Part shown: positions 1 through 57,569 of the stretch, one piece after another | Position numbering within the stretch: position 1 is the first letter of the stretch | Layout of the letters: the number at the start of each line of letters is the position of its first letter | Notes under the pieces: generated by a model | Database searches by the model: none | Seen by the model: the letters and a program-made list of their open reading frames with translations, nothing else | What the model was told of the DNA's origin: nothing | From: a virus | Taxonomy: Duplodnaviria > Caudoviricetes | Strand: one strand, 5' to 3' | DNA: 57,569 nucleotides | Virus record (IMG/VR): IMGVR_UViG_3300029787_000051 | Span: 1-57,569 of that record | Position numbers and translations under genes: made by a program

Positions 1-132
1 CCAACTATCGTTGAAAAGGTAAAGGCATATTGATATGAAAAGAATTGTCCATGTTAATCAACATGTTATCAAAGCTAATCGTAGGTACTACGAAGAGAAG
101 CCTCCGCTTACTTGTAAGACCTACAAGGATAC
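1..132. repeat. Left copy of 132-bp end overlap (assembly circularisation)
   Basis: Matches 57438-57569 except at positions 79, 88, 94, 97, 103. Confidence 0.95.
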
Positions 133-265
133 CATTTATGGTAGCACCGTAGAATTTTCTGGCGGTGCGAAGGTAGTGTATCGTCCGAACAAACCGCTAT
201 CATGTGGGGCGCACGTGTGGATTGAAACACATGATCCAATAACAGTAGACGGGAAAGAGTTATGA
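35..265 (+). CDS. Hypothetical phage protein
   Basis: Follows the stop of the Gp88-like gene across the junction; all differences between the two copies are synonymous in this frame. Confidence 0.85.
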   Translation: MKRIVHVNQHVIKANRRYYEEKPPLTCKTYKDTIYGSTVEFSGGAKVVYRPNKPLSCGAHVWIETHDPITVDGKEL

Positions 266-567
266 AAATTATATACCATAAGCTAATGCTCAAAGTTAAA
301 CACAGGCTATGGTACACTTGGCATTGCACGTTGCGATCCTACTTTGATCGTAAATTCTACAACACCAATTACTATGGCGAGAACCACGCATGGTGGATGC
401 TATGCTGCAACGGTAATGCTGGCGGCTGGCGTACTGATTTTTGTGATAGTCTTGAAGACTATTACACTGGCTGGCGTTACCATGAAAGTGTGTTGGATGA
501 GTTAGGAGCTTTTGGTGAGCCTAATATGTATGATGTTGAAGATCATTCTTGGGATGTCGAACCATGA
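262..567 (+). CDS. Hypothetical protein
   Basis: ATGA overlaps with both neighbours. Confidence 0.65.
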   Translation: MKIIYHKLMLKVKHRLWYTWHCTLRSYFDRKFYNTNYYGENHAWWMLCCNGNAGGWRTDFCDSLEDYYTGWRYHESVLDELGAFGEPNMYDVEDHSWDVEP

Positions 568-728
568 GCCTTGATCCGCAACAGCAAATGACCGCCGAAC
601 AATGGTATGATGAGGCCATCAAAGATGGCTTATCTGAGGGCGAAGCCAAGCACTATGTGAACTGGCAGATTGAAAGCGATGGCGCAGGTTCTTTGCCTGA
701 TTGGAAACAGTGGGGGAGAATGGCATGA
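564..728 (+). CDS. Small hypothetical protein, 54 aa (MSLDPQQQ...), not in ORF track
   Basis: Fills the gap with ATGA overlaps at both ends. Confidence 0.7.
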   Translation: MSLDPQQQMTAEQWYDEAIKDGLSEGEAKHYVNWQIESDGAGSLPDWKQWGRMA

Positions 729-988
729 CCGATGACTTTGATCCTAAGTATATGAAAATGCTACACAAATTTGATAAGGATATCTCACGTGAGATTAACA
801 ACGTGCTTGATCCTGACGAAATTCAGACGGCATTTCTAGCGAGTGGTGTACTACTCAAACACGCCATGCAAATATATGCAATGGTTCTCACAGATGATGC
901 CATTGCTAACGTGCTGGACAATGCGTTTGAAACATTGCCAGAACTACGTGCTAACTTCATGGCACCCGAAGACGAAACAATCCATTAG
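725..988 (+). CDS. Hypothetical protein
   Basis: GGGAG SD before ATG 725; start moved from 701. Confidence 0.75.
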   Translation: MTDDFDPKYMKMLHKFDKDISREINNVLDPDEIQTAFLASGVLLKHAMQIYAMVLTDDAIANVLDNAFETLPELRANFMAPEDETIH

Positions 989-1053
989 TATATAGTGATA
1001 CTTAAATGAAATGAAAGTATCACGTATATACGTAAACTAGTCCAACGTTGGAC
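988..1053 (+). promoter_or_regulatory. Bulged long hairpin (988-1031) plus palindrome GTCCAACGTTGGAC (1040-1053)
   Basis: gtatata-gtgatactt / aagtatcac-G-tatatac, then gtaaacta and the palindrome; same layout as 55847-55911. Confidence 0.75.
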
Positions 1054-1077
1054 CAACCAGTGAAAGGAGATTCACAT

Positions 1078-1491
1078 ATGAAAAATTACTTACAGGTTAA
1101 GCTGTTCAAGCTGCGCAAGTTTCTTGGTGTTGCCCGTGTTAGCGGTTACGTTATTACTACGGACAAAGCATACAAGCTACAGCATGGAGCGAATGTTGTA
1201 CGTGAGATCGACAACGTGATCAACCTACGTAAGAACCAGCGCATGTTCTACATTGAGCATCGTGTTACTCGCCATACCAAGCCGACCATTGATCGTACTA
1301 ACAAGTATGATTTCAATTGGCGTGGCGAATACTTTGTTGGCATGACACCTGACGGTAAGTTCTTGCAAGTCAATGACGGCAAGCACGTTGAGTACTACAG
1401 CAATTCCTTCTGGAATGTGTATCGTATTGTGTCACGGCCCGATGCTGCTGGTAAGGTAAGCGATTACATCATTCACAAAGTGGGTGCATAA
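1078..1491 (+). CDS. Hypothetical protein
   Basis: AAGGAG SD before ATG 1078. Confidence 0.85.
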   Translation: MKNYLQVKLFKLRKFLGVARVSGYVITTDKAYKLQHGANVVREIDNVINLRKNQRMFYIEHRVTRHTKPTIDRTNKYDFNWRGEYFVGMTPDGKFLQVNDGKHVEYYSNSFWNVYRIVSRPDAAGKVSDYIIHKVGA

Positions 1492-1709
1492 TGTGGTGGC
1501 TTGTAACCTATCAGGTAGAGCATGTTATCCCTGACTGTGATGCACCCGTACCCGGACAGAAACTACACTGCCGGGTACATGGGTCGCGTAACATACCTGA
1601 TTGGCAAGCGGCAGTGGAATATGTTTTCACTGCTGCGCAAGCCAGTGGTGGTAGGAATCCAGAACTTATTGCGGTAGAGGAGTACCCCAATGGCGCAACA
1701 ATGCACTGA
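1491..1709 (+). CDS. Hypothetical protein
   Basis: TAATG coupling to upstream gene. Confidence 0.65.
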   Translation: MWWLVTYQVEHVIPDCDAPVPGQKLHCRVHGSRNIPDWQAAVEYVFTAAQASGGRNPELIAVEEYPNGATMH

Positions 1710-1989
1710 TGAATATCAGTATATCGCCATAGACTTTTGGTATGGTGGTGAGAAGATGTCTGATCTAATCACGCACTTCAAGCTGACAGATGTAGAACAA
1801 GAGTTCGATCCTATCCCAAAGCGTACCCATCATAGGATACGACAGGCGTTATCGTCTGTTGACATGACAGTATGGAAAGATGGTACAGTGGCAGAAGTTT
1901 ATGTATCAAGCCATCATAAGCCTAGAGGCTGGCGTATGCCTATATGGTATGATCGTGTGAATAATCTTTGGATGGAAAGGGAAGATTAA
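1690..1989 (+). CDS. Hypothetical protein
   Basis: GAGGAG SD; TAATG coupling downstream. Confidence 0.7.
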   Translation: MAQQCTDEYQYIAIDFWYGGEKMSDLITHFKLTDVEQEFDPIPKRTHHRIRQALSSVDMTVWKDGTVAEVYVSSHHKPRGWRMPIWYDRVNNLWMERED

Positions 1990-2483
1990 TGTTAGCTAAA
2001 GAGCTACTCTTGGTCGGTATGCTTATGGGTGTAACCCATGAGGAAGTTACATGCTTGGCTGAGAACATGTACTATGAGGCACGTAACCAATCGTTTGCAG
2101 GGCAACTTGCCGTTTCAAACGTGGTGATGAACCGTGTCGCTGATGACCGCTACCCCGACACAATCTGTGAGGTTGTGAAGCAAGGGCCAGTGCGTCCATC
2201 ATGGAAAGGTACAGGTAAAATGATACCTGTGCGTAATCGCTGCCAGTTTAGTTGGTGGTGCGATGGTAAGTCAGATGAACCCAGAGATATAGAGACATAC
2301 GATGAGCTATATGATTTAGCTACACATATACTTTATCAGGCTATGCCTTACCTCGACATAACAGAAGGTGCTACGCACTATCATGCTGATTATGTGACAC
2401 CATCATGGGCAGCAACCAAGACCCGAACTGTCGAGATCGAAGATCATATCTTTTACAGGTGGGATTATGCAGACATTCAATAA
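1989..2483 (+). CDS. Cell wall hydrolase, SleB/Hydrolase_2 family
   Basis: CLAENMYYEAR, VVMNRV, YPDTICEVVKQ, CQFSWWCDG, GATHYHADYVTPSWA, HIFY motifs. Confidence 0.92.
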   Translation: MLAKELLLVGMLMGVTHEEVTCLAENMYYEARNQSFAGQLAVSNVVMNRVADDRYPDTICEVVKQGPVRPSWKGTGKMIPVRNRCQFSWWCDGKSDEPRDIETYDELYDLATHILYQAMPYLDITEGATHYHADYVTPSWAATKTRTVEIEDHIFYRWDYADIQ

Positions 2484-2721
2484 GATTACGCCTACACATA
2501 CATACGATTGGTATATTAAGTGGGCGGCAACACTAGTGTTGATGGTTGGTATGATCACAACATCACAAAATATATACCCGCTTAACTTGTTCGTAAACCT
2601 TATAGGTTTAGTTGGGTGGTTAGTTGTAGGTATAGCATGGCATGACCGTGCTTTAATTGCAATCAATGCCGTTGGCATTTCAATCTATTCTGAAGGGATA
2701 CTTGCATGGATGATGAAGTAG
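2467..2721 (+). CDS. Small multi-pass membrane protein (DUF6552-like)
   Basis: Hydrophobic helices; KW...NIYP.N...GW...W.DRALI pattern. Confidence 0.7.
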   Translation: MQTFNKITPTHTYDWYIKWAATLVLMVGMITTSQNIYPLNLFVNLIGLVGWLVVGIAWHDRALIAINAVGISIYSEGILAWMMK

Positions 2722-3107
2722 ATGACCTGCTGGATATACCAGCATTTCTTAAACGTGACCCAACTGAGAAGCTCACCGTTCAGCCCATCGAAGATGAGCC
2801 AAAAGAAAAAGGAGAAGAGTCTTGGAAAATTTTGCTGCGACAACATCAAGAAAAGAAACAAGCTCTTGTTGACAGGCGCAATGAACTAGCGCAGCAGCGT
2901 AAAGAAAAAGCGCAAAGAAAGCGTGATAAAGCAGAGGCTTACGAGCGTTTCTTAAGGTGGGTGGATCGTCAAGGAGTAGCCTTTTCTTTTATAGGTATAA
3001 AAAAGAACTTGACTATGGATGAGAAAGCTATAAGATCGTGCTTACGAAAAGCACTTAAGCAAGGTCACGTAGTTAAACATAATCGCAGACTGTACAAGAA
3101 AGGATGA
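2706..3107 (+). CDS. Protein with N-terminal FtsZ-tail-like peptide, coiled coil and possible C-terminal winged HTH
   Basis: LLDIPAFLKR; charged helical middle; basic helix-helix-hairpin C-terminus. Confidence 0.7.
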   Translation: MDDEVDDLLDIPAFLKRDPTEKLTVQPIEDEPKEKGEESWKILLRQHQEKKQALVDRRNELAQQRKEKAQRKRDKAEAYERFLRWVDRQGVAFSFIGIKKNLTMDEKAIRSCLRKALKQGHVVKHNRRLYKKG

Positions 3108-3194
3108 AAATAATGATATCTGTAGCCCTCACTGCACTTGGCTTTTTATTGCTTCATGCTGCTGTAAATAATCTTTATTAGAAGGAGAACTGAT

Positions 3195-4064
3195 ATGCCT
3201 TTAGATCAAACAAGTGAGTTGCAATTCCTCCCTGAGTTGCCTGATGTTCTGAACTTTGAGCCTGTTGTTGAGCAACAGATGCGCAATGGCAGCAAGGTTG
3301 AGGGACATTTCTGGACTGTCAACCCTCTAACCGATAGGGTTATTGGTACTAGTAAGACACGGCACAAGCCACGCAATTTCGTAGAAATGTGGAATAGCCT
3401 AGACGCTGGACTCGCCGCATCTGATTTGGATGTTAGCGATTGTGATGTTCACATCCATGATGGACCTGATGGTGCAACCATGAGAGCATCAGTTGTCCTC
3501 AAGAGATACGACTTTGAAAGAGTAGTTGGCGAACCCACTAAGCTCTTGGTTAAGGTAGCCGATAGCCACAACCAAACGGTACAACGTGTGGTTAAGGCAT
3601 TACTCTATCGCTTATGGTGTGAGAACGGGCAGAGTTCTATACATGAGAACATTGGTTTCTCACAGAAACATACGATTAACCAAGACCCGATTAAGTTGGG
3701 CGAGGTAGCATCCTCATGGCCTGAGAAGCTGATGAAAGAAGCTGCGCTTCACGCTAAGATGCGTACCTTAAAGGTATCCGATGAAACTACACTAGATTTC
3801 TTTACCAAGAATATAGCCACTAGCCGTGGTGTTACTGGTGTAACTGTCAACAAGCAAGCTCTGAAAGAGACTATGGAAATATGGAAAGGGTACAGGTCAC
3901 TTGGACCTACCGTGTTCCGTATCTACAATACACTCACACACATTAGCTCTCACGTTGAGGCGAAGACAAAAGGTACAAACTTGCACCGCAAGATTGCACG
4001 GGAAGAACAACGCATCGAAGAAGTATTGCGAGGTAATGACTTCCAGAAATTGTTAGCAGCATGA
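3195..4064 (+). CDS. DUF932-family phage/plasmid protein
   Basis: DSHN...RLWCENG...KHT and YNTLTHISSH motifs; AAGGAG SD. Confidence 0.8.
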   Translation: MPLDQTSELQFLPELPDVLNFEPVVEQQMRNGSKVEGHFWTVNPLTDRVIGTSKTRHKPRNFVEMWNSLDAGLAASDLDVSDCDVHIHDGPDGATMRASVVLKRYDFERVVGEPTKLLVKVADSHNQTVQRVVKALLYRLWCENGQSSIHENIGFSQKHTINQDPIKLGEVASSWPEKLMKEAALHAKMRTLKVSDETTLDFFTKNIATSRGVTGVTVNKQALKETMEIWKGYRSLGPTVFRIYNTLTHISSHVEAKTKGTNLHRKIAREEQRIEEVLRGNDFQKLLAA

Positions 4065-4957
4065 GGGCAGTTGCTGAACTTGTAGATGATTATCTTTTAT
4101 CCAGCAACTTCAACGCTTTACGTGACAGAACCAAGCAAGATTATCGCAGGTTTATTAGGCAAGCAATCTGCACAGAGGTAGAGGGCGTACTGCTACGGCA
4201 GCGTCCTCTTACCATGAGTGGCTGCAATGCCAAACGTCACTACGAAATGTGGCTAGATAGAGGTGTGCCTACAGCGAACCATATCTCATCTGTTATCAGG
4301 CTCATCTTCAACTATGGTATTGAGATGGGGTACTGCGATAGCAATCCATTCAAAGCCTTCAAGCGACAGGCTACACATACACGTACTGTAATGTGGGAAC
4401 CCGAAGATGTACGTAAGTTCCTTGATGCAGCGTACTCAAAGTTTCACTGGCGTAATGTAGGTATCATTGCCCATACTGCGTACGATTTGTGTCAACGTGT
4501 GGGTGACATGCGTATGCTTGAGTGGAGTTGGTTTGACTTTGATAAACACGTACTGCACTTACAGCAATCAAAGCGTAGGGCAGAGGTACACCTGCCTATC
4601 AACGATGAACTGTGGGACATGTTGCTACAGCAAGAGGTGGACTATGGCTTCCAGAAATACGTAGCACCGAAACCTAAGTCAGATGGTTGGGGGTTCAAGC
4701 CATACTCTGATCAGTATCTGTCAAGGGTAGCGCGTAAGATTATGCAGGAAGCAGAGCTACCAGATACACTACGTATATCCGACTTGCGTAGGACAGGTAC
4801 AGTTGAGATGGTCGAGGCTGGTGTTCCAATGGGACAGATCATGTCTGTTACAGGACACGCTAACCCACAAAGTGTTAAGCCTTACATGAAGGCTACGTAT
4901 ACGGCAGCTAATGCTGCGTTAACAACTAGAAGGTCCAACGTTGGACCAAAGGAGTAG
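4061..4957 (+). CDS. int: Tyrosine recombinase/integrase
   Basis: Catalytic pattern QRVGD (R), QSKR (K), SDLRRTG (R), TGH, KPY (Y). Confidence 0.9.
   Translation: MRAVAELVDDYLLSSNFNALRDRTKQDYRRFIRQAICTEVEGVLLRQRPLTMSGCNAKRHYEMWLDRGVPTANHISSVIRLIFNYGIEMGYCDSNPFKAFKRQATHTRTVMWEPEDVRKFLDAAYSKFHWRNVGIIAHTAYDLCQRVGDMRMLEWSWFDFDKHVLHLQQSKRRAEVHLPINDELWDMLLQQEVDYGFQKYVAPKPKSDGWGFKPYSDQYLSRVARKIMQEAELPDTLRISDLRRTGTVEMVEAGVPMGQIMSVTGHANPQSVKPYMKATYTAANAALTTRRSNVGPKE
4932..4947. promoter_or_regulatory. Perfect palindrome GGTCCAACGTTGGACC at the int 3' end, abutting the primase SD
   Basis: One of six copies of the motif. Confidence 0.75.
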
Positions 4958-4958
4958 C

Positions 4959-5735
4959 ATGGATATCAAACAATTTGTTACTGATCTTGATCTCGCACAT
5001 GAAGAAACCAAACGCATGAACTGCCCTGTATGTGGGGGCATTAAAACTTTCACCGCAACTAACAGCATGGGTTCCTTACTCTGGAACTGCTACAAAGCTA
5101 CATGTCATGTAGGTGGGCAGACACGTATCCGTATGTCAGCAGAAGATTTGCAGAAGGTGCATAGTCGCACCAAGAGTACGGAAAGTATTACCGAACTAGA
5201 GCCACCCCCTTACTGGACTATACCTACAACAGAAGATGTACCATCTTTCTATAGGCATTGTGACGCATACAACTTTGACCCCGAAAAGATTGGGCTAACG
5301 TATGATGTCAAAGAGAATCGCATTGTGTATCCCATATACCACAAAGGCATACTCGTTGACGCATGTGGCAAGTCGCTAAGTAAACGGCTACCTAAATGGA
5401 AACGATATGGTAAGTCACAGATACCTTACACATATGGTAGAGATATCACAGGAACTGTGGTTGTGGTAGAAGATTGCATCAGTGCTACTGTTGTGGGTGA
5501 CATAGGCTTGACAGGTCTAGCGTTGCTAGGTACAAACCTACTTGATGTACACCGCACAGTCATATCAAAATACAGCAAGGCAATCATTGCGTTGGATCGT
5601 GATGCGTTACCTAAACTAATGAGCATGGCAAAAGAGCTACGTCCTATCGTAGATAGTGTGCAGGTCATGCGCCTTAACGATGATGTTAAGTACCAGCATC
5701 CAGATGACATGAACTATTTAAGAGGAGAAGTATAG
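4959..5735 (+). CDS. DNA primase (Zn ribbon plus TOPRIM)
   Basis: CPVC...WNCYKATC; VVVEDCISA, ALDRDA; AAGGAG SD before ATG 4959. Confidence 0.9.
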   Translation: MDIKQFVTDLDLAHEETKRMNCPVCGGIKTFTATNSMGSLLWNCYKATCHVGGQTRIRMSAEDLQKVHSRTKSTESITELEPPPYWTIPTTEDVPSFYRHCDAYNFDPEKIGLTYDVKENRIVYPIYHKGILVDACGKSLSKRLPKWKRYGKSQIPYTYGRDITGTVVVVEDCISATVVGDIGLTGLALLGTNLLDVHRTVISKYSKAIIALDRDALPKLMSMAKELRPIVDSVQVMRLNDDVKYQHPDDMNYLRGEV

Positions 5736-6958
5736 TGGAACTATCCCTAATCAGAAGCCTCATGGACAAGCCTTTCTATGAGAATCATAGAGGAGCGCAA
5801 TGCCCAGATAAGCTGTTCTCCAAAGACGTAGGTAAGATCAAGCGTGTCATTGATGTTGCAATGTCTAGGTACAACAGAGATATTACACCCAACGAAGTTG
5901 AAGCATTGTTCTTTAGCAGCAACCCATCCCTAACTACAGCGCAGAAAGAAGACTATACATCTATCTTCAAGCGGGTACGTGCAGAGAAACCTATGGGTGA
6001 AGACGTTGCAGAGGAAGTGTTATCAAAACTATTCCAACAAGTTGTTGGCGAGGAGATTGCTAACATAGGCTTCGACTACGTGAACGGTTCACAGTCTACG
6101 CTTGAACCTTTGCGCAACTTGCTTGAGCAATACAGTGATGACTTCCTACCCAATGTCAATATCGAATGGGATGATATCACAGTTGACAACCTCTTAGCAC
6201 AGAATGATCTTGAAGCTAGGTGGACTTTCAATATACCTACACTTGCCAGCCGTGTTGCTGGTGTAAATGACGGGCATCTAATTGAGGTAGGCGCACGGCC
6301 CAACACTGGCAAGACATCCTTTCATGCATCTCTTGTTGCTGGACCTAATGGCTTTGCATGGCAAGGTGCTAAGTGTATGGTGCTATGCAACGAGGAAGCC
6401 TTCCATCGCGTAGGTGCTAGGTATCTTACGGCTGCATCAGGTATAACCTTGCAAGAGGTTGTGAAGAACAAAGATGCTGCCATTGAATTGTATGATCAAA
6501 TACGTGACAATATTCTAATGAAGGATATAACTGGGCGCGACATGTCTTGGGTTGAGACTGTAGTTAAGTCATATGAACCCGACATTGTTATCCTTGACAT
6601 GGGTGACAAGTTCGCAAACTTCTCCGCATATGCACGTACAGATGAAGCGTTGAAAGCTAACGCAATCTATGCTAGGATCATCGCCAAAGAGTATGGTTGT
6701 GCTATATTCTACATGTCTCAACTAAGTGCAGAGGCAGAGGGTAAGATCACATTGAACCAAGCAATGATGGAAGGATCACGTACTGGTAAGGCAGCGGAAG
6801 CTGACCTGATGGTACTGATAGCAAAGAACCCCTCTATTGAGGGGCAAGATGAAGAGGATCGCCAACGTCACCTTAACGTAGTTAAGAATAAGTTGACGGG
6901 TTGGCATGGTATTGTGCATTGCAATCTTGAATATGAAATAGCGAGGTACGTAGTATGA
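5735..6958 (+). CDS. Replicative DnaB-like (SF4) helicase
   Basis: GARPNTGKT Walker A, VILD Walker B, MSQLS, ADLM, KNK. Confidence 0.93.
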   Translation: MELSLIRSLMDKPFYENHRGAQCPDKLFSKDVGKIKRVIDVAMSRYNRDITPNEVEALFFSSNPSLTTAQKEDYTSIFKRVRAEKPMGEDVAEEVLSKLFQQVVGEEIANIGFDYVNGSQSTLEPLRNLLEQYSDDFLPNVNIEWDDITVDNLLAQNDLEARWTFNIPTLASRVAGVNDGHLIEVGARPNTGKTSFHASLVAGPNGFAWQGAKCMVLCNEEAFHRVGARYLTAASGITLQEVVKNKDAAIELYDQIRDNILMKDITGRDMSWVETVVKSYEPDIVILDMGDKFANFSAYARTDEALKANAIYARIIAKEYGCAIFYMSQLSAEAEGKITLNQAMMEGSRTGKAAEADLMVLIAKNPSIEGQDEEDRQRHLNVVKNKLTGWHGIVHCNLEYEIARYVV

Positions 6959-7659
6959 GTAAGAATGTTTTAATTCCTAAACGTGATGGAGAAAACTTCC
7001 AGTTCTTCACGCCATTCGGCCCTACTGTAGGGTATATGAAGTTAAGTGATGAACTTGTAGGCACACTTAATAGTTTAATTGACGACCATGATAGCGGCGG
7101 CAATATGATGCCTGACTATTCAGATCAGCTTGTCGGTAAAGTTGGAGAAGAACTTTTCATTGAAAAGAAAATTTTAACTGGTCCCATTGGTGAAGAGATA
7201 AAAGATTTTGTAGCAAACTGGTGGTTGTATTCTCGCTCAAGGCAAGAGCTTAAGCAAGTATCCTTTAAGGATGATACAGAATACATGATAGATATTCAAA
7301 GTGGCTGGATAGTTAGGCAGTACCAGCATGAGTATAATCCTATACATATTCACACAGGCTGTGAGTTTTCTTGCATTGGCTACTTAAAGATGCCAGATGA
7401 TATAGAAGATGAGTTCAAAAAGGATTGGGAAGATCATCATCCAACGCACGGCATGACTCAATTTGTTTTTGGCAATCAGCTTGGGCATGTAACTAATAAC
7501 TTTTTTATTAGGCCACAAGTTGGTGACTTCTACTTCTTTCCTGCATCACTACAACATATGGTATACCCATTCTATTGTGAAGGTGAGCGCAGAGCTTTCA
7601 GTCTTAATGTAAACTTTAACTCCAGAGAGAAGGAGATTGGGGATGAAGCTAGTACTTGA
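6955..7659 (+). CDS. 2OG-Fe(II) oxygenase-like protein (TIGR02466-type)
   Basis: EYNPIHIH, YFFPASLQHMVYPF, ERRAFSLN. Confidence 0.8.
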   Translation: MSKNVLIPKRDGENFQFFTPFGPTVGYMKLSDELVGTLNSLIDDHDSGGNMMPDYSDQLVGKVGEELFIEKKILTGPIGEEIKDFVANWWLYSRSRQELKQVSFKDDTEYMIDIQSGWIVRQYQHEYNPIHIHTGCEFSCIGYLKMPDDIEDEFKKDWEDHHPTHGMTQFVFGNQLGHVTNNFFIRPQVGDFYFFPASLQHMVYPFYCEGERRAFSLNVNFNSREKEIGDEAST

Positions 7660-9694
7660 CGTAGAGAATACCGTTACACATAGGGACGGTAAGCTACACC
7701 TTGATCCATTTGAGCGCGACAATCAGCTTGTTTTGGTTGGTGTGCTTGATGATCACGACAACGAATTTCAGTTTACGTTCCATCACAACGAAGCAGATGG
7801 ATCGTTGATACCATACGAGACAGAAACACTACAAGCTATGCTTGATGATACGGCTGTACTCATAGGTCACAACATTGCCCATGATCTTCTTTGGCTATGG
7901 GAGTGCGGCTTCACGTACGATGGTCCAGTGTTTGATACTATGCTTGCAGAATACATCATGCAATGCGGTGTCAAGCAACCGCTCTCGCTTGAGGCATGTG
8001 CTGAACGATACGAACTAGACACACAGAAGCAGGATACAATGAAGAAGTATCTCGCTGATGGTGTGTCAGTTGCTGACATTCCATATGAGGAACTGTCAAT
8101 GTATCTATCCGCTGACCTCAAAGCTACATACGAGCTATGTCAGGCGCAGCGTAAGCGTTTGCACAGTAATAAGTATAACTCGTTGTGGCCTACCGTTGAC
8201 CTAACCAATGAGGTATGCGTTACACTTGCACGTATCTACCAGCGTGGGTTTACAGTTGATCGTGATCGCCTTGCTTCTGTACGTGAGGAGTTTCTGCAAG
8301 AGCATACACAAATCAAGCGTAGCTTAGATCGCCAAGTCAAACATCTCATGGGTGATACACCTGTCAACCTCTCATCGCCAGAGCAATTGTCTCAACTCAT
8401 ATACAGCCGTGCGCCAAACGAGAAGTCTATGTGGCCTCTAAAGTTTCAGCCTTATGATTCGGCTGATAAGTTTCGCACAACTGTAAAGAAAAATTCATCT
8501 CTTGTTCACAAAACTGTAGCAAAGATGTGCAAAACTTGTAATGGTTACGGTAAGGTATTCAAGAAGAAGAAGGATGGTTCCAACTTCAAGAACCGTACCA
8601 AGTGTCCTGACTGTCTTGGTGCTGGTGTTATCTACAACAAAAGCAACACCGTTGCTGGCTTACGTTTGATTGCACCATCAGCCAAGTGGGTAACGGCAAA
8701 TGGTTTCAGTACAAACAAGATACATCTTGAGGTTCTTGAGAATGCAGCACGATCAAAGGGTCTGCCAGAGGCAGCAGAGTTTCTCTCTAATGTGCGTAGA
8801 CTATCTGCGCTAGAGACATACCTATCGTCCTTCATCGACGGCATTGAGACACATCTCAAGCCAGATGGTAAGCTACATGTACGTCTTACACAACACATGA
8901 CGGCTACAGGTAGGTTCAGTGGCCGTGACCCTAACATGCAGAACATGCCAAGAGGCGGCACGTTTCCCGTCAAGCGTGTGTTTGTATCTAGGTTTACGGG
9001 CGGTAAGATATTTGAGGCAGACTTTGCCCAACTAGAGTTTCGTACAGCAGCGTTTCTATCACAGGACGAGACTGCTATGAAAGAAGTAAAGGAAGGTTTT
9101 GATGTTCACAGTTACACTGCGAAAGTTATATCGGATGCTGGTCAACCTATATCACGGCAGGAAGCCAAGACGCATACGTTCGCTCCCCTATACGGAGCAA
9201 CGGGATTTGGGCGCACTAATTCTGAGGCAGCATATTACAAACACTTCAATGACAAATACAAAGGCGTGGCACAGTGGCATAAGCGGCTGGCTACGCAAGC
9301 TCTAAACGATAGGCGCATTAGTACACCATCAGGTAGGCAGTTTGCTTTCCCCCACGTGCAGCGTAGGGTCAACGGTACTGTCAGTCACTTTACACAGATC
9401 AAGAATTATCCTGTGCAATCATTTGCTACGGCTGATATTGTTCCCATTGCATTACTTGCTATCGAAGATGGGCTTAAGATTCACGATGCACAGTCTTGTA
9501 TTGTGAATACAGTACATGATTCAATTGTTATTGACATGCACCCCGATGAGTTTGAACTCGTTAAAGGTGTACTCAAACAGGTCGAACAGAATCTTGTAAC
9601 TATGATACAGCTACGATGGGGGATAGATTTCAACGTTCCGTTGTTACTTGACGCTAAAGTAGGTGATAATTGGATGGAAACAAAGGAGATATAA
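7643..9694 (+). CDS. polA: Family A DNA polymerase with 3'-5' exonuclease and DnaJ-type zinc-finger insert
   Basis: LDVE, HNIAHD, TATGRFS, EADFAQLEFR, RQEAKTHTFAPLYG (Phe762 type), TVHDS; CKTCNGYG and CPDCLGAG. Confidence 0.96.
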   Translation: MKLVLDVENTVTHRDGKLHLDPFERDNQLVLVGVLDDHDNEFQFTFHHNEADGSLIPYETETLQAMLDDTAVLIGHNIAHDLLWLWECGFTYDGPVFDTMLAEYIMQCGVKQPLSLEACAERYELDTQKQDTMKKYLADGVSVADIPYEELSMYLSADLKATYELCQAQRKRLHSNKYNSLWPTVDLTNEVCVTLARIYQRGFTVDRDRLASVREEFLQEHTQIKRSLDRQVKHLMGDTPVNLSSPEQLSQLIYSRAPNEKSMWPLKFQPYDSADKFRTTVKKNSSLVHKTVAKMCKTCNGYGKVFKKKKDGSNFKNRTKCPDCLGAGVIYNKSNTVAGLRLIAPSAKWVTANGFSTNKIHLEVLENAARSKGLPEAAEFLSNVRRLSALETYLSSFIDGIETHLKPDGKLHVRLTQHMTATGRFSGRDPNMQNMPRGGTFPVKRVFVSRFTGGKIFEADFAQLEFRTAAFLSQDETAMKEVKEGFDVHSYTAKVISDAGQPISRQEAKTHTFAPLYGATGFGRTNSEAAYYKHFNDKYKGVAQWHKRLATQALNDRRISTPSGRQFAFPHVQRRVNGTVSHFTQIKNYPVQSFATADIVPIALLAIEDGLKIHDAQSCIVNTVHDSIVIDMHPDEFELVKGVLKQVEQNLVTMIQLRWGIDFNVPLLLDAKVGDNWMETKEI

Positions 9695-9695
9695 T

Positions 9696-10697
9696 ATGAG
9701 ACTATCAATATTAAGTGGACTGTTTAGTCTATTAGTAGTAAATGTTACCCATGCAGCAGGAAGTGATCCAATTTCTACTGTAGGTTCATCTACTGTGTAT
9801 CCATTTGCCACTGTTGTAGCAGAGCGGTTTGGTAAACTAACTAAATTTCAAACTCCTGTTATCGAATCAACTGGAACAGGTGGTGGAATGAAATTATTTT
9901 GTAATGGTGTTGGTTATCAACATCCAGATATTACAAATGCAAGTAGGCCAATTAAGAAATCAGAAAAAGAAAAATGTAAATCAAATGGTGTAACTCCTGT
10001 AGAGATAAAAGTTGGTTATGATGGTATTGTTCTTGCAAACAGTAAAAAAGGTACAAAGCTATCTGTAACGACAGATCAACTCTATCGTGCAACAGCAAAA
10101 GAAGTTTGGGATGGCTCTAAGTTTATTATAAATCCCTATAAAAAGTGGAGTGACATTGATCCATCACTTCCAGATTTAGCTATTGAAGTTATGGGTCCAC
10201 CACCTACATCTGGTACGAGGGATGCCTATGTTGAATTAGTACAACATAAAGCCTGTAAGAAATTAGGTATCAAAAAGAAAGGTGATGACGGTTACAAAGC
10301 TAGGTGTAGTGCTGTACGTGAGGATGGTGGGTACATTGAAGGCGGTGAAAACGATAACTTGATTATTCAAAAACTTGTGGGAGAACCAAAACGATATGGT
10401 ATTTTTGGTTTTTCTTTTCTTGACAATAATCTAGATCAACTTTGGGGAACTGCCATTGACGGTGTAGAACCTACGTTTGAAGGTATTGCATCTGGTGATT
10501 ACCCTGTAAGTCGGGGGCTATTCTTCTATGTTAAAAAAGAGCATATTGGTATGGTTCCCGGATTAAGTGAATACGTAAGATTCTTTGCAAGTAAACAGAT
10601 GATTGGTGAAACAGGCGCAACTGTTGATAAAGGTCTTATTCCTTTACCAGATGATGAGTACAAAGCCTTAATCGAAAAGATTAATAAAAATCTTTAA
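9696..10697 (+). CDS. pstS: Phosphate ABC transporter substrate-binding protein (AMG)
   Basis: Signal peptide; GSSTVYPF, STGTGGG, NASRPIK, GYDGIV, SGTRD, YPVSRGLFFY. Confidence 0.93.
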   Translation: MRLSILSGLFSLLVVNVTHAAGSDPISTVGSSTVYPFATVVAERFGKLTKFQTPVIESTGTGGGMKLFCNGVGYQHPDITNASRPIKKSEKEKCKSNGVTPVEIKVGYDGIVLANSKKGTKLSVTTDQLYRATAKEVWDGSKFIINPYKKWSDIDPSLPDLAIEVMGPPPTSGTRDAYVELVQHKACKKLGIKKKGDDGYKARCSAVREDGGYIEGGENDNLIIQKLVGEPKRYGIFGFSFLDNNLDQLWGTAIDGVEPTFEGIASGDYPVSRGLFFYVKKEHIGMVPGLSEYVRFFASKQMIGETGATVDKGLIPLPDDEYKALIEKINKNL

Positions 10698-10713
10698 CAG
10701 ATGCGCTTTTAAC

Positions 10714-10742
10714 TTGCCTTATCACATTCCTTGTGATAGGTT
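10714..10742 (+). promoter_or_regulatory. Possible sigma70 promoter with an inverted repeat over the spacer
   Basis: TTGCCT-N17-TAGGTT; TATCACA-N5-TGTGATA. Confidence 0.35.
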
Positions 10743-10774
10743 CATTGAACTCAACAACAGAAGGAGTCAAACAT

Positions 10775-11707
10775 ATGACATCACAAATTACAACTATCGA
10801 CACTAACGAAGCTAACTTTGCTGCAATGGCTAAGACTATGGGCATTGCAGTAAGTGAAGGTGATTCTTCTAAGAAGGAGACTAGCACCCTTCCTCGCTTC
10901 CGCATTTGGCATCAGCCAATCATGGGAGTTGCCGATGTTAAAGGCAAGAAGAAGAAGGTTGAGGTACTAGAAGGTGGAACCTTTAGACTTGAAGTTCCTA
11001 ATGGTGAAACCATCTACTCCCCAACCGCAAGCATTCGTGTGTTTATGCAACGCTATATGTATAAGCGTTTCGTAGCTAACCCGAATGCAAAAGAAGGTGA
11101 GTCACGTGGTACGTATCACAAGACTGTCATGGCAGACAACTTGAACATTGACTTGAAAGATAATCAAGGGACGTTCAACTGTGGTAAGCCAGCGGGTTAC
11201 ATCGCAGACTTCAAGGCTTTGCCTGAGAGTATGCAGGACTTGATCCGACAGATTAAACGTGTGCGTGTATTGTTTGGTGAGGTAACACTTGATAATCCTC
11301 ACGATCATAACGGTGATCCACTTGATCATTCTTCCATTCACCCGTTTATCTGGGAGATTGACAATCGTGATGCGTTCAAAACATTGGGCGTACCACTCAC
11401 CAAGATGGGTAACATGAAGCGTCTGCCCTTGCAGCACTACATTACTCTTACGACTAAGGAACAATCGTTGCCAAACGGTAACTCATTCTTCCTACCAGAA
11501 GCGTCACTTGATCTGTCCTTTAGTGAGGACATTTCAGATAGCGACCAAGAAACCTTTGCTGATTTCTTAGCATGGGTTACGAACTACAATGAATACATTA
11601 TGAGCCAATGGGAACTTAATGTAGGGCAAGAAGATGTCAGCGGAGAAGAAGCTATCGTTATAAACGATATCATCGACACCATTGAGATCGAAGAAGCAGT
11701 AGCCTAA
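10775..11707 (+). CDS. Probable ssDNA-binding protein
   Basis: Position between polymerase and exonuclease; acidic C-terminus; AAGGAG SD. Confidence 0.6.
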   Translation: MTSQITTIDTNEANFAAMAKTMGIAVSEGDSSKKETSTLPRFRIWHQPIMGVADVKGKKKKVEVLEGGTFRLEVPNGETIYSPTASIRVFMQRYMYKRFVANPNAKEGESRGTYHKTVMADNLNIDLKDNQGTFNCGKPAGYIADFKALPESMQDLIRQIKRVRVLFGEVTLDNPHDHNGDPLDHSSIHPFIWEIDNRDAFKTLGVPLTKMGNMKRLPLQHYITLTTKEQSLPNGNSFFLPEASLDLSFSEDISDSDQETFADFLAWVTNYNEYIMSQWELNVGQEDVSGEEAIVINDIIDTIEIEEAVA

Positions 11708-12571
11708 ATGCAAAACCCAGATGAACTGTCGGTGCATAAATTCTTGAATGATGTCGTAGACAATAAAGCTACGATGGACACTGAAACAATTGATATAATT
11801 GTTGAGGATATTCGGGAAGCATTGTACCGACAGTTCTCTGGCGGTGAGGATAGGTCTAAGTTTCGCTTGCGTATGTCTAACGTAGGCAGACCTTACTGCC
11901 AGCTTTGGTTCGATAAGAACAAGCCAGAGACTAAAGCACCCAAGCCTAATTCATTTGTAATGAACATGATGTTTGGGGATATCATTGAGGCAATCTTCAA
12001 AGGTGTACTACGTGCAGCAGGTGTAAAGTTTAAGAACAGTGAGCGTGTTACGCTACAGTTATCAGACAATACACAGATAGAAGGCACGTATGACCTTGTG
12101 ACAAAAGGCGTTGATGATGTTAAGTCTGCATCTGATTGGTCCTATCGTAATAAATTCAAAGACTTTGCTACGCTAGATAAAGACGATCCATTTGGCTATG
12201 TTGCACAGTTAGCAGGATACGCTAAAGCCAGCGAGGAAGGTGCTGGTGGATGGTGGGTTGTGAATAAAAACAACGGCAGCTTTAAATACATATCAGCTAA
12301 TGATATGGATGTCGCTAAAGAAATCAAAGCTGTTGAAGAGAAGAAGAAGAAACTTGATGACAACGTTTTTGAGAGGTGCTACGATGCAGTTCCAGAAACG
12401 TACCGAAAGAAAGAAACAGGAAACAAAGTGTTAAATCGCTCTTGCAATTTCTGTGATTATCGGTATACCTGCTGGCCTACCCTTCAAGAAAGAGAAGCCG
12501 TAAACTACAGCGGTTATAAGACCGCACCATTAGTGTCTTACGTAGAAATGAAAGGAGAAGTGCATGACTGA
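11708..12571 (+). CDS. PD-(D/E)XK Cas4-like exonuclease
   Basis: RMSNVGRPYC, GTYD...DDVKS, QLAGY, C-terminal CNFCDYRYTC. Confidence 0.88.
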   Translation: MQNPDELSVHKFLNDVVDNKATMDTETIDIIVEDIREALYRQFSGGEDRSKFRLRMSNVGRPYCQLWFDKNKPETKAPKPNSFVMNMMFGDIIEAIFKGVLRAAGVKFKNSERVTLQLSDNTQIEGTYDLVTKGVDDVKSASDWSYRNKFKDFATLDKDDPFGYVAQLAGYAKASEEGAGGWWVVNKNNGSFKYISANDMDVAKEIKAVEEKKKKLDDNVFERCYDAVPETYRKKETGNKVLNRSCNFCDYRYTCWPTLQEREAVNYSGYKTAPLVSYVEMKGEVHD

Positions 12572-12809
12572 GTTTGACGATCTTGACGTTGAAACGTTGG
12601 AGTCTACTGTTAAAGATTTAACTGAACAGTTGACCCTTGCTAAGAAAGCTCTACGAGAGAAACGTACAGTTGATCTACGCATGGCTATGGAAGCGAAAAA
12701 GCAAGCTGATGCTAATGTGCAGATTGAATTGCGCAATCTTGGATACGGTGCAGTAGGTGCATATAAGTTTCCTACGCACTTAAGCATGGGTAAACTCTTT
12801 GACATCTAA
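12564..12809 (+). CDS. Coiled-coil hypothetical protein
   Basis: AAGGAG SD; heptad pattern. Confidence 0.75.
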   Translation: MTEFDDLDVETLESTVKDLTEQLTLAKKALREKRTVDLRMAMEAKKQADANVQIELRNLGYGAVGAYKFPTHLSMGKLFDI

Positions 12810-13231
12810 TGCCACGGCATTCAACCTACAACGCTAAGAAAGTCGGGAAGTATAGGAGTGGCCTAGAACATTCTGTGTCCTGCAATCTTGATGAATTAAA
12901 TTGTACATATGAGTACGAGACTATAAACATCAAGTGGGAAGATTGTGTTCACCGCTCTTATACTCCCGATTTTATTTTGCCCAATAGTATAATTATTGAG
13001 TGCAAAGGTTTCTTCGGTAAGGAGCAAAGACGTAGGCATCTTGCTATACAGAAAGCATACCCACATTTAGATATTCGATTTGTATTTACTAATAGTAAAA
13101 GTAAGATTTACAAAGGATCAAAAACATCGTATGGTGGATGGTGTGACAAGCATGGCTTTAAGTATGCCGACAAGACAATACCTAAGACTTGGATCAAGGA
13201 GAAACGTAATGACAGAACAACTAAACACTGA
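12809..13231 (+). CDS. Endonuclease I (T7 gp3-like resolvase)
   Basis: YRSGLE, YTPDFIL, IECKG, LDIRFVF, WCDKHGF. Confidence 0.93.
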   Translation: MPRHSTYNAKKVGKYRSGLEHSVSCNLDELNCTYEYETINIKWEDCVHRSYTPDFILPNSIIIECKGFFGKEQRRRHLAIQKAYPHLDIRFVFTNSKSKIYKGSKTSYGGWCDKHGFKYADKTIPKTWIKEKRNDRTTKH

Positions 13232-13553
13232 AGACTTCTTTGTACAGATACGCCCACAGCTATCTGATACAAATGAATGGACAGGATCGGTTGATGTTAA
13301 TGTAGTAACAATGCCCGACAATCCTTTGAATGACGTTGACTATTATTCTTTACTAAACCTAGCCAAGTTAGTATGCTCAACCATTCCTGTAATGGAAGAA
13401 GATGATGACTTCCGTATAAAGCTAGAGCGTTGGCTTGAGCAATACGAGAACAGCGGGGGAGATTTTGCTGACGATAAAAGACTAGCTGTTAAGGGCGAAG
13501 AAGGTAACGTAGTGTACCTAGATTTCCTAACTGAGACTGAAGGGAGTGCATAA
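13209..13553 (+). CDS. Hypothetical protein
   Basis: AAGGAG SD before ATG 13209. Confidence 0.8.
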   Translation: MTEQLNTEDFFVQIRPQLSDTNEWTGSVDVNVVTMPDNPLNDVDYYSLLNLAKLVCSTIPVMEEDDDFRIKLERWLEQYENSGGDFADDKRLAVKGEEGNVVYLDFLTETEGSA

Positions 13554-13891
13554 TGAAAGAGCATTTGATTGACGTAGAAACAGCACATGCTGCTGCGGAA
13601 GTGGACAGGATGAGAGGTAAAACACAACGTGTACTGCCTTTTAAAGAAGGTGAGTTCATGCACCATGCAAAGGCAGACATGGTTAATAGCCCACCGCATT
13701 ACAACAAGTATGGTGTTGAGTGCATTGATGCAATCAAAGCTACGCTTGATACTAACTTCATAGCCTATTGCATAGGTAATGCAATGAAGTATATTTGGCG
13801 GCACTCTTACAAGGGCAAGCCCAAAGAAGATTTACGTAAGGCCGTATGGTATTTGAATCGTGCAATAGATGAGTTGCCTGATGATACTTAA
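13553..13891 (+). CDS. DUF3310 / T7 gp1.7-like nucleotide kinase
   Basis: DMVNSPPHY, ECIDAI, GNAMKYIWR, EDLRKAVWYL. Confidence 0.88.
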   Translation: MKEHLIDVETAHAAAEVDRMRGKTQRVLPFKEGEFMHHAKADMVNSPPHYNKYGVECIDAIKATLDTNFIAYCIGNAMKYIWRHSYKGKPKEDLRKAVWYLNRAIDELPDDT

Positions 13892-14042
13892 GGCATACAT
13901 CACGATTGAAGTAGACATAGAAGAATACCCGTCACCAGTTGATGGAGATATTGCCTCTGAGATAAAGGACGAGCTTACAGCTAGTGTCTATGATATCGAC
14001 GGGGTTGAGCTTAAACAGATAAACGTTTTAGGGAGTAAATAA
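13881..14042 (+). CDS. Small acidic hypothetical protein, 53 aa (MILKAYIT...), not in ORF track
   Basis: Fills the gap before nrdJ. Confidence 0.7.
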   Translation: MILKAYITIEVDIEEYPSPVDGDIASEIKDELTASVYDIDGVELKQINVLGSK

Positions 14043-14043
14043 A

Positions 14044-15948
14044 ATGACAGAATTACCTACCCCATACCAATCCTTTATTCACGTTTCACGTTATGCACGT
14101 TGGCTAGACACAGAACAGCGCAGAGAAACATGGAGCGAAACCGTATCACGTTACATGGAGAATGTAGTTGCCCCTCATGTAAGCGCACCCATAGCTGCAC
14201 AATTGGCTAATGCTATTGAGAACCTAGAAGTGATGCCTTCTATGAGAGCAATGATGACCGCTGGCGCGGCACTTAATCGCTGCCATGTGGCTGGCTACAA
14301 CTGTAGCTACCTACCTATAGATGATGTTCGTAGCTTTGATGAGACACTGTACATTCTTATGTGTGGCACAGGCGTAGGGTATTCCGTAGAGCGTCAATAC
14401 GTATCGAAGCTCCCCTTTGTCCCTGATGACATTGTGCGTATGAATGAGACATATGTAATCGAAGATAGCAAACAGGGATGGGCAAAAGGATTACGTTATA
14501 TAATGACATCCCTATATGATGGTAAGCATTTCACGTGGGATTTATCTAAGATACGTTCAAAGGGTTCACGCCTTAAAACATTCGGCGGTAGAGCATCAGG
14601 TCCAGAGCCGATGAACGATCTACTTAAGTTTGTTACAAACACATTCTATAACGCAAGAGGTCGGCAGCTTACCTCGCTAGAGTGCCATGACATTATGTGT
14701 AAGGTTGCGTCTGCCGTAATCATGGGCGGGGTACGTAGGTCTGCAATGATTAGCCTATCCAACATAGGTGATGGGCAAATGCGTAATGCAAAGACAGGTG
14801 ATTGGTACGCCCCAGAGAACCAGCCTTATCGTGGCTTTGCTAACAACTCTGCTTGCTATACAACGAAGCCTGACATTGGTTCGTTTATGAACGAGTGGCT
14901 CTCGTTGTACACTAGTAAGAGTGGTGAGCGTGGTATATTCAACAGACAGGCTGCAAAGCAGCAAGCGGCTAAGAATAACAGGCGAGATGAGAACCATGAG
15001 TTCGGAACAAACCCTTGTTCGGAGATTATCTTACGGCCTTATCAGTTCTGTAATCTTACAGAAGTTGTAGTGCGTGAGGATGACAATGAAGATACCTTAC
15101 TCAAGAAGGTGGAGTTAGCTACTATTCTAGGTACAATTCAAGCCAAGCTGACAAACTTTAAGTACCTACGTAGGGTATGGTCTAACAACACTGAACTTGA
15201 ACGCTTGCTTGGTGTGTCGCTCACTGGTATATTAGACCACCATGCGTTAGGACATGTGTGTGAAAGTACGAAAGGATTACTGGAGAAGTTAAAGGAGAGG
15301 GCCATTGAAACAAACAAAGATTGGGCCAAGATATTGGGGATACCTGTGTCGGCTGCAATCACTTGCGTCAAGCCTAGCGGTACTGTTAGTCAGCTTACTG
15401 ATTCAGCCTCTGGTATTCACCCTCGTTATAGTGAGTATTATATACGTACTGTACGTGGCGATAAGAGTGACCCCCTCACTGGCTTCCTCATTGCTGAAGG
15501 CGTACCATGCGAAGACGCTGTATCAGACCCTAGCGGAAACACTGCGGTCTTTTCTTTCCCAACTAAAAGTCCCGTAAAATCAAGGAAGCGGCATAACCTT
15601 TCGGCCATACAGCACCTAGAGATATGGAAGATGTATCAGGAGCATTGGTGTGAACATAAGCCATCTATCACCATTAACGTAAAGGAAAATGAATGGCTAG
15701 AGGTAGGAGCATGGGTATATGAGAACTTTGATATCTGTAGTGGCATCAGCTTCTTACCTTACAGTGATCATATATATGCACAAGCTCCTTATACAGAAGT
15801 GAGCAAAGCCGATTACAAAGATGCGTTAGCAAAGATGCCAAAAGACTTTAGCTTAAGTAGGCTAACTGAATGGGAATCAGAAGATGCTACGACAGGTAAT
15901 CAGACACTAGCATGTACGGCAGACTCTTGTGAAATTGTAGACATATAA
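14044..15948 (+). CDS. nrdJ: Class II (B12-dependent) ribonucleotide reductase
   Basis: YNCS, GGVRRSAMI, TNPCSEI, CNLTE, CVKPSGTVS, C-terminal CTADSC; no beta subunit gene. Confidence 0.93.
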   Translation: MTELPTPYQSFIHVSRYARWLDTEQRRETWSETVSRYMENVVAPHVSAPIAAQLANAIENLEVMPSMRAMMTAGAALNRCHVAGYNCSYLPIDDVRSFDETLYILMCGTGVGYSVERQYVSKLPFVPDDIVRMNETYVIEDSKQGWAKGLRYIMTSLYDGKHFTWDLSKIRSKGSRLKTFGGRASGPEPMNDLLKFVTNTFYNARGRQLTSLECHDIMCKVASAVIMGGVRRSAMISLSNIGDGQMRNAKTGDWYAPENQPYRGFANNSACYTTKPDIGSFMNEWLSLYTSKSGERGIFNRQAAKQQAAKNNRRDENHEFGTNPCSEIILRPYQFCNLTEVVVREDDNEDTLLKKVELATILGTIQAKLTNFKYLRRVWSNNTELERLLGVSLTGILDHHALGHVCESTKGLLEKLKERAIETNKDWAKILGIPVSAAITCVKPSGTVSQLTDSASGIHPRYSEYYIRTVRGDKSDPLTGFLIAEGVPCEDAVSDPSGNTAVFSFPTKSPVKSRKRHNLSAIQHLEIWKMYQEHWCEHKPSITINVKENEWLEVGAWVYENFDICSGISFLPYSDHIYAQAPYTEVSKADYKDALAKMPKDFSLSRLTEWESEDATTGNQTLACTADSCEIVDI

Positions 15949-15961
15949 AGGAGATATCCTT

Positions 15962-16453
15962 ATGATTAAAGAGATTAAGATAACAGACAAGATGCTCTTG
16001 TCGGCGCGTAAGAAAGCTAAAGAGCTTGGACGATTGCACAACTCTATCTCTAAAGGCAAAGGCAATCTTTGTGGATTCTTAGGTGAAGAAGTTGCCATGA
16101 AAGTCTTAAGGAATGGGGAAATTAATAACACATATGAGTATGACATACTCTTAGAGAATGGTGAAACTATAGATGTTAAGTCTAAACACACAAGTGTAGC
16201 ACCTAAAGGTCATTACGATTGTAGTGTATCAAATCATAATATAAAACAAGAGTGTGACTACTATGCATTTGTACGAGTTAAGATGGACTATACAGTAGCT
16301 TGGTTCTGTGGTATGGTACGAAAGAAAGACTTCTTTGAAGAGGCTTACTTTGCTAAGAAGGGTGAAGTTGACCCTGATAATAACTATGTTGTTAAGGCCG
16401 ATTGTTATCAACTTAAAATAGATCAGTTAAGGGAGAATGTTTATGTTGCGTAA
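15962..16453 (+). CDS. Putative PD-(D/E)XK nuclease-fold protein
   Basis: GFLGEE...YD...IDVKS...CDYYAF. Confidence 0.65.
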   Translation: MIKEIKITDKMLLSARKKAKELGRLHNSISKGKGNLCGFLGEEVAMKVLRNGEINNTYEYDILLENGETIDVKSKHTSVAPKGHYDCSVSNHNIKQECDYYAFVRVKMDYTVAWFCGMVRKKDFFEEAYFAKKGEVDPDNNYVVKADCYQLKIDQLRENVYVA

Positions 16454-16652
16454 AGGATTATCAAAATACGATGCGCCCTTAAAGATACAATACTCAAAAG
16501 GGTATAATGCTTTTTGGAGAGGTACGGATAAAGACAACTATCCTTTTAGGAATCCGTATCATCCAAACTCTATGCAGTATAGGGAATGGCAAAGAGGTTA
16601 CAACAAAGCATACTTTGAAAACAAAGAGAAGTATAATGGGCAAACGATATAA
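16443..16652 (+). CDS. Rmf/CrpP-fold-like small protein
   Basis: Y.KGY.A...G...NPY......W.RGY pattern. Confidence 0.55.
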   Translation: MLRKGLSKYDAPLKIQYSKGYNAFWRGTDKDNYPFRNPYHPNSMQYREWQRGYNKAYFENKEKYNGQTI

Positions 16653-16758
16653 CCATTGGTTTTGGCACTCAGACTTTATGCGTTGGGTATCACGTAAAGT
16701 GGGTGCATTTAATGCGTGGCTATGGAGGCAGATGTGGTCGAAGCACAGAGGGACGTAA
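16636..16758 (+). CDS. Small Trp-rich peptide
   Basis: ATG 16636; last ORF of the + arm. Confidence 0.5.
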   Translation: MGKRYNHWFWHSDFMRWVSRKVGAFNAWLWRQMWSKHRGT

Positions 16759-16799
16759 TAGGAAGTAATCTTAAAAAAGAAGCAGAGGATTTCATGGTC

Positions 16800-16829
16800 A
16801 AAAAAAATCCCCCGCAAAAAGCAGGGGAT
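16800..16829 (-). terminator. Intrinsic terminator at the convergence of the two arms
   Basis: ATCCCC.GC / GC.GGGGAT stem followed by a T run on the - strand. Confidence 0.7.
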
Positions 16830-16891
16830 AATGATAATGAGATAAAGATTCTTGTTACTATTAATGGTACTAAGGTTACAGCTAAATTGGT

Positions 16892-19800
16892 TTAATTCTT
16901 GTCTCTCCCTCTCATATAGGGATCAGTCATTAAACCTCTAGGTGTTCTTCCCCTTAGATAGTCTCTGCTTTTTCTTTCTTGTTCTCCATATAACTGGCCC
17001 TTCTCTCGTTTGAAATCATCATACATTTCAAGCCCTCGCCTGTATCCCCCAGAATCCATAATGCTTTGACCAGACTCTCTAAGATAGTCGCTTTCAATAA
17101 GCCTACGTATGTCTTTAGGTATACGCTCAAACTCAAACTTCTCTCCTCTTGAGAATGGCTCACCAGCACTATCACTATCTCCTTGTACTCGTAGAAGCGC
17201 ACGTTCACGCCCGTCATGCATATTTGTTCTAAGCAAAGACTTTAACTCAATAATTTTCTTTTCATTGCTTAGTTCTTTGTACGCTTTTGATTTAATCAGA
17301 GGGAGTGCAGACTGTGTATTATTTTGTCCAGTGTACATCTTTCCCCACCAATCAATTTCCGCATCACCAGTTCCTTGATAAACTTCCCAATGCTTAAGCT
17401 GCAATCGCTTAACCTCTTTTTCAAGAGCGTTAGGCTCGTTCCTGTGTGTCAATCCTAGCAACTGTTTCTCCCACGGGAACCGTGCATATAAAGGATCAGT
17501 TACGAATGTTTTCTCTCCTTGTGTAAACCCACCGCCTCTAGTGGGAGATGTCATTGGTCGTTTCTTTGGTCCAACATCTTCAACGTCAAACCCGAACAAC
17601 CATTTATCTCCTTCTACACCCTTGTCCCTTGAGTAAGCAAGATATCCATTCATTGGATCAGTTACGTGCGGGAAGGAACGTGATGCTTGTTTAGCAAAAT
17701 AGTGCCATCCATTTACATCATTATTGTCGGGTACAATAGAATAGTTCTGTGGGTCAAACTGTGCGTTCATATCCTTTAACATACCAGCGGGTATGGTAAA
17801 AGTATTTAACCAATCTCCTGTTAGCTTACGTACGACTTTAAAATCTTCATCTGTCATATCTTTATGTGTAGCTACATACTCAATAGTTTTATCTAAAAAC
17901 TCTAGTCCACTACCTGTGCGTAGAGTAGACCCCATTACTGCTTTAGCTAAGTTCTCGTAATCAACTTCTCTAAAAACAATCTCTTGGTTCTTAGGTATTC
18001 CCAACCCTTCCAATTGATTTGCTAGTTGTACATTTTCTCTTTGATTAGCATAACGGTATATCTGATCAGCAGCCCATGCATAGATGGCAAATGGGCCTAG
18101 CTGCGCACGTGTATCTACAACTCCTCCAGCAGTATAGTATTCATATGGTCCAGTATTTTCATCACCTGCTCTTGATCTCATCTGCATGGCCCCATATAGC
18201 ATTCCCATACCTGTTACTTGCTTCGACAATATATCTCCTGTTGATCTCTTCGCGCCCGATCTAAAGAAGTCTATTGATCCAATAATAGGAGCGTGAGTAT
18301 ACATAAACTCAAGAGAGTTCATGGTAAATTTAGGAAACGGTATAATCATTGATGCTCCGGGTTGCGAGAAAACTTTAATAAATCCATTAGCAAATTTTCC
18401 AGCAGCAGTTTTTCTTCCAGCATATCCTTTTTGGTACACAAATGAGAGTGTCTCATCTAACGAGTTCTTAATTAATTGAGGATCAAGGTGATTCATTGTG
18501 TGACCGCCTTTAAGAAAGTCCATAAAGGTGTCACCATACTTACTTCTATCTGCTTCGGTAGTATACTTAACATAATTCTTTTTCATTTGATCAGCAAATA
18601 TTGCTCTCTTAAAGGTGTTATCCGAAAGAGTGTTGATGTAATTCATCTTCTTGCCAAGCTCTGCTATGCCAGAGCCAACACCAAAGTTTTCTGCTAGGTC
18701 TGCGTTTGCTCTAAATAGTTGTTGAAAGTTTCCGGGCATCTCTTCGTTAAATATTCTTTTTATAATTTCTGCTTCAGCAGGGTTCACTAGTTCTTTGTAT
18801 ACACGGAAAGGATTGCTTACCCCTACTTTAGGTGCAACATCTTCGCTTGCTCCTAGTGATCTACGTATCCAGTTACCTGTGCCATCTATGCCAGCTTCAA
18901 CAAAGTTATCTAGTGCATAGATAGCTGATCTAAATGCGGCGTTCTCTGTGTTACGAACTGTAGTTGCTAACTGAGAAGTCATTGCACCTAATCGCAGCTT
19001 ATCTACGTTTGTCATAAACTGCCATATGCCTTTATGCACAGATGAACTTTCTCGCGCAGCAAATCTTTTTTGTTCCGCTGTGACTGTACGCATACCTACA
19101 GATTCAAGTGAGGAAAGCCCTTCCATAGTTTCATTAACTAGCTTCTTTTTTAAGGCACTCATCGTTCCTAATTTACTAGCAGCATCATGTAGATCAGCCA
19201 TAAAGAATTTACCTATATCGCCTTGAGTGATGCTATGCTCATCCATTATTCTAGCTATGTCATCTATGCCTAACGCCTCATCGCCGCTTTCCAAAGCACG
19301 TGCTAATGTTTGTGTAATGCGCTCACCCTTTACAGGTGTTACTCTAGACATAATCTTAGCTGATGCAGCAGCAATATTTCTGACTGTCTCAGGGGTCATG
19401 TCTGCCGTTAACTCTAATTGTTTTGCAGCTTGGCCTGTTTCATCTACGTACTCAACTCCTTCATCAGGCTTCTTCTTACGCATAAGGGTATCCATAATCT
19501 TCCCCTTTACACGTTGGCCTGATGCAACTAGAGTCTTATCAAGAGCTTTTTTCTTAGCACTTTCTAATGAGAGTATCTGTCTTTCGATCTCTTTAGCAGT
19601 TGCCCCAAGAGCATCATCTCCAAATACTTCTTTAGTATTATCTATAGCTAAACGCTTGTTCGTTTCTTTGCGTAGGGTACGCATTCCAAATGCTTCTGCT
19701 GTATTAGCACCCTTACTAAATGTAGAACGTGCTGTTAAGCCGCCCCCTAATGCGCCAGCAGTAGCACCTATACCTGCATGAAGGGCAACATCTCCCTTAT

Positions 19801-20602
19801 CTATTTCTTTATTCTGAAGCTCGTCTTGAAGCATCCTTATCTCTGGCGGCACTGGTTCACCAGCGTCTTCTTTCTCTTTAATAAAAGGTTTAATTGTTTC
19901 TTCATCAAAACCTTTACCTGCTATAATCTCACCTTCTTGTCTTTGGGCCTCTTGAAACCCCATTGCAGTACCTTCTATAGCACCTACTACACCAACTCCT
20001 TTTGCAGTAGCTTTATTTCTAGCTTTCTTAAGTGCTAAGTCTTTGACACCTTGTTTGGCAAACTCCATGATTTGTCGTTTACCTAGCTCAAGACCTGTAG
20101 CTACCCCTGCTTTTGTAGCACCTCCAGTAACAGCACTTATCCATGTTGAAGGCGCAGATGCAATTCCCCCTGCATAGTCTTTTACTGTTTCTACATTAAA
20201 CTTCCCTTTTAAATTATTCTCTATCATATCATGCAAGAAGTAGTATCTATTGCGTTGCTCATCCGTACCTGTTTTTAAATGGTACAGATCACGTGCAATA
20301 GTTACTTCATTAACGGTACGGTATCTCCAATGCTCACGCAATTGATCAAGCACAAATTGCGGGTTCTCTAAATCTTTATCAGTATATCCTAAGATTTTAT
20401 TCTCACCGGGAAGTGGTATACCTGATCGTTCTTTTAAAAACTTTCTTCCTTCCTCAAGGAACAGGTTATCCTGTAGTATATCAGGGTCATCTTTTTTATT
20501 TCTTTCTTGCTGCATCCTTTTCATCTGTTCACGCATACGATCTTCTTGGGCAATCTGCCCACCCGTAAATGCTACACTAGATTGGCTACCAGTAATGCCC
20601 AT
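16892..20602 (-). CDS. Large internal virion (ejection) protein
   Basis: 1236 aa, helical, last gene of the structural arm as in podoviruses. Confidence 0.7.
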   Translation of the reverse strand: MGITGSQSSVAFTGGQIAQEDRMREQMKRMQQERNKKDDPDILQDNLFLEEGRKFLKERSGIPLPGENKILGYTDKDLENPQFVLDQLREHWRYRTVNEVTIARDLYHLKTGTDEQRNRYYFLHDMIENNLKGKFNVETVKDYAGGIASAPSTWISAVTGGATKAGVATGLELGKRQIMEFAKQGVKDLALKKARNKATAKGVGVVGAIEGTAMGFQEAQRQEGEIIAGKGFDEETIKPFIKEKEDAGEPVPPEIRMLQDELQNKEIDKGDVALHAGIGATAGALGGGLTARSTFSKGANTAEAFGMRTLRKETNKRLAIDNTKEVFGDDALGATAKEIERQILSLESAKKKALDKTLVASGQRVKGKIMDTLMRKKKPDEGVEYVDETGQAAKQLELTADMTPETVRNIAAASAKIMSRVTPVKGERITQTLARALESGDEALGIDDIARIMDEHSITQGDIGKFFMADLHDAASKLGTMSALKKKLVNETMEGLSSLESVGMRTVTAEQKRFAARESSSVHKGIWQFMTNVDKLRLGAMTSQLATTVRNTENAAFRSAIYALDNFVEAGIDGTGNWIRRSLGASEDVAPKVGVSNPFRVYKELVNPAEAEIIKRIFNEEMPGNFQQLFRANADLAENFGVGSGIAELGKKMNYINTLSDNTFKRAIFADQMKKNYVKYTTEADRSKYGDTFMDFLKGGHTMNHLDPQLIKNSLDETLSFVYQKGYAGRKTAAGKFANGFIKVFSQPGASMIIPFPKFTMNSLEFMYTHAPIIGSIDFFRSGAKRSTGDILSKQVTGMGMLYGAMQMRSRAGDENTGPYEYYTAGGVVDTRAQLGPFAIYAWAADQIYRYANQRENVQLANQLEGLGIPKNQEIVFREVDYENLAKAVMGSTLRTGSGLEFLDKTIEYVATHKDMTDEDFKVVRKLTGDWLNTFTIPAGMLKDMNAQFDPQNYSIVPDNNDVNGWHYFAKQASRSFPHVTDPMNGYLAYSRDKGVEGDKWLFGFDVEDVGPKKRPMTSPTRGGGFTQGEKTFVTDPLYARFPWEKQLLGLTHRNEPNALEKEVKRLQLKHWEVYQGTGDAEIDWWGKMYTGQNNTQSALPLIKSKAYKELSNEKKIIELKSLLRTNMHDGRERALLRVQGDSDSAGEPFSRGEKFEFERIPKDIRRLIESDYLRESGQSIMDSGGYRRGLEMYDDFKREKGQLYGEQERKSRDYLRGRTPRGLMTDPYMRGRDKN

Positions 20603-20615
20603 TAGTCTCTCCTAC

Positions 20616-22112
20616 CTAATTCCGCGCATTTTGTCGCGCCATAAGTGCTATTTTTCCTGCCTGAGATTCTCCTATGCTACCTGCTGGCATTACCTGTTGC
20701 CTATAAACATTTCTAGTCATCCAGTTATTGTACTGCTCACGTATCTTTCTGACTTCAGCCATTGAGTTTGCAATATTTTGAGGAAGCGTTGTACGCCCTT
20801 GTAATGTAGCTATTGCGCTAGCATTAGGCGCATTAAATCCCGGTTGCTGCTGCTGCTGTTGTGACCCTCCGGGTCGCGTTTGCGTTGAACTAGATGGCGT
20901 ACTCACAGTACCAATACTCCCATAAGTTCCTGCATCTACAGCATCCCTAATCTTTCTCCTTATGTCAGCATCATTAAGTCCAGTGTCCCTGTTACCCATC
21001 ATGTTAGTATATGAAACAGTAGCTAAATCTAACGCAGCTTGAGCTTTTGTGATAGCATCCCGTTGGGTTGCACGGTTAGGGAATGTCATATTGTTATTAC
21101 TGTCAAACGCTACAGTTACTCCGTACTTGTCAGCTATGGATCGTGTCATATCCTTACGGAATGAATCTAGGTCAGCCCTTGTTATATCTGCGTCACTCGC
21201 TATAATAGCTGCATCTGCACTAGTTTCCATATTTCTAATGTTCTTTTGTAGATTTCTAACTTTACGATCAAGTGTTTTATCCCGCTTCTTAGGATCATAT
21301 GTCATATCACTTATGTCATTTAACAAGTTCTGCGCTGTCGCTTTTGATGTAATAAACTGCTCATCGGCATCGTCTTTAACAGGCGCTTCTTGATCATCTA
21401 AGGTTGCTTTTTTAATATCCGTGTCTAATGGCCTCGTAATCTCAGCTTCATAAGTTGCTGCCTCAATTGCTTGGGTATTCTTAGTAACAGTTTGCTCCTT
21501 TATAGTACGATCAATCCTTGCATCTCCGGGAATTAAACTATAGTCAATTGTTCCCGCTATACGATCTCTAAAAGATAAATCTCCAGAAGCAAGAGCATGG
21601 GCTTCCGCATATTGATCTTTACCTCCGGGCAGCATACCTTGCATTTGGTTAGCTAATCCACGTGTCCTCCAGTTACCTTGCGGTAAGTTTGCATCCGCTG
21701 ATACATTAGGTGTACCAAGAATAATACTATTAACTGAATCAACATAATTAAATTGAGGGTCAGCATCACTAGGGTCAATGGAGACTACATTATTTATCAT
21801 GCTTTTGTATTCAGCGGGAGTAGCAATGGACCTCTGATATTTTAATCTAGCAATAACATCTTGCGCAGATTTTTCACCGCTTTGCGCTACATAAAATGCT
21901 TCTTGTTTTCCTAGCCCAAGCGACTGTAGTTCATTGCCAATGCTTTCATACACCTGTCGTTTCTGTCTACGTGTTTGCCGCTTTTTGTATCCAGTTTGTG
22001 TAAACTTTGCATGGTCTGCGAAAGCCTTTGTTAGCCGTTCACCTGCTTTTTCTTGATCCTTAACAAACTGATCAGCAAATCCTTTACCGAATGCGCCCCA
22101 TGAGAATCCCAT
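20616..22112 (-). CDS. Putative internal virion protein
   Basis: N-terminal MGFSWGAFGKGF; position; AGGAG SD. Confidence 0.6.
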   Translation of the reverse strand: MGFSWGAFGKGFADQFVKDQEKAGERLTKAFADHAKFTQTGYKKRQTRRQKRQVYESIGNELQSLGLGKQEAFYVAQSGEKSAQDVIARLKYQRSIATPAEYKSMINNVVSIDPSDADPQFNYVDSVNSIILGTPNVSADANLPQGNWRTRGLANQMQGMLPGGKDQYAEAHALASGDLSFRDRIAGTIDYSLIPGDARIDRTIKEQTVTKNTQAIEAATYEAEITRPLDTDIKKATLDDQEAPVKDDADEQFITSKATAQNLLNDISDMTYDPKKRDKTLDRKVRNLQKNIRNMETSADAAIIASDADITRADLDSFRKDMTRSIADKYGVTVAFDSNNNMTFPNRATQRDAITKAQAALDLATVSYTNMMGNRDTGLNDADIRRKIRDAVDAGTYGSIGTVSTPSSSTQTRPGGSQQQQQQPGFNAPNASAIATLQGRTTLPQNIANSMAEVRKIREQYNNWMTRNVYRQQVMPAGSIGESQAGKIALMARQNARN

Positions 22113-22619
22113 CTAACCTCTCCTTCCCATTAAACTTTCCTCTTCCATTTCTTCTTGAGGTTCTTCTTCCTCAATCTCTGTATCCATGACTTCTTTATCT
22201 TTATTCTTGTCAAATACCTCTTGCATAGCACGTGTTATTAATACAGAATCATCGTTCTGATTAGCTTTATTTGTTTCGGGTTCAATACCTATCTTGTATT
22301 CAATACCTGCATCTTCAGCCATCCCTCTTAGCCACTCAGTTACAATAGGCGTTGCAAGAATAGCGACATCTACGGAATGTTTTCCTGTCATTACCCCGCC
22401 TAATGTAAATGAGTTAGCCAGAGTAACTAAGGGGTATCCCATTTCAATTACATCAACTATCTGATCATAAATTTCTGGAGTGCTTATTCTTTCAATATAA
22501 AATTCAGCAGCCTCTTCAATAGTATTAAACTGGGGAGGATTCTGCCACGGTCTTGCACCCGGTTCAGCAGTTAAAGATTGTCCGGGTACTGGCGCAGCAA
22601 ATGATGGCGCACGTTCCAT
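22113..22619 (-). CDS. Conserved hypothetical virion-module protein
   Basis: APVPGQSLT.EPG.RPWQNPPQ motif. Confidence 0.7.
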   Translation of the reverse strand: MERAPSFAAPVPGQSLTAEPGARPWQNPPQFNTIEEAAEFYIERISTPEIYDQIVDVIEMGYPLVTLANSFTLGGVMTGKHSVDVAILATPIVTEWLRGMAEDAGIEYKIGIEPETNKANQNDDSVLITRAMQEVFDKNKDKEVMDTEIEEEEPQEEMEEESLMGRRG

Positions 22620-22819
22620 TATACTTCTCCTCGTATACGTCTAATTTCTTGCATATAGTGTACTACTTTATCTTTATCATCCATTGTTTCTTCCTTTGAT
22701 TTTTGTTTACCCATCATAGATAAAGTAGATTCTTTTTTAATAACAGGTTTAGGTTTTTCAGCATCTAATCTTTTATATGCTACCTTAACTGCATTATACA
22801 TATGCATTGGCATTGACAT
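22619..22819 (-). CDS. Hypothetical protein
   Basis: AAGGAG SD; TAATG coupling. Confidence 0.7.
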   Translation of the reverse strand: MSMPMHMYNAVKVAYKRLDAEKPKPVIKKESTLSMMGKQKSKEETMDDKDKVVHYMQEIRRIRGEV

Positions 22820-22831
22820 TATACTTCTCCT

Positions 22832-25800
22832 TTAAAAAATAAAGTCTATAACACTTCCTACTACAGATGCAGCAGCCGATCCCCATGATTGAGCTTCTGC
22901 TCTTTCTGTAGCTAAGTTACCTAATTCTTTCTCTGTTGTAGCGTTAAGATCAGCAATAGCCATTTGGACAATTCTGGCACGTTCATTCTCTGTTGATGTC
23001 CATGCCCATTCCATTGTATCTCCATAGTATTGCCACAGGTTTTCATACGCCTGTTGAGAAATACCTAGTAAAGCCTTTGCATTCATTTCGTTAGCATTGT
23101 TAATCGAAGCGGTATCTGCTGTAGCTATTGCACGTTTCCATACTGCATTACTTTGTGCAATTACTAGTTGGTTCTGCGCATTAAACTGATCACGTTGGTT
23201 GTTTAGTTCTGCATTAAATCTTTCTACAGTATTTACCTGACCAGCATTAAATTGAGCTTGTGCATTAGCTTGAGTAGCATTAAACTGATTAGTTGCTTGT
23301 CCTAGATTAGCAAAGAACTGATCAGTTTGATTTTGACTAGCAGCATTAAATTGGTTAGCAGCGTTCTCAGCAGCCTTATCAGTAAACATTGCTTGTATTT
23401 GTTCAGCAGCTTTAAATAACTCTGTCTGTTGAGCATTAGCTAAATTAGCCATGTCCATTTGTAGAAGATGTTGTGCGTTTACAACAGCAGCTTGTTGCCG
23501 TGCATCTAAATCTTTTTGTTCTAGGGAAGCTATTGCAGCAGCCTCTTGTATTATAAGAGCTTGTTTATTACGTACATTCTCTAAGTTCATAGTTTGCGTC
23601 ATTGCTGCATTTTCTAGGATAACTTGTTGCTCTGCTGTATGGTTTCTATCCGCTATGTCTGCAATTTTAGTTGCATTAGCTACCCTAGCTTTAAACTCTT
23701 GATCAAACTCCATCCCCATAAAAGCTGCACGTTGCTCTGCATATACCATTTGCATAGCTTGACGGTTACTTAAGTTTGCTAGTTCAAATGTTCCAAACGT
23801 TTGAGCATCGGCTTGTGCAATGGGTAGTGCAGATTCAAGTGCTGATTGTATCATAGCTTGTCCAAAGATACTAGATGCACCGATCCCCCGTGCCGCCATC
23901 TTTTCTGTTACTCCACGTAACGCACCAGCAGCCCATGATGGGGGATTTGAAGCATCAAAGTTTGCAGTTAACTGTGCAAGTTGCCCACGTACTGTTGCTT
24001 GTTCGGTAGGATCAGCAGTTGCTGCTTGCACTCCCTCAATAAATTGAGATGCCTTTTCAGCGTTAGCTGCGCCAGATATTAACTCTCCTTCTTGTATCTC
24101 TCTTGTAGCCGCTGAGTCAATATGTGCTGCAACTCCTGCCGCTGCATTTAGATTACTAACATCAGAACTTGTAGTCATTACTGGTTGGCCCTGTGCATCT
24201 AACACAGGATTTCCATCTGCCCCTATCAGTGGTTTCTTAGCAGACTGCGCTGCATCCATTTTTTGTGCAGTACCTGTTTGCGCTTCTACATCATCTAGTA
24301 CATTATCTACTGCTGTAGTGCCTACTTTTGCATCTGTAGCAGTTACAACATTTGCATCAGTTTCAGTAACATTATCAGCATAGGTTGTTCCAGCTAGTGT
24401 TGGGTCTACAGCAACAGTTCCACCTACCATTCCTGTTGTTTCTGTTAAAATAGTGTTACCATCTGCATCTGTTTCAAATAGCATATTGCCATTTTCATCA
24501 TACAAAAACTGCCCATTCTCATCTATTCTAGGAATAGGATCGCCACCTGCATCTAGATATTGATCAGCACTCTCTTGTATCATAGCAGGAATAATTTGTT
24601 CGCCACCTTGTAGATGAGGATCAACTGCATCTTGTGCAGTCATGCTTCCTATTGTAGCAGGACGAGTTTCGTACCCTGTTACAATTAAGTTACCATCAGC
24701 ATCCGTTTGGTACATAGGCGTTCCATCTTCATTAAATAGAGGAACAGGGTCTTCTGAGTAAACCGTTTGACCTGATTGGAAGGTTGATGCGCCACTATAA
24801 ATAGGCATATTCTTAACAAGATTCTTAACTTCTTCTTCTGTACCACTAGGACGATTATGTGAATACAATGTTTTACCAGTATCCGAATCAAAATACTGAC
24901 CTTTTTTAGCTCCGTAACTATAGACGGAACCTCGCCCACCCATCATGTCTGCTATATATTGGGGAGCATCTACTGAAGAAGAATAGTCTTTCCATTTAAT
25001 TGAATACTTATCTGTGTATGCATCCTTTTCTAATTTTAAAAAGCTATCAAAATCATCGCCTAAAGTTTGTTGGACACCTTCACTCATTTGTTGTTGATAC
25101 TGAGGTATTTGATCGTCAGAGTAACCTTCTGGAGCCTGATAAACAAAACCTTTATCTACAGCAGCTTGAATATTTTGGTTGCTTGAAGGCGTAGTGGGAG
25201 TAGATGGAATGTTTACATTTGGATTACTGCCGTAGTCAGGCGCAGGGGCTGTACCACCCGGTGCGGTAGTAGGAGATGTAACAGCAGAAGCCATAGCTTT
25301 TGCTGGAGCTTGCGCAGATTGCCCTTGTACCAAACCTGTGTCTGTTGTTGTTGTAACTCCTCTACTTGTATTTAAATTCTCTTTTCGTATAGAATCTAAA
25401 AGTTCATTTGATTGAGCCTTAGGTGTAACAAGACGGGGATCAGGTTGATTCATAGGTAACGGGTCTGTGTACTCTTCTTTTGCGTCCTTAATACTCTGTT
25501 GCATTGTTTCGGCGGCTGCTGGAGTACTATTTTGTCTTTCTGTTAGCGCATTCATTTGTTTATTATATTGTGATTGTAGATCAGTCATGTATTGACTATG
25601 TTGACCTTCTAGTTGTGTTTTGTAGGCATTAAGCTGTTCTTCTGGAGTTTGTTCAGATTCTGAATCTATCTGAAAACCTTGCATAACAGGAGGGGGAGTC
25701 ATCATCTCTGCTATAGCAGGTGTTCCAGACATCTGTGCAATATTTGAACTTGGCATTTCGGGAGGAGTATAAGCAGCCATACCCCCAGTATTAAATCCTC

Positions 25801-26002
25801 TTTTAGGGTTTTTCTTTCCCTTTATTTCCATATCTAATTCTTTGTGCAAACCCCCAATAAATTGATTTGCAGGAATTTTATACTGTTCAAACATTGCAGT
25901 AAGGAGGTTTTCAGCATCTTTTCTAAACTCTGGGGTGTTCCCATGTTTAGATTGCATTCTCTGTAATAGTTTAATTTCTTGCATAAAGTCCTTAGTTTCC
26001 AT
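22832..26002 (-). CDS. Internal virion protein with Q/A/N-rich coiled-coil C-terminus
   Basis: NQFNA repeats; DENG/DADGN repeats; GFNTGGM motif. Confidence 0.7.
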   Translation of the reverse strand: METKDFMQEIKLLQRMQSKHGNTPEFRKDAENLLTAMFEQYKIPANQFIGGLHKELDMEIKGKKNPKRGFNTGGMAAYTPPEMPSSNIAQMSGTPAIAEMMTPPPVMQGFQIDSESEQTPEEQLNAYKTQLEGQHSQYMTDLQSQYNKQMNALTERQNSTPAAAETMQQSIKDAKEEYTDPLPMNQPDPRLVTPKAQSNELLDSIRKENLNTSRGVTTTTDTGLVQGQSAQAPAKAMASAVTSPTTAPGGTAPAPDYGSNPNVNIPSTPTTPSSNQNIQAAVDKGFVYQAPEGYSDDQIPQYQQQMSEGVQQTLGDDFDSFLKLEKDAYTDKYSIKWKDYSSSVDAPQYIADMMGGRGSVYSYGAKKGQYFDSDTGKTLYSHNRPSGTEEEVKNLVKNMPIYSGASTFQSGQTVYSEDPVPLFNEDGTPMYQTDADGNLIVTGYETRPATIGSMTAQDAVDPHLQGGEQIIPAMIQESADQYLDAGGDPIPRIDENGQFLYDENGNMLFETDADGNTILTETTGMVGGTVAVDPTLAGTTYADNVTETDANVVTATDAKVGTTAVDNVLDDVEAQTGTAQKMDAAQSAKKPLIGADGNPVLDAQGQPVMTTSSDVSNLNAAAGVAAHIDSAATREIQEGELISGAANAEKASQFIEGVQAATADPTEQATVRGQLAQLTANFDASNPPSWAAGALRGVTEKMAARGIGASSIFGQAMIQSALESALPIAQADAQTFGTFELANLSNRQAMQMVYAEQRAAFMGMEFDQEFKARVANATKIADIADRNHTAEQQVILENAAMTQTMNLENVRNKQALIIQEAAAIASLEQKDLDARQQAAVVNAQHLLQMDMANLANAQQTELFKAAEQIQAMFTDKAAENAANQFNAASQNQTDQFFANLGQATNQFNATQANAQAQFNAGQVNTVERFNAELNNQRDQFNAQNQLVIAQSNAVWKRAIATADTASINNANEMNAKALLGISQQAYENLWQYYGDTMEWAWTSTENERARIVQMAIADLNATTEKELGNLATERAEAQSWGSAAASVVGSVIDFIF

Positions 26003-26172
26003 TACTCTTCTCTCCCCTTAAATACTTTCTGCACTGTTTTAGTTTCGTATATACGAATGACTACCCAGATTAGTGATGCCACTGCTGTTACTTCTGGTAT
26101 CCATTGCATTACTGCGCCAATGGTTACACCACCAGCAGATACATCAATCATATTTTTTGTAGGTTCATTCAT
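26002..26172 (-). CDS. Small holin-like membrane protein, 56 aa, not in ORF track
   Basis: MNEPTKNMIDVSAGGVTIGAVMQWIPEVTAVASLIWVVIRIYETKTVQKVFKGREE; TAATG coupling. Confidence 0.6.
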   Translation of the reverse strand: MNEPTKNMIDVSAGGVTIGAVMQWIPEVTAVASLIWVVIRIYETKTVQKVFKGREE

Positions 26173-26185
26173 TTTAAGTTCCTAA

Positions 26186-26470
26186 TTAAATGTCAGCTAA
26201 AGTTCCATCATCCTCTGGAACAGATAAGTCTACAATACTAAATTCAGTACCATCCCAGTTAATACTGCGAGTTGTTTCATTAAAATTTTCAATACTAAAT
26301 TGATCAACGAACACATAACCAGCATCTTTTAACATATCTTGTGTATAGGTTTCTTTATCTGTTCTTGTTGAGCCATTAGACATTCTAATTCTTTCTGGTA
26401 TATCTTGCCATAAGATAGGAAACTCTCCGTTTAAAGAAAACATGTAAGTTAATTTCCAACTATCAGTCAT
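26186..26470 (-). CDS. Tail-associated hypothetical protein
   Basis: ATGA overlap with upstream gene. Confidence 0.65.
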   Translation of the reverse strand: MTDSWKLTYMFSLNGEFPILWQDIPERIRMSNGSTRTDKETYTQDMLKDAGYVFVDQFSIENFNETTRSINWDGTEFSIVDLSVPEDDGTLADI

Positions 26471-27522
26471 GCTGTTATCAATTCTGAAAATACCCAATGG
26501 TTAGTATTTTGTCCAGAGGAGGATGTTTCGCTATATATAAAGTAAGTTCCGCTATATGCACTATTTGGACCTGTGCCGCTTGAAGGCGTACCAGATTGAT
26601 CAACATTCCATCTACCTGCGCCTGTAGAAGTAGTTGTATTGATTTGGGTAGAGTTAGCAAATGCAGTAGTAATGTTGCTTGTATTTGTAGTTCCAGCCTC
26701 TATCCACCCACCATAGCCACCACCAGCACTATTAGTTTCAAAACCGTAAGTTGTAGTAAGACTACCATCGTTATAATACTGAACGTTATCTATTGCGTAG
26801 TCTCCTCGCCAACCATAGCCCGATGAATATCCCGAATCATGTTTCCATGCAAATCTAAATTCAGTACCCGGAGTTATTGCATACGCATTACTACTCCAGC
26901 TTACCGATATCCATGAAGTACTATTATAGTTACCACCTGTCGTACCAAAAGTATGTAGTATATTACCAGATGTATCAACAACATAATGATAGATAGTACC
27001 TATATGTATGCCATTCCTATTCTCTTTTAAATCAACATATATATCAACATCTGTTCCAACAGCATCCGTTACAGTAACATTACCAGACTCCATCTCAACA
27101 GTCCCGCCCGTACTGCCTGATCTTATCTCTAACTTAAATACATTACTTTCTGATAATCCACCTACTTCTGCTAAGAAAGAAAAGTTTAAAGTTGCAGCAT
27201 TAGATGATAGAGTAAAACCGCCGCTAACACTTCCACCCCCTGTTAAATCTGCATCAGTCATTGCAGTGCCAGACACAGTATTAAAAGTATAATAAAGGGT
27301 AGTTCCGTCTGCAAACCCTGCTGTAACAATAGCAAAGCTCATTGATGCGCCTTCAGATACTGTAGAGGTAGATTCAGTACAACTAATATACTTTTTTGTA
27401 GTAGGCCATTTCTCATAATACATACGTTGATCGAATAGATCAAATATACCAGACGTACTATTTGTTTCAGCGACACCAGTTAACGAGTGTTTAAGTCCTA
27501 TTTTACCTGCATTTCTTCTCAT
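26467..27522 (-). CDS. Tail/receptor-binding protein with MAM-like domain
   Basis: GDYAIDNV and TPSSGTGP...YFIYSETS motifs. Confidence 0.65.
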   Translation of the reverse strand: MRRNAGKIGLKHSLTGVAETNSTSGIFDLFDQRMYYEKWPTTKKYISCTESTSTVSEGASMSFAIVTAGFADGTTLYYTFNTVSGTAMTDADLTGGGSVSGGFTLSSNAATLNFSFLAEVGGLSESNVFKLEIRSGSTGGTVEMESGNVTVTDAVGTDVDIYVDLKENRNGIHIGTIYHYVVDTSGNILHTFGTTGGNYNSTSWISVSWSSNAYAITPGTEFRFAWKHDSGYSSGYGWRGDYAIDNVQYYNDGSLTTTYGFETNSAGGGYGGWIEAGTTNTSNITTAFANSTQINTTTSTGAGRWNVDQSGTPSSGTGPNSAYSGTYFIYSETSSSGQNTNHWVFSELITA

Positions 27523-27531
27523 ATGACTTAC

Positions 27532-28455
27532 CTACACTGTAAATGTTTGGACAGAACCAGTATATGTAAAGGTAGTATTTAATGATCCATCTGTCCATAC
27601 TTCTACCTTTCCATCAACACCAGCCGTTCCACCTGATTGATTATTTCCAGAACTACCCCCTGATCCTTGCCCACCTGTGCTTCCACCACCCTGTGTGTTA
27701 GTAGTTGAAGTTAGCGCAGGTAAGTCTCCTTGCCCACTAAATCCTACGTACCCTGATCCACCCCCGGCACCAGTGGAGTTAGCTCCTCCTGTCCCACCAT
27801 ACCAGCCAGAACCACCGCCGCCAGCTAGGTTTTGGTTTGAGTATCCACCCACACCAAACGCTCCATTGATACCGCCTTGTGAAGTCTGACCACCAGCAGA
27901 TTGTGTACCGCCCGGACCACCTGTTCTGTTACCGTACTGTCCACTAGTACCAACGTCTGCACCTACGTTACCACCACCATCTGCACCTATTGAGCAGTTT
28001 CCACCGCCACCACCGCCGCCGCCTACTATAATAACTGAACCAGTATCACCACTTAAGCTAGATAATATACCAGTTGCAGTTGCAACATGGGTTGCTCCAC
28101 CGCCAGAACCGCCCCAGTAACCTCCGTTACCCGCTCTTGCTCCACCATTATATCTTGCTGGATGGGTTGTTCCAGTTTGGCTAACGCCGCCTTGACCTAC
28201 TACAATGTAAAATGTTGTTCCAGCCGCTACAGTTTCAAGAGTTCCTTGTGCGTATCCTCCATCACCACCATGATGAGGATTACCATTATTACTGTAGTTA
28301 CTTCCGGGTCCACCTCCTGCACCCCATACCTTAAGGAGTATATCAACACCATCGCCAAATAAATGTCCAACAGTTAGATTATGGACTCCAGCTTTAGCGT
28401 TTAAGCCACTTTCATTTCCAACGTAACTACCATACCTTAGATAATTGAATGCCAT
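27532..28455 (-). CDS. Glycine-rich domain tail protein (Gly_rich / ALK-LTK-like)
   Basis: VWGAGGG...GGDGGYAQG...YIVVGQGG...GGGATHV...GGGSGWYGG...GGGSGY. Confidence 0.8.
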   Translation of the reverse strand: MAFNYLRYGSYVGNESGLNAKAGVHNLTVGHLFGDGVDILLKVWGAGGGPGSNYSNNGNPHHGGDGGYAQGTLETVAAGTTFYIVVGQGGVSQTGTTHPARYNGGARAGNGGYWGGSGGGATHVATATGILSSLSGDTGSVIIVGGGGGGGGNCSIGADGGGNVGADVGTSGQYGNRTGGPGGTQSAGGQTSQGGINGAFGVGGYSNQNLAGGGGSGWYGGTGGANSTGAGGGSGYVGFSGQGDLPALTSTTNTQGGGSTGGQGSGGSSGNNQSGGTAGVDGKVEVWTDGSLNTTFTYTGSVQTFTV

Positions 28456-28457
28456 TA

Positions 28458-28832
28458 TTATGCATCGTCTATTTCTTCATACGAACATACCCCTGCTAAA
28501 TCTCCAGCGGCACTAGCGTCTAAATGTATTGCTCTATCTTCTTCTAGATATATAGAAGTATCTTTTGATATTACAACTAAAGTAGAATCGGCAGGAACAC
28601 TTATAGTATTTGCAAGTTTTGCTAGTACGGAACCACTAGCAGTTTTTATAGTAACAGTTATATCAGCAGCGTTTGTCCCGTCAATATTAGATATTACTAA
28701 GCTGTTTATTTTTAACAACTTATTAGACGATGCAGCATTGGTTAATATCGCATCATCAGATGTCGATATATCTGCATCAAAAACTGTCTTTCCATATATT
28801 GAAGTTACGCTAACTACATTAGGTGCTGCCAT
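28458..28832 (-). CDS. Tail fibre-associated small beta protein
   Basis: MAAPNVV.VTSIYGKT...ISVPADSTL...IYLEE pattern; follows a fibre ending TGKAIAMAMVFG. Confidence 0.7.
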   Translation of the reverse strand: MAAPNVVSVTSIYGKTVFDADISTSDDAILTNAASSNKLLKINSLVISNIDGTNAADITVTIKTASGSVLAKLANTISVPADSTLVVISKDTSIYLEEDRAIHLDASAAGDLAGVCSYEEIDDA

Positions 28833-28843
28833 TTATTCCTTCC

Positions 28844-31800
28844 TTATCCGAATACCATAGCCATAGCTATAGCCTTTCCCGTTGTAATACCACCACCACC
28901 ACCGCCACCAGCAATAGTAATTGTTTTAGTACTTCCTGTTCCGCTTGCGGCAACTCCTGCCCCCACAAAGTTTAAGGTTGTAGCTGCTGTAGATAAAGTC
29001 ACCCCTTCATCTTGAATAGTAGTTGAGCCAGCAGCTACATCTGCAAATGTTATAGCACCACTACCGTCTGTTTGTAATACTTGGTTAGCTGTGCCATCTG
29101 CTGCTGGTAAAGTAAATGCGTTATTAATACGCATTGCCCCACTACTATCTATTTTTAATCTTTCAGTAGTATTATTATATATATGGATTTCGTTATCCAT
29201 AGCCGCTGTGCCAGCGTAGTCACCAATTATTATATTATTAGCACCTGTTGTTACTGCGTCACCAGCGGTCTTTCCTATAAAAATGTTGTTATCGCCAGTG
29301 GTTATAGCGGTTCCTGCTTGGTATCCTACATACACTCCGTACTCTTCTTGTGCGTCATTCGCCGCACCCACCCCTGCTTCAAACCCTATAGCAGTATTGT
29401 ATGCTCTATTTGTAGCATTAGCCCCATTCATTAAGGCTTTAGTGCCTATACCTACATTATAACTATTATTATCCTTAGTTGAAACCATCCCTGCTTTATA
29501 GCCAATGTAAACATTATCTCTATTGCCGCCACCATTACCCGCACTTGCACCTATATGCACACCATACTGCACAACGTCTGCTGTACCACCACCATATGTA
29601 GACCCACTACCAATAGTAACATGGCTATTTAAAAACTTAGAAACACTAACACAGCCATCACCTATAGCTACGGAGCCATAGGATGTTTCCATTAAGGCAT
29701 GAGCATCATGTCCTATAACAACATTGTGATCAGCAGATGTTATAGCGTTTGCTGCACCTACCCCAATGATTGTGTTATCATCAGCAGCATTTAATGTTCC
29801 TGTAGTTACATCACCAATCTTTAAACTACCAACAAAATCAGTGCCATTAAATTTAACATCACTTAAATCATTTAGTGCAGAGGCTCCACCACCGCCTGAT
29901 ACTGTTGCCCATGATACAGCACCTGATCCATTTGTTTGTAGTACCTGATTAGATGTACCATCAGCAGTTGGAAACCTAAAGGCTGAGTTAAATTGTACAC
30001 CACCAGAATTATCAACATGGATACGGCGAGTATTCGTACCAATAACTATTTCACCACCAGCAGTAGCTGAATCTGGGTCTAGTTGATGTCCAATAATAGT
30101 ATTATAATCTGCACTAGTAATGTTGTCACCAGTTTGATAACCAATACATATATTGCCATCTCCTGTAGATAGTAAGTCAAGAGATTCAGCCCCAAGTGCC
30201 GTATTATAGTCTCCAGTTGCTGTTGGGTAGGTAGCACCATATCCTGTTTGGTAGCCTACAAAGGTATTCTTAGTTCCTGTATATATATCTCGTCCAGCTT
30301 CATAGCCAATATAGGTACTACCATCTGCATGTTGCCTATAACCCGCTTTTGATCCTACTGCTACATTATAGTCTTCGCCATCAACACTATTTAAAGCCTG
30401 ATTACCTACAGCAGTATTATCGTCACCTAAGTTTAAGTTTGGCAAAGATTCTTTACCTACCGCAGTATTTCTAGAGCCACTAGTTAAATTTAAGAAGGCA
30501 CCTTTACCTAAAGCACTATTATCATCTCCAGATGTGATAGGTCTGCCACATAAGAACCCAACAAATGTATTACTTGAAGCTCCGTTTAAAGTTCCTGTGT
30601 GAGTATCTCCTATCATTAATGAGTTACTAAAATCGGTAATGTCAAATTCAACATCACTTAAGTCATTTAATGCAGAAGCACCCCCTCCACCTGAGACTGT
30701 GGCAAAAGATAAGGTTCCACCTCCATCTGTTTGTAATACTTGGTTAGCTGTACCATCAGAGGTGGGTACTTTAAATGTCGTTCCCCCAGAAGTTAATCTT
30801 AAATTTGTTCCATCAGATGAGATTGATTCATTTGCATCGGTAAGTTGTATTGTTGGAATACTATTAGTGCTTTCAGTTAATAACAAACCTGTATCATGTA
30901 CGTGCTTTAAAGTTACTTCAATGTTTGCTCCAAAATAAAGTAAAGCTGAATCGCTAGTCCATAGTGTGTTATCCCCAATATATACATCATCACCAAAATA
31001 AGCATCTTTGGCTACACCAATTCCCCCATCAATTACTACTGCTCCAGTTGAACTTGATGATGCATCAACATCACTAAAAAAACGTGCATTACCTTTATTA
31101 CTCATGTCAAGTGTTAAGGCAGTTATAGAAGAACTGTTATCATTTCCTTTAAAATGAATATCAGTATTATTGCCTTGAGCATCTATAGTAATGTCGCCAC
31201 TACTTGTGGCTAAAGTAACAGCAGCATCTCCAGTAGTGATATCATCAGCAGCAGTACTGCCACCAGCATTTACCCAAGTTGTTACACCTGATCCATTTGT
31301 TTGTAGTACTTGTCCATTTGTTCCATTTGATGGTGGAAGTTGGAAAGTTACATCACCAGTATAATCTGAATGTGGAGGAGACTTAATGGTTACTTTATGT
31401 GCGTTGTTCGATTCACAGTAAAAGTCTAGGTAAGCAACATTACCACTACTTGTTCGTATTTGAACCGCACCATCTTGTACGGTTACTCCACCAGTAGACC
31501 CGTTACCGCCTATATTAGCATTGCCAGTAACAGTAAGTGTAGAACCATTGAATGTTAAGTTAGCTTCACCATCAAGTTCGGTAGTAGTTGATCCAATAGT
31601 TACAAGTCTATCAGCAGTTTGATTATTTAATCCTGTAACAATAGCAGTAGATGTTGCAAAAGAAAGTGCGCCTGACCCGTTTGTTTGTAAGATTTGGTTT
31701 GCTGTACCATCACTAGTTGGGAATGTATAAGCATTATTAAACTGAACGGCACCACTAGAGTCTACTGATATTCTTTTATTGCCATCGGCATATAAATGAA

Positions 31801-33997
31801 TCTCTCCACTCATATTTGAGGTGCCGCCATATTCGCCAATTACTATATTATTATGTCCACTAGTAATTGCGTTACCAGCATTTTTACCTATTAAAACATT
31901 ATCGTAACCTATAGTTACTGTTTGACCTGCATAATAACCTATAAGAGTGTTGTAGTCGCCGCTATTAATACTTTCTCCAGCTTGACTACCTATATAAATA
32001 CCATACTCTTCTTGTGACCCTGTTGTACCTTTACCTGCCTGATAACCCAGAGCTACATTCTGTTCGCGTATGTTTGTGTCACTATTATACAACGTTTCAT
32101 AACCAATTGCAATATTATGACTATGATTTGCATCTTGCACTTGACTAAATGCTTTTTCTCCAATTGCTATATTGCCAGTAGTACCCCTAAAGTTTCTCCC
32201 TGCATTATCCCCAATCATAATATTCTTAGTCGTTTGGTCACTGAAGGTTGCATCCCGTCCTGCTTGATACCCAATTAAAATATTACTACTCGCGCCAGTA
32301 TTCCCTTGCAGAACCATGCCAGCTTCTGCGCCTACTGCAATAAGAGTACTACCAGAGTTAGTCATCGTTGCGGCAGCATTATTTCCTATAAATATACTAT
32401 CTATAGAAGAAGCAGTAGATGTACCTTTTCCCGCATTTGTTCCTATAGCTACGTTATTTGTAGTAGAGCTACTTGTTCTATTAGATAATGCGTACTCTCC
32501 AATAGCAATATTATTTGCGGCGTTCCCTACATTTAAGTTTTCTCCAGACTTTACTCCAATAAGGATGTTACCATTAATACCGGGATTACCATTACTACCT
32601 ATATATTTTGCAGCTTCATGTCCTAAGATAATATTACTACTTGAAGTAGATAAATTATTTGCAGCATCATGTCCTATAATAATATTTTCATCGCCAGATG
32701 TAATACCGTTAGCAGCACCTTGTCCTACAATAAAATTATTTGATGCGCTACTAAGACTACCAGTAGTAGTATCTCCTATTTTTAAACTATGGCTAAAGTC
32801 AGTAATATTATACTTTACTTCAGTAAGTTCATTTAATCCTACTGCTACTGCGCCCCACTCTAGAGTACCTCCAGCATTAAAGTTTAATGGTACACGTAAG
32901 TATTGATAACTTCCTAAATTCGTTGATGGACTTGTTTGAGGTATCTTCCAATTAGTTGTTGCAAATGATTTTGCAAATATATCAGCATGACCTGTCATGT
33001 TAATATATCCTGTTGTCGCTCCTGTAGAATCAGTTTCTGCAAACTCAAATCTATCAGACTGTTCGTTCCAAACCATTGCTACATTAGTTGAATCCCCACG
33101 CTCAAAGATAAAACCTGCATCCTCTGATGGACTACCTGTTTGTCCATGATTTAGCTCAATTAGATGATCTTCAACAGTCATGTGAGTTGTACTAATTGTA
33201 GTTGTATCACCTGATACATTTAAGTGTGGTACTGTTACTGTACCATCAGCAGCTATTCGTATAGCGTCTGGATCGCCTACACTACCTATGTATGCATCAT
33301 TAGGTATAAGCATTGCTACATTAGTAGCATCAGTACTCGTTAACTGTAAACGTTTTGCTGTTAGTAATTCTGTACCCGGATTATAGTATAGTTCTGCATG
33401 GTCTGCCTCAATACCAATTGAAGAACCACTAGAAGCTGCATCAGCAGCAAATAACACAGAATTATTTTCGTTTGTAGATGTATTGGCAGTTAGTACAATG
33501 TTAGTAGCAGTTGTTGCTGTTGTTGCAGAACCTGCACTTGTAGCAGTGCTTGCACTATTTGCCGATGTTGCATTACCTTGCAGCGCACCAATAAATGTAG
33601 TGGCAGTTACAGCATTGGTTGATGGGTTAAAAAGAAAACTACTATCTGTTTCAAGACCTATTGATGATTGGTTGCCAGTAGATGCATCAGCAGCAAATAC
33701 GATTGGGTTGTCTTCATTAGTGCTATTATTACCCACTGTAACAACATTAGTCGCTGTTGTTGCTGTTGTTGATGTAGATGAGCTAGTTGCACTAGTAGCA
33801 GTAGCAGCATTACCCTGTAATGCACCAGTAAAAGTAGTTGTAGTTAGAACTTGAGTATTAGGATTATAAGTTAATCCAGTATCTGTTCTAACTTTTTCAT
33901 GCCCATCTACAGAATCTGCAAACAACAAGTTATGCGTAGCATCTTGTGTGTTTGTTGGTTCTAACCAAACATCTGCATCAGCTTGTAAGTAACGCAT
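28844..33997 (-). CDS. Long tail fibre with autotransporter-like beta repeats
   Basis: Many N.(A/I)IG..AG repeats; repeated DGTANQVLQT.GSG linkers. Confidence 0.85.
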   Translation of the reverse strand: MRYLQADADVWLEPTNTQDATHNLLFADSVDGHEKVRTDTGLTYNPNTQVLTTTTFTGALQGNAATATSATSSSTSTTATTATNVVTVGNNSTNEDNPIVFAADASTGNQSSIGLETDSSFLFNPSTNAVTATTFIGALQGNATSANSASTATSAGSATTATTATNIVLTANTSTNENNSVLFAADAASSGSSIGIEADHAELYYNPGTELLTAKRLQLTSTDATNVAMLIPNDAYIGSVGDPDAIRIAADGTVTVPHLNVSGDTTTISTTHMTVEDHLIELNHGQTGSPSEDAGFIFERGDSTNVAMVWNEQSDRFEFAETDSTGATTGYINMTGHADIFAKSFATTNWKIPQTSPSTNLGSYQYLRVPLNFNAGGTLEWGAVAVGLNELTEVKYNITDFSHSLKIGDTTTGSLSSASNNFIVGQGAANGITSGDENIIIGHDAANNLSTSSSNIILGHEAAKYIGSNGNPGINGNILIGVKSGENLNVGNAANNIAIGEYALSNRTSSSTTNNVAIGTNAGKGTSTASSIDSIFIGNNAAATMTNSGSTLIAVGAEAGMVLQGNTGASSNILIGYQAGRDATFSDQTTKNIMIGDNAGRNFRGTTGNIAIGEKAFSQVQDANHSHNIAIGYETLYNSDTNIREQNVALGYQAGKGTTGSQEEYGIYIGSQAGESINSGDYNTLIGYYAGQTVTIGYDNVLIGKNAGNAITSGHNNIVIGEYGGTSNMSGEIHLYADGNKRISVDSSGAVQFNNAYTFPTSDGTANQILQTNGSGALSFATSTAIVTGLNNQTADRLVTIGSTTTELDGEANLTFNGSTLTVTGNANIGGNGSTGGVTVQDGAVQIRTSSGNVAYLDFYCESNNAHKVTIKSPPHSDYTGDVTFQLPPSNGTNGQVLQTNGSGVTTWVNAGGSTAADDITTGDAAVTLATSSGDITIDAQGNNTDIHFKGNDNSSSITALTLDMSNKGNARFFSDVDASSSSTGAVVIDGGIGVAKDAYFGDDVYIGDNTLWTSDSALLYFGANIEVTLKHVHDTGLLLTESTNSIPTIQLTDANESISSDGTNLRLTSGGTTFKVPTSDGTANQVLQTDGGGTLSFATVSGGGGASALNDLSDVEFDITDFSNSLMIGDTHTGTLNGASSNTFVGFLCGRPITSGDDNSALGKGAFLNLTSGSRNTAVGKESLPNLNLGDDNTAVGNQALNSVDGEDYNVAVGSKAGYRQHADGSTYIGYEAGRDIYTGTKNTFVGYQTGYGATYPTATGDYNTALGAESLDLLSTGDGNICIGYQTGDNITSADYNTIIGHQLDPDSATAGGEIVIGTNTRRIHVDNSGGVQFNSAFRFPTADGTSNQVLQTNGSGAVSWATVSGGGGASALNDLSDVKFNGTDFVGSLKIGDVTTGTLNAADDNTIIGVGAANAITSADHNVVIGHDAHALMETSYGSVAIGDGCVSVSKFLNSHVTIGSGSTYGGGTADVVQYGVHIGASAGNGGGNRDNVYIGYKAGMVSTKDNNSYNVGIGTKALMNGANATNRAYNTAIGFEAGVGAANDAQEEYGVYVGYQAGTAITTGDNNIFIGKTAGDAVTTGANNIIIGDYAGTAAMDNEIHIYNNTTERLKIDSSGAMRINNAFTLPAADGTANQVLQTDGSGAITFADVAAGSTTIQDEGVTLSTAATTLNFVGAGVAASGTGSTKTITIAGGGGGGGITTGKAIAMAMVFG

Positions 33998-34000
33998 TAA

Positions 34001-36355
34001 TTATACCTGTGTCTTTACAGAGATTTCCATTCCTCGTATAGTCATCGTGCCACTGCCATGCAGACACGCATACAGCCCAGCTTGATTAATAAAGCCAGCC
34101 GATTTACTTGTTTCCGCTGCATTAGGATATCCACCAAAATATCCATAATCATGCCCACTGCCCCATTCATAGAACATACGTCTATTTAAAGGCACAGTAT
34201 ACTTTAACGTAGTTTCTCTAATTGTACCTGCTGTAGCATAGTGTCCAAATGCTTCATCGTGAGATACAGCATCTGTCATAGCTAATGTCAAAGATTGATC
34301 AATTGCAACATCATATGTATCAAAGTGACCACCTCTTAAAAAGAATCGGTACTCAGTTGCGGCATCAGTTGAATCAGATGACCAATATATTTTACACTCA
34401 ACTTCATCTTGCCCATGATGCATTAAGTTTTGCATCCATTGAACACGCCCAGTAAATGATTTATTTGTTCCTACTGCATTACCCGGAGAAAATACAGGAA
34501 CAATGGTAGCACCTGTTACTGTTTGTTGTGAGTATAAAGAGTTAGAATTTGGTGTAGTACCTGCTGCAAAGTCTGTATCTCTTGGAACAACTAAACCTGT
34601 CTTCGTAGTTTCTCTTCCAAAGCTATCTCCCCAAAGAAGATTACTTTTTGAAAGTGTTATAGGACGGGCATTATATGCATTAGTAAAAGATATTGATGCT
34701 GGATGCCGTCCTTGTGTAGTCATTGTATTACCATGACTTTTGCCATATGGCATAAAATGTAGACCTGTATTTCTACCAGCCGTTGCTGTGCCATCGTTAT
34801 ATGCCCACCCACATAATGTTCTTGTGGTATCACCATTCTTTGTCCATCTTCCATACGTACCAGCAGTATATACTGGATAGCCAGTATCATAAGCTACTGC
34901 TTCTATACCAACGGCACTACCTGTCCAATACGCATATATAGCTTTAGGAGTTGTATTAGCACTTATAGTAACGGATGGTATGCTACTAAAATTTACTTCT
35001 CTAAATTGATCTTCAATATATATGTTAGCAAATCCAGCCCTATAGGGAACAAGATATAAAGATGTAAGTGATGTTCCTTTTATTGAGCTATCATAATGGT
35101 AAGGGCTATGGTTCTCATCATATTGTGATTGCCAGTACTGCGCTCCATCAGTATTAATTAAAGATAGTATACAGCCATTTACAGGATCGCCGGGACCACC
35201 AGAACCACTGCCAGTACCACTTACATTAGCCCAACTTAACACATTACTACCGTTAGTTTTTAAAAACTGTCCAGCTATCCCATCATCATCAGGCCAAATT
35301 TGGTCGTTAAATTTAAGATCACCAGTTCCATGTGGAAAAATAGAGATATCTCCATTATTGGTAGAAGAAAATTCACCATTTCCACCACTACCTAGATTAA
35401 AGTTTTTTGCAGATATTCGTCCGATATCAGGGCGAATAGTTACATCGTCACTTCCCCCAGTTGCAGTATATATGGTATTTGTTGTAGCACCTGTAGTTGT
35501 TGCATACAATAAACCCTTTTCTGCACCACTAGAAACATCATCAGTAATAGTGATACTAGCTGAACCAGCACTTAATGCTGCCCATGATGTTTGACCAGAA
35601 CCATTAGTTGTTAGAACTTGACCGTTAGTTCCATACCCAGTAGGTAAGGTTCCAGCCGCTGTTGTAATAGCTCCTGTACCTTTAGCAAAGGTAAATGTTG
35701 CTGCACCTGCTTGTGTCCCGCCATCGTTAAATTGAACTTGTGTATTTGTACCAGCAGCAGAAGGCGAAGATGCCGCAACAAAACTTAGAGTACCTTCCCC
35801 ATCAGTTTTAAGTAGTTGCCCTGCTGTACCATCAGATGAAGGATAGGCTAGGCCACTCATATTAACCGTACCGTTTATATCAATAGCTGTGGCGTTAATT
35901 TCTACTTCAGCATCTGCTGTTATATTTAATTTACCATCAACATCTGACTTAATAAAAATAGCGGCATCCCTAAAGTTAACCATTCCATCATTAGCAATAT
36001 ATACATCTGACCACCCCAATGAAGAAGTGCCTAGTGCAATGTCATTATCTGTAACAGGTTTGAAAACACCATCTGCTAATGTTAATTGCTGTGCAGCAGT
36101 ACTAGATACTTCAACATAAAACTCAATAGTATCATTACTATTATTTGTAACTACCTTATTACGCGCATTAGCGTCTGCGATTAAGGGTACGTATCCACCT
36201 TCTCCTGTAGAATTGTCATGTCTGTGTCCTAGTGCGCTCACACCGGGCGAGTCAAATATATCTTTCAGTTTATTAAATTCAGCATTAAGGGGCGCAGCTT
36301 TAACAACTGCCCCTGTAATAATGTCTGCACTAGACTGTCTTGTATATCCTGCCAT
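34001..36355 (-). CDS. Tail fibre, virion-anchoring subunit
   Basis: N-terminal MAGYTRQS...LNAEFN...GHRHD; fibre linkers. Confidence 0.8.
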   Translation of the reverse strand: MAGYTRQSSADIITGAVVKAAPLNAEFNKLKDIFDSPGVSALGHRHDNSTGEGGYVPLIADANARNKVVTNNSNDTIEFYVEVSSTAAQQLTLADGVFKPVTDNDIALGTSSLGWSDVYIANDGMVNFRDAAIFIKSDVDGKLNITADAEVEINATAIDINGTVNMSGLAYPSSDGTAGQLLKTDGEGTLSFVAASSPSAAGTNTQVQFNDGGTQAGAATFTFAKGTGAITTAAGTLPTGYGTNGQVLTTNGSGQTSWAALSAGSASITITDDVSSGAEKGLLYATTTGATTNTIYTATGGSDDVTIRPDIGRISAKNFNLGSGGNGEFSSTNNGDISIFPHGTGDLKFNDQIWPDDDGIAGQFLKTNGSNVLSWANVSGTGSGSGGPGDPVNGCILSLINTDGAQYWQSQYDENHSPYHYDSSIKGTSLTSLYLVPYRAGFANIYIEDQFREVNFSSIPSVTISANTTPKAIYAYWTGSAVGIEAVAYDTGYPVYTAGTYGRWTKNGDTTRTLCGWAYNDGTATAGRNTGLHFMPYGKSHGNTMTTQGRHPASISFTNAYNARPITLSKSNLLWGDSFGRETTKTGLVVPRDTDFAAGTTPNSNSLYSQQTVTGATIVPVFSPGNAVGTNKSFTGRVQWMQNLMHHGQDEVECKIYWSSDSTDAATEYRFFLRGGHFDTYDVAIDQSLTLAMTDAVSHDEAFGHYATAGTIRETTLKYTVPLNRRMFYEWGSGHDYGYFGGYPNAAETSKSAGFINQAGLYACLHGSGTMTIRGMEISVKTQV

Positions 36356-36360
36356 TTAAA

Positions 36361-38151
36361 TTACCTCGCCTCCATATTAAATAACATAGCAAATCCTTGT
36401 AAACTATGAGATGCATTAGCATCATTAGATGCATATCGAATTGAAACCGATTTTCCAGACCCAGACACAGATTGTTCTACAGCAGGATTTGATGTTTCAT
36501 AGATAGAGTTAGTTGAATCATATGTAAATGTTGTATCTAGACTCGCTATATCTGCAAACACCGTTCCCCCTGTAATGGTAGCAACTGAATAGTTTTCTGA
36601 GTTAAGTGTTTTAATATTGTCATAGTCGTATATCAATGACATATTCAAACTACATTGTCCTTCTGCTTTTATATAAGTAGTTACTTTGTAAATTACCTTA
36701 TCCAACTCTGGATCACCAAAGTCATAATAAGGTGTCTGATATACAGAGGGAATATTTTCAGTATCAAATACGTTACCTTGTTCTTGTTGAAATACTTTTC
36801 CTTCATGCGTACCATGAATTATAAATTCAGTATTTCCAATATACCCACTATCTGCACAGTGTCCCTGTAATCCTGATAGTCTTGAAAACTCGTAGCCTTG
36901 TTGCCGAATACATCCTATTAATCCTGTTGGGTCGGTTAGCTGTGTATCTGTAGAAAATACAATATCATCTACAGCATGAGATGCGGCCACCGTTGAGTTA
37001 ATAGCTCTTGTCACTCCTTCTAGTGTGTACCCATCTGTCGCTTTAGTCAAATAACTAAACTCTTCTCCATTAATAAGAATGTTGCCAGTGTCTGGAAAGT
37101 CTACTGTTTTGTCTAGTATAATAGTTCCCTCACCTGTCATTGCAGTACCAGAGGCAATTGCTGTTCTTAGTTTACTTTGTACTTGATCAGTAAAGAAATA
37201 TCTAAACTGTGATTTGCCTCTTAATAATACTGATCGTAATCCCTGCAAATTAGTATTGTCTATTAATGTTGAAGCAATAGATTGAATAGGTCTAGATATT
37301 GTTTCTAGCTCTACGTCACCAATTTTTTCAGTACCACTAACGGGCCTAATACCATCTGGCCCTAAAAAGATAATATCGCCGCCTATCTCAACAATACTAT
37401 CTTCTGCTAAACATCCTAAGTTATTTGTAACTTCTTCAATTTTAAACGTGTCTATCGAATATCCTGTTAACTTTGAAATAGCATTAGTGCCAAATATAAA
37501 TAAAGAATCACGAAAAGATTTTAAAGCAGTTACTTTGAATGGCAATGTCATAGCTGCTGCGCCATCGGCGGGATCATAATTTGTTTCAGCATCTGGAGCA
37601 GATATATAAATTGTATTAGGTGCAGTAGAATCTCCAGACAGTACCATATGATTAGTAAACCATGCTGCTAACTTTGGCTTTGTAGGAGCATTAGAGTCTG
37701 TAATTTGTGCATACGTTGTACCATTATAGGTAGCAGCTTTATTAATACCATCGGTTAAAATAAATTTAGTAGTTGTTAAAACGTTATAGGGAAGTATCCT
37801 TACTCTATCTACGCCCACCATTGTAGGGCTTCCAGCAGTTGTTATTGCAATCCAATTATTAGTTACAAAATCCCATTCATGTAAATAGTTATTTCCAGCA
37901 ATAGGTTTTCTACATCCAAATATTCCACTACCTACTCCATCTCTAACAATTAGACCTAATACTGGCCCTACTCCCGGTACAATACCAAAGTTATGGGAAA
38001 ACCCATTAATCTTACGATACCCACCCTCCAAAGATGCTTCATAGTTTAATAAACTAATAGCTCCTCCGGGTTTTGCATCTGCCATAGTGAGTATGCTAGA
38101 TGATACATCAAGCCCTCCCTCCATAGCAGTTCTAAATGTTTGCATTGCCAT
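36361..38151 (-). CDS. Tail nozzle / tubular protein B (P22 gp10-like)
   Basis: Beta-propeller-like composition; position after adaptor. Confidence 0.75.
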   Translation of the reverse strand: MAMQTFRTAMEGGLDVSSSILTMADAKPGGAISLLNYEASLEGGYRKINGFSHNFGIVPGVGPVLGLIVRDGVGSGIFGCRKPIAGNNYLHEWDFVTNNWIAITTAGSPTMVGVDRVRILPYNVLTTTKFILTDGINKAATYNGTTYAQITDSNAPTKPKLAAWFTNHMVLSGDSTAPNTIYISAPDAETNYDPADGAAAMTLPFKVTALKSFRDSLFIFGTNAISKLTGYSIDTFKIEEVTNNLGCLAEDSIVEIGGDIIFLGPDGIRPVSGTEKIGDVELETISRPIQSIASTLIDNTNLQGLRSVLLRGKSQFRYFFTDQVQSKLRTAIASGTAMTGEGTIILDKTVDFPDTGNILINGEEFSYLTKATDGYTLEGVTRAINSTVAASHAVDDIVFSTDTQLTDPTGLIGCIRQQGYEFSRLSGLQGHCADSGYIGNTEFIIHGTHEGKVFQQEQGNVFDTENIPSVYQTPYYDFGDPELDKVIYKVTTYIKAEGQCSLNMSLIYDYDNIKTLNSENYSVATITGGTVFADIASLDTTFTYDSTNSIYETSNPAVEQSVSGSGKSVSIRYASNDANASHSLQGFAMLFNMEAR

Positions 38152-38153
38152 TG

Positions 38154-38891
38154 TTATGCCGTTTGACTAAACGCAAATGAGTTTCTACTCCGCACAATCT
38201 GCTTAGATAATATAGCAGGAGGTTGGTTTAAAAGGAGTCTCCTCATGTCCTCAATCCCATCTTCAAATGCTTTTTCATGTACAGCAGCCGCTTGATTATT
38301 TGTTCTATAGCGCATAAGGTACATCATAGCACCATCTATAATTACATGCTTATACCTATCTGGTATTTTTGTTACAGAAGCAAATACATCCGTAAAATTA
38401 ATCATGTCACTTACTGGAAATGAAAAGTATTTATATTCTACGTTATATGTTTTGTCTGGTATCGGTGTAACACCAAACTTACCATCGGGGGTTGCATATA
38501 CAGAAAAAGGCACTGCATAATCACCAGCAGATGCCTCATCATCTCTAATTCTATAATGTTGTGTGTAATCATCAAAAGATATTTCTGCTAAAAATCTTGC
38601 ACTATTTCCTAGTGTATCATCTGATTTAAGAAAAAAACTTTGCCAATCAGCAGAAGAGTAATCTGATTGAAATGCATACTCGCCTGTGCCTACTACTAAA
38701 GTTTCTGTACGAGTAGTTGCTGTAAAGGGCCATTGTTGCCCTCTTTGTAAAACATAACGACATGCTGCATTAACAGCATCTTTAGCTAAAGTTTGCACAC
38801 TTTTTACGGTAGCGAAATCACTCTCACTAACTTCTACTTCATTAGCTCTGCGTAGTGTTTCGTTTGTTAATGTTCCAAATGTTTCAGCCAT
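38154..38891 (-). CDS. Head-tail adaptor / tail tubular protein A
   Basis: Start moved to ATG 38891 (AAGGA SD); WPF, P.PDK.Y.V.Y.Y, IPDRYKHVIIDGA. Confidence 0.78.
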   Translation of the reverse strand: MAETFGTLTNETLRRANEVEVSESDFATVKSVQTLAKDAVNAACRYVLQRGQQWPFTATTRTETLVVGTGEYAFQSDYSSADWQSFFLKSDDTLGNSARFLAEISFDDYTQHYRIRDDEASAGDYAVPFSVYATPDGKFGVTPIPDKTYNVEYKYFSFPVSDMINFTDVFASVTKIPDRYKHVIIDGAMMYLMRYRTNNQAAAVHEKAFEDGIEDMRRLLLNQPPAILSKQIVRSRNSFAFSQTA

Positions 38892-38908
38892 CGTAAATCC
38901 TTTAGGTA

Positions 38909-38940
38909 GAATGAGGGTGAGGCGAACCCCACCCCCACTC
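38909..38940 (-). terminator. 14-bp UUCG-capped hairpin after the capsid genes (partial terminator or mRNA stabiliser)
   Basis: gagtgggggtgggg-TTCG-cctcaccctcattc with G-U pairs valid on the - strand; no U-tract. Confidence 0.55.
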
Positions 38941-38947
38941 AAATGTG

Positions 38948-39439
38948 TTACGCAAGCGTATCACGATCAACTTCATCAGCAGCAGTGCTGCCAACATCAT
39001 CAATATCCATGCACACAGCATACATACGGATTTTTCCACCCGTAGTCGTACCTGTTTGAGCTTGGATAAGAATGTCAATGGTATCTTCTGCTGATACCAC
39101 AACAGTCGAACCCGCATTCACTGCTGAATACGCACCCACCGAAGCGGCATCAAAATCGAAGCCATCAACAAAGTTGTCAACGTCACCGCCCGTTACACCC
39201 ATATCTAACGCACAGTCAGTCGAAGTACCAGCGTGAGCTTCAGTAACTTCAAAACCAGCCGCTAAGATAACGGAGTTAGTAGGAACAGTGAGGCCCGGAA
39301 TTACGTCAGCAGCAGCAAGGGCAGTACCCTTATCCGTTACTGCTTGCGCAAAGTCCAGTTCATGTTGGATGAAATAAGGCTTACGCCCAATCCCACTCGC
39401 GTTACGTGCCACAGAAGTAGTGTTATCACCTAGTGCCAT
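38948..39439 (-). CDS. Capsid decoration / minor capsid protein
   Basis: Directly after MCP; small beta-rich protein; GGAGG SD. Confidence 0.65.
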   Translation of the reverse strand: MALGDNTTSVARNASGIGRKPYFIQHELDFAQAVTDKGTALAAADVIPGLTVPTNSVILAAGFEVTEAHAGTSTDCALDMGVTGGDVDNFVDGFDFDAASVGAYSAVNAGSTVVVSAEDTIDILIQAQTGTTTGGKIRMYAVCMDIDDVGSTAADEVDRDTLA

Positions 39440-39449
39440 AATACCCTCC

Positions 39450-40505
39450 TTATGAGCTTACTTGAGCCGTAACGATGGCCTCTGGACGCAGAATTTTGCG
39501 ACCATACAAATGCATACCACGAACAACATCAGCGAAGCTGTCCGGGTCACGATAGGTTTCCGTCTTATTGATTTGCTCTGCCGTAGCAACAGCGGAATCA
39601 TGCCCACCAATAATCATACCGTAGTTACTGGCATTAGAACCAGCAGTTGCTGGACCCGTACCAATAGAGGGTAGATTTTGGGAAACATATACCCGGAAAC
39701 CATGAAGGTTCTTAATTACAAGCGAATTGCGCAATCCACCAGACTCACCGAAGTCTGCATTAAGAAGGTTAGAATCCTCATCACGGAAAATTTCCATCAT
39801 AATAGAATTGATAACCAACCAACGCCCTGCTTGATCAACATTTTGTTGGTCAAGGAGTCGAGCCATACGAGCAATCAACGTCATGGGGGAAGTTACACCC
39901 GAACCCGGAGCCGTAGTACTGGCCGCTGGCGCACGTGCAACCATGCTTACAGAACTACCACCAGAACCACCGAAGTCACTTGCGTCAACTTTCATTGACC
40001 CAAGCAATTCATCGGAACCAGCCGTAGAAACAGCTTTACTACCATTAATCGTAGTATTAGCCGTATCTGCTGCACCATGAAGGGCAGATTGCTTAAATCC
40101 ACACATATAACCAAGAACATCTTGATCAAACTGATCAGCCAAGCGATAGGCTGCACGGTCTGATGCAAGGTCTTGGAAGTTTACATGTGAATGCGCTTCT
40201 TCAATATCGTCAACCTTAAAAGCAAAGTAGTTAGCTTTGTCGATGGTTAACGAAAAGTCCTCATCGTCAAGGTCTTGCGGAGTGATAGTAGTACCACGTG
40301 CGTAAGACTTAACGGTGATCTCAGGCTCTTTGATGATCTTAACGGAATCACCCATCTGGGCAATCTCGCCAAAATAATCAGAGTTCGTAACTTCTTCTAC
40401 AACAGAAGATTTACGAAAAGCGGTCTGGACCTGCTTAGAGTAGATAACTGGACTAAAGTTACCATTGGGCAGATTGCCATGACCCGCTGCTTTTGCGAAT
40501 GCCAT
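39450..40505 (-). CDS. Major capsid protein
   Basis: FSPVIYSKQV, GEI...GDSVKI, RDPDSFADVVRGMHLYGRKILRPEA. Confidence 0.93.
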   Translation of the reverse strand: MAFAKAAGHGNLPNGNFSPVIYSKQVQTAFRKSSVVEEVTNSDYFGEIAQMGDSVKIIKEPEITVKSYARGTTITPQDLDDEDFSLTIDKANYFAFKVDDIEEAHSHVNFQDLASDRAAYRLADQFDQDVLGYMCGFKQSALHGAADTANTTINGSKAVSTAGSDELLGSMKVDASDFGGSGGSSVSMVARAPAASTTAPGSGVTSPMTLIARMARLLDQQNVDQAGRWLVINSIMMEIFRDEDSNLLNADFGESGGLRNSLVIKNLHGFRVYVSQNLPSIGTGPATAGSNASNYGMIIGGHDSAVATAEQINKTETYRDPDSFADVVRGMHLYGRKILRPEAIVTAQVSS

Positions 40506-40529
40506 TTGTCACTCTCCTTACATTCGACA

Positions 40530-40685
40530 TATGCGGATTAGTATCCGCTATTTAACTATCAACTCCTAGAGGCCAAGTACATTTGTGGTAGAACAAGCAA
40601 TGATCAGTTACTTATTGGCACATGTATTCGGGTGTTCTTGAGTCTTCTTTATCCATACAGGTAATCCATATAGGGGCTGTATAAA
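40530..40685 (-). ncRNA. Structured 5' leader of the major capsid gene
   Basis: Several stems with asymmetric CC // (A/U)YAC internal loops, downstream of a promoter. Confidence 0.55.
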
Positions 40686-40694
40686 TTCTTTATA

Positions 40695-40722
40695 GTTATA
40701 TTGATATTAGTAGTAGTGTCAA
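40695..40722 (-). promoter_or_regulatory. sigma70-like promoter for the capsid gene
   Basis: TTGACA-N16-TATAAC. Confidence 0.6.
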
Positions 40723-40726
40723 TTAT

Positions 40727-41584
40727 TTACCTTGCACTACCTGAGACATCATAGATAAATTTACCATTACGAATTGCATCCATGATTTCACTTTGGTTTG
40801 CTTCGTATTCAACGGCAGACATTCTTTCAACATCTGACTCTTTAATAGCTCCAGCATTGCCCGTTGAATCTAGAGAAGTACGTGATCCTTTTGTTTTGAC
40901 ACTTTTAGCTGCATCTCTATTAGAACTAGTACTTTTTTTACCAGTTTTTTCAATATCAGATTTATATAAATCAATTGCTCTTGCCGCAGACTTAGCATCA
41001 CTAGCATTATCATAAAGAGCATCTTGTACCCATTTAGGTTGCTCATCTGCCCAATCGTGAAATGAATCATCTTCTCGTATCTGCGCAAAGTCTGGATGAT
41101 AAGTTAGCAACTCAACCTCTGCTTTTTCTTTTGCATTTTCATGTTTCATTTCGTTTAACTGCTCAAGTTGTTTCTCAATATCAGACTGTTGCTCTTTTGA
41201 TTTCTTTAAAGCAATAGTTTCAACTATAGCAGCTACATCGGGATATTCACTAGCCCATGCTTCAATCTCGTCATCAGACTTAGGCAACTTAATTTCTTTT
41301 TTTGCTGTAGTACTAAGTTGCTCCTCTAAAGCAGAGATTCGTTCTTTTAGTTCACCTTCAGTTTTTTGTGTATGTCTACGCAAGTCGCCATATCTTTTTT
41401 TAAAAGTTTTTTCTTCTGCGCCTTCTGGTTCTTCTTCAATAGTCTCTTCTTTTACTTCACCTCTTTGCACAGCTTTTAGTTCTTCTAGTTCTTCTTCTTC
41501 CATTGCAATTCGTTCTGCATTAGAATACTTTCTATTTTGTACGAAAGCTGATTTTACTTCTTCTATTTGTTCTAGTTCTGGCAT
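40727..41584 (-). CDS. Capsid scaffolding protein
   Basis: Acidic coiled coil; FKKRYGDLRRH, HPDF, F..W; upstream of MCP. Confidence 0.85.
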   Translation of the reverse strand: MPELEQIEEVKSAFVQNRKYSNAERIAMEEEELEELKAVQRGEVKEETIEEEPEGAEEKTFKKRYGDLRRHTQKTEGELKERISALEEQLSTTAKKEIKLPKSDDEIEAWASEYPDVAAIVETIALKKSKEQQSDIEKQLEQLNEMKHENAKEKAEVELLTYHPDFAQIREDDSFHDWADEQPKWVQDALYDNASDAKSAARAIDLYKSDIEKTGKKSTSSNRDAAKSVKTKGSRTSLDSTGNAGAIKESDVERMSAVEYEANQSEIMDAIRNGKFIYDVSGSAR

Positions 41585-41599
41585 CTTACTTCTCCTTTA

Positions 41600-41642
41600 C
41601 TGGGGCCACGTAGCTGTACATTGTACAGGGGTAGGTAGCCAG
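41600..41642 (-). ncRNA. Structured cis-regulatory leader of the scaffold gene
   Basis: Hairpin with two inverted CUAC//CC internal loops abutting the SD. Confidence 0.6.
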
Positions 41643-41670
41643 CATATGCAACATTATTGTTGCGAATTAT

Positions 41671-43326
41671 TTACCATCCTCCGTCTTCGCCGTCTGCGCC
41701 ACCATCGTCACTACTGCTAGTATCGCCACCATCGGAGGCACCACCATCATCGCCGCCGCCGTCACCTTGATCACCGTCATCATCAGGATTGCTACCTTGA
41801 CTAGCCGCAGCGTCTGCTGCGCTAGTGCCAGTAGTACCACTTCCCGGTCCACCACCATGTGGACTATCAGCGTCCGTTGTGGGGCCATCGTCTACAGCGT
41901 CTGAAGGATCAGGATCATCTGAGCGAGTACCATGAGATGGGTCCATGTCATCAACAACTGTATCTGGCTCAAAACCTTGATCAGTACCTAATGTGCTTGA
42001 GCCACCCATTCCACCGGGGCCAGTATCACCCGAATCATCATCATCATAAGTACCGTCAAAATCGAATCCTTTTCCAGCCGCAAGAGCTACGTCCATCTTT
42101 CGCTCTGCTTCTTTTTGTGCATAATAGTCAACCATTTTTTGACGTTCTTCTTTTTCTTCCTTTTCTTTCTCTTCTTTACTAGGCCCAAACAAGAAGCTAA
42201 AAAGCTGTCCTATTATAAATGCAGGAGCGAAAGCAATACCAAATACTTTGCTTGCAACAGTTGAAGCAATAGTACCTACTACCGTTCCTCTTCCTTTTCC
42301 AAATGGATCAGTAACAGCATCTTTTACATCCTCTATTTGACCACTAATAAAATTATCTAATGTTTGCGCAAGAGGAGAATCAGGCCCAAGCGCACCTCCA
42401 ATACCGGGACTACCATGACCCCCATACGGATCAGTAGCAGATGTATCAATACCACCAATACTAAAGTCACCTATTGGCCCACCCGGATCGTCATCAAAAT
42501 CTCCTCCAGTTGGGTTTTCTTCTTCAACTCTTGCCGTTGGTGTTCTAACATCTGTTGGAGTAGCTGCTGCTTGTTGCGCTTGTTCCACTTGTCCTTTTTC
42601 TATAAAACCTGTTGGGGGTGGATATATAGGTTTACCACTTACATGGGGTATGTACATAGTCTCGCCAGTTTCGGGATTTACATATTCTGTTACTGAATAT
42701 CTTTGTTGTTGAGCAAATCCTGTTCCGATTAATTGATTAAAACTAGGTTGAGCTTGATTTTGTTTTTGTATATTTGAATAGTCAACTACAGGCGCACGGG
42801 TCGTTGCAGTATTTGTTCTTCCTGAGAATCTGTTTGTCGTAGTTCCCGTGGTAGGTGCAAACTGTGATCGTTGCGTTGTCAATCCACTACCAGTACCAGC
42901 AGATATACCACTTGGAGTTGTTGTGGTAGTTCCTCTTGCTGTTGCTTTTGGTGAAGGAACAGTAGCAGGTTTTACTAATGCGGTAGGGGATTGCGGAAGC
43001 TGCACTGTTGGGTTATTTGGTAAGTTTACCATTCCACCTGTGTTCATAGGGGTGCCGCCCATTTGCCCCATATTTTCCATCTGCTGCAAGCCTTGTTTAG
43101 CTTTATTACGCATATCCATTAAAGCATCTAGACCATAATATCTTGTTACATCAGCAGGAAAAACAAATTCTCCATGACTTAATTGTGCAGGAATATCATC
43201 ACGAACTTCTTTTTGGGTAGAACCAATAGGTACTTTATTACCTGATACAGGATCAACTGTACCTCCTTGATCACGCAACCCTCCAACTGCAAACAATTCC
43301 ATTTGCTCATGTAAAGAACCAGCCAT
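41671..43326 (-). CDS. Head-module protein with DDIPA-LS-GEFV domain and D/G-rich tail
   Basis: FAVGG...DDIPAQLSHGEFVFPADV; lies between portal and scaffold. Confidence 0.75.
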   Translation of the reverse strand: MAGSLHEQMELFAVGGLRDQGGTVDPVSGNKVPIGSTQKEVRDDIPAQLSHGEFVFPADVTRYYGLDALMDMRNKAKQGLQQMENMGQMGGTPMNTGGMVNLPNNPTVQLPQSPTALVKPATVPSPKATARGTTTTTPSGISAGTGSGLTTQRSQFAPTTGTTTNRFSGRTNTATTRAPVVDYSNIQKQNQAQPSFNQLIGTGFAQQQRYSVTEYVNPETGETMYIPHVSGKPIYPPPTGFIEKGQVEQAQQAAATPTDVRTPTARVEEENPTGGDFDDDPGGPIGDFSIGGIDTSATDPYGGHGSPGIGGALGPDSPLAQTLDNFISGQIEDVKDAVTDPFGKGRGTVVGTIASTVASKVFGIAFAPAFIIGQLFSFLFGPSKEEKEKEEKEERQKMVDYYAQKEAERKMDVALAAGKGFDFDGTYDDDDSGDTGPGGMGGSSTLGTDQGFEPDTVVDDMDPSHGTRSDDPDPSDAVDDGPTTDADSPHGGGPGSGTTGTSAADAAASQGSNPDDDGDQGDGGGDDGGASDGGDTSSSDDGGADGEDGGW

Positions 43327-43327
43327 A

Positions 43328-43537
43328 TTATTCTCCGTTTACTTCTTCTCTGATATATTTTAATTTACGCATAGCTGCAATTGCACCTTGCATTCTATGT
43401 ACCTCTACAAGATCAGTAGATTTTTCTAATGATATTTGGTACAACTTAATTGTTTCATCAAGATAGTCGAATAAACCATTTAGTAATTTAGTATTACTGA
43501 CTAGGGGCTTGAGGGGGCTGAGTACTTTCTTGTCCAC
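43328..43537 (-). CDS. Small conserved protein after portal
   Basis: GGAGG SD before GTG 43537; HRMQGAI..MRKLK pattern. Confidence 0.7.
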   Translation of the reverse strand: MDKKVLSPLKPLVSNTKLLNGLFDYLDETIKLYQISLEKSTDLVEVHRMQGAIAAMRKLKYIREEVNGE

Positions 43538-45653
43538 CTTGTCCTCCAGCATTACCACTAAAGCCTTGCTCACCGGGAACTGGAGCTTGTCCAGTACCCA
43601 TCATTCCACCACCAGCACCAGTAGGATCAGTTGGGTTTACTCCGGGCGGCGGCGGGGGTCCACCAGATGCAGGAGCATTAGGGTCTTGCCCCATATCTCC
43701 TCTAAATGCTTTTAATAACTCTGCTTGAACAGCAGCTTCATCCATATTATTTGTAACCTTATCTGGGTCTAAGTCCATTGATTTTGCTATTTCACGAATT
43801 ATATAATTAAACTTAGCAAATGGAGCTAGGGCAGGATTACTTGCTACACCCAAGAATTGCATTAGCCGTTGACTACGCACTTCATTAGCCATAAGACTTT
43901 CTGTTCCACGTGAAATTACTTCTAAGTCTCCTCGTATCTCAGGATTAAAATTAAACTGCATATTGAATCTATATAGCCCTTCTCCTAATGGTCTAAGAAG
44001 ATAGTCATCTATGTTTTTAATTACAGTTTTAATTGATCCCGTAGCAGCGTTCATAAGCATACTTATGCCAGAGGCGGTACGTCCTACACCTGTTACACCC
44101 GTTTGACCATGTGCAAAGGATGGGAACCCTGTGCTTTCATCTGCTAGTACTCTAGCTTTGTCAAATAGCTGCATGTTTTCGCCAGCGACATTTGGGAACT
44201 TAGTTCCAAAAATAGCTTGCCCCGGCGCACCGCCCTGTCTACGGAATATTTTTCCGGGATAAACAGAGAGGTCTTGACCGGGAACCAAAGATGTCTCATC
44301 AATTTCAATTAACAAATTACCCGATAACACGGCATTATCTACAGCCATCCTCATAAATCCATTCATAAGAGTTTGGGTATCATCCATATTCTCTGCAATC
44401 CCCACACCAAAGAATGAATAAGGATTAAGCTCATAAGGAACTGCCATATAAGGTATGTTGGCAGGTTTAAAAGGATTGAGTACCATCCTAATAACTTTAT
44501 CTTGGCATACCCATATATTAGTTTGTAACTCATCATAATCTTCTAGCTCTTTTGGTATCTTTATATCATTATCTAAAAGCATCTCTACATCGCAATTGCC
44601 CCAGTACTCCAGTACTTCAAATCTAGATATACCATGATCTGGCGCATAATCGCTTAAGTCTTCTTCCCAGTATTTTTTATCGTAAGATTCTCCAGATTTA
44701 ATAATATCATCAATTATATTAGCTCTAAAGTGAGGACGCTTTTTTAAATCTCTTAGTTGTGACCGACTCATCTTATGACGTTCAATTACGTATTGTGCCT
44801 CATCCATACTTGTCGCGTCAGGATCAGGATAAAAATCCCACACACTTACATGGCTAGTACTAGGAACTGTTTTAAATAAAGGCGTGTATTCGCCCTCCTC
44901 GTCCCAATTTGCATATTCTTTATCAATAGCAAATGGACCTTTCATAACTCCTGTTCCAAATAATGCCATCTCAAATGCTAAACTACGTAGCTGCTTAGAT
45001 GCACCACTTTCCTGTAGCTGATCCATAATTTGTTTTTCCATCATCTTTGCAGCAATCAGTGCAGGAGAGAATGCAATAGCTGTAGGAGTATCCCCAGAAC
45101 CTTGCTCAAGGGTTTCAATATCTTCTAACTTATCTTTTAATGGTCCCAGTTTATCAGTTAGACTTCTAAATGTAGCTCCCGGCTCAAGAGTTTTCCCATC
45201 CCCATTATATCCAAATGGGGAAGTCTCCTCTTCTTCTTCTTCCTTATTTTCTTGCAACTCAGGGGGAAGTTTTGGATCAAAGTGTACATCTTTAGCCACA
45301 CCTTCTGGTAGCTCAGTGGGTTCAATACTTATAGGAAATTTATTTCCTGCAAATAGAACGTCAACAATTTGTCCATATGCGGCTAATGTTTTTGTTTTAG
45401 TTACTTTAATAAATACTCTAGACTTTTCTGATTCAGTAAATTGCACATCGGGACCATATAATCCTCTATAGTTTCTATAGGCTTTTAGCCACCGATCTTC
45501 GTCATTCCATCTATAGTCTTCTGATTTATTAAACCTTTCTTTTATAAAAGGAATAATATTATGTGCGCCTGTATCATCTAAATCACCAAGCTCTGCAACA
45601 TCATCTAATGCTACAACTTCATCATCTAAAGTAATTTCATCATTATCAGCCAT
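43494..45653 (-). CDS. Portal protein
   Basis: 719 aa after TerL; FYPDPDA, VLEYWG, SFFGVGIAE. Confidence 0.9.
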   Translation of the reverse strand: MADNDEITLDDEVVALDDVAELGDLDDTGAHNIIPFIKERFNKSEDYRWNDEDRWLKAYRNYRGLYGPDVQFTESEKSRVFIKVTKTKTLAAYGQIVDVLFAGNKFPISIEPTELPEGVAKDVHFDPKLPPELQENKEEEEEETSPFGYNGDGKTLEPGATFRSLTDKLGPLKDKLEDIETLEQGSGDTPTAIAFSPALIAAKMMEKQIMDQLQESGASKQLRSLAFEMALFGTGVMKGPFAIDKEYANWDEEGEYTPLFKTVPSTSHVSVWDFYPDPDATSMDEAQYVIERHKMSRSQLRDLKKRPHFRANIIDDIIKSGESYDKKYWEEDLSDYAPDHGISRFEVLEYWGNCDVEMLLDNDIKIPKELEDYDELQTNIWVCQDKVIRMVLNPFKPANIPYMAVPYELNPYSFFGVGIAENMDDTQTLMNGFMRMAVDNAVLSGNLLIEIDETSLVPGQDLSVYPGKIFRRQGGAPGQAIFGTKFPNVAGENMQLFDKARVLADESTGFPSFAHGQTGVTGVGRTASGISMLMNAATGSIKTVIKNIDDYLLRPLGEGLYRFNMQFNFNPEIRGDLEVISRGTESLMANEVRSQRLMQFLGVASNPALAPFAKFNYIIREIAKSMDLDPDKVTNNMDEAAVQAELLKAFRGDMGQDPNAPASGGPPPPPGVNPTDPTGAGGGMMGTGQAPVPGEQGFSGNAGGQGGQESTQPPQAPSQ

Positions 45654-45663
45654 TTATTTTTCC

Positions 45664-47226
45664 TTAATACCCAAATGTTTGGTCTGCTGGATTGTACGTG
45701 TTTTGCTTAGTAGCACTAGGATCATAGTCAAATATGCTAAATCGTGGTCTACTCATAATACCATAACGCAAAGCATCATAAATATGGTCTTCAGATTTAG
45801 TATCTACGTCTTCTGGATTTTTCTTATCAAGAGGTATAGAAGGTATCTGAGCAATTGTATTTACACAATTTTCAAAGAATACTAATCTAGGTTCGTCGGT
45901 GAACTCATCAACTTGTAGTCTTCTATGTACTTCATTCTTACCTGATACCCTACTACCTTTACTCCTATCAGAAGGTCGCCAGCGGCATCCTTTCTGTATC
46001 ATCTGTTCTGCTAGAGAAGGACCAGTATCGCCACGCCTATGCCAAAGACTACTATCCAGAACCCCATAACGTATTTGTCCATCGGTTTCTTCAATCTCGT
46101 TAATCATGTCAGCTAAGTCTACTGCTAACACTTTAGATACATATAACTCTCTATATACAATTAATTGTTCAGATGGTGAAACAGCAAACCAAAGAACAGC
46201 ACTGTATGACCCATATCCGTAGTCGCATGAACGGAAGCGAATCCAGTTATGCGGTATATCGAAAGGCTCAACAACATGTATTTCCCTGTTAAACTCTGTA
46301 AAAGCAGCACCTTCTTTAATATCCCAATCACCTTCTAGTAATTGTTTCCTTTGCGTTTCCGGGAGAGATAGTAGCATAGCCTCATAATCCCCTGCTTGCG
46401 ATAGATAGGGATTGTCAAATAGCCTTGCTGGTATAAATCTCCTTTTAAATAAAGGTTCCCCTTCTCTGGAGTGACCTTTAGGATATCGTAGTTCTGTGCC
46501 TGTTTCAATGTCCGTAGCCCAAAACGATTTGTTATGTGGCGCAGGATCAATAAACATCTTCTTAACCCATCCATGTCCTATACCTCCGGGGTTTGTTGTT
46601 GCCCTCATATAGACGGGTAAATCAGTTGCAATGGAGCGTAGACGAGAGCGCATATAATTCCATGCAAATGGTGTGGGCCATTGAGTCAACTCGTCAAAAC
46701 CTATCCAGCTAAACGCTAGACCCTGATAACGCAAGACATCATCTTCTCTGTCGAGATATGACATCCACAATCTTGCGCCAGAAGGTGCGGTCCATTGCAT
46801 TTTTCTTTCCGACCATTTTATTCCGGGCCAAATCTTGGGGTATAACTCCTGTGACTTCCATATCAACTCTCTAAGTTCTTCTGTTGTGTGACGTAGTAAA
46901 AGCCCACTAAAGGAGGGATGCCCCATGTACCTTAGAGGGTCTGCTAACATAGCGTATGATTTACCGCCACCTGCTGACCCACCATAAAGTACTTCTCGTT
47001 CAACAGCCGCTAGAAAACTTGTTTGCGGCCCCGGATTAGGCTGAAAGATAACATTATGTGTTTCTTCTATATCTTCTGGTATATTTAAAACTTCTTGTAC
47101 TTCGGTACTATCTTGCTTTGGCACCGATTCTTTTTTCTTCGATGCCTTGCGCCGTTTGGATCGCGTCTTGCGCGACTTCGGCAATCCTTCTGAGAGTTCT
47201 AACTTTGTTCTGGTTCTGCTTGCCAT
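45664..47226 (-). CDS. terL: Terminase large subunit (true start possibly downstream)
   Basis: YGGSAGGGKS Walker A, IGFDE Walker B, TTNPGG, DYGY, EDHIYDALRY. Confidence 0.95.
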   Translation of the reverse strand: MASRTRTKLELSEGLPKSRKTRSKRRKASKKKESVPKQDSTEVQEVLNIPEDIEETHNVIFQPNPGPQTSFLAAVEREVLYGGSAGGGKSYAMLADPLRYMGHPSFSGLLLRHTTEELRELIWKSQELYPKIWPGIKWSERKMQWTAPSGARLWMSYLDREDDVLRYQGLAFSWIGFDELTQWPTPFAWNYMRSRLRSIATDLPVYMRATTNPGGIGHGWVKKMFIDPAPHNKSFWATDIETGTELRYPKGHSREGEPLFKRRFIPARLFDNPYLSQAGDYEAMLLSLPETQRKQLLEGDWDIKEGAAFTEFNREIHVVEPFDIPHNWIRFRSCDYGYGSYSAVLWFAVSPSEQLIVYRELYVSKVLAVDLADMINEIEETDGQIRYGVLDSSLWHRRGDTGPSLAEQMIQKGCRWRPSDRSKGSRVSGKNEVHRRLQVDEFTDEPRLVFFENCVNTIAQIPSIPLDKKNPEDVDTKSEDHIYDALRYGIMSRPRFSIFDYDPSATKQNTYNPADQTFGY

Positions 47227-47506
47227 TCTTAATACGTTTCATTAAACCTACATGCGAGATTGTACGGCCTGTCTTATTTGTAAGCCAGTTCGCAACTTGT
47301 CTATATGAGTACTGTTTAATATGATCCTTTGCGGCATCAAGGCAATCCAATTCAAAAGAGATTGGTTGCAGTAAATTTTCGTTGTCTTTATCCAATTCAT
47401 ATCCAAACGGAATAACCCTCGCTATTTTTGGCACAGGTAGCCACTCATTATCCTCTTGTATATCTAGAGGTTGCGGTAACTTCCATTTTCCAATCGACTT
47501 ACGCAT
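47108..47506 (-). CDS. Putative DNA-binding protein (recombinase-HTH-like)
   Basis: IPFGY...SYRQVANWL...ISHVGLMKR. Confidence 0.7.
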   Translation of the reverse strand: MRKSIGKWKLPQPLDIQEDNEWLPVPKIARVIPFGYELDKDNENLLQPISFELDCLDAAKDHIKQYSYRQVANWLTNKTGRTISHVGLMKRIKNGKQNQNKVRTLRRIAEVAQDAIQTAQGIEEKRIGAKAR

Positions 47507-47864
47507 TGTCTTTCGGAGGGAGAAGCATTACGCCACCCTTACTTTCGACTTGTATTTTCTCTGTTTTAATTAGGCCAGTACGATCTAATATCTCTTTAGC
47601 GGCATTCATTTTTTCTTTTATGCCTAATTCAGTGGGATCAACTATACCGCCCACCATTGCTGCTGCTGCTCTTGGCGCATTGCCAGCTAAAAACTCTTGC
47701 GTCTTTTCCATAATCTCGTCTTTAAGACTACTTATAATATCACCTGTTGATGTAGTTGCGGCATATCCCGCCATACGTTTTGCTTCGTTAATGTCGCCAT
47801 TAGCGTCATCAAACAAGACACTGAGAAAAATTTTTTGTTTATCAGTCAGTACTCTATTAGACAT
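47499..47864 (-). CDS. Probable terminase small subunit
   Basis: LTDKQKIFL...A...AGY HTH; AAKEILDRTG. Confidence 0.7.
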   Translation of the reverse strand: MSNRVLTDKQKIFLSVLFDDANGDINEAKRMAGYAATTSTGDIISSLKDEIMEKTQEFLAGNAPRAAAAMVGGIVDPTELGIKEKMNAAKEILDRTGLIKTEKIQVESKGGVMLLPPKDNA

Positions 47865-48345
47865 GCCACTCCCCTGTCTTCATAGTATGTGATAATCTAT
47901 TTGCTCTTCGCCCTACTTGATCAGCCCACCGACTATCCATCATTTCTTCGGAGGCCCATGTATAATCTTCCTGCTCAATTGCAGCCCACATATTTTTAAA
48001 TTTAGATAGTCTAGGGATTCCCATATTAAAGCCCATATCTACAACAACACGTTGTCGTGCAGCACTTAAATCTTCTACTACAGGAAAAGCATCAAGCAAC
48101 TCACACACAACAATGTTAATGTCGTTCTTACATAACATGTAGGCATCAGCTTCAGTAATACCATTCTCATAGACCATATCAATGTCCATTTCCATAATTT
48201 CAAGTTCTTCATCTGTAATACCACGATCTTCAAGATTTCTACCAATGCCTATAGTATCTATGCCTAAATGGTCTTGATAGACTTCTAAGCGTAGCCCTTC
48301 ATGCATAGCAATCTGTTTTACAAACTCTTGTTCATCATACTTCAT
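47857..48345 (-). CDS. Endolysin, T4-type lysozyme (GH24)
   Basis: HEGLRLEVYQD.LG..TIGIGRNL catalytic E/D/T; MGFNMG; DSRWA.QV..RA. Confidence 0.92.
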   Translation of the reverse strand: MKYDEQEFVKQIAMHEGLRLEVYQDHLGIDTIGIGRNLEDRGITDEELEIMEMDIDMVYENGITEADAYMLCKNDINIVVCELLDAFPVVEDLSAARQRVVVDMGFNMGIPRLSKFKNMWAAIEQEDYTWASEEMMDSRWADQVGRRANRLSHTMKTGEWHV

Positions 48346-48542
48346 ATTTCTGGTGTATTCGATTTCTTGAACACCTTCTTATTATGAACAACATTGGGGA
48401 ATAGAAACGGTACAAATCCATGTATAACTATCTTAAAAAAGTATAGTACTGTCCAACCAGCTTCTTTCATAGACTGTATAAGATGCCCAACATAACCTAC
48501 ATTATGCTTAGACATATGTTCCATATCAAACCATTCTTTCAT
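48342..48542 (-). CDS. Small protein (DUF6356-like)
   Basis: H.....GY..H.....IHG.VPFLF. Confidence 0.6.
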   Translation of the reverse strand: MKEWFDMEHMSKHNVGYVGHLIQSMKEAGWTVLYFFKIVIHGFVPFLFPNVVHNKKVFKKSNTPEI

Positions 48543-48952
48543 TACTTACTCCTCTTCATATTTTCTCTGGATACGCCCTTCCATTTTTCCGCTGACCGCA
48601 TCCCACCTAATCCCAATAGGCTTAGAGTTAATGTCATTAATCCTTCTGTTGGAATTATTGGAATTGCTATGTCTGCACCAGAAACGGCTATAACCCATAC
48701 AAATACGGGTTGAAATACGTACTGCCAGCCAAGACCAAAAGCGCATATCCACATGATAGCTGGCCTCGACCCACTTACAAATAGTGAAGGGTGCTTGGCC
48801 TGTTCAATGTTTGCTTGAGCTTGCGCTAGGTCTAGACTGACAACCTGTTGTTTAAGTTCAGCCTCTAGTTTAGTCTTGAGGTCTTTGTCCTCTACAAATT
48901 TATCAAGGACTTTACCTGCAACTCCTACGATGCTATCTGCTAATCCTAACAT
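48542..48952 (-). CDS. Holin, GTA 3TM family
   Basis: LDKFVEDKD, SLFVSGSRPAI.W, LLGLGGMRS.EK.KGV. Confidence 0.88.
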   Translation of the reverse strand: MLGLADSIVGVAGKVLDKFVEDKDLKTKLEAELKQQVVSLDLAQAQANIEQAKHPSLFVSGSRPAIMWICAFGLGWQYVFQPVFVWVIAVSGADIAIPIIPTEGLMTLTLSLLGLGGMRSAEKWKGVSRENMKRSK

Positions 48953-48959
48953 ACTTTTC

Positions 48960-49247
48960 CTAACACTTCCATCTTTTTCTTGCCTGTCGTAAACGGCTAT
49001 TGGGATTTTTCGCTGCTTTTGGAAACTTCTTCATTTGCCCTGCGCTTCTCGCACAATAGCTTTTGCGTCTAGCTGCGCGTTTTCCTGTTGGCTTACTCTC
49101 TGTAACAGCGGTTCTTAATTTACTACCCGGATTATCTCTACGATACTTAGCCACACCTTTTGGTGTCATCCCCGCCCCTTTTTTAGTAGGACGTTTATGA
49201 CCACCTTTAATAGTATGGCCCTTCATTGTACCTTTACGTTTAGCCAT
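48960..49247 (-). CDS. Small basic protein (DUF6321-like)
   Basis: GMTPKGVAKYRRDNPGSKL...RRKSYCARS...WKC. Confidence 0.8.
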   Translation of the reverse strand: MAKRKGTMKGHTIKGGHKRPTKKGAGMTPKGVAKYRRDNPGSKLRTAVTESKPTGKRAARRKSYCARSAGQMKKFPKAAKNPNSRLRQARKRWKC

Positions 49248-49471
49248 TATTTCTTCCTTGATTTCTTCCAGCTAATCCTTGCTGGCCCTTTCTTCTTTTT
49301 AGAAGCAGAGGTACATTGCGCCTTTGTCGGTCTACATGCAGGATAGGGACGCTTTGACTTTGTGGCAGACTTCCTTCCGCAAGGTTTGCCTGTCTTGCAA
49401 TCTACCCACCCTTTTCCTTTATTTCGCCCAAACCATTTCTTTAGGCTATCACTTTTTCTTTTTGCTGCCAC
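49247..49471 (-). CDS. Small basic Cys-containing protein
   Basis: LKKWF...WVD...KPCGR...YPACRP. Confidence 0.75.
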   Translation of the reverse strand: MAAKRKSDSLKKWFGRNKGKGWVDCKTGKPCGRKSATKSKRPYPACRPTKAQCTSASKKKKGPARISWKKSRKK

Positions 49472-49613
49472 TTTTATTCCCCCAGTTTTTTGCGCCTACT
49501 TTGCGGCAGCGAACTAGCGCACCAGACGCATAAGCAGAAGGCCACTTTTTATACCGTGACTTTACCTTAGAGTAACATGCATCTTTTTTACCAGACTTCT
49601 TTTTTGCAGCCAT
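49449..49613 (-). CDS. Small basic protein, 54 aa, not in ORF track
   Basis: MAAKKKSGKKDACYSKVKSRYKKWPSAYASGALVRCRKVGAKNWG...; GAGG SD. Confidence 0.8.
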   Translation of the reverse strand: MAAKKKSGKKDACYSKVKSRYKKWPSAYASGALVRCRKVGAKNWGNKSGSKKKK

Positions 49614-49615
49614 TG

Positions 49616-49840
49616 TTAATCCTCTAATACTTCTACTGGATATCGTTTACCATCAATAACTTTAAGACGTAGCTTACCATGTTTACATGCCCATCTTTCT
49701 ACTCCACGTTTTGGAGGATCAGTTCGCTCTATCTTTCTCTTTATCTTTAGGCAATCAGATAAGCTATCTCTAGGCGTGAACTCTAGAAGCTGTCCCGCCG
49801 TTGTATAGAGATATAAAACAAATCCAACAAAGGTTTCCAT
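49616..49840 (-). CDS. Hypothetical protein
   Basis: TAATG coupling; SLSDCLKIKR..ER...C. Confidence 0.7.
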   Translation of the reverse strand: METFVGFVLYLYTTAGQLLEFTPRDSLSDCLKIKRKIERTDPPKRGVERWACKHGKLRLKVIDGKRYPVEVLED

Positions 49841-50229
49841 TACTTTCCATTATGTGCTTCAAGGCTTCTGGCCTGATCTTTAAGTTCATCAATATTGCTT
49901 TGAGCTTTTTCCATATCTTTTTGTAGTCTGTTGATATTGACTTTATTATGTAACATATCATTTACTTTTGCAGTAAGAGCCTCTAGTTGTCCACTCATAT
50001 GTTCTATCAACATAAAGGCTTCTTTTTCTGTAGAGGATTGTGGTGTGTTAATTCTAAATTCATTGTTCTTTTCTAAATCGGCAGACATAAGCTGTGCCTT
50101 AGTTTCTAGTTTATTTAATCTCTCTACTACACCAAAGTACGCCCACGTTCCTAAAGCTACGGCAGCAACTATAGATATAAGATTTCTTATGGGCATAGCC
50201 ACAGAGGTTTCAGAGGATACTTCAGCCAT
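49840..50229 (-). CDS. Membrane-anchored coiled-coil protein (possible spanin-like)
   Basis: N-terminal TM segment plus coiled coil, near lysis genes. Confidence 0.6.
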   Translation of the reverse strand: MAEVSSETSVAMPIRNLISIVAAVALGTWAYFGVVERLNKLETKAQLMSADLEKNNEFRINTPQSSTEKEAFMLIEHMSGQLEALTAKVNDMLHNKVNINRLQKDMEKAQSNIDELKDQARSLEAHNGK

Positions 50230-50778
50230 TTAGCAATATGGTCCTGTACACCGATTCTCGTATATCCACCATGCTATGCCTATAAATATCACAACTACGA
50301 CTATCAATTTTCCTGACTCCATCAGCCAGTAGTATACACGCTCCCATAGTGCATCGTCTTTTTCTTTTTTCTTTTTAGCTACTTCTTTATTTTTCTTTTG
50401 CCGTTCTTCTCGCTGCTTTAATCTTTTGTCTCGTTCATCAAGAATTGTGTCCCATGTACCCAATCCCCACTTCCTATCAATTTCTCTTTCTAGATTTCTA
50501 AGGGCAATATCATTTTGCTTCTGCGTAAGTACGTCATTTGCTACTGCGCTTATAGCAGTATCGTCATCATACCCCTCATCTCCAGCACGTATCTTAAGTA
50601 TCTGCTGCATTCGGGTAGATGGTTTATTAGGCTTCTTTCCTGTCTTTTTATTCTCCTCATGCGCCTCTTGATGCCCAAACAGATTATCTAGTGAGTGTGT
50701 TAGGTCTTTCACATCTACACATGTCTCTGCAATTTTTTTACAAGCTGCGATAGAGAGGGCGATTGTTGCGGGGTCCAA
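50230..50778 (-). CDS. Hypothetical membrane protein
   Basis: GGAGG SD before TTG; MDP start; C-terminal TM segment. Confidence 0.75.
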   Translation of the reverse strand: MDPATIALSIAACKKIAETCVDVKDLTHSLDNLFGHQEAHEENKKTGKKPNKPSTRMQQILKIRAGDEGYDDDTAISAVANDVLTQKQNDIALRNLEREIDRKWGLGTWDTILDERDKRLKQREERQKKNKEVAKKKKEKDDALWERVYYWLMESGKLIVVVVIFIGIAWWIYENRCTGPYC

Positions 50779-50911
50779 ACTTTCCTCCCTTTCTCATTTC
50801 AGTAATTAGAGCCGTATGTCTAGCTCTCCTCATCCATGCTGCTAGTCTTCTACCTTTTTTTGTATTCGGATAGTAGATAGAGCCAACTCTTATATATTTA
50901 CGTTTCTCCAC
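50738..50911 (-). CDS. Possible small basic protein, 57 aa, GTG start, not in ORF track
   Basis: Fills a gap; R/K-rich; contains MRKGG. Confidence 0.4.
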   Translation of the reverse strand: MEKRKYIRVGSIYYPNTKKGRRLAAWMRRARHTALITEMRKGGKFGPRNNRPLYRSL

Positions 50912-51022
50912 ATTTACATGCAGAGATCATCATAGTGTGAATTACATGCCCTACGATAATTGTTATCATACAATGTTTCTCTATTAAAAAATATTAAATT
51001 GAATATATATTTAAACATGTTT

Positions 51023-51391
51023 CTAGCCGCCTGTTGGATTATAATATTCAGTAGCAGATATTGTAATATCAAATGTTGAACCTGCCTCTTTGTATGCACA
51101 AATCTTATCACCTGATTGAAGAGATAAAGTACTTCCATCAACAACAGAAGCTACGTTATATTGAAGGATATCCATGCCATTTATAATGTAAGCGTAGCTT
51201 GTACTTGTAGCGATATACCTTTGAACATATACCTTCTTAGTAGCTGACCCGCCATTACCTAGTAAAAGGAATGTTACTTGGGAGATATACTTTGATGGTA
51301 CAGTATACACTACATCAGCACTCGCACCAGCACTTGTTGATGTAATTGATTTATGCTGTGTGGTGTTACGACCGAACGTGAAATCTACCAT
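51023..51391 (-). CDS. Hypothetical beta-rich virion-type protein
   Basis: VYTVP...L.LQSGDKI...S..EY pattern. Confidence 0.7.
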   Translation of the reverse strand: MVDFTFGRNTTQHKSITSTSAGASADVVYTVPSKYISQVTFLLLGNGGSATKKVYVQRYIATSTSYAYIINGMDILQYNVASVVDGSTLSLQSGDKICAYKEAGSTFDITISATEYYNPTGG

Positions 51392-51772
51392 TTACTTACT
51401 TCTTTTTCTACGTATAGTTTCGATCTGTCCAGATTCGCGCTTACGCTTTTCATCTTCTAAAGCCCTGTCTCTTATATCTCGCCTATCTGATTCGGGCAAA
51501 GAATTATATAATTGCTTATCCATATTTGTTAATATTCTTTGCATAGGGGTCATGTCTCCCCACTTTAAGCCAGTAGCTACCCCGCCTTTGTTAAATCCTT
51601 TTTTCTTTTTCATCTTATCCATAACAGCACCACCTGCTGCATAGGAGTGCATCTTACTATTAGCCATACCTCCATGCATCATCTTTGTTTTCTTTTTCTT
51701 AGAGACAGGTATCATATGGATATCAATAACTAAAGCCATGTCTTCTTTTTTCTTTTTCCGCTTACTTGCCAT
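51392..51772 (-). CDS. Basic protein with three [FYM]xxGG motifs
   Basis: MMHGGMA, YAAGGAV, FNKGGVA. Confidence 0.75.
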   Translation of the reverse strand: MASKRKKKKEDMALVIDIHMIPVSKKKKTKMMHGGMANSKMHSYAAGGAVMDKMKKKKGFNKGGVATGLKWGDMTPMQRILTNMDKQLYNSLPESDRRDIRDRALEDEKRKRESGQIETIRRKRSK

Positions 51773-52208
51773 TTTTTAGTTCCTCTATTTCTATAGCATT
51801 TTTTGAAATATGATGGCTCTGTTCCCTATCAATTTTATCTTGACGATCTTGTATTAAATCTATAACAGCTTGCGCCTTTTCGTCTACAGAGTCCATATGG
51901 ATATCTTCACTTACTACCTTCTCTAACTTAAGCCCCTCTATCTTTGTATTTGGTACATGCCTGAGAACTAAGCCACGGCAATCTACTATAGCGAAAACAG
52001 TTTTGCCAATACCAATTGACATGATTGTTGCTTTTGCACCATCTATGAATACGACATCTCCTTGATTAAAAGACTTATCAGCTTTGAACTTTAAACCTTT
52101 AACAATAGACTCTGCATATTCTTTTACTGTTAATGCGGCAATCACACTAACAGCAAACCCTGCCCAAAGAAGTAGGGTATCATTAAACTCAATCGGTGGC
52201 GGGGTCAT
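51762..52208 (-). CDS. Truncated MscS-like membrane protein
   Basis: TM segment plus F..GDVVFIDG..ATI.SIG...T.......VPN. Confidence 0.6.
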   Translation of the reverse strand: MTPPPIEFNDTLLLWAGFAVSVIAALTVKEYAESIVKGLKFKADKSFNQGDVVFIDGAKATIMSIGIGKTVFAIVDCRGLVLRHVPNTKIEGLKLEKVVSEDIHMDSVDEKAQAVIDLIQDRQDKIDREQSHHISKNAIEIEELKNGK

Positions 52209-52756
52209 TTTTTCTTTTTAGCCATACCACCATAGAACATGCCTACTTTACGCATGTCATTGTGGCCCATTCGCATACCTTGTGCCATACCCCCATGACC
52301 AAACCCGTGCTTCTTCTTCATCGACTTTTTTAAATTGCCAAGCCGTTTAAGCTCAAATTTTTCAACATCAAGTTTTTCTTTTAATTTTTTAACTTGCGCT
52401 TTGCCATAAGCAGTATCTGAAACGCCAGAGTACTTTGAAATCTGTTCTTCTATCTTATCTATCTTTTTCTGCTGCTTCTCTTGCATCTTAGGTATCTTGT
52501 CATAATGTTCTTTACGCCCCGCCTGTGTCTTAGCAACAGCCGAAATTTCAATTTTATCAGCCCCTCTATCCAGAGACTTTGAGGCATCAGCACTTTTTAA
52601 CTGCTTCATCTCTCCTTCGCCAGCAGGTTGAAGAAGGTTAGCATCTCCTTTACCTTGAGTTTTTCGTAGCTTGCGCATAGCCTCTTGCCGACTAGCACTT
52701 CTAGCAGCCTTACTGCCTCTTGCAGCTTTGGATAATGCTTTGCCCATAACGCCCAT
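52205..52756 (-). CDS. Basic protein with [FYM]xxGG motifs
   Basis: FGHGGMA, MFYGGMAKKKK. Confidence 0.75.
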   Translation of the reverse strand: MGVMGKALSKAARGSKAARSASRQEAMRKLRKTQGKGDANLLQPAGEGEMKQLKSADASKSLDRGADKIEISAVAKTQAGRKEHYDKIPKMQEKQQKKIDKIEEQISKYSGVSDTAYGKAQVKKLKEKLDVEKFELKRLGNLKKSMKKKHGFGHGGMAQGMRMGHNDMRKVGMFYGGMAKKKK

Positions 52757-52767
52757 GTTACTTTTCC

Positions 52768-52950
52768 TTATTCAAAATCTTGAACTAACTCTGATTGATT
52801 AGGTGTGGTATTTTTGCCACACTCACATTCTGGCCCACAAGTGCAGCCTTCTTTCCCACACTTAGGACAGATATCTTTTGGCTCATCGTCATAGAATCCA
52901 AATCTACTCATTTCCATTGCCCTCACAAATAACATTCCAATCATCCACAC
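52768..52950 (-). CDS. Small Cys-rich metallothionein-like protein (start uncertain)
   Basis: CPKCGKEGCTCGPECECG. Confidence 0.6.
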   Translation of the reverse strand: MWMIGMLFVRAMEMSRFGFYDDEPKDICPKCGKEGCTCGPECECGKNTTPNQSELVQDFE

Positions 52951-53011
52951 ACTCCTACAAATGTCACGGCATCAATATAGCGTATCAGGTATACGCCTAT
53001 GATATAGTCAA

Positions 53012-53143
53012 TCATGCCCTGCCATTCTTTATAGACCTAGACTGTGAGGGTGTATACTTTTTTCTATGATTCAGCGGCGGCTTACGATTGCGCCGTTTGA
53101 TAACCCGTTTCCATAAGTTCTTTTCTGGTGCCGTCTTAGCCAT
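53012..53143 (-). CDS. Small basic protein, 43 aa, not in ORF track
   Basis: TAATG coupling; MAKTAPEKNLWKRVIKRRNRKPP... Confidence 0.65.
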   Translation of the reverse strand: MAKTAPEKNLWKRVIKRRNRKPPLNHRKKYTPSQSRSIKNGRA

Positions 53144-53544
53144 TATGCCTTTACTTCTTTTATGATTCTTCCCGAATCATCTAGTTCTTTAACTAGCTCG
53201 ACTCGCATTATGGCATAGAGGTCGTTAGCATATATCTTCCATACCTCTACCTCTAGACCTGCGTAGTCTACGTAAGATAGCATTTTCTTTTCTAGTCGGA
53301 CCCACCTAGCAGGAATATGCCTACCACACTGTTCAAACATATACTTGTTAAATACAGCATTCGCTGCCTCAAAGGATTCAGTATCTGCGGCAGCTAGTTC
53401 TTTGATGGCTTCCATGTTATTGCATGAAGAGTTTATGTACCCAACGTATCGCTTCTCCGATGCTTCTGCATCCTGTACTGTAGCACAATTACTGATAGGC
53501 ATACTAAAGAGAGTAACCACTAAGATTATAAGAAGACGTTTCAT
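53143..53544 (-). CDS. Secreted/periplasmic hypothetical protein
   Basis: N-terminal signal peptide MKRLLIILVVTLF. Confidence 0.7.
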   Translation of the reverse strand: MKRLLIILVVTLFSMPISNCATVQDAEASEKRYVGYINSSCNNMEAIKELAAADTESFEAANAVFNKYMFEQCGRHIPARWVRLEKKMLSYVDYAGLEVEVWKIYANDLYAIMRVELVKELDDSGRIIKEVKA

Positions 53545-53548
53545 AGCA

Positions 53549-53689
53549 TTACTTTTTCTTCTTAGCTACTTTTTTCTTAGCCATTCCACCATACATGTAG
53601 CCACTCTTGCCCTTCATCTTCTTTGCTTTAGCGGCATCAGCCATACCCTTCTTAGTGTACGGGAAACTCTTACCTCCTACTTTTGGCAT
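53549..53689 (-). CDS. Small Lys-rich protein, 46 aa, not in ORF track
   Basis: AAGGAG SD; MPKVGGKSFPYTKKGMADAAKAKKMKGKSGYMYGGMAKKKVAKKKK. Confidence 0.8.
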   Translation of the reverse strand: MPKVGGKSFPYTKKGMADAAKAKKMKGKSGYMYGGMAKKKVAKKKK

Positions 53690-53909
53690 TCTTAACTCCT
53701 TTGCGTTTGTAAGTATTAATTCCTTCAAGCTCCATTGCCTTCTCTATATGAGAAAGAGAATAGCGCACACCCGTATCTGCCTCAATCGCAGCACGGATAT
53801 ACATTACGGAACTATGGGGGATATGTACGGAACCTAATCTATCATTTACGATAGCAGAATAGAATTGTTCTAATAGATTGTCAGACTCCAGTTGTACTGA
53901 TTTTTTCAT
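53670..53909 (-). CDS. Hypothetical protein, first gene of the late arm
   Basis: Downstream of the tandem promoters; HIPHS..Y.RAAIEA..G. Confidence 0.7.
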   Translation of the reverse strand: MKKSVQLESDNLLEQFYSAIVNDRLGSVHIPHSSVMYIRAAIEADTGVRYSLSHIEKAMELEGINTYKRKGVKNAKSRR

Positions 53910-54001
53910 TATTGTCAACTTTTTCTACATATAAGTGACCATGTAAGTGTTTTTTAAAAAGGGTAAGTGATCACTTTAAGTGTAAGCATTAAGTCTTCTT
54001 A

Positions 54002-54044
54002 ATTATACGTATCTAATTATACGTGTCAATAGGTAAAGTGTCAA
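54002..54044 (-). promoter_or_regulatory. Two interleaved consensus sigma70 promoters for the structural arm
   Basis: TTGACA(54044-54039)-N17-TATAAT(54021-54016) and TTGACA(54029-54024)-N16-TATAAT(54007-54002). Confidence 0.85.
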
Positions 54045-54302
54045 ACCCTTTATTTTATATCCGCACTGTTGTATATATATCACAGATATGTGTGTGGTGT
54101 GACATACTTGCAACAGTAGTTATGTACGTTGTCTATGTAGTTAACACTTGATTTTACTGATCTGTGTATTTCTACATATATACGTACGTACTACGGGGGT
54201 GTGGCCCCTGCCTGCCCATGCCATGCGCTAGGCATAATGCGCCCGGATAGCGAGGCAAGCCGTTGTTCCAGCAGAATAAATCTTCGATTTAACAATGGCT
54301 TA

Positions 54303-54316
54303 GTCCAATGTTGGAC
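54303..54316. promoter_or_regulatory. Palindrome variant GTCCAATGTTGGAC
   Basis: 1 mismatch to consensus; flanked by two C-GAA-G mini-hairpins in opposite orientation. Confidence 0.7.
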
Positions 54317-54460
54317 CTGATGCATCGAAGATGCAAAGGATATGCTATCAGTTGTTCTCTGAACAAAGATTATGGATCACGATTTCTACAAAGTAGAGCA
54401 AATGCAAACGTTAGTGCATATCCTTTCATGTTCCATGAACCATACCCCACCCCTTAACAA

Positions 54461-54537
54461 TCATCATTCCTTTCTTTACGTAAGTTAATACCTGAGTTCT
54501 TACGAAGGTATATAACTTACTTGAAAGGAATAGATGA
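54461..54537 (+). promoter_or_regulatory. Long bulged hairpin with GAGTTCTTACGA cap; outer stem covers the SD of the next gene
   Basis: gtaagtta-atacct / aggtat-A-taacttac; attcctttc / gaaaggaat. Confidence 0.75.
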
Positions 54538-54538
54538 A

Positions 54539-54739
54539 ATGGCAACCTTTATCGTAACCAAATCCAATCTCACCGAAGGTGTATTCACCGACATCGAAGA
54601 TGTTGTAGACCACATTGGTTTACCAATAGATCGTGGCGAGTTCACCGCCTTTGGCGATCTTGAGTTCGGCAACGGTTACACCGTTACTGGTCCTACGAAC
54701 CTTCTTTTGGGTTCGGCAATGCGAGTCGATTATTCCTAA
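54539..54739 (+). CDS. Small hypothetical early protein
   Basis: AAGGA SD; ATG 54539. Confidence 0.7.
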   Translation: MATFIVTKSNLTEGVFTDIEDVVDHIGLPIDRGEFTAFGDLEFGNGYTVTGPTNLLLGSAMRVDYS

Positions 54740-54741
54740 CA

Positions 54742-54821
54742 TGGTTGTGAGTAACACCTTGAGTTCTTACGAAAGGTGTTCCTCACTAACCAACACCATT
54801 CAAACTGGTCCAACATTGGAC
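54742..54821 (+). promoter_or_regulatory. Long bulged hairpin with GAGTTCTTACGA cap plus palindrome variant GTCCAACATTGGAC (54808-54821)
   Basis: ggtt-gtgag-t-aacacctt / aaggtgtt-c-ctcac-T-aacc. Confidence 0.78.
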
Positions 54822-54845
54822 GTAACACAAATCGGAGATTTGAAA

Positions 54846-55511
54846 ATGGCTAAGACAACCAACGAACAGAACGAAGTTCTCAACACTCTTGAAGCACAAG
54901 GTGCCGAAATTGCAAAGCAATTCAAGAAAATGGATAGCAGAGATCGTCGTAACGTTACGAAGGATATGCCCCAATACTTGGAGCTTGGCAAACTGTTATC
55001 ACAGTTACGGGGCGAATCGGATGCTGGTCGGATAGCATCTAGCCGTCTGAAGGATTGTGGTATCCACAATATTGACAAGCGGCGTAGGAGCGAAGCTCTA
55101 TGGTTTGCTGATAATGAGAAGTCAGTTAATGACTTCAAGGATAAATCTCGTAAGGGATTCACCAGCATCACTGCTTTGCAGAAAGCATGGAAGGATGCCC
55201 AAGCTGCTGAGTCGGAGACTCAAGAGCCTGAGACTGAGGAAGTCACCGAAGGTGCTAACGAAGGTCTTGCTGAACCTACTGGTTCTGATGCAAACGCTAC
55301 ACCAGTACAGGTAGCGGAATCAGTTATTGCACTCTGCAATAAACATGGCATCGACCTCTCTGAAGTAACAGAGTTACTAATGGAACATGTCTCTGTCATC
55401 GAAGATGAATGCCCATTTGATCCACCATTCTCAATAGAGAATGTTGAGATCACTGGTCCGAAAGATGCGAAAGCATTCGCTAACATGTTCGCCAACAATG
55501 GTCCAATGTAA
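54846..55511 (+). CDS. Hypothetical early protein, 221 aa
   Basis: GGAG SD before ATG 54846; the upstream part of the track ORF overlaps regulatory hairpins. Confidence 0.85.
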   Translation: MAKTTNEQNEVLNTLEAQGAEIAKQFKKMDSRDRRNVTKDMPQYLELGKLLSQLRGESDAGRIASSRLKDCGIHNIDKRRRSEALWFADNEKSVNDFKDKSRKGFTSITALQKAWKDAQAAESETQEPETEEVTEGANEGLAEPTGSDANATPVQVAESVIALCNKHGIDLSEVTELLMEHVSVIEDECPFDPPFSIENVEITGPKDAKAFANMFANNGPM

Positions 55512-55513
55512 AG

Positions 55514-55636
55514 ATGTACATTGGTCGTAACTGGTCACAGCGCAAGGCATGGTTCATGCTTTGCGTTGTCGAACCCCTTGCATTTTCTAGCCTGATGGCT
55601 AGTATTGTTGTGTTCTTTTCTATAATCGGAGATTAA
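55514..55636 (+). CDS. Possible small membrane peptide, 40 aa
   Basis: Fills the gap; hydrophobic C-terminal half. Confidence 0.45.
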   Translation: MYIGRNWSQRKAWFMLCVVEPLAFSSLMASIVVFFSIIGD

Positions 55637-55638
55637 AA

Positions 55639-55863
55639 ATGACCTTGCTTGCTAGAGATATCCCTCGATCATTCACCTTGCGTGGCATAACAGGTCATGG
55701 CAAGAACCGCATAAGAGAACATGGTTCTGTATGGGTTGAGCAACCTTTAAGCATGTCATGGGACAATGGCATATTAGTTACAAGTGTAGAAACACTTGAT
55801 TCACGTTGGATCAAAGAGATAGACGATCCCAATTTCGAGATCGTTAGTGTAAGTGATAGCTGA
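55639..55863 (+). CDS. Hypothetical early protein
   Basis: GGAG SD; GKNRIREHG..W. Confidence 0.8.
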   Translation: MTLLARDIPRSFTLRGITGHGKNRIREHGSVWVEQPLSMSWDNGILVTSVETLDSRWIKEIDDPNFEIVSVSDS

Positions 55864-55911
55864 GTTCTTACGAAGCTATCACGTTACACGTAAACTGGTC
55901 CAACGTTGGAC
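55847..55911 (+). promoter_or_regulatory. Long bulged hairpin with GAGTTCTTACGA cap plus palindrome (55898-55911)
   Basis: gtgtaa-gtgatagct / agctatcac-G-ttacac, then gtaaactg and the palindrome. Confidence 0.8.
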
Positions 55912-55920
55912 TAACATTTT

Positions 55921-56011
55921 GGAAGGCACGGCTGGTGTATGTAATGTCCCTAGAACATTGCAGGTCTACTAGGGTAGGCTAACGCAGGGTTCAATTCCCT
56001 GCCCTTCCACC
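55921..56011 (+). ncRNA. Non-canonical tRNA-like RNA (CUA at anticodon position, long variable arm)
   Basis: GGAAGG/CCTTCC-A-CC acceptor; GCAGGG-TTCAATT-CCCTGC T arm; 8-bp arm with loop CCCTAGA; 7-bp variable arm. Confidence 0.7.
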
Positions 56012-56038
56012 TTAATACATTTTAACGGAGTTAATTAA

Positions 56039-56203
56039 ATGAAACGTTCAGTTCGCAAGGCAAGCAAACGCCGCAATGTCATGGCACATGCTTTGGAAAA
56101 CCGTGCGTTTCAACAACGTGTTGTCCAGCCTGACAAGGGCAAGGGCGCATTCAACAGGCAGAAGGAAAAGGCCAGTGTCAAAAAAGAAATCGACAACGTT
56201 TAA
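56039..56203 (+). CDS. arfA: ArfA-like alternative ribosome-rescue factor, 54 aa, not in ORF track
   Basis: NVMAHALENRAFQQRVVQPDKGKGAFNRQK matches ArfA N....L....FRQRV....KGKGSY.R; GGAG SD. Confidence 0.72.
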   Translation: MKRSVRKASKRRNVMAHALENRAFQQRVVQPDKGKGAFNRQKEKASVKKEIDNV

Positions 56204-56324
56204 CGTTAATCAGAAACGTCTTGACCGTAGTGATTACCGTATGCTACGAAAGGCACGTGATATGCAGCGCAAGAAATTGCGTAAAGCAAAACAGAAAATT
56301 CAATCGTTAACAATCGGAGCGTGA
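56175..56324 (+). CDS. Small basic protein
   Basis: GTG 56175 with AAGGA upstream; 3' part of track ORF 56076-56324. Confidence 0.55.
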   Translation: MSKKKSTTFNVNQKRLDRSDYRMLRKARDMQRKKLRKAKQKIQSLTIGA

Positions 56325-56325
56325 C

Positions 56326-56523
56326 ATGCAAGCTACCTATAAAAATCCTGCCATCGAATCACTGCTGACCAGTATCACTGGTCGTGATCGTGTCGCTACT
56401 GTTGCAAGCAACACTTGCGTAACATGTGACGGTGCTGCTGATACCTTCAAAGATGAGGGATCAAAGCGTGAGTATGCTATCTCTGGCATGTGCCAATCCT
56501 GTCAGGATAGCGTGTTTGGATAG
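56326..56523 (+). CDS. Small zinc-finger protein
   Basis: CVTC...F.DE.S.REY.ISGMCQSCQD.VF; GGAG SD. Confidence 0.8.
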   Translation: MQATYKNPAIESLLTSITGRDRVATVASNTCVTCDGAADTFKDEGSKREYAISGMCQSCQDSVFG

Positions 56524-56537
56524 GTCCAACGTTGGAC
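56524..56537. promoter_or_regulatory. Palindrome GTCCAACGTTGGAC
   Basis: Directly after a TAG stop, upstream of the next SD. Confidence 0.75.
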
Positions 56538-56561
56538 TAACACTTTAACGGAGTTAATCTT

Positions 56562-56837
56562 ATGGCTACTGAAATGAATAACGTAGTTGTTACCCATAGA
56601 GGGTGGACTATTAGTATCACTGACCACATTGGCTTTGGTATACATGGTCCTGATTGCAAGACACGTGAGATCGGTATCTGGAATACTGCTGATAGCCATT
56701 CCGAAATTGATGTTGTCGTATATCATTACGGTGATAGTGCGAAGCAATTGGTACATGCAATTCGCTACGCTCAATGGCAAATCGACAAGACTCTTTTCAA
56801 GAGTTGGATCAAATCAACATTCAAGTTTGGAGCCTGA
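56562..56837 (+). CDS. Hypothetical protein
   Basis: GGAG SD. Confidence 0.75.
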   Translation: MATEMNNVVVTHRGWTISITDHIGFGIHGPDCKTREIGIWNTADSHSEIDVVVYHYGDSAKQLVHAIRYAQWQIDKTLFKSWIKSTFKFGA

Positions 56838-56840
56838 CCT

Positions 56841-57470
56841 ATGCCTAAATCCCCAGTACATATCAGCAAGATGACAGGCAAGCTGGATAGCTTGCGGTCT
56901 ATCAGTACCAACACCGTGACCAACAAGTTTTGCAATGACATGCACAACGCAAAGGCTGAGACTATATGCAAAGTGTGCTACTCTCACGCTATGCTCAATG
57001 GCTTTCGTAAGAATTGCCAAGCATCATTGCAACGCAATAGCGATTTGCTTTCCAAGCAAGTGCTATCGGTTGATGAGTTACCCGTTATCAAAGATAAGGT
57101 GTTCCGTTTCAATGCTCACGGTGAGCTACTCAACATGCGGCACCTACTTAATCTCATTGCCATCGTGCGGCACAATCCTGACACGCTGTTCACGTTGTGG
57201 ACTAAGCGCAAGGATTTGATTAACCGCCTGTTCAAGTATGAGCTATCGGAGAAACCCGATAACATGATACTGATCTTCTCTAACCCGAAGGTTAGTAACA
57301 TCATCCCCGAACATAAAATGCCAAAGCATTTTGACAAGACGTTCAACAACGTGCTTGAGCATGAGGCTGTGCCGTATCAGAACTGCACGGGACAACAATG
57401 CAAGGATTGCCTGTTGTGCTACACTCACGGGACCACTCCAACTATCGTTGAAAAGGTAAAGGCATATTGA
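56841..57470 (+). CDS. Gp88-like Cys-rich (Fe-S/Zn) phage protein
   Basis: C...ICKVCYS, FRFNAHGEL, LWTKR, C....C..C..CY. Confidence 0.7.
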   Translation: MPKSPVHISKMTGKLDSLRSISTNTVTNKFCNDMHNAKAETICKVCYSHAMLNGFRKNCQASLQRNSDLLSKQVLSVDELPVIKDKVFRFNAHGELLNMRHLLNLIAIVRHNPDTLFTLWTKRKDLINRLFKYELSEKPDNMILIFSNPKVSNIIPEHKMPKHFDKTFNNVLEHEAVPYQNCTGQQCKDCLLCYTHGTTPTIVEKVKAY

Positions 57471-57569
57471 TATGAAAAGAATTGTCCATGTTAATCAACA
57501 TGTTATCAAAGCTAACCGTAGGTATTACGAGGAAAAGCCCCCGCTTACTTGTAAGACCTACAAGGATAC
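57438..57569. repeat. Right copy of the 132-bp end overlap
   Basis: Matches 1-132 with 5 mismatches. Confidence 0.95.

Follow-up and report, generated by a model that had tools for sequence, protein, structure and literature searches.

A candidate FtsZ-tail mimic in a marine podophage and the recurrence of its peptide on unrelated phage and mobile-element proteins

A 133-aa protein encoded by a marine podophage carries at its N-terminus a peptide that closely resembles the C-terminal tail of alphaproteobacterial FtsZ. We consider it fairly likely that the gene is genuine, encoding an accessory early protein of a temperate marine podophage of the HMO-2011 type, and that its product acts as a portable FtsZ-tail mimic, engaging tail receptors such as FtsA. 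The analysis shows the likeness to the tail, its conservation, its portability, and the predicted fold; the binding partner and physiological outcome are inferred. Sequence comparisons suggest that the peptide is a portable module found on many unrelated phage and mobile-element proteins, widening the question beyond that of a single division inhibitor.

The tail of FtsZ is a docking site for membrane anchors and regulators. Its foremost reader in Alphaproteobacteria is the membrane anchor FtsA, and readers elsewhere include ZipA, MinC, ZapD, SlmA, and ClpX. The gene studied here occupies positions 2706–3107 (+ strand; stop codon 3105–3107) of the window, which is the complete IMG/VR record of 57,569 bp (completeness rating 100%). 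The encoded 133-aa protein begins with MDDEVDDLLDIPAFLKRD. The ATG at 2706 is the only in-frame ATG, GTG, or TTG ahead of residue 104, and a GAAGGGA read from the sequence 8 nt before it (2692–2698, + strand) is plausibly the ribosome-binding site of the gene. An earlier note, made from the letters alone, had allowed that the true start might lie downstream of the motif; against this, the next in-frame start codon is at residue 104, and conservation of the motif as protein sequence in homologs shows that it is translated.

The tail-like peptide spans residues D7–R17 (DLLDIPAFLKR; 2724–2756, + strand) and lies within an acidic N-terminus (residues 1–34, net charge −8). The sequence DDLLDIPAFLKRD fits the tail consensus, in which acidic residues come before L-[DE]-I-P-x-F-L-[RK]-[RK]. 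The available text of PMC4117426 prints the tail of E. coli FtsZ, which the earlier note had also quoted, as DYLDIPAFLRKQAD383. The window peptide and this tail agree at eight of 11 aligned positions (D, L, D, I, P, A, F, L), and the pair of basic residues is swapped between them. Agreement with alphaproteobacterial FtsZ tails reaches 10 of 11 positions, for example with ...DDLLDIPAFLRRQAN of Nisaea denitrificans (locus L087), and this identity together with conservation in homologs confirms the N-terminal resemblance first proposed in the earlier note. The protein is not itself a member of the FtsZ family, as it has no Pfam match and no tubulin-like GTPase domain (TIGR00065). Another string resembling the motif, LIPEFLRR, occurs in the window at about 54488 (+ strand) but falls in no listed open reading frame of at least 35 aa and was dismissed as chance.

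Searches of 1.84 billion representative proteins identified nine relatives at E ≤ 1e-3 using phmmer, and a profile search returned 12 at E ≤ 0.01. The family alignment has 16 sequences, of which 14 are not near-identical copies and are 23%–39% identical to the query; one member is 98% identical. Invariant columns in this alignment are limited to M1, L9, I11, P12, F14, and L15, with R17 conserved in at least 90% of sequences; all of the invariant residues except M1 belong to the core of the FtsZ tail. The winged-helix domain described below is less conserved, and the tail-like peptide is, by this alignment, the best-conserved part of the protein. Residues I11 and L15, kept in 16 of 16 sequences, are the equivalents of E. 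coli I374 and L378, which the available text of PMC4117426 describes as critical for binding ZipA, FtsA, and MinC. Motif conservation among homologs, suggested in the earlier note as a check, therefore holds for L9, I11, P12, F14, and L15 throughout the alignment. Distant members (P0014–P0019) retain the N-terminal peptide and the C-terminal domain but have Pro/basic low-complexity sequence, as in the linkers of P0015, P0017, and P0019, where the middle helix would be; the middle of the protein therefore appears to behave as a spacer.

No significant Pfam or PHROG family was found for the 133-aa protein, and neither database tied it to known phage division inhibitors. The best matches were sub-threshold: SelB_WH_2nd_bact in Pfam (E 0.0036, 17.6 bits against a cut-off of 27) and the transcriptional regulator phrog_13786 in PHROG (E 0.0088). 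A tblastn search with the protein and one homolog against 50,697 phage records returned no match, nor did a megablast search of phage records with 20 kb of the window. A profile search of proteins of 248–2000 aa yielded no fused or longer forms at E ≤ 10, which is weak evidence, and the best score in the ESM Atlas (0.76) was under the useful range.

The structure was predicted using AlphaFold2 on the 16-sequence alignment (mean pLDDT 80.3, pTM 0.52). Residues 1–34 are low-confidence in the model, with pLDDT values of 52–62 around the motif (residues 1–40). They are followed by a long charged alpha-helix (residues 35–88; 2808–2969, + strand; pLDDT ~89–93, net charge +7) and a basic winged-helix domain (residues 89–133; 2970–3104, + strand; net charge +10), the latter assigned from AlphaFold2 and Foldseek. 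The coiled coil proposed in the earlier note corresponds to one long helix in the model, whose composition fits a heptad pattern poorly: 50% of the 54 residues are E, K, R, or D, and only 47% of a/d positions are hydrophobic in the best register. The segment may be a single charged helix, and its proposed role is that of a spacer or oligomerization element. A flexible motif set off from a folded domain by a 54-residue helix would mirror the domain-linker-tail layout of FtsZ.

The C-terminal domain has the H-(strand)-H-H topology with a two-strand wing in the model, its elements being helices at residues 95–101 and 106–119 and wing strands at 122–124 and 129–132. The best Foldseek match in the PDB is the winged helix of Rpa2 (9f2a_C; E 7.6e-3, TM-score on target 0.81, rmsd 1.5 Å across 61 columns), a protein-binding module; winged helices of Zalpha, MarR-type, and MCM proteins come next. 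A search of BFVD gave generic winged-helix matches, and no match at E ≤ 0.001 was found in either the PDB or BFVD. The possible winged helix-turn-helix noted previously is thus supported by both the predicted fold and structural neighbors, with matches to curated families remaining sub-threshold. Given its net charge of +10, the domain probably binds DNA.

The phage itself is of the HMO-2011 type, as judged from its DNA polymerase, which shares 62.7% identity with the polymerase of Puniceispirillum phage HMO-2011 and 52%–60% with those of Roseobacter phages CRP-345, CRP-1, CRP-603, CRP-2, and CRP-207. The known hosts of HMO-2011-type podophages are marine Alphaproteobacteria. GC content is ~39%–44%. 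The 133-aa protein gene follows genes for a Hydrolase_2 cell-wall hydrolase (1968–2483, + strand; Pfam E 3.6e-24) and a DUF6552 small membrane protein (2467–2721, + strand; Pfam E 4.1e-17). The hydrolase and DUF6552 genes overlap by 17 nt and the DUF6552 and 133-aa protein genes by 16 nt, so the three are probably co-transcribed and translationally coupled. The early arm (+ strand) also codes for a DUF932 protein, an integrase, a primase, a DnaB-like helicase, a 2OG-Fe(II) oxygenase, and the polymerase. Homologs sit in other marine podophage contigs amid early or DNA-metabolism genes, and in three loci of another podophage type a homolog with 37%–38% identity adjoins a hydrolase with 80% identity.

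Five cultured HMO-2011-type phages were checked and contained no real motif matches. One spurious match in CRP-345, in a frame antisense to a large gene, was dismissed. HMO-2011 gp07 was considered as a positional equivalent and set aside as unrelated to the 133-aa protein. The gene is accessory and dispensable for the HMO-2011 phage type, because it is absent from the five cultured phages checked.

We recast the peptide [DE]LL[DE]IPxFL[KR]R as a degenerate DNA pattern and scanned it over sequence collections to see where it occurs. Bacterial genome contigs contain at least 120 pattern stretches, and 117 of the 120 among the matches listed are FtsZ-type C-terminal tails. Of these, 94 are in frame with the FtsZ signature GGGTG[ST]G and have the motif 14–16 residues from the stop codon; the other 23 have QAN, QAD, or QTN as final residues in frames that are short or ended by the end of the locus. 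The remaining three among the matches listed are other proteins (L103, L125, and L160). All three genome matches tested against TIGR00065 are FtsZ above the cut-off, and genomes with such tails include Thalassospira tepidiphila, Nisaea denitrificans, Kiloniella laminariae, and two Bradyrhizobium. A sister pattern (a [DE]L[DE]IP variant) gave FtsZ-type tails in 25 of 27 matches. A looser pattern, L[DE]IPxFL[KR..]R, which covers both the LL and single-L variants, matches 137 of 201 sampled alphaproteobacterial genomes (one of which, G045, is flagged as unpublished and enters this tally alone), 132 of them exactly once, compared with three hits for a backward control. In cells, the pattern string thus appears to be essentially FtsZ's own tail. 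A beta-clamp-binding or SSB-tail-like reading of the peptide was set aside because the genome scan ties the pattern to the FtsZ tail.

In viruses, the same peptide is found on other proteins. The pattern matches 56 stretches in IMG/VR, compared with two for the reversed pattern, and the FtsZ signature GGGTG[ST]G is present in none of the 56 viral carriers. Since the peptide is also the sole invariant block of the window protein's family, its occurrence is, by these counts, more than chance. The 56 stretches code for 46 distinct carrier proteins. A protein terminus holds the motif in 52 of 56 stretches, with 36 N-terminal (within 12 codons of the start) and 16 C-terminal (within 20 residues of the stop); the four internal motifs occur mid-protein in a DUF1376 protein and in three proteins of 619 to >1000 aa. 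Parsing with a strict peptide expression yielded 54 viral open reading frames that form 11 similarity groups, in a clustering without two loci bearing F for the second L.

These carriers include the winged-helix family of the window protein, MT-A70 methyltransferases (motif at the C-terminus), an N6/N4 methylase (motif at the N-terminus), DUF1376 or 'primosomal protein' genes, a queuine-tRNA-ribosyltransferase-like (DpdA-like) protein of phrog_887, and several small proteins with no assigned function. Most nameable carriers handle DNA. Another carrier family, phrog_11903 (~310 aa), has the motif at the N-terminus in marine contigs. In its T4-like relatives, the similarity begins only at about residue 64, and the homolog in Caulobacter phage Cr30 begins without the motif. 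Because marine members bear the motif and the Cr30 homolog does not, the motif is, on this comparison, an add-on in the phrog_11903 family.

Carriers also occur outside phage. Two alphaproteobacterial genomes (G196 and G011) contain, besides FtsZ, several large ParB-like proteins ending in a near-identical peptide plus one residue, and further proteins of theirs end in a related peptide. The carrier at L160, one of the three genome matches that are not FtsZ, is alike in having a ParB_N match (1.1e-5). These ParB-like carriers probably belong to mobile or integrative elements. The presence of the same peptide at the termini of numerous unrelated proteins from phages and mobile elements suggests that viruses copy the FtsZ docking tag onto unrelated proteins, the tail peptide behaving in these comparisons as a transferable docking tag. 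No phage or mobile-element protein with an FtsZ tail was found in a search of full-text literature, with subscription journals mostly outside its scope, and the tag appears to be undescribed for such proteins in the literature searched.

The viral peptides differ from FtsZ tails at two positions. The x of IPxFL is E in 25, D in 18, and A in six of the 56 viral stretches, whereas it is A in 109 of the 120 genome matches listed. The first basic position is K in 29, R in 16, and Q in 10 of the viral stretches and R in 119 of the 120 genome matches listed. At x, the window protein resembles FtsZ in having A, unlike most viral carriers. Because the phage residues at these positions depart systematically from those of FtsZ, the preferred receptor of the phage peptides may differ from that of FtsZ.

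Docking on FtsA was examined by complex prediction, as the earlier note had recommended. The FtsA used was a stand-in from a marine alphaproteobacterial genome (G003) whose FtsZ has the same tail type. With residues 1–40 of the window protein, three runs scored 0.32, 0.35, and 0.28 (median 0.32), whereas none of the three controls exceeded 0.00; at least 60% of contacts are common to the runs, and the partner pLDDT is at least 48. The docking mark is reached by 58 of 80 solved complexes and by two of 110 mismatched pairs, and at scores of 0.60 or less it is reached by seven of those 80 and both mismatches. Most passes at the 0.32 level are false, except where the pairing was already likely. 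The complex of FtsA with an FtsZ peptide is also of a kind that has been solved, and the pass may stem from the memory of the model. The prediction gives weak support for binding and strengthens the case little over what the resemblance in sequence to the FtsZ tail already offers.

The reading that we prefer is a three-module protein, in which a disordered acidic N-terminus would present the tail copy, a charged helix would act as spacer or oligomerizer, and a basic winged helix would complete the molecule. The peptide would work as a short-linear-motif mimic by filling the host pocket that normally receives the FtsZ tail. In one outcome, it would compete for the anchors of FtsZ filaments, delaying or blocking division during infection. 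Another would be the coupling of phage DNA held by the winged helix to those anchors, and the two may combine. In the available text of PMC10769210, free FtsZ tail fragments (354–383) inhibit the growth of E. coli in vivo, and FtsA subdomain 2B is their predicted docking site. The available text of PMC4117426 gives a Kd of 81 µM for SlmA with the monomeric tail peptide versus 0.21 µM with full-length FtsZ, a single tail being a weak binder and the polymer a strong one. By analogy with this weak monomeric binding, a mimic acting as a monomer would compete poorly unless abundant or multivalent. The tethering version is given real weight because most nameable carriers bind or modify DNA and because avidity needs multivalency.

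A pure division block would fail to explain the DNA-enzyme carriers (methylases, DpdA-like, primosomal, and ParB-like proteins), and it is possible, if unlikely, that the tail is a portable address tag on DNA-bound proteins, with arrayed copies making the DNA of the element imitate an FtsZ filament that is captured by FtsA. Winged-helix proteins, ParB-like proteins, methylases, DpdA-like enzymes, and replication organizers would all carry the tag, in elements of Alphaproteobacteria and probably of other bacteria too. The multivalent tail array would allow high-avidity capture at the membrane or division site, where replication or modification factories would be placed or where the element would segregate by riding the divisome; a delay in division would then be a side effect. 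The DNA-handling nature of most carriers would also fit a different partner, such as a replisome or nucleoid hub or an element-encoded protein, with a convergent likeness to the tail that has no bearing on division. The acidic x and the K or Q at the first basic position distinguish the phage version from FtsZ in a way that agrees with such a partner, as does the low FtsA docking score. We nevertheless regard it as unlikely: a peptide matching an alphaproteobacterial FtsZ tail at 10 of 11 positions would be expected to bind tail receptors unless prevented, the pattern is almost exclusive to FtsZ among the cellular matches listed, no other cellular family was seen using it, and no alternative receptor candidate emerged. 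The peptide could also mimic a degron, read by ClpXP or ClpAP, giving carriers a short, host-controlled lifetime or saturating the protease. The available text of PMC4117426 lists ClpX as one of the proteins that read the tail of E. coli FtsZ, and that of PMC3983244 places one ClpXP recognition site at the FtsZ C-terminus. Terminal placement, seen in nearly all viral carriers, is usual for degrons, and regulators, methylases, and replication initiators are proteins for which timing matters. Set against these points are the four internal motifs and the identity of the conserved residues, which form the I/P/F/L core tied to ZipA, FtsA, and MinC binding (PMC4117426, available text) and not the basic end alone, making a degron quite improbable.

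A last alternative is that the protein is a plain small winged-helix transcription regulator of the early region, its N-terminal peptide having no separate function, and the palindromes of the window bear on it. The earlier note had pointed to 14-bp palindromes as a candidate DNA target. They are indeed present: GTCCAACGTTGGAC occurs in four exact copies and two copies with one mismatch (1040, 4933, 54303, 54808, 55898, and 56524; pattern count with at most one mismatch), compared with 0.09 expected. At least four of the six sites are located a few to ~15 nt upstream of the ribosome-binding site and start of a + strand early gene, and the palindromes are, on this placement, real regulatory candidates. 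No copy of GTCCAAYRTTGGAC was found in the 189 loci examined, homolog loci included. HMO-2011 has no palindrome copy, a comparison that is uninformative because it also lacks the gene. Relatives carry other palindromes, and a 10-bp palindrome occurs in two copies just upstream of the homologous gene in four loci (L028, L031, L041, and L062). No tie between palindrome and protein was seen in the window, the homolog loci, or HMO-2011. Both sets of palindromes, the winged-helix fold, and the sub-threshold match to phrog_13786 are what a regulator would lead one to expect, but it is the peptide and not the winged helix that is invariant in the family, the peptide recurs on unrelated proteins, and a functionless N-terminus is unlikely to be the best-conserved segment at ~30% identity. 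We therefore consider a plain regulator very improbable and retain the FtsZ-tail mimic as the preferred reading.

If the peptide engages tail receptors, it would give bacteria a clear example of short-linear-motif mimicry by viruses and phages a new route to the divisome, by imitating the FtsZ tail instead of binding FtsZ. An 11-residue tag on at least 46 viral proteins from about 11 unrelated groups, and on ParB-like proteins, could be a general address label for mobile DNA. The natural variants, with an acidic x and K or Q for R, could show which receptor reads which feature of the tail.

Several known systems offer comparisons. The phage protein shares with the FtsZ tail the core D-L-[DE]-I-P-x-F-L-[RK]-[RK] in a flexible segment on a long spacer, but the peptide is N-terminal, with no GTPase domain and no QAN or QAD ending, and in phage carriers generally acidic residues predominate at x and K or Q is frequent at the first basic position. 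Eukaryotic viruses copy short host docking peptides onto the disordered termini of diverse viral proteins. The copied host docking peptide is the likeness to the present case, which differs in its bacterial setting and in having the FtsZ-tail receptor hub as its target. Phage and prophage division inhibitors include lambda Kil, Rac KilR, and T7 Gp0.4, and these proteins act on FtsZ itself or through ZipA. KilR is covered in the available text of bioRxiv 10.1101/2025.01.07.631774. Like these small early phage proteins, the window protein would interfere with the Z-ring, but it has no sequence or family relationship to them and would imitate the tail and act on its receptors. SlmA, as described in the available text of PMC4117426, couples a DNA-binding domain to the FtsZ-tail network, as the window protein would, and multivalency on DNA matters for its affinity. 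The polarity is reversed, however: SlmA reads the tail, whereas the window protein carries it.

The winged-helix gene carrying the FtsZ-tail-like peptide is the last of three overlapping genes at 1968-3107, where it follows a hydrolase gene and a gene for a small membrane protein. A hydrolase 79-81% identical to that of the window was found in a different podophage type (L003, 4655-5884; L012; L033), where it again adjoins a homologue of the winged-helix gene, the latter just 37-38% identical. That podophage type also has a copy, 66-67% identical, of the window gene at 56841-57470. This pattern suggests that a module has been exchanged between phages. Directly 3' of the winged-helix stop codon, a 22-codon ORF read from the sequence (3113-3181, + strand) is preceded by AAGGA and codes for a hydrophobic peptide, MISVALTALGFLLLHAAVNNLY, which could be either a short membrane peptide or a chance reading frame. 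A tyrosine integrase is encoded at 4061-4957 (Phage_integrase, 7.5e-15; phrog_1, 1.4e-32), and the phage is therefore probably temperate.

The window contains four exact and two one-mismatch copies of a 14-bp palindrome, GTCCAACGTTGGAC, versus 0.09 expected (1040-1053, 4933-4946, 54303-54316, 54808-54821, 55898-55911, and 56524-56537). Of these six sites, four or more are located between a few and ~15 nt 5' of the ribosome-binding site and the start codon of an early gene on the + strand, and a longer upstream block, TATCACGT...ACGTAAACT, is common to two of the sites. The palindrome probably serves as an operator for early genes or as an RNA element. There was no copy in HMO-2011 or in any of the 189 loci compared, including those with a homologue of the winged-helix gene. 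Other palindromes are present in relatives. Four related viral contigs (L028, L031, L041, and L062) have two copies of a 10-bp palindrome, CACTTAAGTG, 52 bp apart and directly 5' of the winged-helix homologue (2004 and 2056 in L028), which may form an operator pair. A 59-kb viral contig, L004, has a cluster of interleaved palindromes at 2809-2932 (three copies of ATGTCTAGACAT and two of AGACATATGTCT), ~2 kb upstream of its homologue.

The FtsZ-tail-like peptide was also identified on other proteins. A string in the window at 54488 (+ strand), LIPEFLRR, was considered as a second motif and judged to be chance; its frame has no listed ORF of at least 35 aa. A 342-aa phage protein (L014, L015, and L035) that matches phrog_887 (queuine tRNA-ribosyltransferase, DpdA-like) has the peptide two residues ahead of its stop codon. 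Large ParB-like proteins (frames of 763-1005 aa), present in several near-identical copies per genome in the alphaproteobacterial genomes G196 and G011 (L223, L225, L228, and L235), have an FtsZ-tail-like peptide at their C terminus, and locus L160 is similar. A related peptide ends two other proteins, of 384 aa (L226) and 985 aa (L229). These proteins and the ParB-like carriers are probably encoded by integrative or plasmid elements.

Follow-up and report, generated by a model that had tools for sequence, protein, structure and literature searches.

Described hairpin systems and the locus examined

DNA mini-hairpins of the C-GNA-G type have been described at the G4 origin, at ssiA and in the N4 promoters (PMC13037366). 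The account of N4 places a hairpin with a GGA or GAA loop on the template strand and reports that its 5-7 bp stems extrude at physiological supercoiling (PMC4496689); such hairpins also resist SSB (PMC4496689, PMC13037366). As described there, the N4 vRNAP promoters are three, intergenic, located on the template strand, provided with conserved flanking bases and served by a giant virion polymerase. The array reported here resembles them in the 3-nt GGA/GAA loop closed by C-G and in comparable stem size; unlike them, it comprises dozens of hairpins per 2 kb, mostly within genes or around Shine-Dalgarno sequences, on the non-template strand. The G4-type complementary-strand origin and RSF1010 ssiA likewise carry a very stable mini-hairpin class on the strand to be primed (PMC13037366), a setting comparable to that of the present array, which lies on the would-be displaced or lagging-strand template, adjoins the GC-skew minimum and belongs to a phage encoding a primase and a helicase of its own. 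However, the described G4 and ssiA signals consist of one to three hairpins in the non-coding origin of an ssDNA replicon, whereas the present array is long, runs through coding sequence and is part of a podovirus-like dsDNA genome.

A published model for proteobacteria (Lavi et al. 2018, PMC5941160) explains the conservation of perfect inverted repeats by template switching; there as here, perfect repeats are over-abundant and extra conserved, and imperfect ones are not favoured. The repeats of that report are diffuse and mild across bacterial chromosomes, whereas the present excess amounts to 4-10 fold, depends on both the size and the sequence of the loop (GAA/AAA/GGA) and is confined to one conserved module. 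The first-step-transfer injection-stop region of T5 is reported to contain inverted repeats and palindromes whose order is conserved among relatives (bioRxiv 10.1101/866236) and is a first-entering or early segment crowded with inverted repeats, to which the present one may be comparable; the T5 elements, according to the same account, are long, non-coding and DnaA-box-associated, whereas those studied here are minimal and overlap genes. The words hairpin, inverted repeat and promoter are absent from the main text of the HMO-2011-type genomics paper, and a full-text literature search for phage genomes enriched in triloops or mini-hairpins gave no relevant description among the papers listed.

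The window, i.e., the whole stretch of 57,569 nucleotides that was analysed, is an HMO-2011-type roseophage genome, both record ends being an assembly overlap. HMO-2011-type phages are among the most abundant marine virus groups and are dominant in marine viromes. The rightward operon consists of a leader followed by ORFs A-H on the + strand, and the cumulative GC skew, which is confounded with gene orientation, has its minimum at about 54 kb. The phage possesses a primase-like ORF and a DnaB-like helicase, both annotated in the cultured phage CRP-345. The consensus sigma-70 promoters of the divergent region are two perfect ones, both leftward; a sigma-70-like promoter for the rightward operon was looked for and not found. 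When the large ORFs were scanned against PHROG and Pfam, no RNA polymerase family emerged. The look-alikes proposed by a language model for the ORFs of 1236 aa and 1056 aa include no polymerase, and a six-frame PF00940 search gave no match, as in the control genomes; the largest ORF without an assigned function is similar to polyvalent virion proteins (LPD38/LPD3). ORF B has 62 homologues, an invariant IDKRRRSEALW motif, a predicted helical fold and a disordered acidic linker (residues 125-148); a structural match was sought and none was found, nor was a relation to lambda O or to any solved fold detected.

Triloop hairpins of the rightward operon

Thirteen C-GNA-G triloops, all with perfect 4-6 bp stems and either GAA or GGA in the loop, lie in positions 54277-56557, 12 on the + strand and one on the - strand (Table 1), with a predicted DNA folding energy ranging from -1.0 to -4.7 kcal/mol. 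All had been listed in the preliminary description, whose coordinates and strands proved exact; the six other 6-7 bp triloop stems named in it (54352, 54425, 54671, 54908, 55054 and 56367) are present as well. Its estimate that fewer than one per 2.3 kb would arise by chance is borne out by 2000 dinucleotide shuffles of the same segment, with a mean of 0.11 on the + strand (maximum 3, against the 12 observed) and of 0.09 on the - strand. Over the whole window, 24 C-GNA-G hairpins were counted on the + strand and five on the - strand (shuffle means 1.6 and 1.9), and the ten best 2281-nt segments of a sliding count all begin within 52751-55001. The 16 cases found in the ~55 kb outside 54277-56557, eight of which are on the + strand in + strand genes at 1-16 kb, are only scattered, as previously stated, yet still above chance.

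Table 1. Coordinates of hairpins, palindromes and ORFs in and around the rightward operon.
Feature	Position	Strand	Basis or remark
Zone rich in short perfect inverted repeats with 3-nt (fewer 4-nt) spacers, leader and ORFs A-H	54250..57470	+	triloop density, synonymous shuffles
Leader hairpin, 6-bp stem, GAA loop, 11 nt left of leader palindrome	54277..54291	-	identical in L074
Leader copy of 14-bp palindrome (GTCCAAYRTTGGAC family)	54303..54316	.	motif count
Leader hairpin tgcatc-GAA-gatgca, immediately right of palindrome	54321..54335	+	-4.7 kcal/mol as DNA; identical in L074
Three more leader triloops (54352 TCT, 54385 AAA, 54425 TTC loops)	54352..54439	+	triloop scan
ORF A (66 aa)	54539..54739	+	C-GNA-G at 54571 (cacc-GAA-ggtg) and 54591 (acatc-GAA-gatgt), both loops in-frame Glu
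Palindrome copy upstream of ORF B	54808..54821	.	motif count
ORF B Shine-Dalgarno GGAG within caaatc-GGA-gatttg	54828..54842	+	first loop G 12 nt before ATG
ORF B (221 aa), conserved, function unassigned	54846..55511	+	C-GNA-G at 54868, 55088, 55208, 55244, 55396
ORF C Shine-Dalgarno within taatc-GGA-gatta	55623..55635	+	loop-to-ATG spacing
ORF D (ArfA-like) Shine-Dalgarno within ttaac-GGA-gttaa	56022..56034	+	loop-to-ATG spacing
ORF G Shine-Dalgarno within ttaac-GGA-gttaa, 7 nt past palindrome copy	56545..56557	+	loop-to-ATG spacing
Other palindrome copies	55898-55911, 56524-56537, 1040-1053, 4933-4946	.	motif count

Seven of the 13 hairpins are embedded in ORFs (two in ORF A, five in ORF B), and no internal C-GNA-G hairpin occurs in ORFs C, D, F, G and H. 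Chance or the composition of acidic proteins rich in I-E-D, T-E-G, N-E-V and S-E-A might be invoked to explain them, given that an in-frame GAA codon forms the loop in six of the seven and that ORF B is Glu-rich. This explanation is refuted: protein-preserving shuffles, which the preliminary description had named as capable of overturning its claim, do not match the counts, because synonymous-codon shuffles of ORFs A and B yield a mean of 0.31 (maximum 4, none of the 3000 reaching the seven observed), and codon-order permutation yields 0.09. For ORF A considered separately, two hairpins stand against 0.11 expected (P 0.002, synonymous shuffles). Moreover, the excess holds in 39/45 relatives, and it is equally found in the non-coding leader.

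These C-GNA-G hairpins are only part of a broader excess, which comprises perfect stems of 4-8 bp closed by loops of 3 nt. Triloop stems of at least 5 bp reach 7.6 per kb in 54001-57569 vs 1.0 per kb in the - strand genes, and 4-nt loops 3.9 vs 1.2 per kb; no enrichment of 5-7 nt loops was detected in the same comparison. Compared with synonymous shuffles, ORF B contains 12 triloop stems vs 1.9 expected (z 7.7), its non-C-GNA-G triloops being at 54908, 55054, 55324 and 55364, and ORF H contains 7 vs 1.2 (z 5.5). Longer RNA-like hairpins sharing a conserved 12-nt loop are present in the intergenic regions.

As the preliminary description had not remarked, four of the five GGA loops are the Shine-Dalgarno sequences that serve ORFs B, C, D and G; their first G precedes the ATG by 11-12 nt, and the fifth loop (55208) is internal to ORF B. 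In the relatives, 51/75 GGA loops are located 9-12 nt before a start codon. A Shine-Dalgarno sequence embedded in a hairpin was observed at 8/31 + strand starts vs 0/30 - strand starts, and the hairpins surrounding these sequences must affect the mRNA as well.

The 14-bp palindrome is represented by six copies in the window vs 0.73 matches expected, and its family counts 130 copies in 46 sources. At the leader palindrome the polarity of the loops reverses, from 3 purine-rich and 10 pyrimidine-rich loops on the left to 15 and 9 on the right, albeit on small numbers; to the right, the stable purine-rich loop (GAA > AAA > GGA, closed by C-G or T-A) is on the + strand. The in-frame loops are GAA in 42% of cases vs 6.5% in codon usage, a sense-strand bias that is partly coding, GAA representing 24% of the loops of hairpins from protein-preserving shuffles.

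The array in related phages

The array accompanies ORF B: 39 of 45 dereplicated relatives are individually significant (P<=0.01) in the ORF B gene, six show no significant hairpin excess in it, and the array is absent from 70 loci without ORF B. Where present, it does not extend beyond about -500 to +1500 nt relative to the start of that gene. A lack of enrichment in relatives, the other outcome said to count against the preliminary description, was not what emerged, most of the ORF-B-carrying relatives sharing the array, also across an ORF B identity of only 36-44%. Altogether, the ORF B genes of the 45 relatives harbor 473 triloop stems vs 119.5±10.4 expected and 95 C-GNA-G hairpins vs 8.2 expected; in the mostly non-coding leader, triloops number 122 vs 17 (~7-fold), and loops of 4-7 nt are only ~2-fold enriched. 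The + strand C-GNA-G hairpins are restricted to about -500 to +2000 of the ORF B start, with a peak of 5.6 per kb; the ~28 kb covered at -2750 to -750, beyond this limit on the upstream side, contain none, and no mirror array on the - strand was found left of the leader. The cultured phages CRP-345 and CRP-1 exhibit a milder form at the same position. The relatives also carry a hairpin oriented like that at 54277 to the left of their own leader palindrome, and a hairpin-flanked 14-bp palindrome in the disordered linker of ORF B. The latter recalls the lambda ori, a dyad-symmetric cis element lying within gene O, where this early gene codes for a linker; the lambda iterons, however, are sequence-conserved protein-binding sites, whereas the stems described here vary freely and their structure is kept.

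The comparison of the window with a close relative (L074, 92% identical) revealed that 1/84 stem bases of the C-GNA-G hairpins are changed vs 13.5% elsewhere (p 2e-4), and that loop bases change at the background rate. Both hairpins of ORF A are intact in L074, where flanking synonymous sites differ; in its leader, the stem at 54352 is kept with a changed loop, the hairpin at 54385 has turned into C-GAA-G and that at 54425 displays two compensatory double changes. Seven helices were followed through 46 ORF B genes; their double-change cells number 121 vs 59.9 after shuffling (0/500 shuffles reaching 121), and 76.8% of the cells are paired vs 31-47% when the partners are slid. The hairpin positions turn over, single sites being present in only 15-25 of the 46 genes. 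The excess persists within the invariant protein motif of ORF B, and in its linker the amino-acid covariation follows the paired arm changes, even non-synonymous ones.

The excess is real, specific for 3-nt loops, restricted to one module and common to the relatives; it is maintained where the arms are conserved and also where they change in pairs. With stems conserved, loops drifting and arms changing in compensating pairs, even non-synonymously, the earlier expression of a second code overlaid on the ORFs is a fair one. Short repeats conserved as structures point to an undescribed DNA-level signal lying over genes.

Possible nature and role of the array

Perfect stems of five pairs number 315 vs 44 expected and those of six pairs 179 vs 18 (7-10 fold), whereas stems with one internal G·T number 26 vs 51.9 and 29 vs 22.4, respectively (0.5-1.3 times), and do no better than those with A·C or other mismatches. 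Because perfect Watson-Crick stems are enriched and G·T stems are not, DNA is favoured over RNA, in agreement with the early guess of ssDNA or cruciform signals. The most probable reading, to which a probability of roughly 0.4 can be assigned, is that the hairpins are under selection on the + strand and act when this strand is unpaired. Arms of 4-8 bp around a 3-nt spacer would be maintained by evolution as DNA hairpins over the first ~2 kb of the rightward operon, in leader, ribosome-binding sites and coding sequence alike, in ORF-B-carrying HMO-2011-type phages, the GGAG of Shine-Dalgarno sequences and the GAA codons for Glu being just the cheapest way to encode the loops. The unpaired + strand might be the displaced non-template strand behind RNA polymerase, the lagging-strand template adjoining an origin at the divergent region, or the strand of mini-cruciforms extruded by supercoiling; that it would be the lagging or displaced strand we infer from GC skew and gene orientation only. 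The hairpins could then be landmarks that resist SSB and direct priming, the loading of a helicase or the opening of an origin, with a chemistry like that of the G4-type and ssiA priming signals and of the N4 promoters, though most probably not as N4-type promoters. More tentatively, the array may be a structural DNA code superimposed on protein-coding sequence, made of extrudable or SSB-resistant mini-hairpins under selection so strong that it dictates codon choice, Shine-Dalgarno context and amino-acid covariation in a conserved early protein. Such a code would delimit a zone where initiation depends on hairpins (for replication priming or loading, or for supercoil-gated activation), with ORF B maybe as the cognate factor. 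On the other side, at least 30 sites per 2 kb far exceed the needs of any known priming origin, which counts against this best reading, and the one-sided array counts against a simple bidirectional origin, because a mirror array on the - strand would be predicted.

A rather unlikely alternative is that the array is a mutational footprint, in which a region often single-stranded undergoes intrastrand template switching that perfects the repeats and makes the arms evolve in concert, so that the hairpins would reflect the exposure of ssDNA and would not be a signal. The restriction of the excess to perfect stems, to the exclusion of wobble and single-mismatch ones, agrees with it, as do the turnover of hairpin positions between lineages and the paired arm changes, which template switching could yield without function, and the mechanism has a published model in proteobacteria (PMC5941160). 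However, the 4-10 fold excess is tightly regional and recurs at the same module despite the divergence of ORF B, the loops are biased towards the most stable DNA loops, and the C-GNA-G stems are ~10-fold less changed than their surroundings in L074; moreover, the excess persists in the invariant motif and forces covariation on the linker. A pure bias would have to prevail over the purifying selection that acts on a conserved protein.

Structure at the mRNA level appears unlikely as the main explanation. Hairpins of the sense transcript could tune translation initiation, ribosome speed or RNase/Rho access, or bind an RNA-binding protein (e.g., by CsrA-like recognition of GGA loops), in keeping with the 12/13 hairpins on the sense strand, the GGA loops preceding start codons in the window and in the relatives, the bias of hairpin-embedded Shine-Dalgarno sequences towards + strand starts and the longer intergenic hairpins. 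Stable RNA hairpins, however, are tetraloops, whereas 3-nt loops are preferred here over 4-nt ones; G·U-compatible stems are unenriched, unlike in a regulatory RNA hairpin, and the leader hairpins occur in both orientations, with the flip at the palindrome and, at 54277, the stable loop on the antisense strand. The preferred class is, in addition, the one described as stabilised in DNA (PMC13037366). The idea of the preliminary description that the hairpins might drive non-sigma-70 early transcription, as N4-type promoters or through a related hairpin-reading polymerase, was not borne out and is highly improbable. The stems do match those of N4 in length, and the loops in size (3 nt) and class (GGA/GAA); the sigma-70-like promoters found are only leftward, and one hairpin (54277), ahead of the operon, does occupy the template strand; but 12/13 hairpins are on the non-template strand and would drive antisense RNA, 7/13 are within ORFs, the scans of the large ORFs revealed no RNA polymerase, the largest unknown ORF resembling virion proteins instead, and three such promoters, not dozens, are described for N4 (PMC4496689).

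If it is only a template-switch footprint, the array would be an unusually strong regional example in nature and a marker of single-stranded phage DNA in vivo. If it is functional, it would represent a rare clear case of nucleic-acid structure overriding both protein-sequence and synonymous-site evolution over a whole gene, and the known occurrence of C-GNA-G mini-hairpins would be broadened from the few single sites described so far (G4 origin, ssiA, three N4 promoters; PMC13037366) to an array of dozens. It would also offer a testable handle on replication start or middle transcription in HMO-2011-type phages, which are without a recognisable RNA polymerase or initiator, and the cultured relatives CRP-345 and CRP-1 make the array experimentally accessible.

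Hairpins of the rightward region

All 13 C-GNA-G hairpins (perfect stems of at least 4 bp with a 3-nt GNA loop and a C-G closing pair, named by their start coordinate) listed in the preliminary description were recovered from the window, twelve on the + strand and one on the - strand, and the six other triloop stems of 6-7 bp reported with them are likewise present. When folded with DNA parameters, 13/13 form as predicted, at -1.0 to -4.7 kcal/mol. The rough chance estimate of less than one per 2.3 kb held: dinucleotide shuffling of 54277-56557 (2000 rounds) gave a mean of 0.11 (maximum 3) on the + strand and 0.09 on the - strand. The whole window contains 24 C-GNA-G hairpins on the + strand and five on the - strand (shuffle means 1.6 and 1.9, respectively), and the ten richest 2.3-kb windows of the suggested sliding count all begin within 52751-55001.

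The internal hairpins of ORFs A and B, the first two genes of the rightward series A-H, are given in the table below; in 6/7 of them, the loop is an in-frame GAA codon. Protein-preserving shuffles, chosen beforehand as refutation, fail to reproduce this count: when codons were swapped within each ORF, keeping protein and codon usage (synonymous shuffles), the mean for A and B together was 0.31 and 0/3000 reached seven, and permuting the codon order of the same ORFs gave a mean of 0.09. The tripeptides I-E-D, T-E-G, N-E-V and S-E-A therefore do not account for the hairpins. ORFs C, D, F, G and H contain no internal C-GNA-G hairpin. Of the five loops that read GGA, four (54828, 55623, 56022 and 56545) coincide with the GGAG Shine-Dalgarno of the gene that follows (B, C, D and G, respectively), the first loop G being located 11-12 nt upstream of the ATG; according to crude start calls, the Shine-Dalgarno is embedded in a hairpin at 8/31 + strand starts vs 0/30 - strand starts. 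Among the sequencing runs listed for this DNA, none was RNA. Reads of four DNA-contig runs differ from the window at 163 places; of the 40 places listed, one (55088, seen in a single run) hits a C-GNA-G hairpin, too few for a test at population level. CcrM sites (GANTC) were discarded as a general explanation, being present in one stem only (55208).

The feature is broader than the C-GNA-G list. The table reports the density of triloop stems with any loop sequence, counting every perfect stem of 5 bp or more that encloses exactly 3 nt; the hot zone also has a 3-fold excess of 4-nt loops and no excess of 5-7-nt loops. Compared with synonymous shuffles, triloop stems number 12 vs 1.9 in ORF B (z 7.7) and 7 vs 1.2 in ORF H (z 5.5), with z values of 3-4 in several other + strand genes and most - strand genes at expectation. 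An Rfam scan of 53500-57569 at a permissive threshold returned nothing above gathering scores.

Coordinates of the features discussed in the text
Feature	Position	Strand	Remarks
Terminal repeat	1-132; 57438-57569		96% identity
+ strand genes	1-16.4 kb; 54.5-57.5 kb	+	integrase, primase-like ORF, DnaB-like helicase, DNA polymerase A, ribonucleotide reductase, PstS-like protein included; 2.2 triloop stems per kb in 1-16.4 kb
Minus-strand genes	16.5-53.9 kb	-	portal, large terminase and tail proteins included; 1.0 triloop stems per kb
Hot zone	54001-57569		7.6 triloop stems per kb
1236-aa ORF	16892-20602	-	closes the virion module
Two overlapping perfect sigma-70 promoters	54002-54044	-	TTGACA, 16-17 nt, TATAAT; 12/12 matches
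ORF A	54539-54739	+	2 internal C-GNA-G hairpins
ORF B	54846-55511	+	5 internal C-GNA-G hairpins
ORF D	56039-56203	+	54 aa; Pfam ArfA
ORF H	56841-57470	+	
14-bp palindrome GTCCAAYRTTGGAC, perfect or near-perfect	1040-1053; 4933-4946; 54303-54316; 54808-54821; 55898-55911; 56524-56537		
Long hairpins, 12-nt loop GAGTTCTTACGA	54488-54511; 54753-54780; 55853-55882	+	stems differ, loop identical
Fourth long hairpin	~990-1035		like design, other loop
tRNA-like cloverleaf	55921-56008	+	long variable arm; anticodon CTA

Gene layout and neighbouring elements

The window is a complete IMG/VR virus record (57,569 bp). Since its two ends overlap, the + strand genes starting at ~54.5 kb run on at position 1; the overlap is probably due to self-closure of the contig via two slightly different population variants. 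The cultured Roseobacter phages CRP-345 and CRP-1, built on the same gene architecture as the window, each have an ORF B homologue as gene 1, and CRP-345 is placed among the HMO-2011-type isolates in PMC9038755. On these grounds, the window is an HMO-2011-type genome, as had been guessed. The cumulative GC-skew minimum at ~54 kb is confounded with gene orientation. The sigma-70 promoter pair faces leftward, into small - strand ORFs, and no comparable promoter was found in a search for one serving the rightward operon.

ORF B, whose 62 homologues share the invariant motif IDKRRRSEALW, is a genuine protein and a conserved one; the closest proteins (P0001-P0003) are 96%, 89% and 60% identical. 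ORF B matches no Pfam family and, at E<=0.001, no PDB structure in Foldseek; the best VIA-align hit (Z 5.5) is inside the noise for helical proteins, and the predicted fold gave no functional lead.

The six palindrome copies occur in the + strand gene region only, usually directly before a ribosome-binding site. In 46 sources, the family comprises 130 copies: 24 in leaders, 33 in the linker-coding part of ORF B, where in relatives the palindrome encodes S-N-V-G, and 73 downstream. In the leader of the window, it is flanked by hairpins 54277 (-) and 54321 (+), and the order hairpin, palindrome, hairpin (54277, 54303, 54321) is conserved in relatives. The numbers of + strand loops are small: to the left of the leader palindrome, 10 are pyrimidine-rich vs 3 purine-rich; to the right, 15 are purine-rich vs 9; around the other copies, purine-rich loops lie on both sides. 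The palindrome is likely to be an operator, an activator site or a structural element; its TTGGAC half-site was rejected as a sigma-70 element, as the spacing would place the start past the ATG.

The long hairpins sharing GAGTTCTTACGA are located between ORFs, with perfect cores of 6-9 bp and, by eye, imperfect stems of up to ~14 bp; the palindrome follows two of the three. Lacking a T-run, they are not classical terminators; a role in processing or protein binding is conceivable. The cloverleaf, whose anticodon would read amber TAG (the stop of 10/60 crudely called ORFs), is missed by ARAGORN at default and called at a relaxed threshold; its RNA fold reaches -37.2 kcal/mol (z -2.9). It lies directly upstream of ORF D, whose match to Pfam ArfA (alternative ribosome-rescue factor A) exceeds the curated cut-off, with E 4.5e-7. 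A phage ribosome-rescue factor beside a suppressor-like tRNA is an unusual arrangement.

Distribution and conservation in relatives

A scan of viral contigs with ORF B alone retrieved no relatives. A set based on ORF H was then counted (70 loci fetched, 65 with near-complete matches, H 35-64% identical), and no hairpin enrichment was found upstream of H in these 65 loci. None of the 70 carries an ORF B homologue, and hence they do not represent the equivalent region; CRP-5, which is among the 70, is a member of a different family and has no such hairpin zone. In the loci L046-L070, C-GNA-G hairpins of the - strand cluster between ~+2000 and +3000, counted from the ORF H homologue (14 and 16 hairpins in two 500-nt bins, ~0.5 per kb), which probably reflects one or two sites conserved within those unrelated phages.

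Metagenome contigs searched with an ORF B alignment yielded 80 loci. Excluding the close relative L074, the density of C-GNA-G hairpins in the remaining 79 (255.6 kb) is 1.21 per kb for the + strand vs 0.20 for the - strand. After removal of L074 and of one partial match, the other 78 were dereplicated to 45, in which + strand C-GNA-G hairpins are limited to about -500 to +2000 nt from the ORF B start, with a peak of 5.6 per kb at +250 to +500; the ~28 kb sampled further upstream contain none. In their hot zones (74.6 kb, stems of at least 4 bp, compared with dinucleotide shuffles), 3-nt loops number 857 vs 256, 4-nt loops 414 vs 244 and 5-nt loops 373 vs 245; the commonest types are C-GAA-G (102 vs 0.7), C-AAA-G (90 vs 2.1), T-GAA-A (78 vs 3.3) and C-GGA-G (38 vs 0.2). 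The synonymous test, which the preliminary description had called for in relatives, revealed enrichment at the equivalent region: the 45 ORF B genes contain 473 triloop stems vs 119.5±10.4 and 95 C-GNA-G hairpins vs 8.2, and 39/45 are individually significant (P<=0.01), 6/45 not. The cultured phages carry a milder form of the array. In CRP-345, triloops reach 13 per kb over the first 2 kb vs 2-5 elsewhere, with all six + strand C-GNA-G hairpins within the first 3.2 kb of 54.7 kb, and CRP-1 has 16 triloops in the first kb vs ~4 elsewhere. Since the array travels with ORF B and peaks inside it, ORF B is the obvious candidate partner of the array.

L074 is 91.7% identical to 52814-55236 of the window. 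Seven of the eight C-GNA-G hairpins covered are intact, and 55088 has lost its outer pair; differences affect 1/84 C-GNA-G stem positions vs 13.5% of positions elsewhere (Fisher p 2e-4). The loops, taken over every triloop whose stem has 5 bp or more, have changed at close to the background rate (5/36 positions). As for the other stems, the loops of 54385 and 54908 have changed from AAA to GAA, 54352 keeps its stem with an altered loop, 54425 has two pairs altered by compensating double substitutions, and 55054 is broken.

Among the 46 ORF B genes, hairpins sit repeatedly at the same codons but are built with different stems (e.g., cagc/gctg, cacc/ggtg, caac/gttg and cact/agtg around one GAA), so that the flanking amino acids co-vary. 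A formal count on seven helices of alignment A2 of these genes, to be read bearing in mind that the structure was taken from the same sequences and that the rows are related, gave 76.8% paired cells (shuffled 70.7%; 31-47% with partners slid) and 121 cells changed on both sides (shuffled 59.9), each of the two values being reached in 0/500 shuffles. Individual sites are found in only 15-25/46 genes; thus, hairpin positions turn over between lineages. In the ORF B linker of one relative (L077, ~1100-1180; A2 columns 440-520), there are about four tandem 12-nt units, each with a cacc-GAA-ggt hairpin, which shows that hairpin units can multiply in tandem within the linker.

Probable DNA-level constraint and possible roles

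In the 46 ORF B genes, perfect stems exceed the synonymous expectation (315 vs 44 with five pairs; 179 vs 18 with six), stems with one internal G·T do not (26 vs 51.9; 29 vs 22.4), nor do those with one internal A·C (38 vs 38.6; 15 vs 13.7), and other single-mismatch stems are close to expectation. The lack of G·T enrichment implies that wobble pairs are not tolerated, in contrast to functional RNA helices; a structure acting in the mRNA is accordingly considered unlikely. In the mostly non-coding leader, 3-nt loops number 122 vs 17 and loops of 4-7 nt are only ~2-fold enriched. GAA accounts for 42% of in-frame loops vs 6.5% of codon usage, 24% being reached already in protein-preserving shuffles. 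The favoured loops are those reported in PMC13037366 for exceptionally stable DNA mini-hairpins. The constraint most likely acts on DNA, through selection of hairpins or cruciforms or through arm-to-arm template switching. The latter has been put forward to explain why perfect repeats are conserved in proteobacteria (PMC5941160), and template switching by itself could mimic selection, which makes a functionless mutational footprint possible, if doubtful. Given the shuffles, chance is practically negligible.

The parallel with phage N4 drawn in the preliminary description extends to the physical chemistry of the hairpins. According to PMC4496689, N4 has three promoters, read by the virion polymerase helped by SSB, with a GGA/GAA-loop hairpin on the template strand centred at -11. 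In the window, 12/13 hairpins are on the non-template strand and 7/13 inside ORFs, and a search of the large ORFs found no polymerase family; membership of the N4 type is thus unsupported, and promoters of this kind are very improbable. For 54277, the base 11 nt downstream of the loop was inspected by eye as an N4-like start, with no obvious fit. A six-frame search with PF00940 gave no match, the control genomes being silent too. The 1236-aa ORF resembles polyvalent virion proteins: its language-model look-alikes carry LPD38, LPD3 or MuF-C domains, typical of large polyvalent proteins, and the likeness (score 0.93) is taken as a lead only.

The reading we favour, with a probability of about 0.4, is that of a selected DNA-level array acting when the + strand is unpaired. 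The very dense, one-sided distribution counts against it, as do the finding of no mirror array left of the leader and the mimicry by template switching noted above. The hairpin type itself is known; in the main texts covered by a literature search, there was no conserved array of dozens of hairpins over coding sequence and ribosome-binding sites, tied to one putative early gene. That the array is a distinct, functional "structure code" is proposed only tentatively. Three settings might leave the + strand unpaired: its displacement as the non-template strand, its use as lagging-strand template close to an origin in the divergent region, and the extrusion of mini-cruciforms. From the DNA-level structure, we infer that the hairpins, as landmarks resistant to SSB, may guide priming, the loading of helicase or opening, an action that would resemble the model of transcription-primed initiation at the primary origin of T7.

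What the first reader, a model, noticed from the sequence alone, without database searches (positions are those of the whole stretch)
54461..55911. Repeated intergenic module: bulged long hairpin with invariant tandem-GA cap, then the palindrome
Seen: three hairpins (54480-54520, 54742-54792, 55847-55889) have different 14-19-bp stems but the identical cap T-GAGTTCTTACGA-A. The cap can fold as T-A, G.A, A.G, G-C, T-A with a TCTT loop, which works on the + strand only. A fourth (988-1031) has a variant cap. Each has one unpaired base on the 3' arm. Three start at or over a stop codon and are followed by AAACT(A/G) plus the palindrome; the other sequesters an SD. Stem covariation within one genome shows that structure is selected. 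Inference: RNase III-type processing sites as in the T7 early region, antitermination or protein-binding RNA elements, or attC-like folded-ssDNA recombination sites bounding small gene cassettes in a genome that encodes a tyrosine recombinase.
Basis: partly seen in the sequence, partly recalled or inferred. Interest (0 to 1): 0.82.

Follow-up and report, generated by a model that had tools for sequence, protein, structure and literature searches.

The report
Invariant-capped hairpins punctuating phage early genes
Three long hairpins between the small early genes of this marine phage carry exactly the same 14-base tip, the same tip sits on unrelated stems in several unrelated uncultured marine phage lineages, and it is an undescribed gene-punctuation signal whose reader is still unknown.

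Summary
Three bulged hairpins (54480-54520, 54742-54792, 55847-55889) carry the identical cap TGAGTTCTTACGAA; a fourth (988-1031) has another cap. The window is a complete HMO-2011-type marine podovirus. The capped hairpin is a widespread, undescribed family. Of the unique 14-mer matches in viral contigs, 27 of 110 (TGAG cap) and 14 of 102 (TAAG variant) sit on long, unrelated stems, against 0 of 212 in a shuffled control. Copies occur in at least five phage lineages, 1-6 per record, always intergenic and sense to arrays of 40-80 aa early genes. There is no Rfam match and no paper holds the sequence string. None of 10 cultured relatives whose whole genome I searched carries it.

The most likely reading is an RNA-level punctuation element (a processing, stability or insulation hairpin) read through its cap by an unknown, probably host, factor. 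It also marks the edges where early gene cassettes are exchanged, as with the PeSLs (promoter-early stem-loops) of T4-type phages. An attC-like origin is rejected: only 1 of 9 hairpin genomes has a tyrosine recombinase. The palindrome is a separate element, absent from most hairpin genomes. Hairpin 4 belongs to a second cap class with a nested sigma-70-like promoter. No RNA data exist, so the mechanism is inferred.

The parts
54471..54530 (+). Hairpin 1 (class 1). Core stem 54480-54520, cap TGAGTTCTTACGAA 54493-54506, bulged A on the 3' arm. The outer CUUUC/GAAAG pairing covers the SD of the gene that starts at 54539.
   Evidence: 39.0 bits
54742..54792 (+). Hairpin 2 (class 1). Cap 54760-54773. 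It starts 2 nt after stop TAA 54737-54739 and has one 1x1 mismatch and one 3' bulge.
   Evidence: 45.0 bits
55847..55889 (+). Hairpin 3 (class 1). Cap 55861-55874, whose TGA is the stop of ORF 55639-55863. Bulged G on the 3' arm. The stem and 3' flank are homologous to hairpin 4.
   Evidence: 39.5 bits
988..1031 (+). Hairpin 4 (class-2-like). Its 11-nt loop is AAATGAAATGA. It is the syntenic counterpart of long hairpins in CRP-1 (979-1040), CRP-345 (803-871) and HMO-2011 (1192-1254), whose loops hold TTGATA with TATAAC 17 nt downstream.
54802..54821 (.). AAACTG linker plus palindrome GTCCAACATTGGAC. The ATG at 54846 lies 38 nt after the palindrome start.
55892..55911 (.). AAACTG linker plus palindrome GTCCAACGTTGGAC, followed by the tRNA-like structure.
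1034..1053 (.). AAACTA linker plus palindrome GTCCAACGTTGGAC. The ATG at 1078 lies 38 nt after the palindrome start.
54303..54316 (.). Palindrome copy (GTCCAATGTTGGAC) with no hairpin before it, at the head of the + strand gene block.
56524..56537 (.). Palindrome copy without a hairpin, directly after stop TAG 56521-56523. The ATG at 56562 lies 38 nt after its start.
4933..4946 (.). Palindrome copy inside the 3' end of the integrase gene, 26 nt before the primase ATG (4959).

Best explanation
The three hairpins belong to a widespread, undescribed family of long (about 20 bp plus cap), imperfect hairpins. They fold on the sense strand and punctuate the host-RNA-polymerase-transcribed early operons of marine podoviruses that lack a polymerase of their own.

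I read them as RNA elements, in three steps:
1. The stem gives an irregular double-stranded RNA of about two helical turns. It ends the upstream cistron's message: a 3' stability hairpin, a substrate for a double-strand-specific endonuclease such as host RNase III, or both. It frees or exposes the Shine-Dalgarno sequence that follows within a few bases.
2. The invariant cap U-GAGUUCUUACGA-A is the recognition site of a conserved trans-acting factor. Because the same cap serves unrelated phage lineages that share no detectable protein, that factor is probably host-encoded.
3. Because every copy shares the cap, and within a lineage also the lower stem, the hairpins act as linkers at which early gene cassettes are swapped by ordinary homologous recombination.

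Shown: the family, its anatomy, its orientation and position, and cassette breakpoints at the hairpins. Inferred: that it acts as RNA, that it is cut or bound, and who reads the cap.

The GTCCAACGTTGGAC palindrome is a separate 5'-leader element, either a small hairpin or an operator, of one HMO-2011 subgroup.
For: - Family: 27 of 110 (TGAG) and 14 of 102 (TAAG) unique 14-mer matches in viral contigs are long hairpins on unrelated stems, against 0 of 212 in a shuffled control. Three of 5 matches to an 18-mer in MAG contigs are hairpins too.
- Structure: in an alignment of 27 hairpins, 87.9% of cells pair against 56.4% shuffled, and 12 of 15 pairs change on both sides. The rows were chosen for pairing next to the cap.
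- Copy number: 47 hits in 25 of 25 records, 1-6 per record, clustered on one strand.
- Position: intergenic. The upstream stop is typically 0-25 nt before, or inside, the modelled 38 nt. The next start is typically 20-50 nt after.
- Orientation: an SD plus start lies 10-90 nt downstream in 36 of 45 in sense and 10 of 45 in antisense.
- Sense-strand folding: G.T 13 against A.C 5 in stems. The sense MFE is lower in 41 of 51. One U5.G10 wobble occurs in a cap variant.
- The cap tolerates a one-base insertion (TGAAG in 4 hairpins, TGAGG in 1) and loop shortening. This fits an RNA tip better than a duplex DNA site.
- Not intrinsic terminators: a T-run follows 1 of 45.
- No phage-encoded candidate reader: RNase III 0 of 9, sigma-70 region 2 above cut-off 0 of 9, and no protein cluster common to all seven whole or large hairpin genomes.
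- The carriers are unrelated lineages. A TerL like the window's is found in only 3 of 17 records. Twelve records share another TerL, about 40% identical to pelagiphages HTVC027P and HTVC023P.
- Cassette exchange: L156 4392-4574 and L161 6373-6526 are non-homologous between two conserved hairpins. L156 4830-5511 matches a segment of L153 that is bounded by hairpins on both sides. 27 of 425 HSP ends lie within 40 nt of a hairpin, against 13.4 +/- 3.7 at random, maximum 25 in 1000.
Against: - No RNA evidence at all: no RNA run holds the region.
- The G.T over A.C excess is small (13 against 5).
- The reverse strand folds nearly as well.
- Pairing inside the cap is not supported by covariation. 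The double variant C4-G11 is a hairpin in 1 of 100 matches, the single C4 in 1 of 107 and the single G11 in 0 of 89. The cap is conserved as sequence, which a DNA-binding protein could also explain.
- RNase III is not known to need a specific apical loop, so the cap remains unexplained by that enzyme.
- The first hairpin of each array stands at the head of the operon with no gene upstream. That fits a leader or promoter element as well as gene-end punctuation.
- HSP ends are not independent: each pair is counted in both directions, and most HSPs lie in the conserved terminase and portal genes.
- The six closest cultured relatives lack the element, so it is dispensable for this phage type.
Confidence: 0.45

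Rival explanations
1. A nested promoter-plus-terminator cassette, that is, a true PeSL. The cap would be a DNA box read at initiation by a non-sigma-70 holoenzyme or an activator. The stem would only terminate or insulate upstream transcription.
For: - The second cap class shows exactly this design. TGATACTTTAGTGAA lies in long hairpins in 41 of 80 unique matches. TTGATA (33 of 40) or CTGATA (7 of 40) sits in the cap. A -10-like hexamer of at least 4 of 6 lies at 16-18 nt in 29 of 40, against 18.2 +/- 3.4 shuffled, maximum 27 of 200.
- The + strand block 53800-57569 has no sigma-70-like site of 9 of 12 or better, while the - strand has two perfect 12 of 12 sites.
- First hairpins stand at operon heads. 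In two lineages TTGACA or TTGACG lies upstream with a -10-like hexamer in the 5' arm.
- PeSL stem-loops may lie between or over the promoter boxes (PMC2839356, passages read).
Against: - Class 1 has a poor -35 (GTGAGT, GTAAGT or CTGAGT).
- It shows no clear -10 enrichment: 16 of 41 against 10.7 +/- 2.5, maximum 18, and 9 of the 16 are GATGAT.
- Internal hairpins lack the upstream TTGACA.
- The SD follows the stem within a few bases, leaving almost no leader.
- No sigma-70-family gene above cut-off in 0 of 9 genomes.
- One-base insertions in the cap are tolerated.
Confidence: 0.2
2. A processive antitermination or polymerase-modifying RNA, in the manner of lambda nut or HK022 put. The cap would load a factor onto, or act directly on, host RNA polymerase so that it reads through the long early and replication operon.
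For: - The first copy lies in the leader of the early operon. In L155, L154 and L160 it lies about 206-213 nt downstream of a TTGCCA-17-TATAAT or TATACT promoter.
- No RNA polymerase of the phage's own was detected (PF00940 0 of 9, but the control was silent).
- The cap is invariant across lineages.
Against: - Up to 6 copies per array, one after almost every small gene. This is unlike the one site per operon of nut and put (recalled).
- No boxA-like partner motif was seen in the flanks.
- The stems are far longer than boxB (recalled).
- Nothing could be tested directly.
Confidence: 0.1
3. attC-like folded single-strand DNA recombination sites, or another hairpin-specific recombinase target, that mobilise cassettes.
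For: - Cassette-like arrays.
- Strand-specific orientation.
- Unpaired bases in the stems.
- Breakpoints at hairpins.
- An integrase in the window.
Against: - PF00589 occurs in 1 of 9 hairpin genomes, and in none of the six other genomes at least 97% complete. The control rang in 14 of 14 genomes.
- The conserved part is the loop. Stem bases share no boxes; invariant columns occur only in the cap.
- The window's integrase matches phage integrase families.
- The positions of the unpaired bases vary: the first defect lies 6-12 pairs from the cap.
Confidence: 0.03
4. A decoy or anti-defence RNA. The hairpin tip would mimic a host RNA and soak up a host nuclease or sensor.
For: - It lies in early, hypervariable regions full of small orphan genes.
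- The invariant tip is shared by unrelated phages of what may be one host pool. The window and G021 share a holin at 83% and a neighbouring protein at 90% identity.
Against: - No similarity to any Rfam family, including tRNA, tmRNA and CRISPR repeats.
- The strict gene-end and gene-start placement is not needed for a decoy.
Confidence: 0.05

Closest known systems
RNase III processing sites of the coliphage T7/T3 early region (R0.3-R1.3).
   Same: Intercistronic hairpins in an early polycistronic message made by the host polymerase of a podovirus. The stem is about two helical turns, interrupted by an internal loop or bulge, mostly on the 3' side here (3' arm 23, 5' arm 15). Several sites lie in a row between small early genes.
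   Different: T7 sites are not defined by a shared apical loop. Here a 14-nt tip is invariant across unrelated phages while the stems vary freely. Cleavage is untested.
PeSLs (promoter-early stem-loops) of T4-type phages RB49 and phi1 (Arbiol et al. 2010, PMC2839356; passages read).
   Same: [quoted passage not shown] They flank small orphan genes in a hyperplastic early region, and gene replacement occurs between neighbouring copies.
   Different: PeSLs are defined by a strong sigma-70 promoter and are conserved over about 100 bp. Class-1 hairpins show no sigma-70 promoter, and only the cap is conserved between lineages. Hairpin 4 and the class-2 hairpins are much closer to a true PeSL.
Integron attC sites.
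   Same: Imperfect hairpins with unpaired bases, one orientation, bounding small cassettes.
   Different: attC keeps its conserved boxes at the stem base and has a variable loop (recalled). Here it is the reverse. No integron-type or any tyrosine recombinase in 8 of 9 carriers.
Lambda nut (boxB) and HK022 put antitermination RNAs. Recalled.
   Same: A sense-strand RNA hairpin with a sequence-specific tip in the leader of early operons of phages that depend on the host polymerase.
   Different: There are many copies per operon, stems of 20 bp and more, and no boxA. No N-like protein was identified.
Bacillus phage SP82 early-mRNA processing sites. Recalled only.
   Same: Repeated processing hairpins in a phage early message that share sequence as well as structure.
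   Different: A different host and enzyme. No sequence relation was tested.

Membership tests
T7-type RNase III processing site | Intercistronic position on the sense strand of an early polycistronic unit | tested here: met
   Position and orientation, (SD plus start downstream in 36 of 45 sense, 10 of 45 antisense)
T7-type RNase III processing site | Irregular duplex of about 20 bp or more with an internal loop or bulge | tested here: met
   Median of 20 aligned stem positions (range 17-33); 50 non-transition mismatches and 38 bulges in 41 hairpins
T7-type RNase III processing site | Cleavage by RNase III | not testable with these tools
   No RNA run holds the region. No phage RNase III, 0 of 9, so the enzyme would have to be the host's.
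PeSL (promoter-early stem-loop) cassette | Sigma-70-like early promoter inside the cassette | tested here: not met
   Class 1: poor -35, -10-like hexamer in 16 of 41 against 10.7 +/- 2.5 shuffled. Class 2 and hairpin 4: 29 of 40 against 18.2 +/- 3.4, so the feature is met there.
PeSL (promoter-early stem-loop) cassette | Stem-loop between the upstream stop and the downstream SD and ATG, next to small orphan genes | tested here: met
PeSL (promoter-early stem-loop) cassette | Gene shuffling by exchange between copies | tested here: met
   Replacement bounded by two hairpins (L156 against L161). 27 of 425 HSP ends near hairpins against 13.4 +/- 3.7. Mini-circles not testable.
Integron attC | Conserved inverse core and core boxes at the stem base, with a variable loop | tested here: not met
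   Invariant columns occur only in the cap; stem bases are unrelated
Integron attC | Cognate tyrosine recombinase in the same element | tested here: not met
   PF00589 in 1 of 9 hairpin genomes; control rang in 14 of 14
Intrinsic (Rho-independent) terminator | Hairpin followed directly by a U-tract | tested here: not met
   T-rich window after 1 of 45 hairpins. None of the terminator-like sites coincides with a capped hairpin.
N4-type hairpin promoter | Stem of 5-7 bp with a 3-nt loop, read by a virion RNA polymerase (features recalled) | tested here: not met
   Stems of 17-33 positions and a 12-14 nt cap. PF00940 0 of 9, but the control was silent, so absence of a polymerase is inconclusive.
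Any Rfam 15 family | Score at or above the family's gathering threshold | tested here: not met
   0 matches at gathering over the whole window. In 53900-57569 the best sub-threshold hits are RT-9 on the reverse strand (28.9 against 46.1 bits) and mir-85 (24.1 against 68).

The most novel reading that the evidence does not exclude
The invariant cap is the docking site of a conserved bacterial factor, for example a loop-reading double-strand RNA endonuclease or an RNA-binding protein that measures from the tip as yeast Rnt1p does. No such factor is yet known to read RNA tips in marine bacteria. Several unrelated, abundant marine phage lineages would have converged on it, or traded it, to cut and stabilise their early messages. 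The motif would then be both a new RNA class and a marker of a shared host dependency.
Probability: 0.25. Interest if true: 0.8.

Novelty: new variant of a known kind. Interest (0 to 1): 0.62.

Why it matters
HMO-2011-type phages and podoviruses distantly related to pelagiphages are widespread in marine samples, and almost nothing is known about how they express their early genes without a polymerase of their own. A 14-base RNA tip kept letter for letter across unrelated lineages, on stems that change freely, points to one trans-acting reader.

The element also gives three practical gains:
- a covariance model that finds early, probably anti-defence, gene arrays in viromes;
- the boundaries at which those cassettes are exchanged;
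- a possible marker for phages that share a host pool.

The related class-2 hairpin is present in cultured phages (CRP-1, CRP-345, HMO-2011), so part of the question is testable at the bench now.

Tried and rejected
- RNA evidence: no RNA holder was listed for 53900-57500. Contigs of four DNA runs were laid. They gave no joints and no ends, and contig breaks did not line up with the hairpins. This says nothing about expression.
- Cultured carriers. A model search through the genome search on 18 cultured relatives found nothing, but its first look scored 0 candidates, so it counts for little. A full cmsearch of the six closest genomes (CRP-1, -345, -603, -2, -207 and HMO-2011) found 0 hits at E up to 5. 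A 10-mer pattern search of HTVC027P, HTVC023P, 023Pt_psg01 and DSL-LC04 found one match, which is not a hairpin. A model search of about 19 kb around their TerL found nothing below E 0.33.
- Shared protein reader: blastp clustering found no family common to all seven whole or large hairpin genomes. This is a weak test for small, fast-evolving proteins.
- Covariation inside the cap: three variant scans gave 1 of 100, 1 of 107 and 0 of 89 hairpins, so there is no support either way.
- Host through the tRNA-like 3' end: its 26-mer has no exact match in 185,579 species genomes.
- My impression that the window's leader resembles that of the G021-type phages was not borne out by blastn. It matches only CRP-345, CRP-1 and HMO-2011.
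- Literature: no paper in the library holds the cap or palindrome strings. The five hits are unrelated papers (HNF4alpha and Listeria monocytogenes typing) judged from the listing only. A word search on HMO-2011 with hairpin or promoter terms returned only generic papers.
- Hammerhead-like reading of UGA-stem-GAA: rejected by eye. There is no three-way junction and no CUGA or cleavage-site strand.
- The observation that the cap always begins with a stop triplet (TGA, TAA, or TAG in one class) was noted. The upstream ORF uses it in only a few cases (gap -15 or -12), so I treat it as coincidence.
Full report
**What the window is.** The 57,569-base window is a whole IMG/VR virus record rated 100% complete. 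Its last 132 bases repeat its first 132 (127 of 132 identical). PHROG and Pfam scans show two gene blocks.
- The + strand block runs from about 54,300 across the end of the record to about 16,900. It holds small unknown genes, then an integrase, primase, DnaB-like helicase, family A DNA polymerase, Cas4-like exonuclease, endonuclease and ribonucleotide reductase.
- The - strand block (16,892-53,918) holds virion, packaging and lysis genes.

The large terminase is 83% identical to Roseobacter phage CRP-1 and 79% to Puniceispirillum phage HMO-2011. The window is therefore an HMO-2011-type podovirus. No RNA polymerase was detected (PF00940 0 of 9, but that search had no positive control).

**The observation.** It holds as written. 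GAGTTCTTACGA occurs exactly three times, all on +, each enclosed by a 14-19 bp imperfect stem. The folds are far better than shuffles (z -4.2, -6.1, -5.1; 0 of 200 shuffles as good). The fourth hairpin (988-1031) folds equally well (z -4.9) with a different 11-nt loop. The unpaired 3'-arm bases, the stop codons at or inside the hairpins, the SD-covering extension of hairpin 1 and the AAACT(G/A)-palindrome that follows three of the four are all there. The palindrome has six copies (0 of 100 shuffles reach six), all inside the + strand block. One correction: hairpins 3 and 4 share stem sequence, so they are not independent examples of covariation.

**The family.** I scored the flanks with an arm aligner that treats G.T and A.C alike.

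| Cap scanned | Long hairpins / unique matches |
|---|---|
| TGAGTTCTTACGAA | 27 of 110 |
| TAAGTTCTTACGAA (natural variant) | 14 of 102 |
| Control, 3' flank shuffled | 0 of 212 |

The scores are bimodal and the stems are unrelated between lineages. In an alignment of 27 hairpins, 87.9% of cells pair (56.4% when shuffled) and 12 of 15 pairs change on both sides. Those rows were picked for pairing next to the cap, so this describes the stems and does not prove structure.

A covariance model (R1) finds only the three known copies in the window (next best 14.6 bits, E 0.65). In 25 of 25 carrier records it finds 47 hits, 1-6 per record, clustered and co-oriented. Three of 5 exact matches to an 18-mer in species genomes are the same hairpin, on MAG contigs labelled Pseudomonadota, Dehalococcoidia and Rhodospirillaceae. 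Binning makes these weak host hints.

**Anatomy.**
- Stems have a median of 20 aligned positions beyond the cap (range 17-33).
- Their defects are mostly true mismatches (T.T 13, A.G 11, A.A 10) or single bulges (3' arm 23, 5' arm 15). G.T outnumbers A.C 13 to 5.
- The sense strand folds better in 41 of 51.
- Cap variants seen in hairpin context: G2 to A (common); an extra A or G after GA (4 and 1 hairpins); loop UCUU shortened to UCU; closing U-A changed to A-U together with an extra loop base (4 cases); one U5.G10; one C4-G11 double change; and one uncompensated C4.
- Directed scans for the 4/11 variants found only those same two hairpins (1 of 100, 1 of 107, 0 of 89).

The cap is therefore conserved as sequence.

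**Context.** Hairpins are intergenic. The upstream stop lies typically 0-25 nt before the modelled 38 nt, or inside it. The next start lies typically 20-50 nt after. An SD plus start codon follows in 36 of 45 in sense orientation against 10 of 45 in antisense. A T-run follows in 1 of 45, so these are not intrinsic terminators. They form arrays such as hairpin-gene-hairpin-gene-hairpin (L156, L169). The first hairpin of an array stands at the head of the operon with no gene upstream.

**Who carries it.** Only 3 of 17 carrier records tested have a terminase like the window's. Twelve share a different terminase whose nearest cultured relatives are pelagiphages HTVC027P and HTVC023P at about 40%. 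The complete genome G021 of that group is again a polymerase-less podovirus with T7-like replication genes. Further carriers of 65-107 kb and 35-54% GC have neither terminase.

The window shares a holin at 83% and a neighbouring protein at 90% identity with G021, which suggests a common host pool and gene traffic. The six closest cultured HMO-2011-type genomes lack the element, and so do four cultured HTVC023P-type phages. Within the HMO-2011 type it is therefore an accessory feature.

No protein cluster is common to all carriers. Family searches on nine carrier genomes gave:

| Pfam family | Genomes with a match above cut-off |
|---|---|
| RNase III (PF14622) | 0 of 9 |
| Sigma-70 region 2 (PF04542) | 0 of 9 |
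| Tyrosine recombinase (PF00589) | 1 of 9 (the window) |

**Cassette boundaries.** Between G016 and G020 (86% identical around it) one gene is replaced by an unrelated one exactly between two conserved hairpins (L156 4392-4574 against L161 6373-6526). Another homologous segment (L156 4830-5511, matching L153 6891-7557) is bounded by hairpins on both sides. Overall 27 of 425 HSP ends lie within 40 nt of a hairpin centre, against 13.4 +/- 3.7 at random (maximum 25 in 1000). The ends are not independent. This is the behaviour described for the PeSLs of T4-type phages (PMC2839356, passages read). Earlier notes of this scan pointed me to that paper.

**Hairpin 4 and the palindrome.** Hairpin 4 is the syntenic counterpart of long hairpins in CRP-1, CRP-345 and HMO-2011. 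CRP-1 and HMO-2011 have the identical loop GATACTTTAGTGA on quite different stems. That second cap (TGATACTTTAGTGAA) is itself a family: 41 of 80 unique matches are long hairpins. It carries TTGATA or CTGATA in the cap and a -10-like hexamer, most often TATAAC, at 16-18 nt (at least 4 of 6 in 29 of 40, against 18.2 +/- 3.4 shuffled). This is a PeSL-like nested promoter. TATAAC fits the alphaproteobacterial -10 consensus as I recall it. The same test on class 1 is negative (16 of 41 against 10.7 +/- 2.5, with a poor -35).

Seventeen of the 41 class-2 hairpins are followed by GTCCAAYRTTGGAC. Others are followed by variants such as GTCCGACAGCGGAC that keep the small stem. The palindrome is present in the window, CRP-1 and CRP-345 (6 each at up to 2 mismatches). 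It is absent from HMO-2011, CRP-207 and all six other class-1 carrier genomes examined. It also lies inside ORFs. In the window its start lies 38 nt before the ATG in three of six copies. It is thus an independent leader element, either a 5'-UTR hairpin or an operator, and I cannot tell which. The 'module' is a frequent juxtaposition, not a unit.

**Mechanism.** The weight of evidence favours an RNA-level punctuation hairpin. The points in favour are sense orientation, slight G.T excess, tolerance of bulged insertions in the cap, placement from stop codon to SD, no U-tract, no promoter signature, and carriers that must make long operons with the host polymerase. The architecture matches what I recall of T7 early RNase III sites. 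What is new, and unexplained by RNase III, is the invariant tip shared by unrelated phages. I infer a conserved, probably host, reader.

The main rival is a nested initiation box, as in class 2. It is supported by the head-of-operon copies and by the absence of sigma-70-like promoters on the + strand, against two perfect ones on the - strand. Antitermination and decoy roles cannot be excluded. attC-like recombination is rejected.

Nothing in Rfam 15 matches and no paper in the library holds the sequences. No RNA data exist for the region, so every functional statement is inference.

Noticed in passing
window 56039-56203 (+): A 54-aa ORF matches Pfam ArfA (alternative ribosome-rescue factor A, PF03889) at E 4.5e-7, 29.7 bits, above the 25.5 cut-off. 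All six weak PDB hits are ArfA chains (E 0.35-0.73), sharing F-QRV...KGKG. A 40% identical homologue is in carrier G025. An overlapping 82-aa ORF (56076-56324) competes for the coding call.
   Followed up: partly
window 55920-56012 (+): A tRNA-like fold just upstream of the ArfA-like gene. It has a 6-bp acceptor-like stem, a good T arm (CAGGG TTCAATT CCCTG), a long extra arm, and an 8-bp stem with loop CCCUAGA (CUA in the anticodon position). ARAGORN does not call it, and Rfam gives only a T-arm fragment (11-18 bits). Its 26-mer 3' end has no exact match in the species genomes. It could be an attP remnant, a degenerate or suppressor-like tRNA, or a tRNA mimic.
   Followed up: partly
window 57438-57569 and 1-132: The two ends of the record are a 132-base direct repeat with 5 differences. 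This fits a circularly closed assembly of a slightly mixed population, or a terminal repeat, although the record is classed as having no end repeats.
   Followed up: partly
window 54002-54044 (-): Two overlapping perfect sigma-70 consensus promoters (TTGACA-17-TATAAT and TTGACA-16-TATAAT) face the - strand genes. No site of 9 of 12 or better faces the + strand block in 53800-57569.
   Followed up: partly
window 54128-54214: A non-coding stretch 77-79% identical to CRP-345, CRP-1 and HMO-2011. In two marine metagenome runs the bin 54142-54262 is covered at roughly 10-20 times the depth of its neighbours, by many contigs with unlike flanks. It is a conserved leader or promoter element of the whole phage type, function unknown. 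A G+C-rich segment at about 54196-54265 follows.
   Followed up: partly
window 48542-49247 (-): The holin (83%) and the adjacent 95-aa protein (90%) are nearly identical to those of the unrelated phage genome G021, while the rest of the genome is not. This looks like recent exchange of a lysis cassette between lineages, probably within one host pool.
   Followed up: no
relatives: CRP-1 2228, CRP-345 2132, many IMG/VR loci: The 14-bp palindrome is kept letter for letter inside a small basic ORF (M(R/Q)Y(E/M)M(Q/K)NFIK...), where it encodes SNVGQ about 50 nt from the start. The surrounding codons diverge. Selection therefore acts on the nucleic acid, not the protein.
   Followed up: no
window 55500-55527 and 53965-53976: Two further palindromes: GGTCCAATGTAAAGATGTACATTGGTCG over the stop of the 221-aa gene (it looks like a stretched relative of the 14-bp palindrome), and AAGTGATCACTT in the divergent control region. 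CRP-1 and CRP-345 have TGTGATCACA just before their first palindrome copy.
   Followed up: no
window 9663-10697 (+): A periplasmic phosphate-binding-protein-like gene (PBP_like_2, E 2.3e-44) sits between the DNA polymerase and the next replication-block genes. A 2OG-Fe(II) oxygenase gene lies at 6955-7659. Both are ordinary marine-phage auxiliary genes.
   Followed up: no
L155, L154, L160 (G021-type leaders): About 206-213 nt upstream of the first capped hairpin lies a TTGCCA-17-TATAAT or TATACT promoter. It is followed at once by a GGGGGG...CCCC stem with a T-run, and then by a conserved TGTCACCCCCTGTTTATATATATAC block. This looks like a leader with an attenuator.
   Followed up: no

What the first reader, a model, noticed from the sequence alone, without database searches (positions are those of the whole stretch)
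55921..56011. Non-canonical tRNA-like RNA whose CUA loop is complementary to its own variable loop
Seen: 6-bp acceptor plus 6-bp T stem (12 bp total, but 6/6 rather than 7/5), canonical TTCAATT T loop, discriminator A then CC(T), a minimal D arm (cac/gtg), an 8-bp arm with 7-nt loop CCCTAGA (central CUA, C at position 33), and a 7-bp variable arm with loop TAGG. CCTA and TAGG are exact complements, extendable to CCCTAG/CTAGGG, allowing a kissing or alternative fold. It lies 9 nt after a hairpin-palindrome module and just upstream of the ArfA-like gene. TAG is used as a normal stop in this genome. Inference: probably not a decoding tRNA. It could be a tRNA mimic (decoy for anticodon nucleases, RNase P/Z processing signal for the arfA message, ribosome ligand) or a conditional amber reader.
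Basis: partly seen in the sequence, partly recalled or inferred. Interest (0 to 1): 0.8.

Follow-up and report, generated by a model that had tools for sequence, protein, structure and literature searches.

The report
Odd tRNA-shaped gene in marine phage
A marine phage carries one well-folded but rule-breaking tRNA look-alike with an amber-stop anticodon just ahead of a ribosome-rescue gene; it is real, but no relatives were found, so its job remains an informed guess.

Summary
The opposite strand folds no better than shuffles (z -0.95). ARAGORN misses it only at its default threshold. Rfam tRNA gives nothing; Rfam tRNA-Sec gives 19.9 bits against a cut-off of 47.

The window is a complete 57.6-kb HMO-2011-type marine podovirus with an integrase. 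The element plus 12 nt (55921-56023) sits as a 103-nt insert inside a repeated early-gene module, just upstream of a true ArfA homologue.

No homologue turned up in related phages or in any collection. Loop-loop covariation therefore cannot be tested. Two other marine runs hold the element: one copy is identical, the other has a G-C to G-U change.

Best reading (0.4): a non-decoding tRNA mimic cut out of the early transcript by tRNA-processing enzymes. Rivals are a non-canonical amber suppressor, a young dead tRNA and a nuclease decoy. It is a curiosity, not a demonstrated new system.

The parts
55639..55863 (+). Upstream gene p74 (74 aa, no family). Homologues sit next to arfA-like genes in loci L007 and L009.
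55847..55889 (+). Long hairpin overlapping the p74 stop codon; first part of the 'hairpin-palindrome module'.
   Evidence: Fold. A like hairpin precedes the palindrome copy at 1040.
55898..55920 (+). Repeated module, first half: palindrome GTCCAACGTTGGAC plus TAACATTTT.
   Evidence: Second copy at 56524-56546 with 1 mismatch; 0 expected by chance. The palindrome occurs 6 times in the window.
55921..56011 (+). tRNA-like element. Acceptor 55921-26/56003-08; D arm 55927-29/55935-37; anticodon arm 55940-47/55955-62 with loop CCCTAGA at 55948-54; variable arm 55963-69/55974-80; T arm 55984-89/55997-56002 with loop TTCAATT; then A56009 and CC.
56012..56023 (+). Trailer TTAATACATTTT. It repeats the ACATTTT that precedes the element (55914-55920), so the 103-nt insert is flanked by a direct repeat.
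56024..56038 (+). Repeated module, second half: AACGGAGTTAAT (ribosome-binding site) plus 3 nt before the ATG. At the second copy (56547-56558) this follows the first half directly.
56039..56203 (+). arfA-like gene, 54 aa, with its own TAA stop.
   Evidence: Pfam PF03889, E 4.5e-7, above cut-off. All 6 PDB sequence hits at E<=1 are ArfA chains.
56326..56523 (+). p65, a small CxxC...CxxC protein (phrog_19722). Its homologues in other phages lie near tRNA or tmRNA genes.
56524..56558 (+). Uninterrupted second copy of the module, directly before gene p91.

Best explanation
The 91-nt stretch is a genuine, strand-specific, tRNA-derived structured RNA with a class-II (long variable arm) cloverleaf. 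It sits as a 103-nt insert inside one copy of a repeated early-gene intergenic module of a temperate HMO-2011-type marine podovirus.

Its 'top half' is the part that tRNA-processing enzymes read, and it is intact: a 12-bp acceptor/T stack, a canonical T loop, GG in the D loop, U at -1 and A73. Its 'bottom half' breaks the rules for decoding: no 8/9 linker, a 5-nt D loop, an 8-bp anticodon stem, C33, and G37 after A36.

I therefore read it as a non-decoding tRNA mimic. It would be co-transcribed with p74 and arfA, then excised by host RNase P (cutting before G55921) and 3' trimming. This would punctuate the early transcript: the upstream message would end behind two hairpins, and arfA would get its own 5' end. 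A small stable tRNA-shaped RNA would be released and might also bind a tRNA-binding factor.

Shown: existence, fold, strand bias, the insertion, and persistence in two other marine samples. Inferred: transcription, cleavage, and any effect on arfA or the host.
For: Fold and significance:
- MFE cloverleaf, z -2.98 alone and z -4.58 with 0 of 200 shuffles in context.
- The minus strand has z -0.95, because 3 G-U pairs exist only on the + strand.
- Helix pair probabilities are 0.94-0.999.
- This is the only site in the window with a consensus T arm plus acceptor stem, against 0 in 20 shuffles.
- ARAGORN calls it at 99% of its threshold, against 1 hit in 20 shuffles.

Top half intact (sequence): G53, T54, T55, C56, A57, A58 and C61 equivalents are all present, and the acceptor plus T stems total 12 bp.

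Bottom half deviant:
- Rfam tRNA gives no hit at E<=10, while five phage tRNA-Ser genes in L101-L104 (ARAGORN names) score 45-59 bits.
- Rfam tRNA-Sec gives only 19.9 bits against 47.
- C33 and G37 are read from the sequence.

All 30 pairs are intact, and three stems are longer than in ordinary tRNAs. Decay does not produce that.

Population data:
- Run X5 holds an identical copy (contig over 55815-56037, 0 differences).
- An X7 contig (55925-56158) carries C55999T, which turns G-C into G-U in the T stem, and C56010T in the 3' tail.
- The flanking X7 contig over 55600-55927 has 13 differences in 328 nt.

Context:
- The element lies on the same strand as the neighbouring genes, in a 175-nt gap between p74 and arfA.
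- No sigma-70-like promoter was found on the + strand near it. That fits co-transcription.
- The weak best cmscan hit is to mascRNA (17.7 bits, E 0.73). From recall, that is a tRNA-like RNA cut out by RNase P and RNase Z; this is a resemblance only.
Against: - No homologue was found anywhere, so there is no covariation and no proof of selection.
- No expression or end-mapping data exist.
- The X7 copy shows only slightly fewer changes than its flanks (2 placed changes in 87 nt, against 13 in 328 nt). This is not significant, and 3 of that contig's 7 differences were not placed by the tool.
- The CC after A73 is not conserved in X7.
- Relatives that carry arfA (L007, L009) have no such element, so arfA does not need it.
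- Rfam also misses some real phage tRNAs (2 of 7 in L101).
- The 6-nt complementarity between the two loops is not explained by a pure processing role.
Confidence: 0.4

Rival explanations
1. It is a working, structurally non-canonical amber-reading tRNA. It would be charged by an anticodon-blind class-II synthetase (LeuRS or SerRS; their identity rules are recalled) and used for low-level or conditional read-through of UAG.
For: - The central triplet of a 7-nt loop is CUA, and ARAGORN labels it tRNA(cta) just under its threshold.
- Both arms of the L keep near-canonical lengths: 12 bp on top, and 8 + 3 stacked pairs below.
- GG and the T loop are available to form the elbow.
- The features shared with tRNA-Pyl are an elongated anticodon stem, a 5-nt D loop and no linker base, as in the M. 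alvus tRNA-Pyl (passages of PMC7609411).
- 2 of the 11 TAG-ended ORFs would fuse in frame with the next ORF.
- p65 homologues in other phages sit beside real tRNA genes.
Against: - C33 and G37 next to A36 are both poor for reading UAG (recalled tRNA rules).
- The U8-A14 partners are missing.
- Rfam tRNA gives no hit.
- TAG ends 11 of 70 ORFs, with no sign of avoidance.
- The ORF pair 22113-22619 / 20616-22112 is also two separate genes in HMO-2011 (gp24, gp23).
- There is no PylS in the phage.
Confidence: 0.18
2. It is a recently acquired tRNA gene that no longer works: a young pseudogene carried along in a mosaic early region.
For: - It is absent from all relatives examined: 0 of 5 whole records, and no like element in 111 loci.
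- It looks like a 103-nt insertion with a 7-nt direct repeat.
- Early regions of these phages are mosaic: L080 shares p65 at 88% and p91 at 77% identity but has other genes in place of p74, the element and arfA.
- It is not clearly more conserved than its flanks.
Against: - 30 of 30 pairs are intact, with no mismatch.
- The stems are longer than canonical (8, 7 and 6 bp), which decay does not create.
- The only placed change within a stem keeps pairing.
- The D region cannot be mapped onto a canonical D arm by a few substitutions (sequence).
Confidence: 0.22
3. Its main role is as a decoy or sponge. It would be a tRNA-shaped RNA that soaks up a tRNA-targeting defence nuclease or another tRNA-binding host factor, working alongside phage ArfA to keep translation going.
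For: - tRNA-cleaving defences, and phage tRNAs that evade them, are documented (title and abstract start of PMC10264068 and PMC11555353; passages of PMC13056530).
- A tmRNA tRNA-like domain alone is reported to inhibit tmRNA (passage of PMC4131195).
- The element sits next to a ribosome-rescue gene.
- Both hairpin tips display CUAG.
Against: No target can be named. The loop resembles no known nuclease substrate that I could test. There is no homologue and no expression data.
Confidence: 0.12
4. It is the phage attachment site, or a remnant of one: a copy of a host tRNA gene used by the integrase at 4061-4957.
For: - The phage has a tyrosine integrase.
- A related phage, CRP-3, integrates at the 3' end of a host tRNA-Met gene (passage of PMC6918029).
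Against: - The whole cloverleaf is present, including the 5' strand, not just a 3' core.
- It lies about 5.7 kb from the integrase gene, going round the ends of the record.
- Neither the 3' 25-mer nor a 5' 21-mer is present in genomes of 185,579 species.
- The 3' 21-mer gives only one non-tRNA chance match in 241 million metagenome records.
Confidence: 0.04

Closest known systems
Class II tRNAs (Ser/Leu/Tyr) of bacteria and phages, and their amber-suppressor derivatives
   Same: - Cloverleaf with a long paired variable arm, a 3-bp D stem, a canonical T arm and an A discriminator.
- My model of the element (R1) scores best, among real tRNAs, on a phage tRNA-Ser(UGA) at 23.3 bits and a tRNA-Tyr at 19.3 bits.
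- CUA is one base away from Tyr, Leu and Ser anticodons (recalled).
   Different: - No bases between the acceptor and D stems.
- 5-nt D loop.
- 8-bp instead of 5-bp anticodon stem.
- 6-bp T stem with a 6-bp acceptor (or a C-C mismatch at 7:66).
- C33, and G37 after A36.
- No Rfam tRNA score.
tRNA-Pyl
   Same: [quoted passage not shown]
   Different: - tRNA-Pyl has a 3-nt variable region and lacks G18G19 and T-psi-C. This element has a 7-bp variable arm, GG and a canonical T loop.
- The anticodon stem here is 8 bp, not 6 bp.
- There is no PylS in the phage.
tRNA-Sec and allo-tRNAs
   Same: Long variable arm and an unusual split of the acceptor/T stack. The Rfam tRNA-Sec model aligns end to end at 19.9 bits. 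Allo-tRNAs carry assorted anticodons, including a stop anticodon (section 7 of PMC7609411).
   Different: - tRNA-Sec has a 13-bp stack (8/5 or 9/4), a 6-bp D stem and a 4-nt D loop.
- Allo-tRNAs are 8/4 or 9/3.
- This element is 6/6 (or 7/6, or 7/5 with a mismatch) with a 3-bp D stem, and scores below the cut-off of 47.
tmRNA tRNA-like domain, including 'TLD-only' phage forms (mycobacteriophage DS6A; marine phage loci L081, L082, L085-L087)
   Same: A phage-borne tRNA-shaped RNA linked to ribosome rescue. The T arm and 3' acceptor strand match the marine mini-tmRNAs at 24 of 27 bases.
   Different: tmRNA has G3-U70, a UUCGAC D-loop analogue and no anticodon arm. This element has A3-U70 and a full anticodon arm and variable arm, and only its T arm matches Rfam tmRNA (11.1 bits against 47).
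tRNA-like processing signals (mascRNA at the MALAT1 3' end; tRNAs co-transcribed with mRNAs, such as the tufB operon). Both are recalled.
   Same: A tRNA-shaped module within a longer transcript whose excision defines the ends of the neighbouring RNAs. The weak best cmscan hit is to mascRNA.
   Different: These come from other kingdoms or other contexts. Nothing about processing was tested here.

Membership tests
Canonical elongator tRNA (Rfam RF00005) | Covariance-model score at or above 29 bits | tested here: not met
   No match at E<=10 in the window, while the control rings in 14 of 14 genomes. Caveat: the model also misses 2 of 7 ARAGORN tRNAs in L101.
Canonical elongator tRNA (Rfam RF00005) | 7-bp acceptor and 5-bp T stem, two linker bases (U8, N9), and a 5-bp anticodon stem | tested here: not met
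   6/6 split (or 7/5 with a C-C mismatch), no linker, and an 8-bp anticodon stem. The canonical values come from passages of PMC7609411.
Canonical elongator tRNA (Rfam RF00005) | T-loop and elbow nucleotides (G53, T54, psi55, C56, R57, A58, C61; G18G19) | tested here: met
   GCAGGG-TTCAATT-CCCTGC, and GG in the D loop GGCTG.
Canonical elongator tRNA (Rfam RF00005) | U33, and a purine at 37 suited to the anticodon (A37 after A36; recalled rule) | tested here: not met
   The loop CCCTAGA gives C33 and G37.
Canonical elongator tRNA (Rfam RF00005) | Called by ARAGORN at default settings | tested here: not met
   0 genes in the window. It is called from 99% of the threshold downwards.
tRNA-Sec (Rfam RF01852) | Score at or above 47 bits; 13-bp acceptor/T stack; 6-bp D stem; UCA anticodon | tested here: not met
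   19.9 bits, a 3-bp D stem and a CUA loop.
tRNA-Pyl | Short (3-nt) variable region; no G18G19 or T-psi-C; a cognate PylRS | tested here: not met
   A 7-bp variable arm, with GG and TTCAATT present. No PylS match in the phage. The host genome is unknown.
allo-tRNA | 12-bp acceptor branch split 8/4 or 9/3 | tested here: not met
   The split is 6/6. The definition comes from section 7 of PMC7609411.
tmRNA tRNA-like domain | G3-U70, no anticodon arm, and an Rfam tmRNA score at or above 47 bits | tested here: not met
   A3-U70 and a full anticodon arm; only the T arm matches, at 11.1 bits. True mini-tmRNAs in L081, L082 and L085-L087 score 63-68 bits.
attP core copied from a host tRNA gene | A block identical to the 3' part of a host tRNA gene | tested here: not met
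   No exact 25-mer or 21-mer in genome contigs. One non-tRNA chance match in metagenome contigs. The host itself is unknown, so this is not exhaustive.
RNase P / RNase Z substrate (tRNA-like processing signal) | Cleavage at the 5' end of the acceptor stem and 3' of the discriminator; CCA addition | not testable with these tools
   Only the structural prerequisites can be seen: a 12-bp stack, the T loop, U-1 and A73.
ArfA (neighbouring gene, Pfam PF03889) | Pfam score above the gathering cut-off | tested here: met
   29.7 bits against 25.5, E 4.5e-7. All 6 PDB hits at E<=1 are ArfA chains.

The most novel reading that the evidence does not exclude
The element is a new class of phage tRNA mimic. 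It keeps the overall dimensions of a tRNA but carries both an amber anticodon (CUA in the 7-nt loop) and its own amber codon (UAG at the tip of the variable arm). The anticodon could therefore be masked within one molecule, or two molecules could pair with each other. With phage ArfA it would form a small module that reprograms termination or ribosome rescue in the infected cell, acting for example as a conditional amber reader or an A-site ligand.
Probability: 0.07. Interest if true: 0.85.

Novelty: new variant of a known kind. Interest (0 to 1): 0.42.

Why it matters
Phage tRNA genes are now seen as tools against tRNA-targeting defences as well as for codon supply. Tag-less tmRNA domains in phages also suggest that viruses tamper with ribosome rescue.

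A tRNA-shaped RNA that keeps the enzyme-recognised half of a tRNA but abandons the decoding rules, placed directly before a phage-borne ArfA, would be a compact and testable case of tRNA mimicry in a double-stranded DNA phage from one of the most abundant marine virus groups. If it does read UAG, it would add a new cloverleaf architecture (6/6 split, 8-bp anticodon stem) to the short list of natural non-canonical tRNAs.

As it stands, it is one lineage-specific element with no evidence of function.

Tried and rejected
**Searches for homologues, all negative**
- blastn of 55600-56400 against GenBank phages found no match. The 91-nt element alone gave only T-arm matches at E about 1-3 to tRNA-Ala genes.
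- Exact 26-mer, 20-mer and loop-plus-T-loop patterns were run in IMG/VR. The 5 hits were ordinary tRNA regions or unrelated sequence.
- A 25-mer and a 21-mer found nothing in genomes of 185,579 species.
- A 21-mer in metagenome contigs gave one high-GC chance match, L114, which is not a tRNA.
- Covariance model R1 was built from the single sequence. It was run on 99 sources and then 13 sources and on 5 whole related records.
- Apparent blastn hits in L005, L016 and others were coding sequence.

**Other phage arfA loci**
- The single-protein query found none. The alignment query re-found only L007's contig.
- tblastn against GenBank phages found none.
- The word-based protein search found only the protein's own cluster and one 91% variant.

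**Read laying**
- The 'loose end' at 55920 in X2 and X3 is an artefact. It is the sequence that follows the second copy of the repeat (56547 onward), not a variant lacking the element.
- X2 and X3 have no cover over about 55929-56012. Contigs of X2, X3 and X7 end at 55925-55928. I draw nothing from this.
- No RNA holder was listed among the sequencing runs.

**Other checks**
- CTAG is not depleted in the genome: 182 observed against 210 expected. Two CTAGs in the element therefore mean nothing.
- The fold that pairs CCCUAG with CUAGGG costs 7.3 kcal/mol more than the cloverleaf.
- The read-through fusion idea was checked and not supported.
- The p74 protein-atlas search gave no lead.
- Supplementary figures showing the CRP-3 attachment site (PMC6918029, Fig. 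S2) could not be seen. They may bear on the attP rival.

Full report
**What the window is.** The window is a whole IMG/VR virus record of 57,569 bases, rated complete. Its major capsid protein is 80% identical to that of Roseobacter phage CRP-345 and 76% identical to that of Puniceispirillum phage HMO-2011. Its portal, terminase, family-A DNA polymerase, DnaB-type helicase and ribonucleotide reductase fit that group. It also encodes a tyrosine integrase at 4061-4957. This matches published HMO-2011-type subgroups in which int lies upstream of the replication module (passages of PMC9038755). Genes run on the + strand at 54.6-57.6 kb and 1-16.5 kb, and on the - strand in between. The finding therefore lies in the early, + strand region.

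**The observation.** The sequence at 55921-56011 is exactly as described. On its own it folds into a four-arm cloverleaf at -36.6 kcal/mol, z -2.98, with 1 of 200 shuffles as good. The arms are as follows:
- a 6-bp acceptor;
- a 3-bp D stem with loop GGCUG, joined to the acceptor without linker bases;
- an 8-bp stem with loop CCCUAGA;
- a 7-bp variable arm with loop UAGG;
- a 6-bp T stem with loop UUCAAUU;
- then A, CC and U.

All 30 pairs are standard, and 3 of them are G-U. Pair probabilities per helix are 0.94-0.999. Within 226 nt of context the cloverleaf is kept and gains a pair, U55920-A56009 (z -4.58, 0 of 200 shuffles). The reverse strand folds no better than shuffles (z -0.95). This points to an RNA read from the + strand, the same strand as its neighbours.

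**Detectors.** ARAGORN at default settings finds no tRNA in the window. It reports this site as tRNA(cta) at every setting from 99% down to 80% of its threshold. At 90% this is the only call in the window. Twenty dinucleotide shuffles of the window (1.15 Mb) give 1 call at 100%, 99% and 95%, and 13 at 90%. My own scan looked for a GTTCRANNC T loop closed by 5 or more pairs and abutting a 6-7-bp Watson-Crick acceptor stem. It finds only this site in the window and none in the 20 shuffles.

Rfam finds nothing at gathering thresholds. At E<=10 only the T arm matches tmRNA (11.1 bits), and the best other hit is mascRNA at 17.7 bits, E 0.73. The general tRNA model gives no match at E<=10. The tRNA-Sec model aligns end to end at 19.9 bits, far under its cut-off of 47. 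That model also rings weakly in all 14 control genomes.

For scale, five phage tRNA-Ser genes in loci L101-L104 score 45-59 bits with the tRNA model (ARAGORN names; scores). The same model misses 2 of the 7 ARAGORN tRNAs of L101, so its silence here is suggestive, not decisive.

**Anatomy against the rules.** Passages of the review PMC7609411 give the canonical values:
- a 7/5 acceptor/T stack;
- two unpaired bases before the D stem;
- a 5-bp anticodon stem and a 7-nt loop;
- tertiary contacts G18-psi55, G19-C56 and U8-A14.

The element keeps the whole T-arm signature, a GG in the D loop and a 12-bp acceptor/T stack. It has no U8/N9 linker and no A in its 5-nt D loop. Its anticodon stem is 8 bp. 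It has C at position 33, and G rather than A after A36; the importance of those last two for reading UAG is from recall. The 8 + 3 stacked pairs of the lower arm are close to the roughly 10 layers of a normal tRNA, so the overall L shape may be preserved.

In short, the half that RNase P, 3' trimming enzymes, the CCA-adding enzyme and T-loop enzymes recognise is intact. The decoding half is not. That division of labour between the halves is recalled knowledge, not tested here.

**Loop complementarity.** CCCUAG (loop 1) and CUAGGG (variable-arm tip with its closing pair) are exact complements. Under a uniform random model a 4-nt match has p 0.016 and a 6-nt match p 0.0006. The feature was noticed after the fact, however. 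The alternative fold that uses it is 7.3 kcal/mol worse than the cloverleaf, and a 4-nt loop is a poor kissing partner (inference). Put another way, the RNA shows an amber anticodon in one loop and an amber codon in the other. Nothing available tests this.

**Surroundings.** Upstream lie the p74 gene, a long hairpin over its stop codon (55847-55889), and the palindrome GTCCAACGTTGGAC. This palindrome occurs 6 times in the window, at 1040, 4933, 54303, 54808, 55898 and 56524. All copies are in the + strand early region, against a shuffle mean of 0.53. Most lie 8-25 nt before a ribosome-binding site. It recurs 4 times in L007, 5 times in L009 and once in CRP-345.

The copy at 56524 reads palindrome-TAACACTTT-AACGGAGTTAAT-CTT-ATG (gene p91). 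The copy at 55898 reads palindrome-TAACATTTT, then the tRNA-like element plus TTAATACATTTT, then AACGGAGTTAAT-TAA-ATG (arfA). An alignment of the two copies places one 103-column gap. The element therefore looks like a 103-nt insertion into a module that is otherwise contiguous, flanked by a 7-nt direct repeat (ACATTTT).

Downstream, the 54-aa ORF is a true ArfA family member. Pfam gives E 4.5e-7, above the cut-off, and all 6 PDB sequence hits at E<=1 are ArfA chains sharing the FxQRV...KGKG motif. TAG ends 11 of 70 long ORFs, so the phage uses the standard code.

**Relatives.** I fetched 70 loci around homologues of the GP88-like gene, 5 around p74 and 29 around p65, and two GenBank relatives.
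- None holds a like element by blastn or nhmmer.
- None holds one by a covariance model, R1, built from the element. After the window itself (118.7 bits), the best scores are 25 bits or less. They fall on ordinary class II tRNAs or tmRNA domains.
- Five whole related records gave nothing.
- L007 and L009 carry arfA-like genes (40-44% identity) and p74 homologues but no tRNA-like element.
- L080 shares p65 at 88% and p91 at 77% identity but has different genes in place of p74, the element and arfA.
- Exact-word scans of IMG/VR, of 185,579 species genomes and of 241 million metagenome records found no copy.

The element is therefore lineage-specific, and no covariation test is possible.

**Population data.** Marine metagenome runs from several studies hold the region. 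I laid the contigs of 4 of the 23 listed runs.
- X5 has a contig identical over 55815-56037.
- X7 has a contig over 55925-56158 with 7 differences. Four are placed by the tool, and two of those lie in the element. C55999T converts the G-C pair 55987/55999 of the T stem into G-U. C56010T changes the CC after the discriminator.
- The neighbouring X7 contig has 13 differences in 328 nt of p74.

This is compatible with constraint on the fold, but it is not statistically distinguishable from neutrality. It also shows that the encoded CC is not conserved.

**Readings.** A decaying ordinary tRNA would lose pairs. This element has none broken and has three stems longer than normal, so I rate the relic reading at 0.22. 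It stays alive because the element is apparently young and unique.

I rate a working amber suppressor at 0.18.
- For it: the CUA triplet, the tRNA-like dimensions, and three traits shared with tRNA-Pyl.
- Against it: C33, G37, the missing core contacts and unremarkable TAG use.
- The one tempting in-frame fusion (22113-22619 with 20616-22112) corresponds to two separate genes in HMO-2011 as well.
- The phage has no PylS.

The attP reading (0.04) fails on the absence of any host tRNA with the same 3' or 5' words and on the presence of the full cloverleaf.

I commit, at 0.40, to a non-decoding tRNA mimic excised from the early transcript by tRNA-processing enzymes. A decoy role (0.12 as the primary function) is a related possibility. 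All steps after 'it folds and is kept' are inference.

**Known relatives in kind, and novelty.** The element fails the tested defining features of canonical tRNA, tRNA-Sec, tRNA-Pyl, allo-tRNA and the tmRNA tRNA-like domain; the membership table gives details. It works most like a class II tRNA top half with a re-built lower half. My searches of the paper library found no description of such an element in HMO-2011-type phages or next to a phage arfA:
- 'ArfA' + 'phage' + 'ribosome rescue';
- 'HMO-2011-type' + 'tRNA';
- 'suppressor tRNA' + 'phage-encoded' + 'amber' + 'standard genetic code';
- 'tRNA-like' + 'bacteriophage' + 'RNase P' + 'decoy'.

The RCA-phage paper states that the RCA phages, including its three HMO-2011-type isolates, have no tRNAs, except for CRP-7 of another group (passage of PMC6918029). 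I class the element as a new variant of a known kind, of moderate interest, pending any evidence of expression.

Noticed in passing
L081:7487-7567, L082:5991-6071, L085:2386-2468, L086:3956-4036, L087:4989-5069: Five marine phage loci were fetched through p65 homologues. Each holds an ~80-nt 'mini-tmRNA' that matches both ends of the Rfam tmRNA model (63-68 bits) with the ~290-nt mRNA-like middle missing. ARAGORN does not call them. A TLD-only tmRNA is on record for mycobacteriophage DS6A (passage of PMC4131195).
   Followed up: partly
L081:3321-3375, L083:2121-2206, L084:2291-2386, L086:1621-1716, L087:2236-2311, L088:3322-3376; L107:345-413: Pistol ribozymes (43-70 bits) are present in 6 of the 8 p65 loci scanned. 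A type II hammerhead is present in L107.
   Followed up: no
window 56326-56523 and loci L080-L108, L012, L017: The small CxxC...CxxC protein p65 (phrog_19722, unknown function) tends to lie near tRNA-type genes. 11 of 29 p65 loci hold tRNAs (L099, L101-L104, L106) or mini-tmRNAs. Of the 70 GP88 loci, the only one with a tRNA (L017) also has a p65 homologue. L080 was not scanned with Rfam.
   Followed up: partly
window 1040, 4933, 54303, 54808, 55898, 56524; L007, L009, L073: A 14-bp palindrome, GTCCAAYRTTGGAC, is repeated 6 times in the early + strand region, usually just before a ribosome-binding site. It is conserved in three related phages. It is probably an operator or an RNA processing/regulatory hairpin of this phage group. 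At 996-1053 and 55853-55911 a long hairpin precedes it.
   Followed up: partly
L007:626-778, L009:1337-1489: In these two relatives the last codons of the arfA-like ORF run through the palindrome, so a hairpin sits just before the stop codon. This recalls the hairpin in E. coli arfA mRNA that yields a non-stop message (RNase III site noted in a passage of PMC4131195).
   Followed up: no
window 56039-56203: The phage ArfA is only 54 aa and has its own stop codon. E. coli arfA mRNA, by contrast, is reported to lack a stop codon and to be repressed by trans-translation (abstract start of PMC10107115). The phage version may escape that control.
   Followed up: no
window 54044-54002 (- strand): Two overlapping perfect sigma-70 consensus promoters (TTGACA, 16 or 17 nt spacer, TATAAT) lie at the head of the leftward (structural) gene block.
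   Followed up: no
window 9663-10697, 6955-7659, 7637-9694: Auxiliary genes: a periplasmic phosphate-binding-type protein (PBP_like_2, E 2e-44), a 2OG-Fe(II) oxygenase, and a family-A DNA polymerase carrying a DnaJ-type CXXCXGXG insert.
   Followed up: no
L101:674-762, L102:751-839, L103:1635-1723: A phage tRNA-Ser(UGA) with an odd D region is called by ARAGORN but not by Rfam tRNA at its gathering score. Among real tRNAs it is the best match to my model of the element, at 23.3 bits.
   Followed up: no
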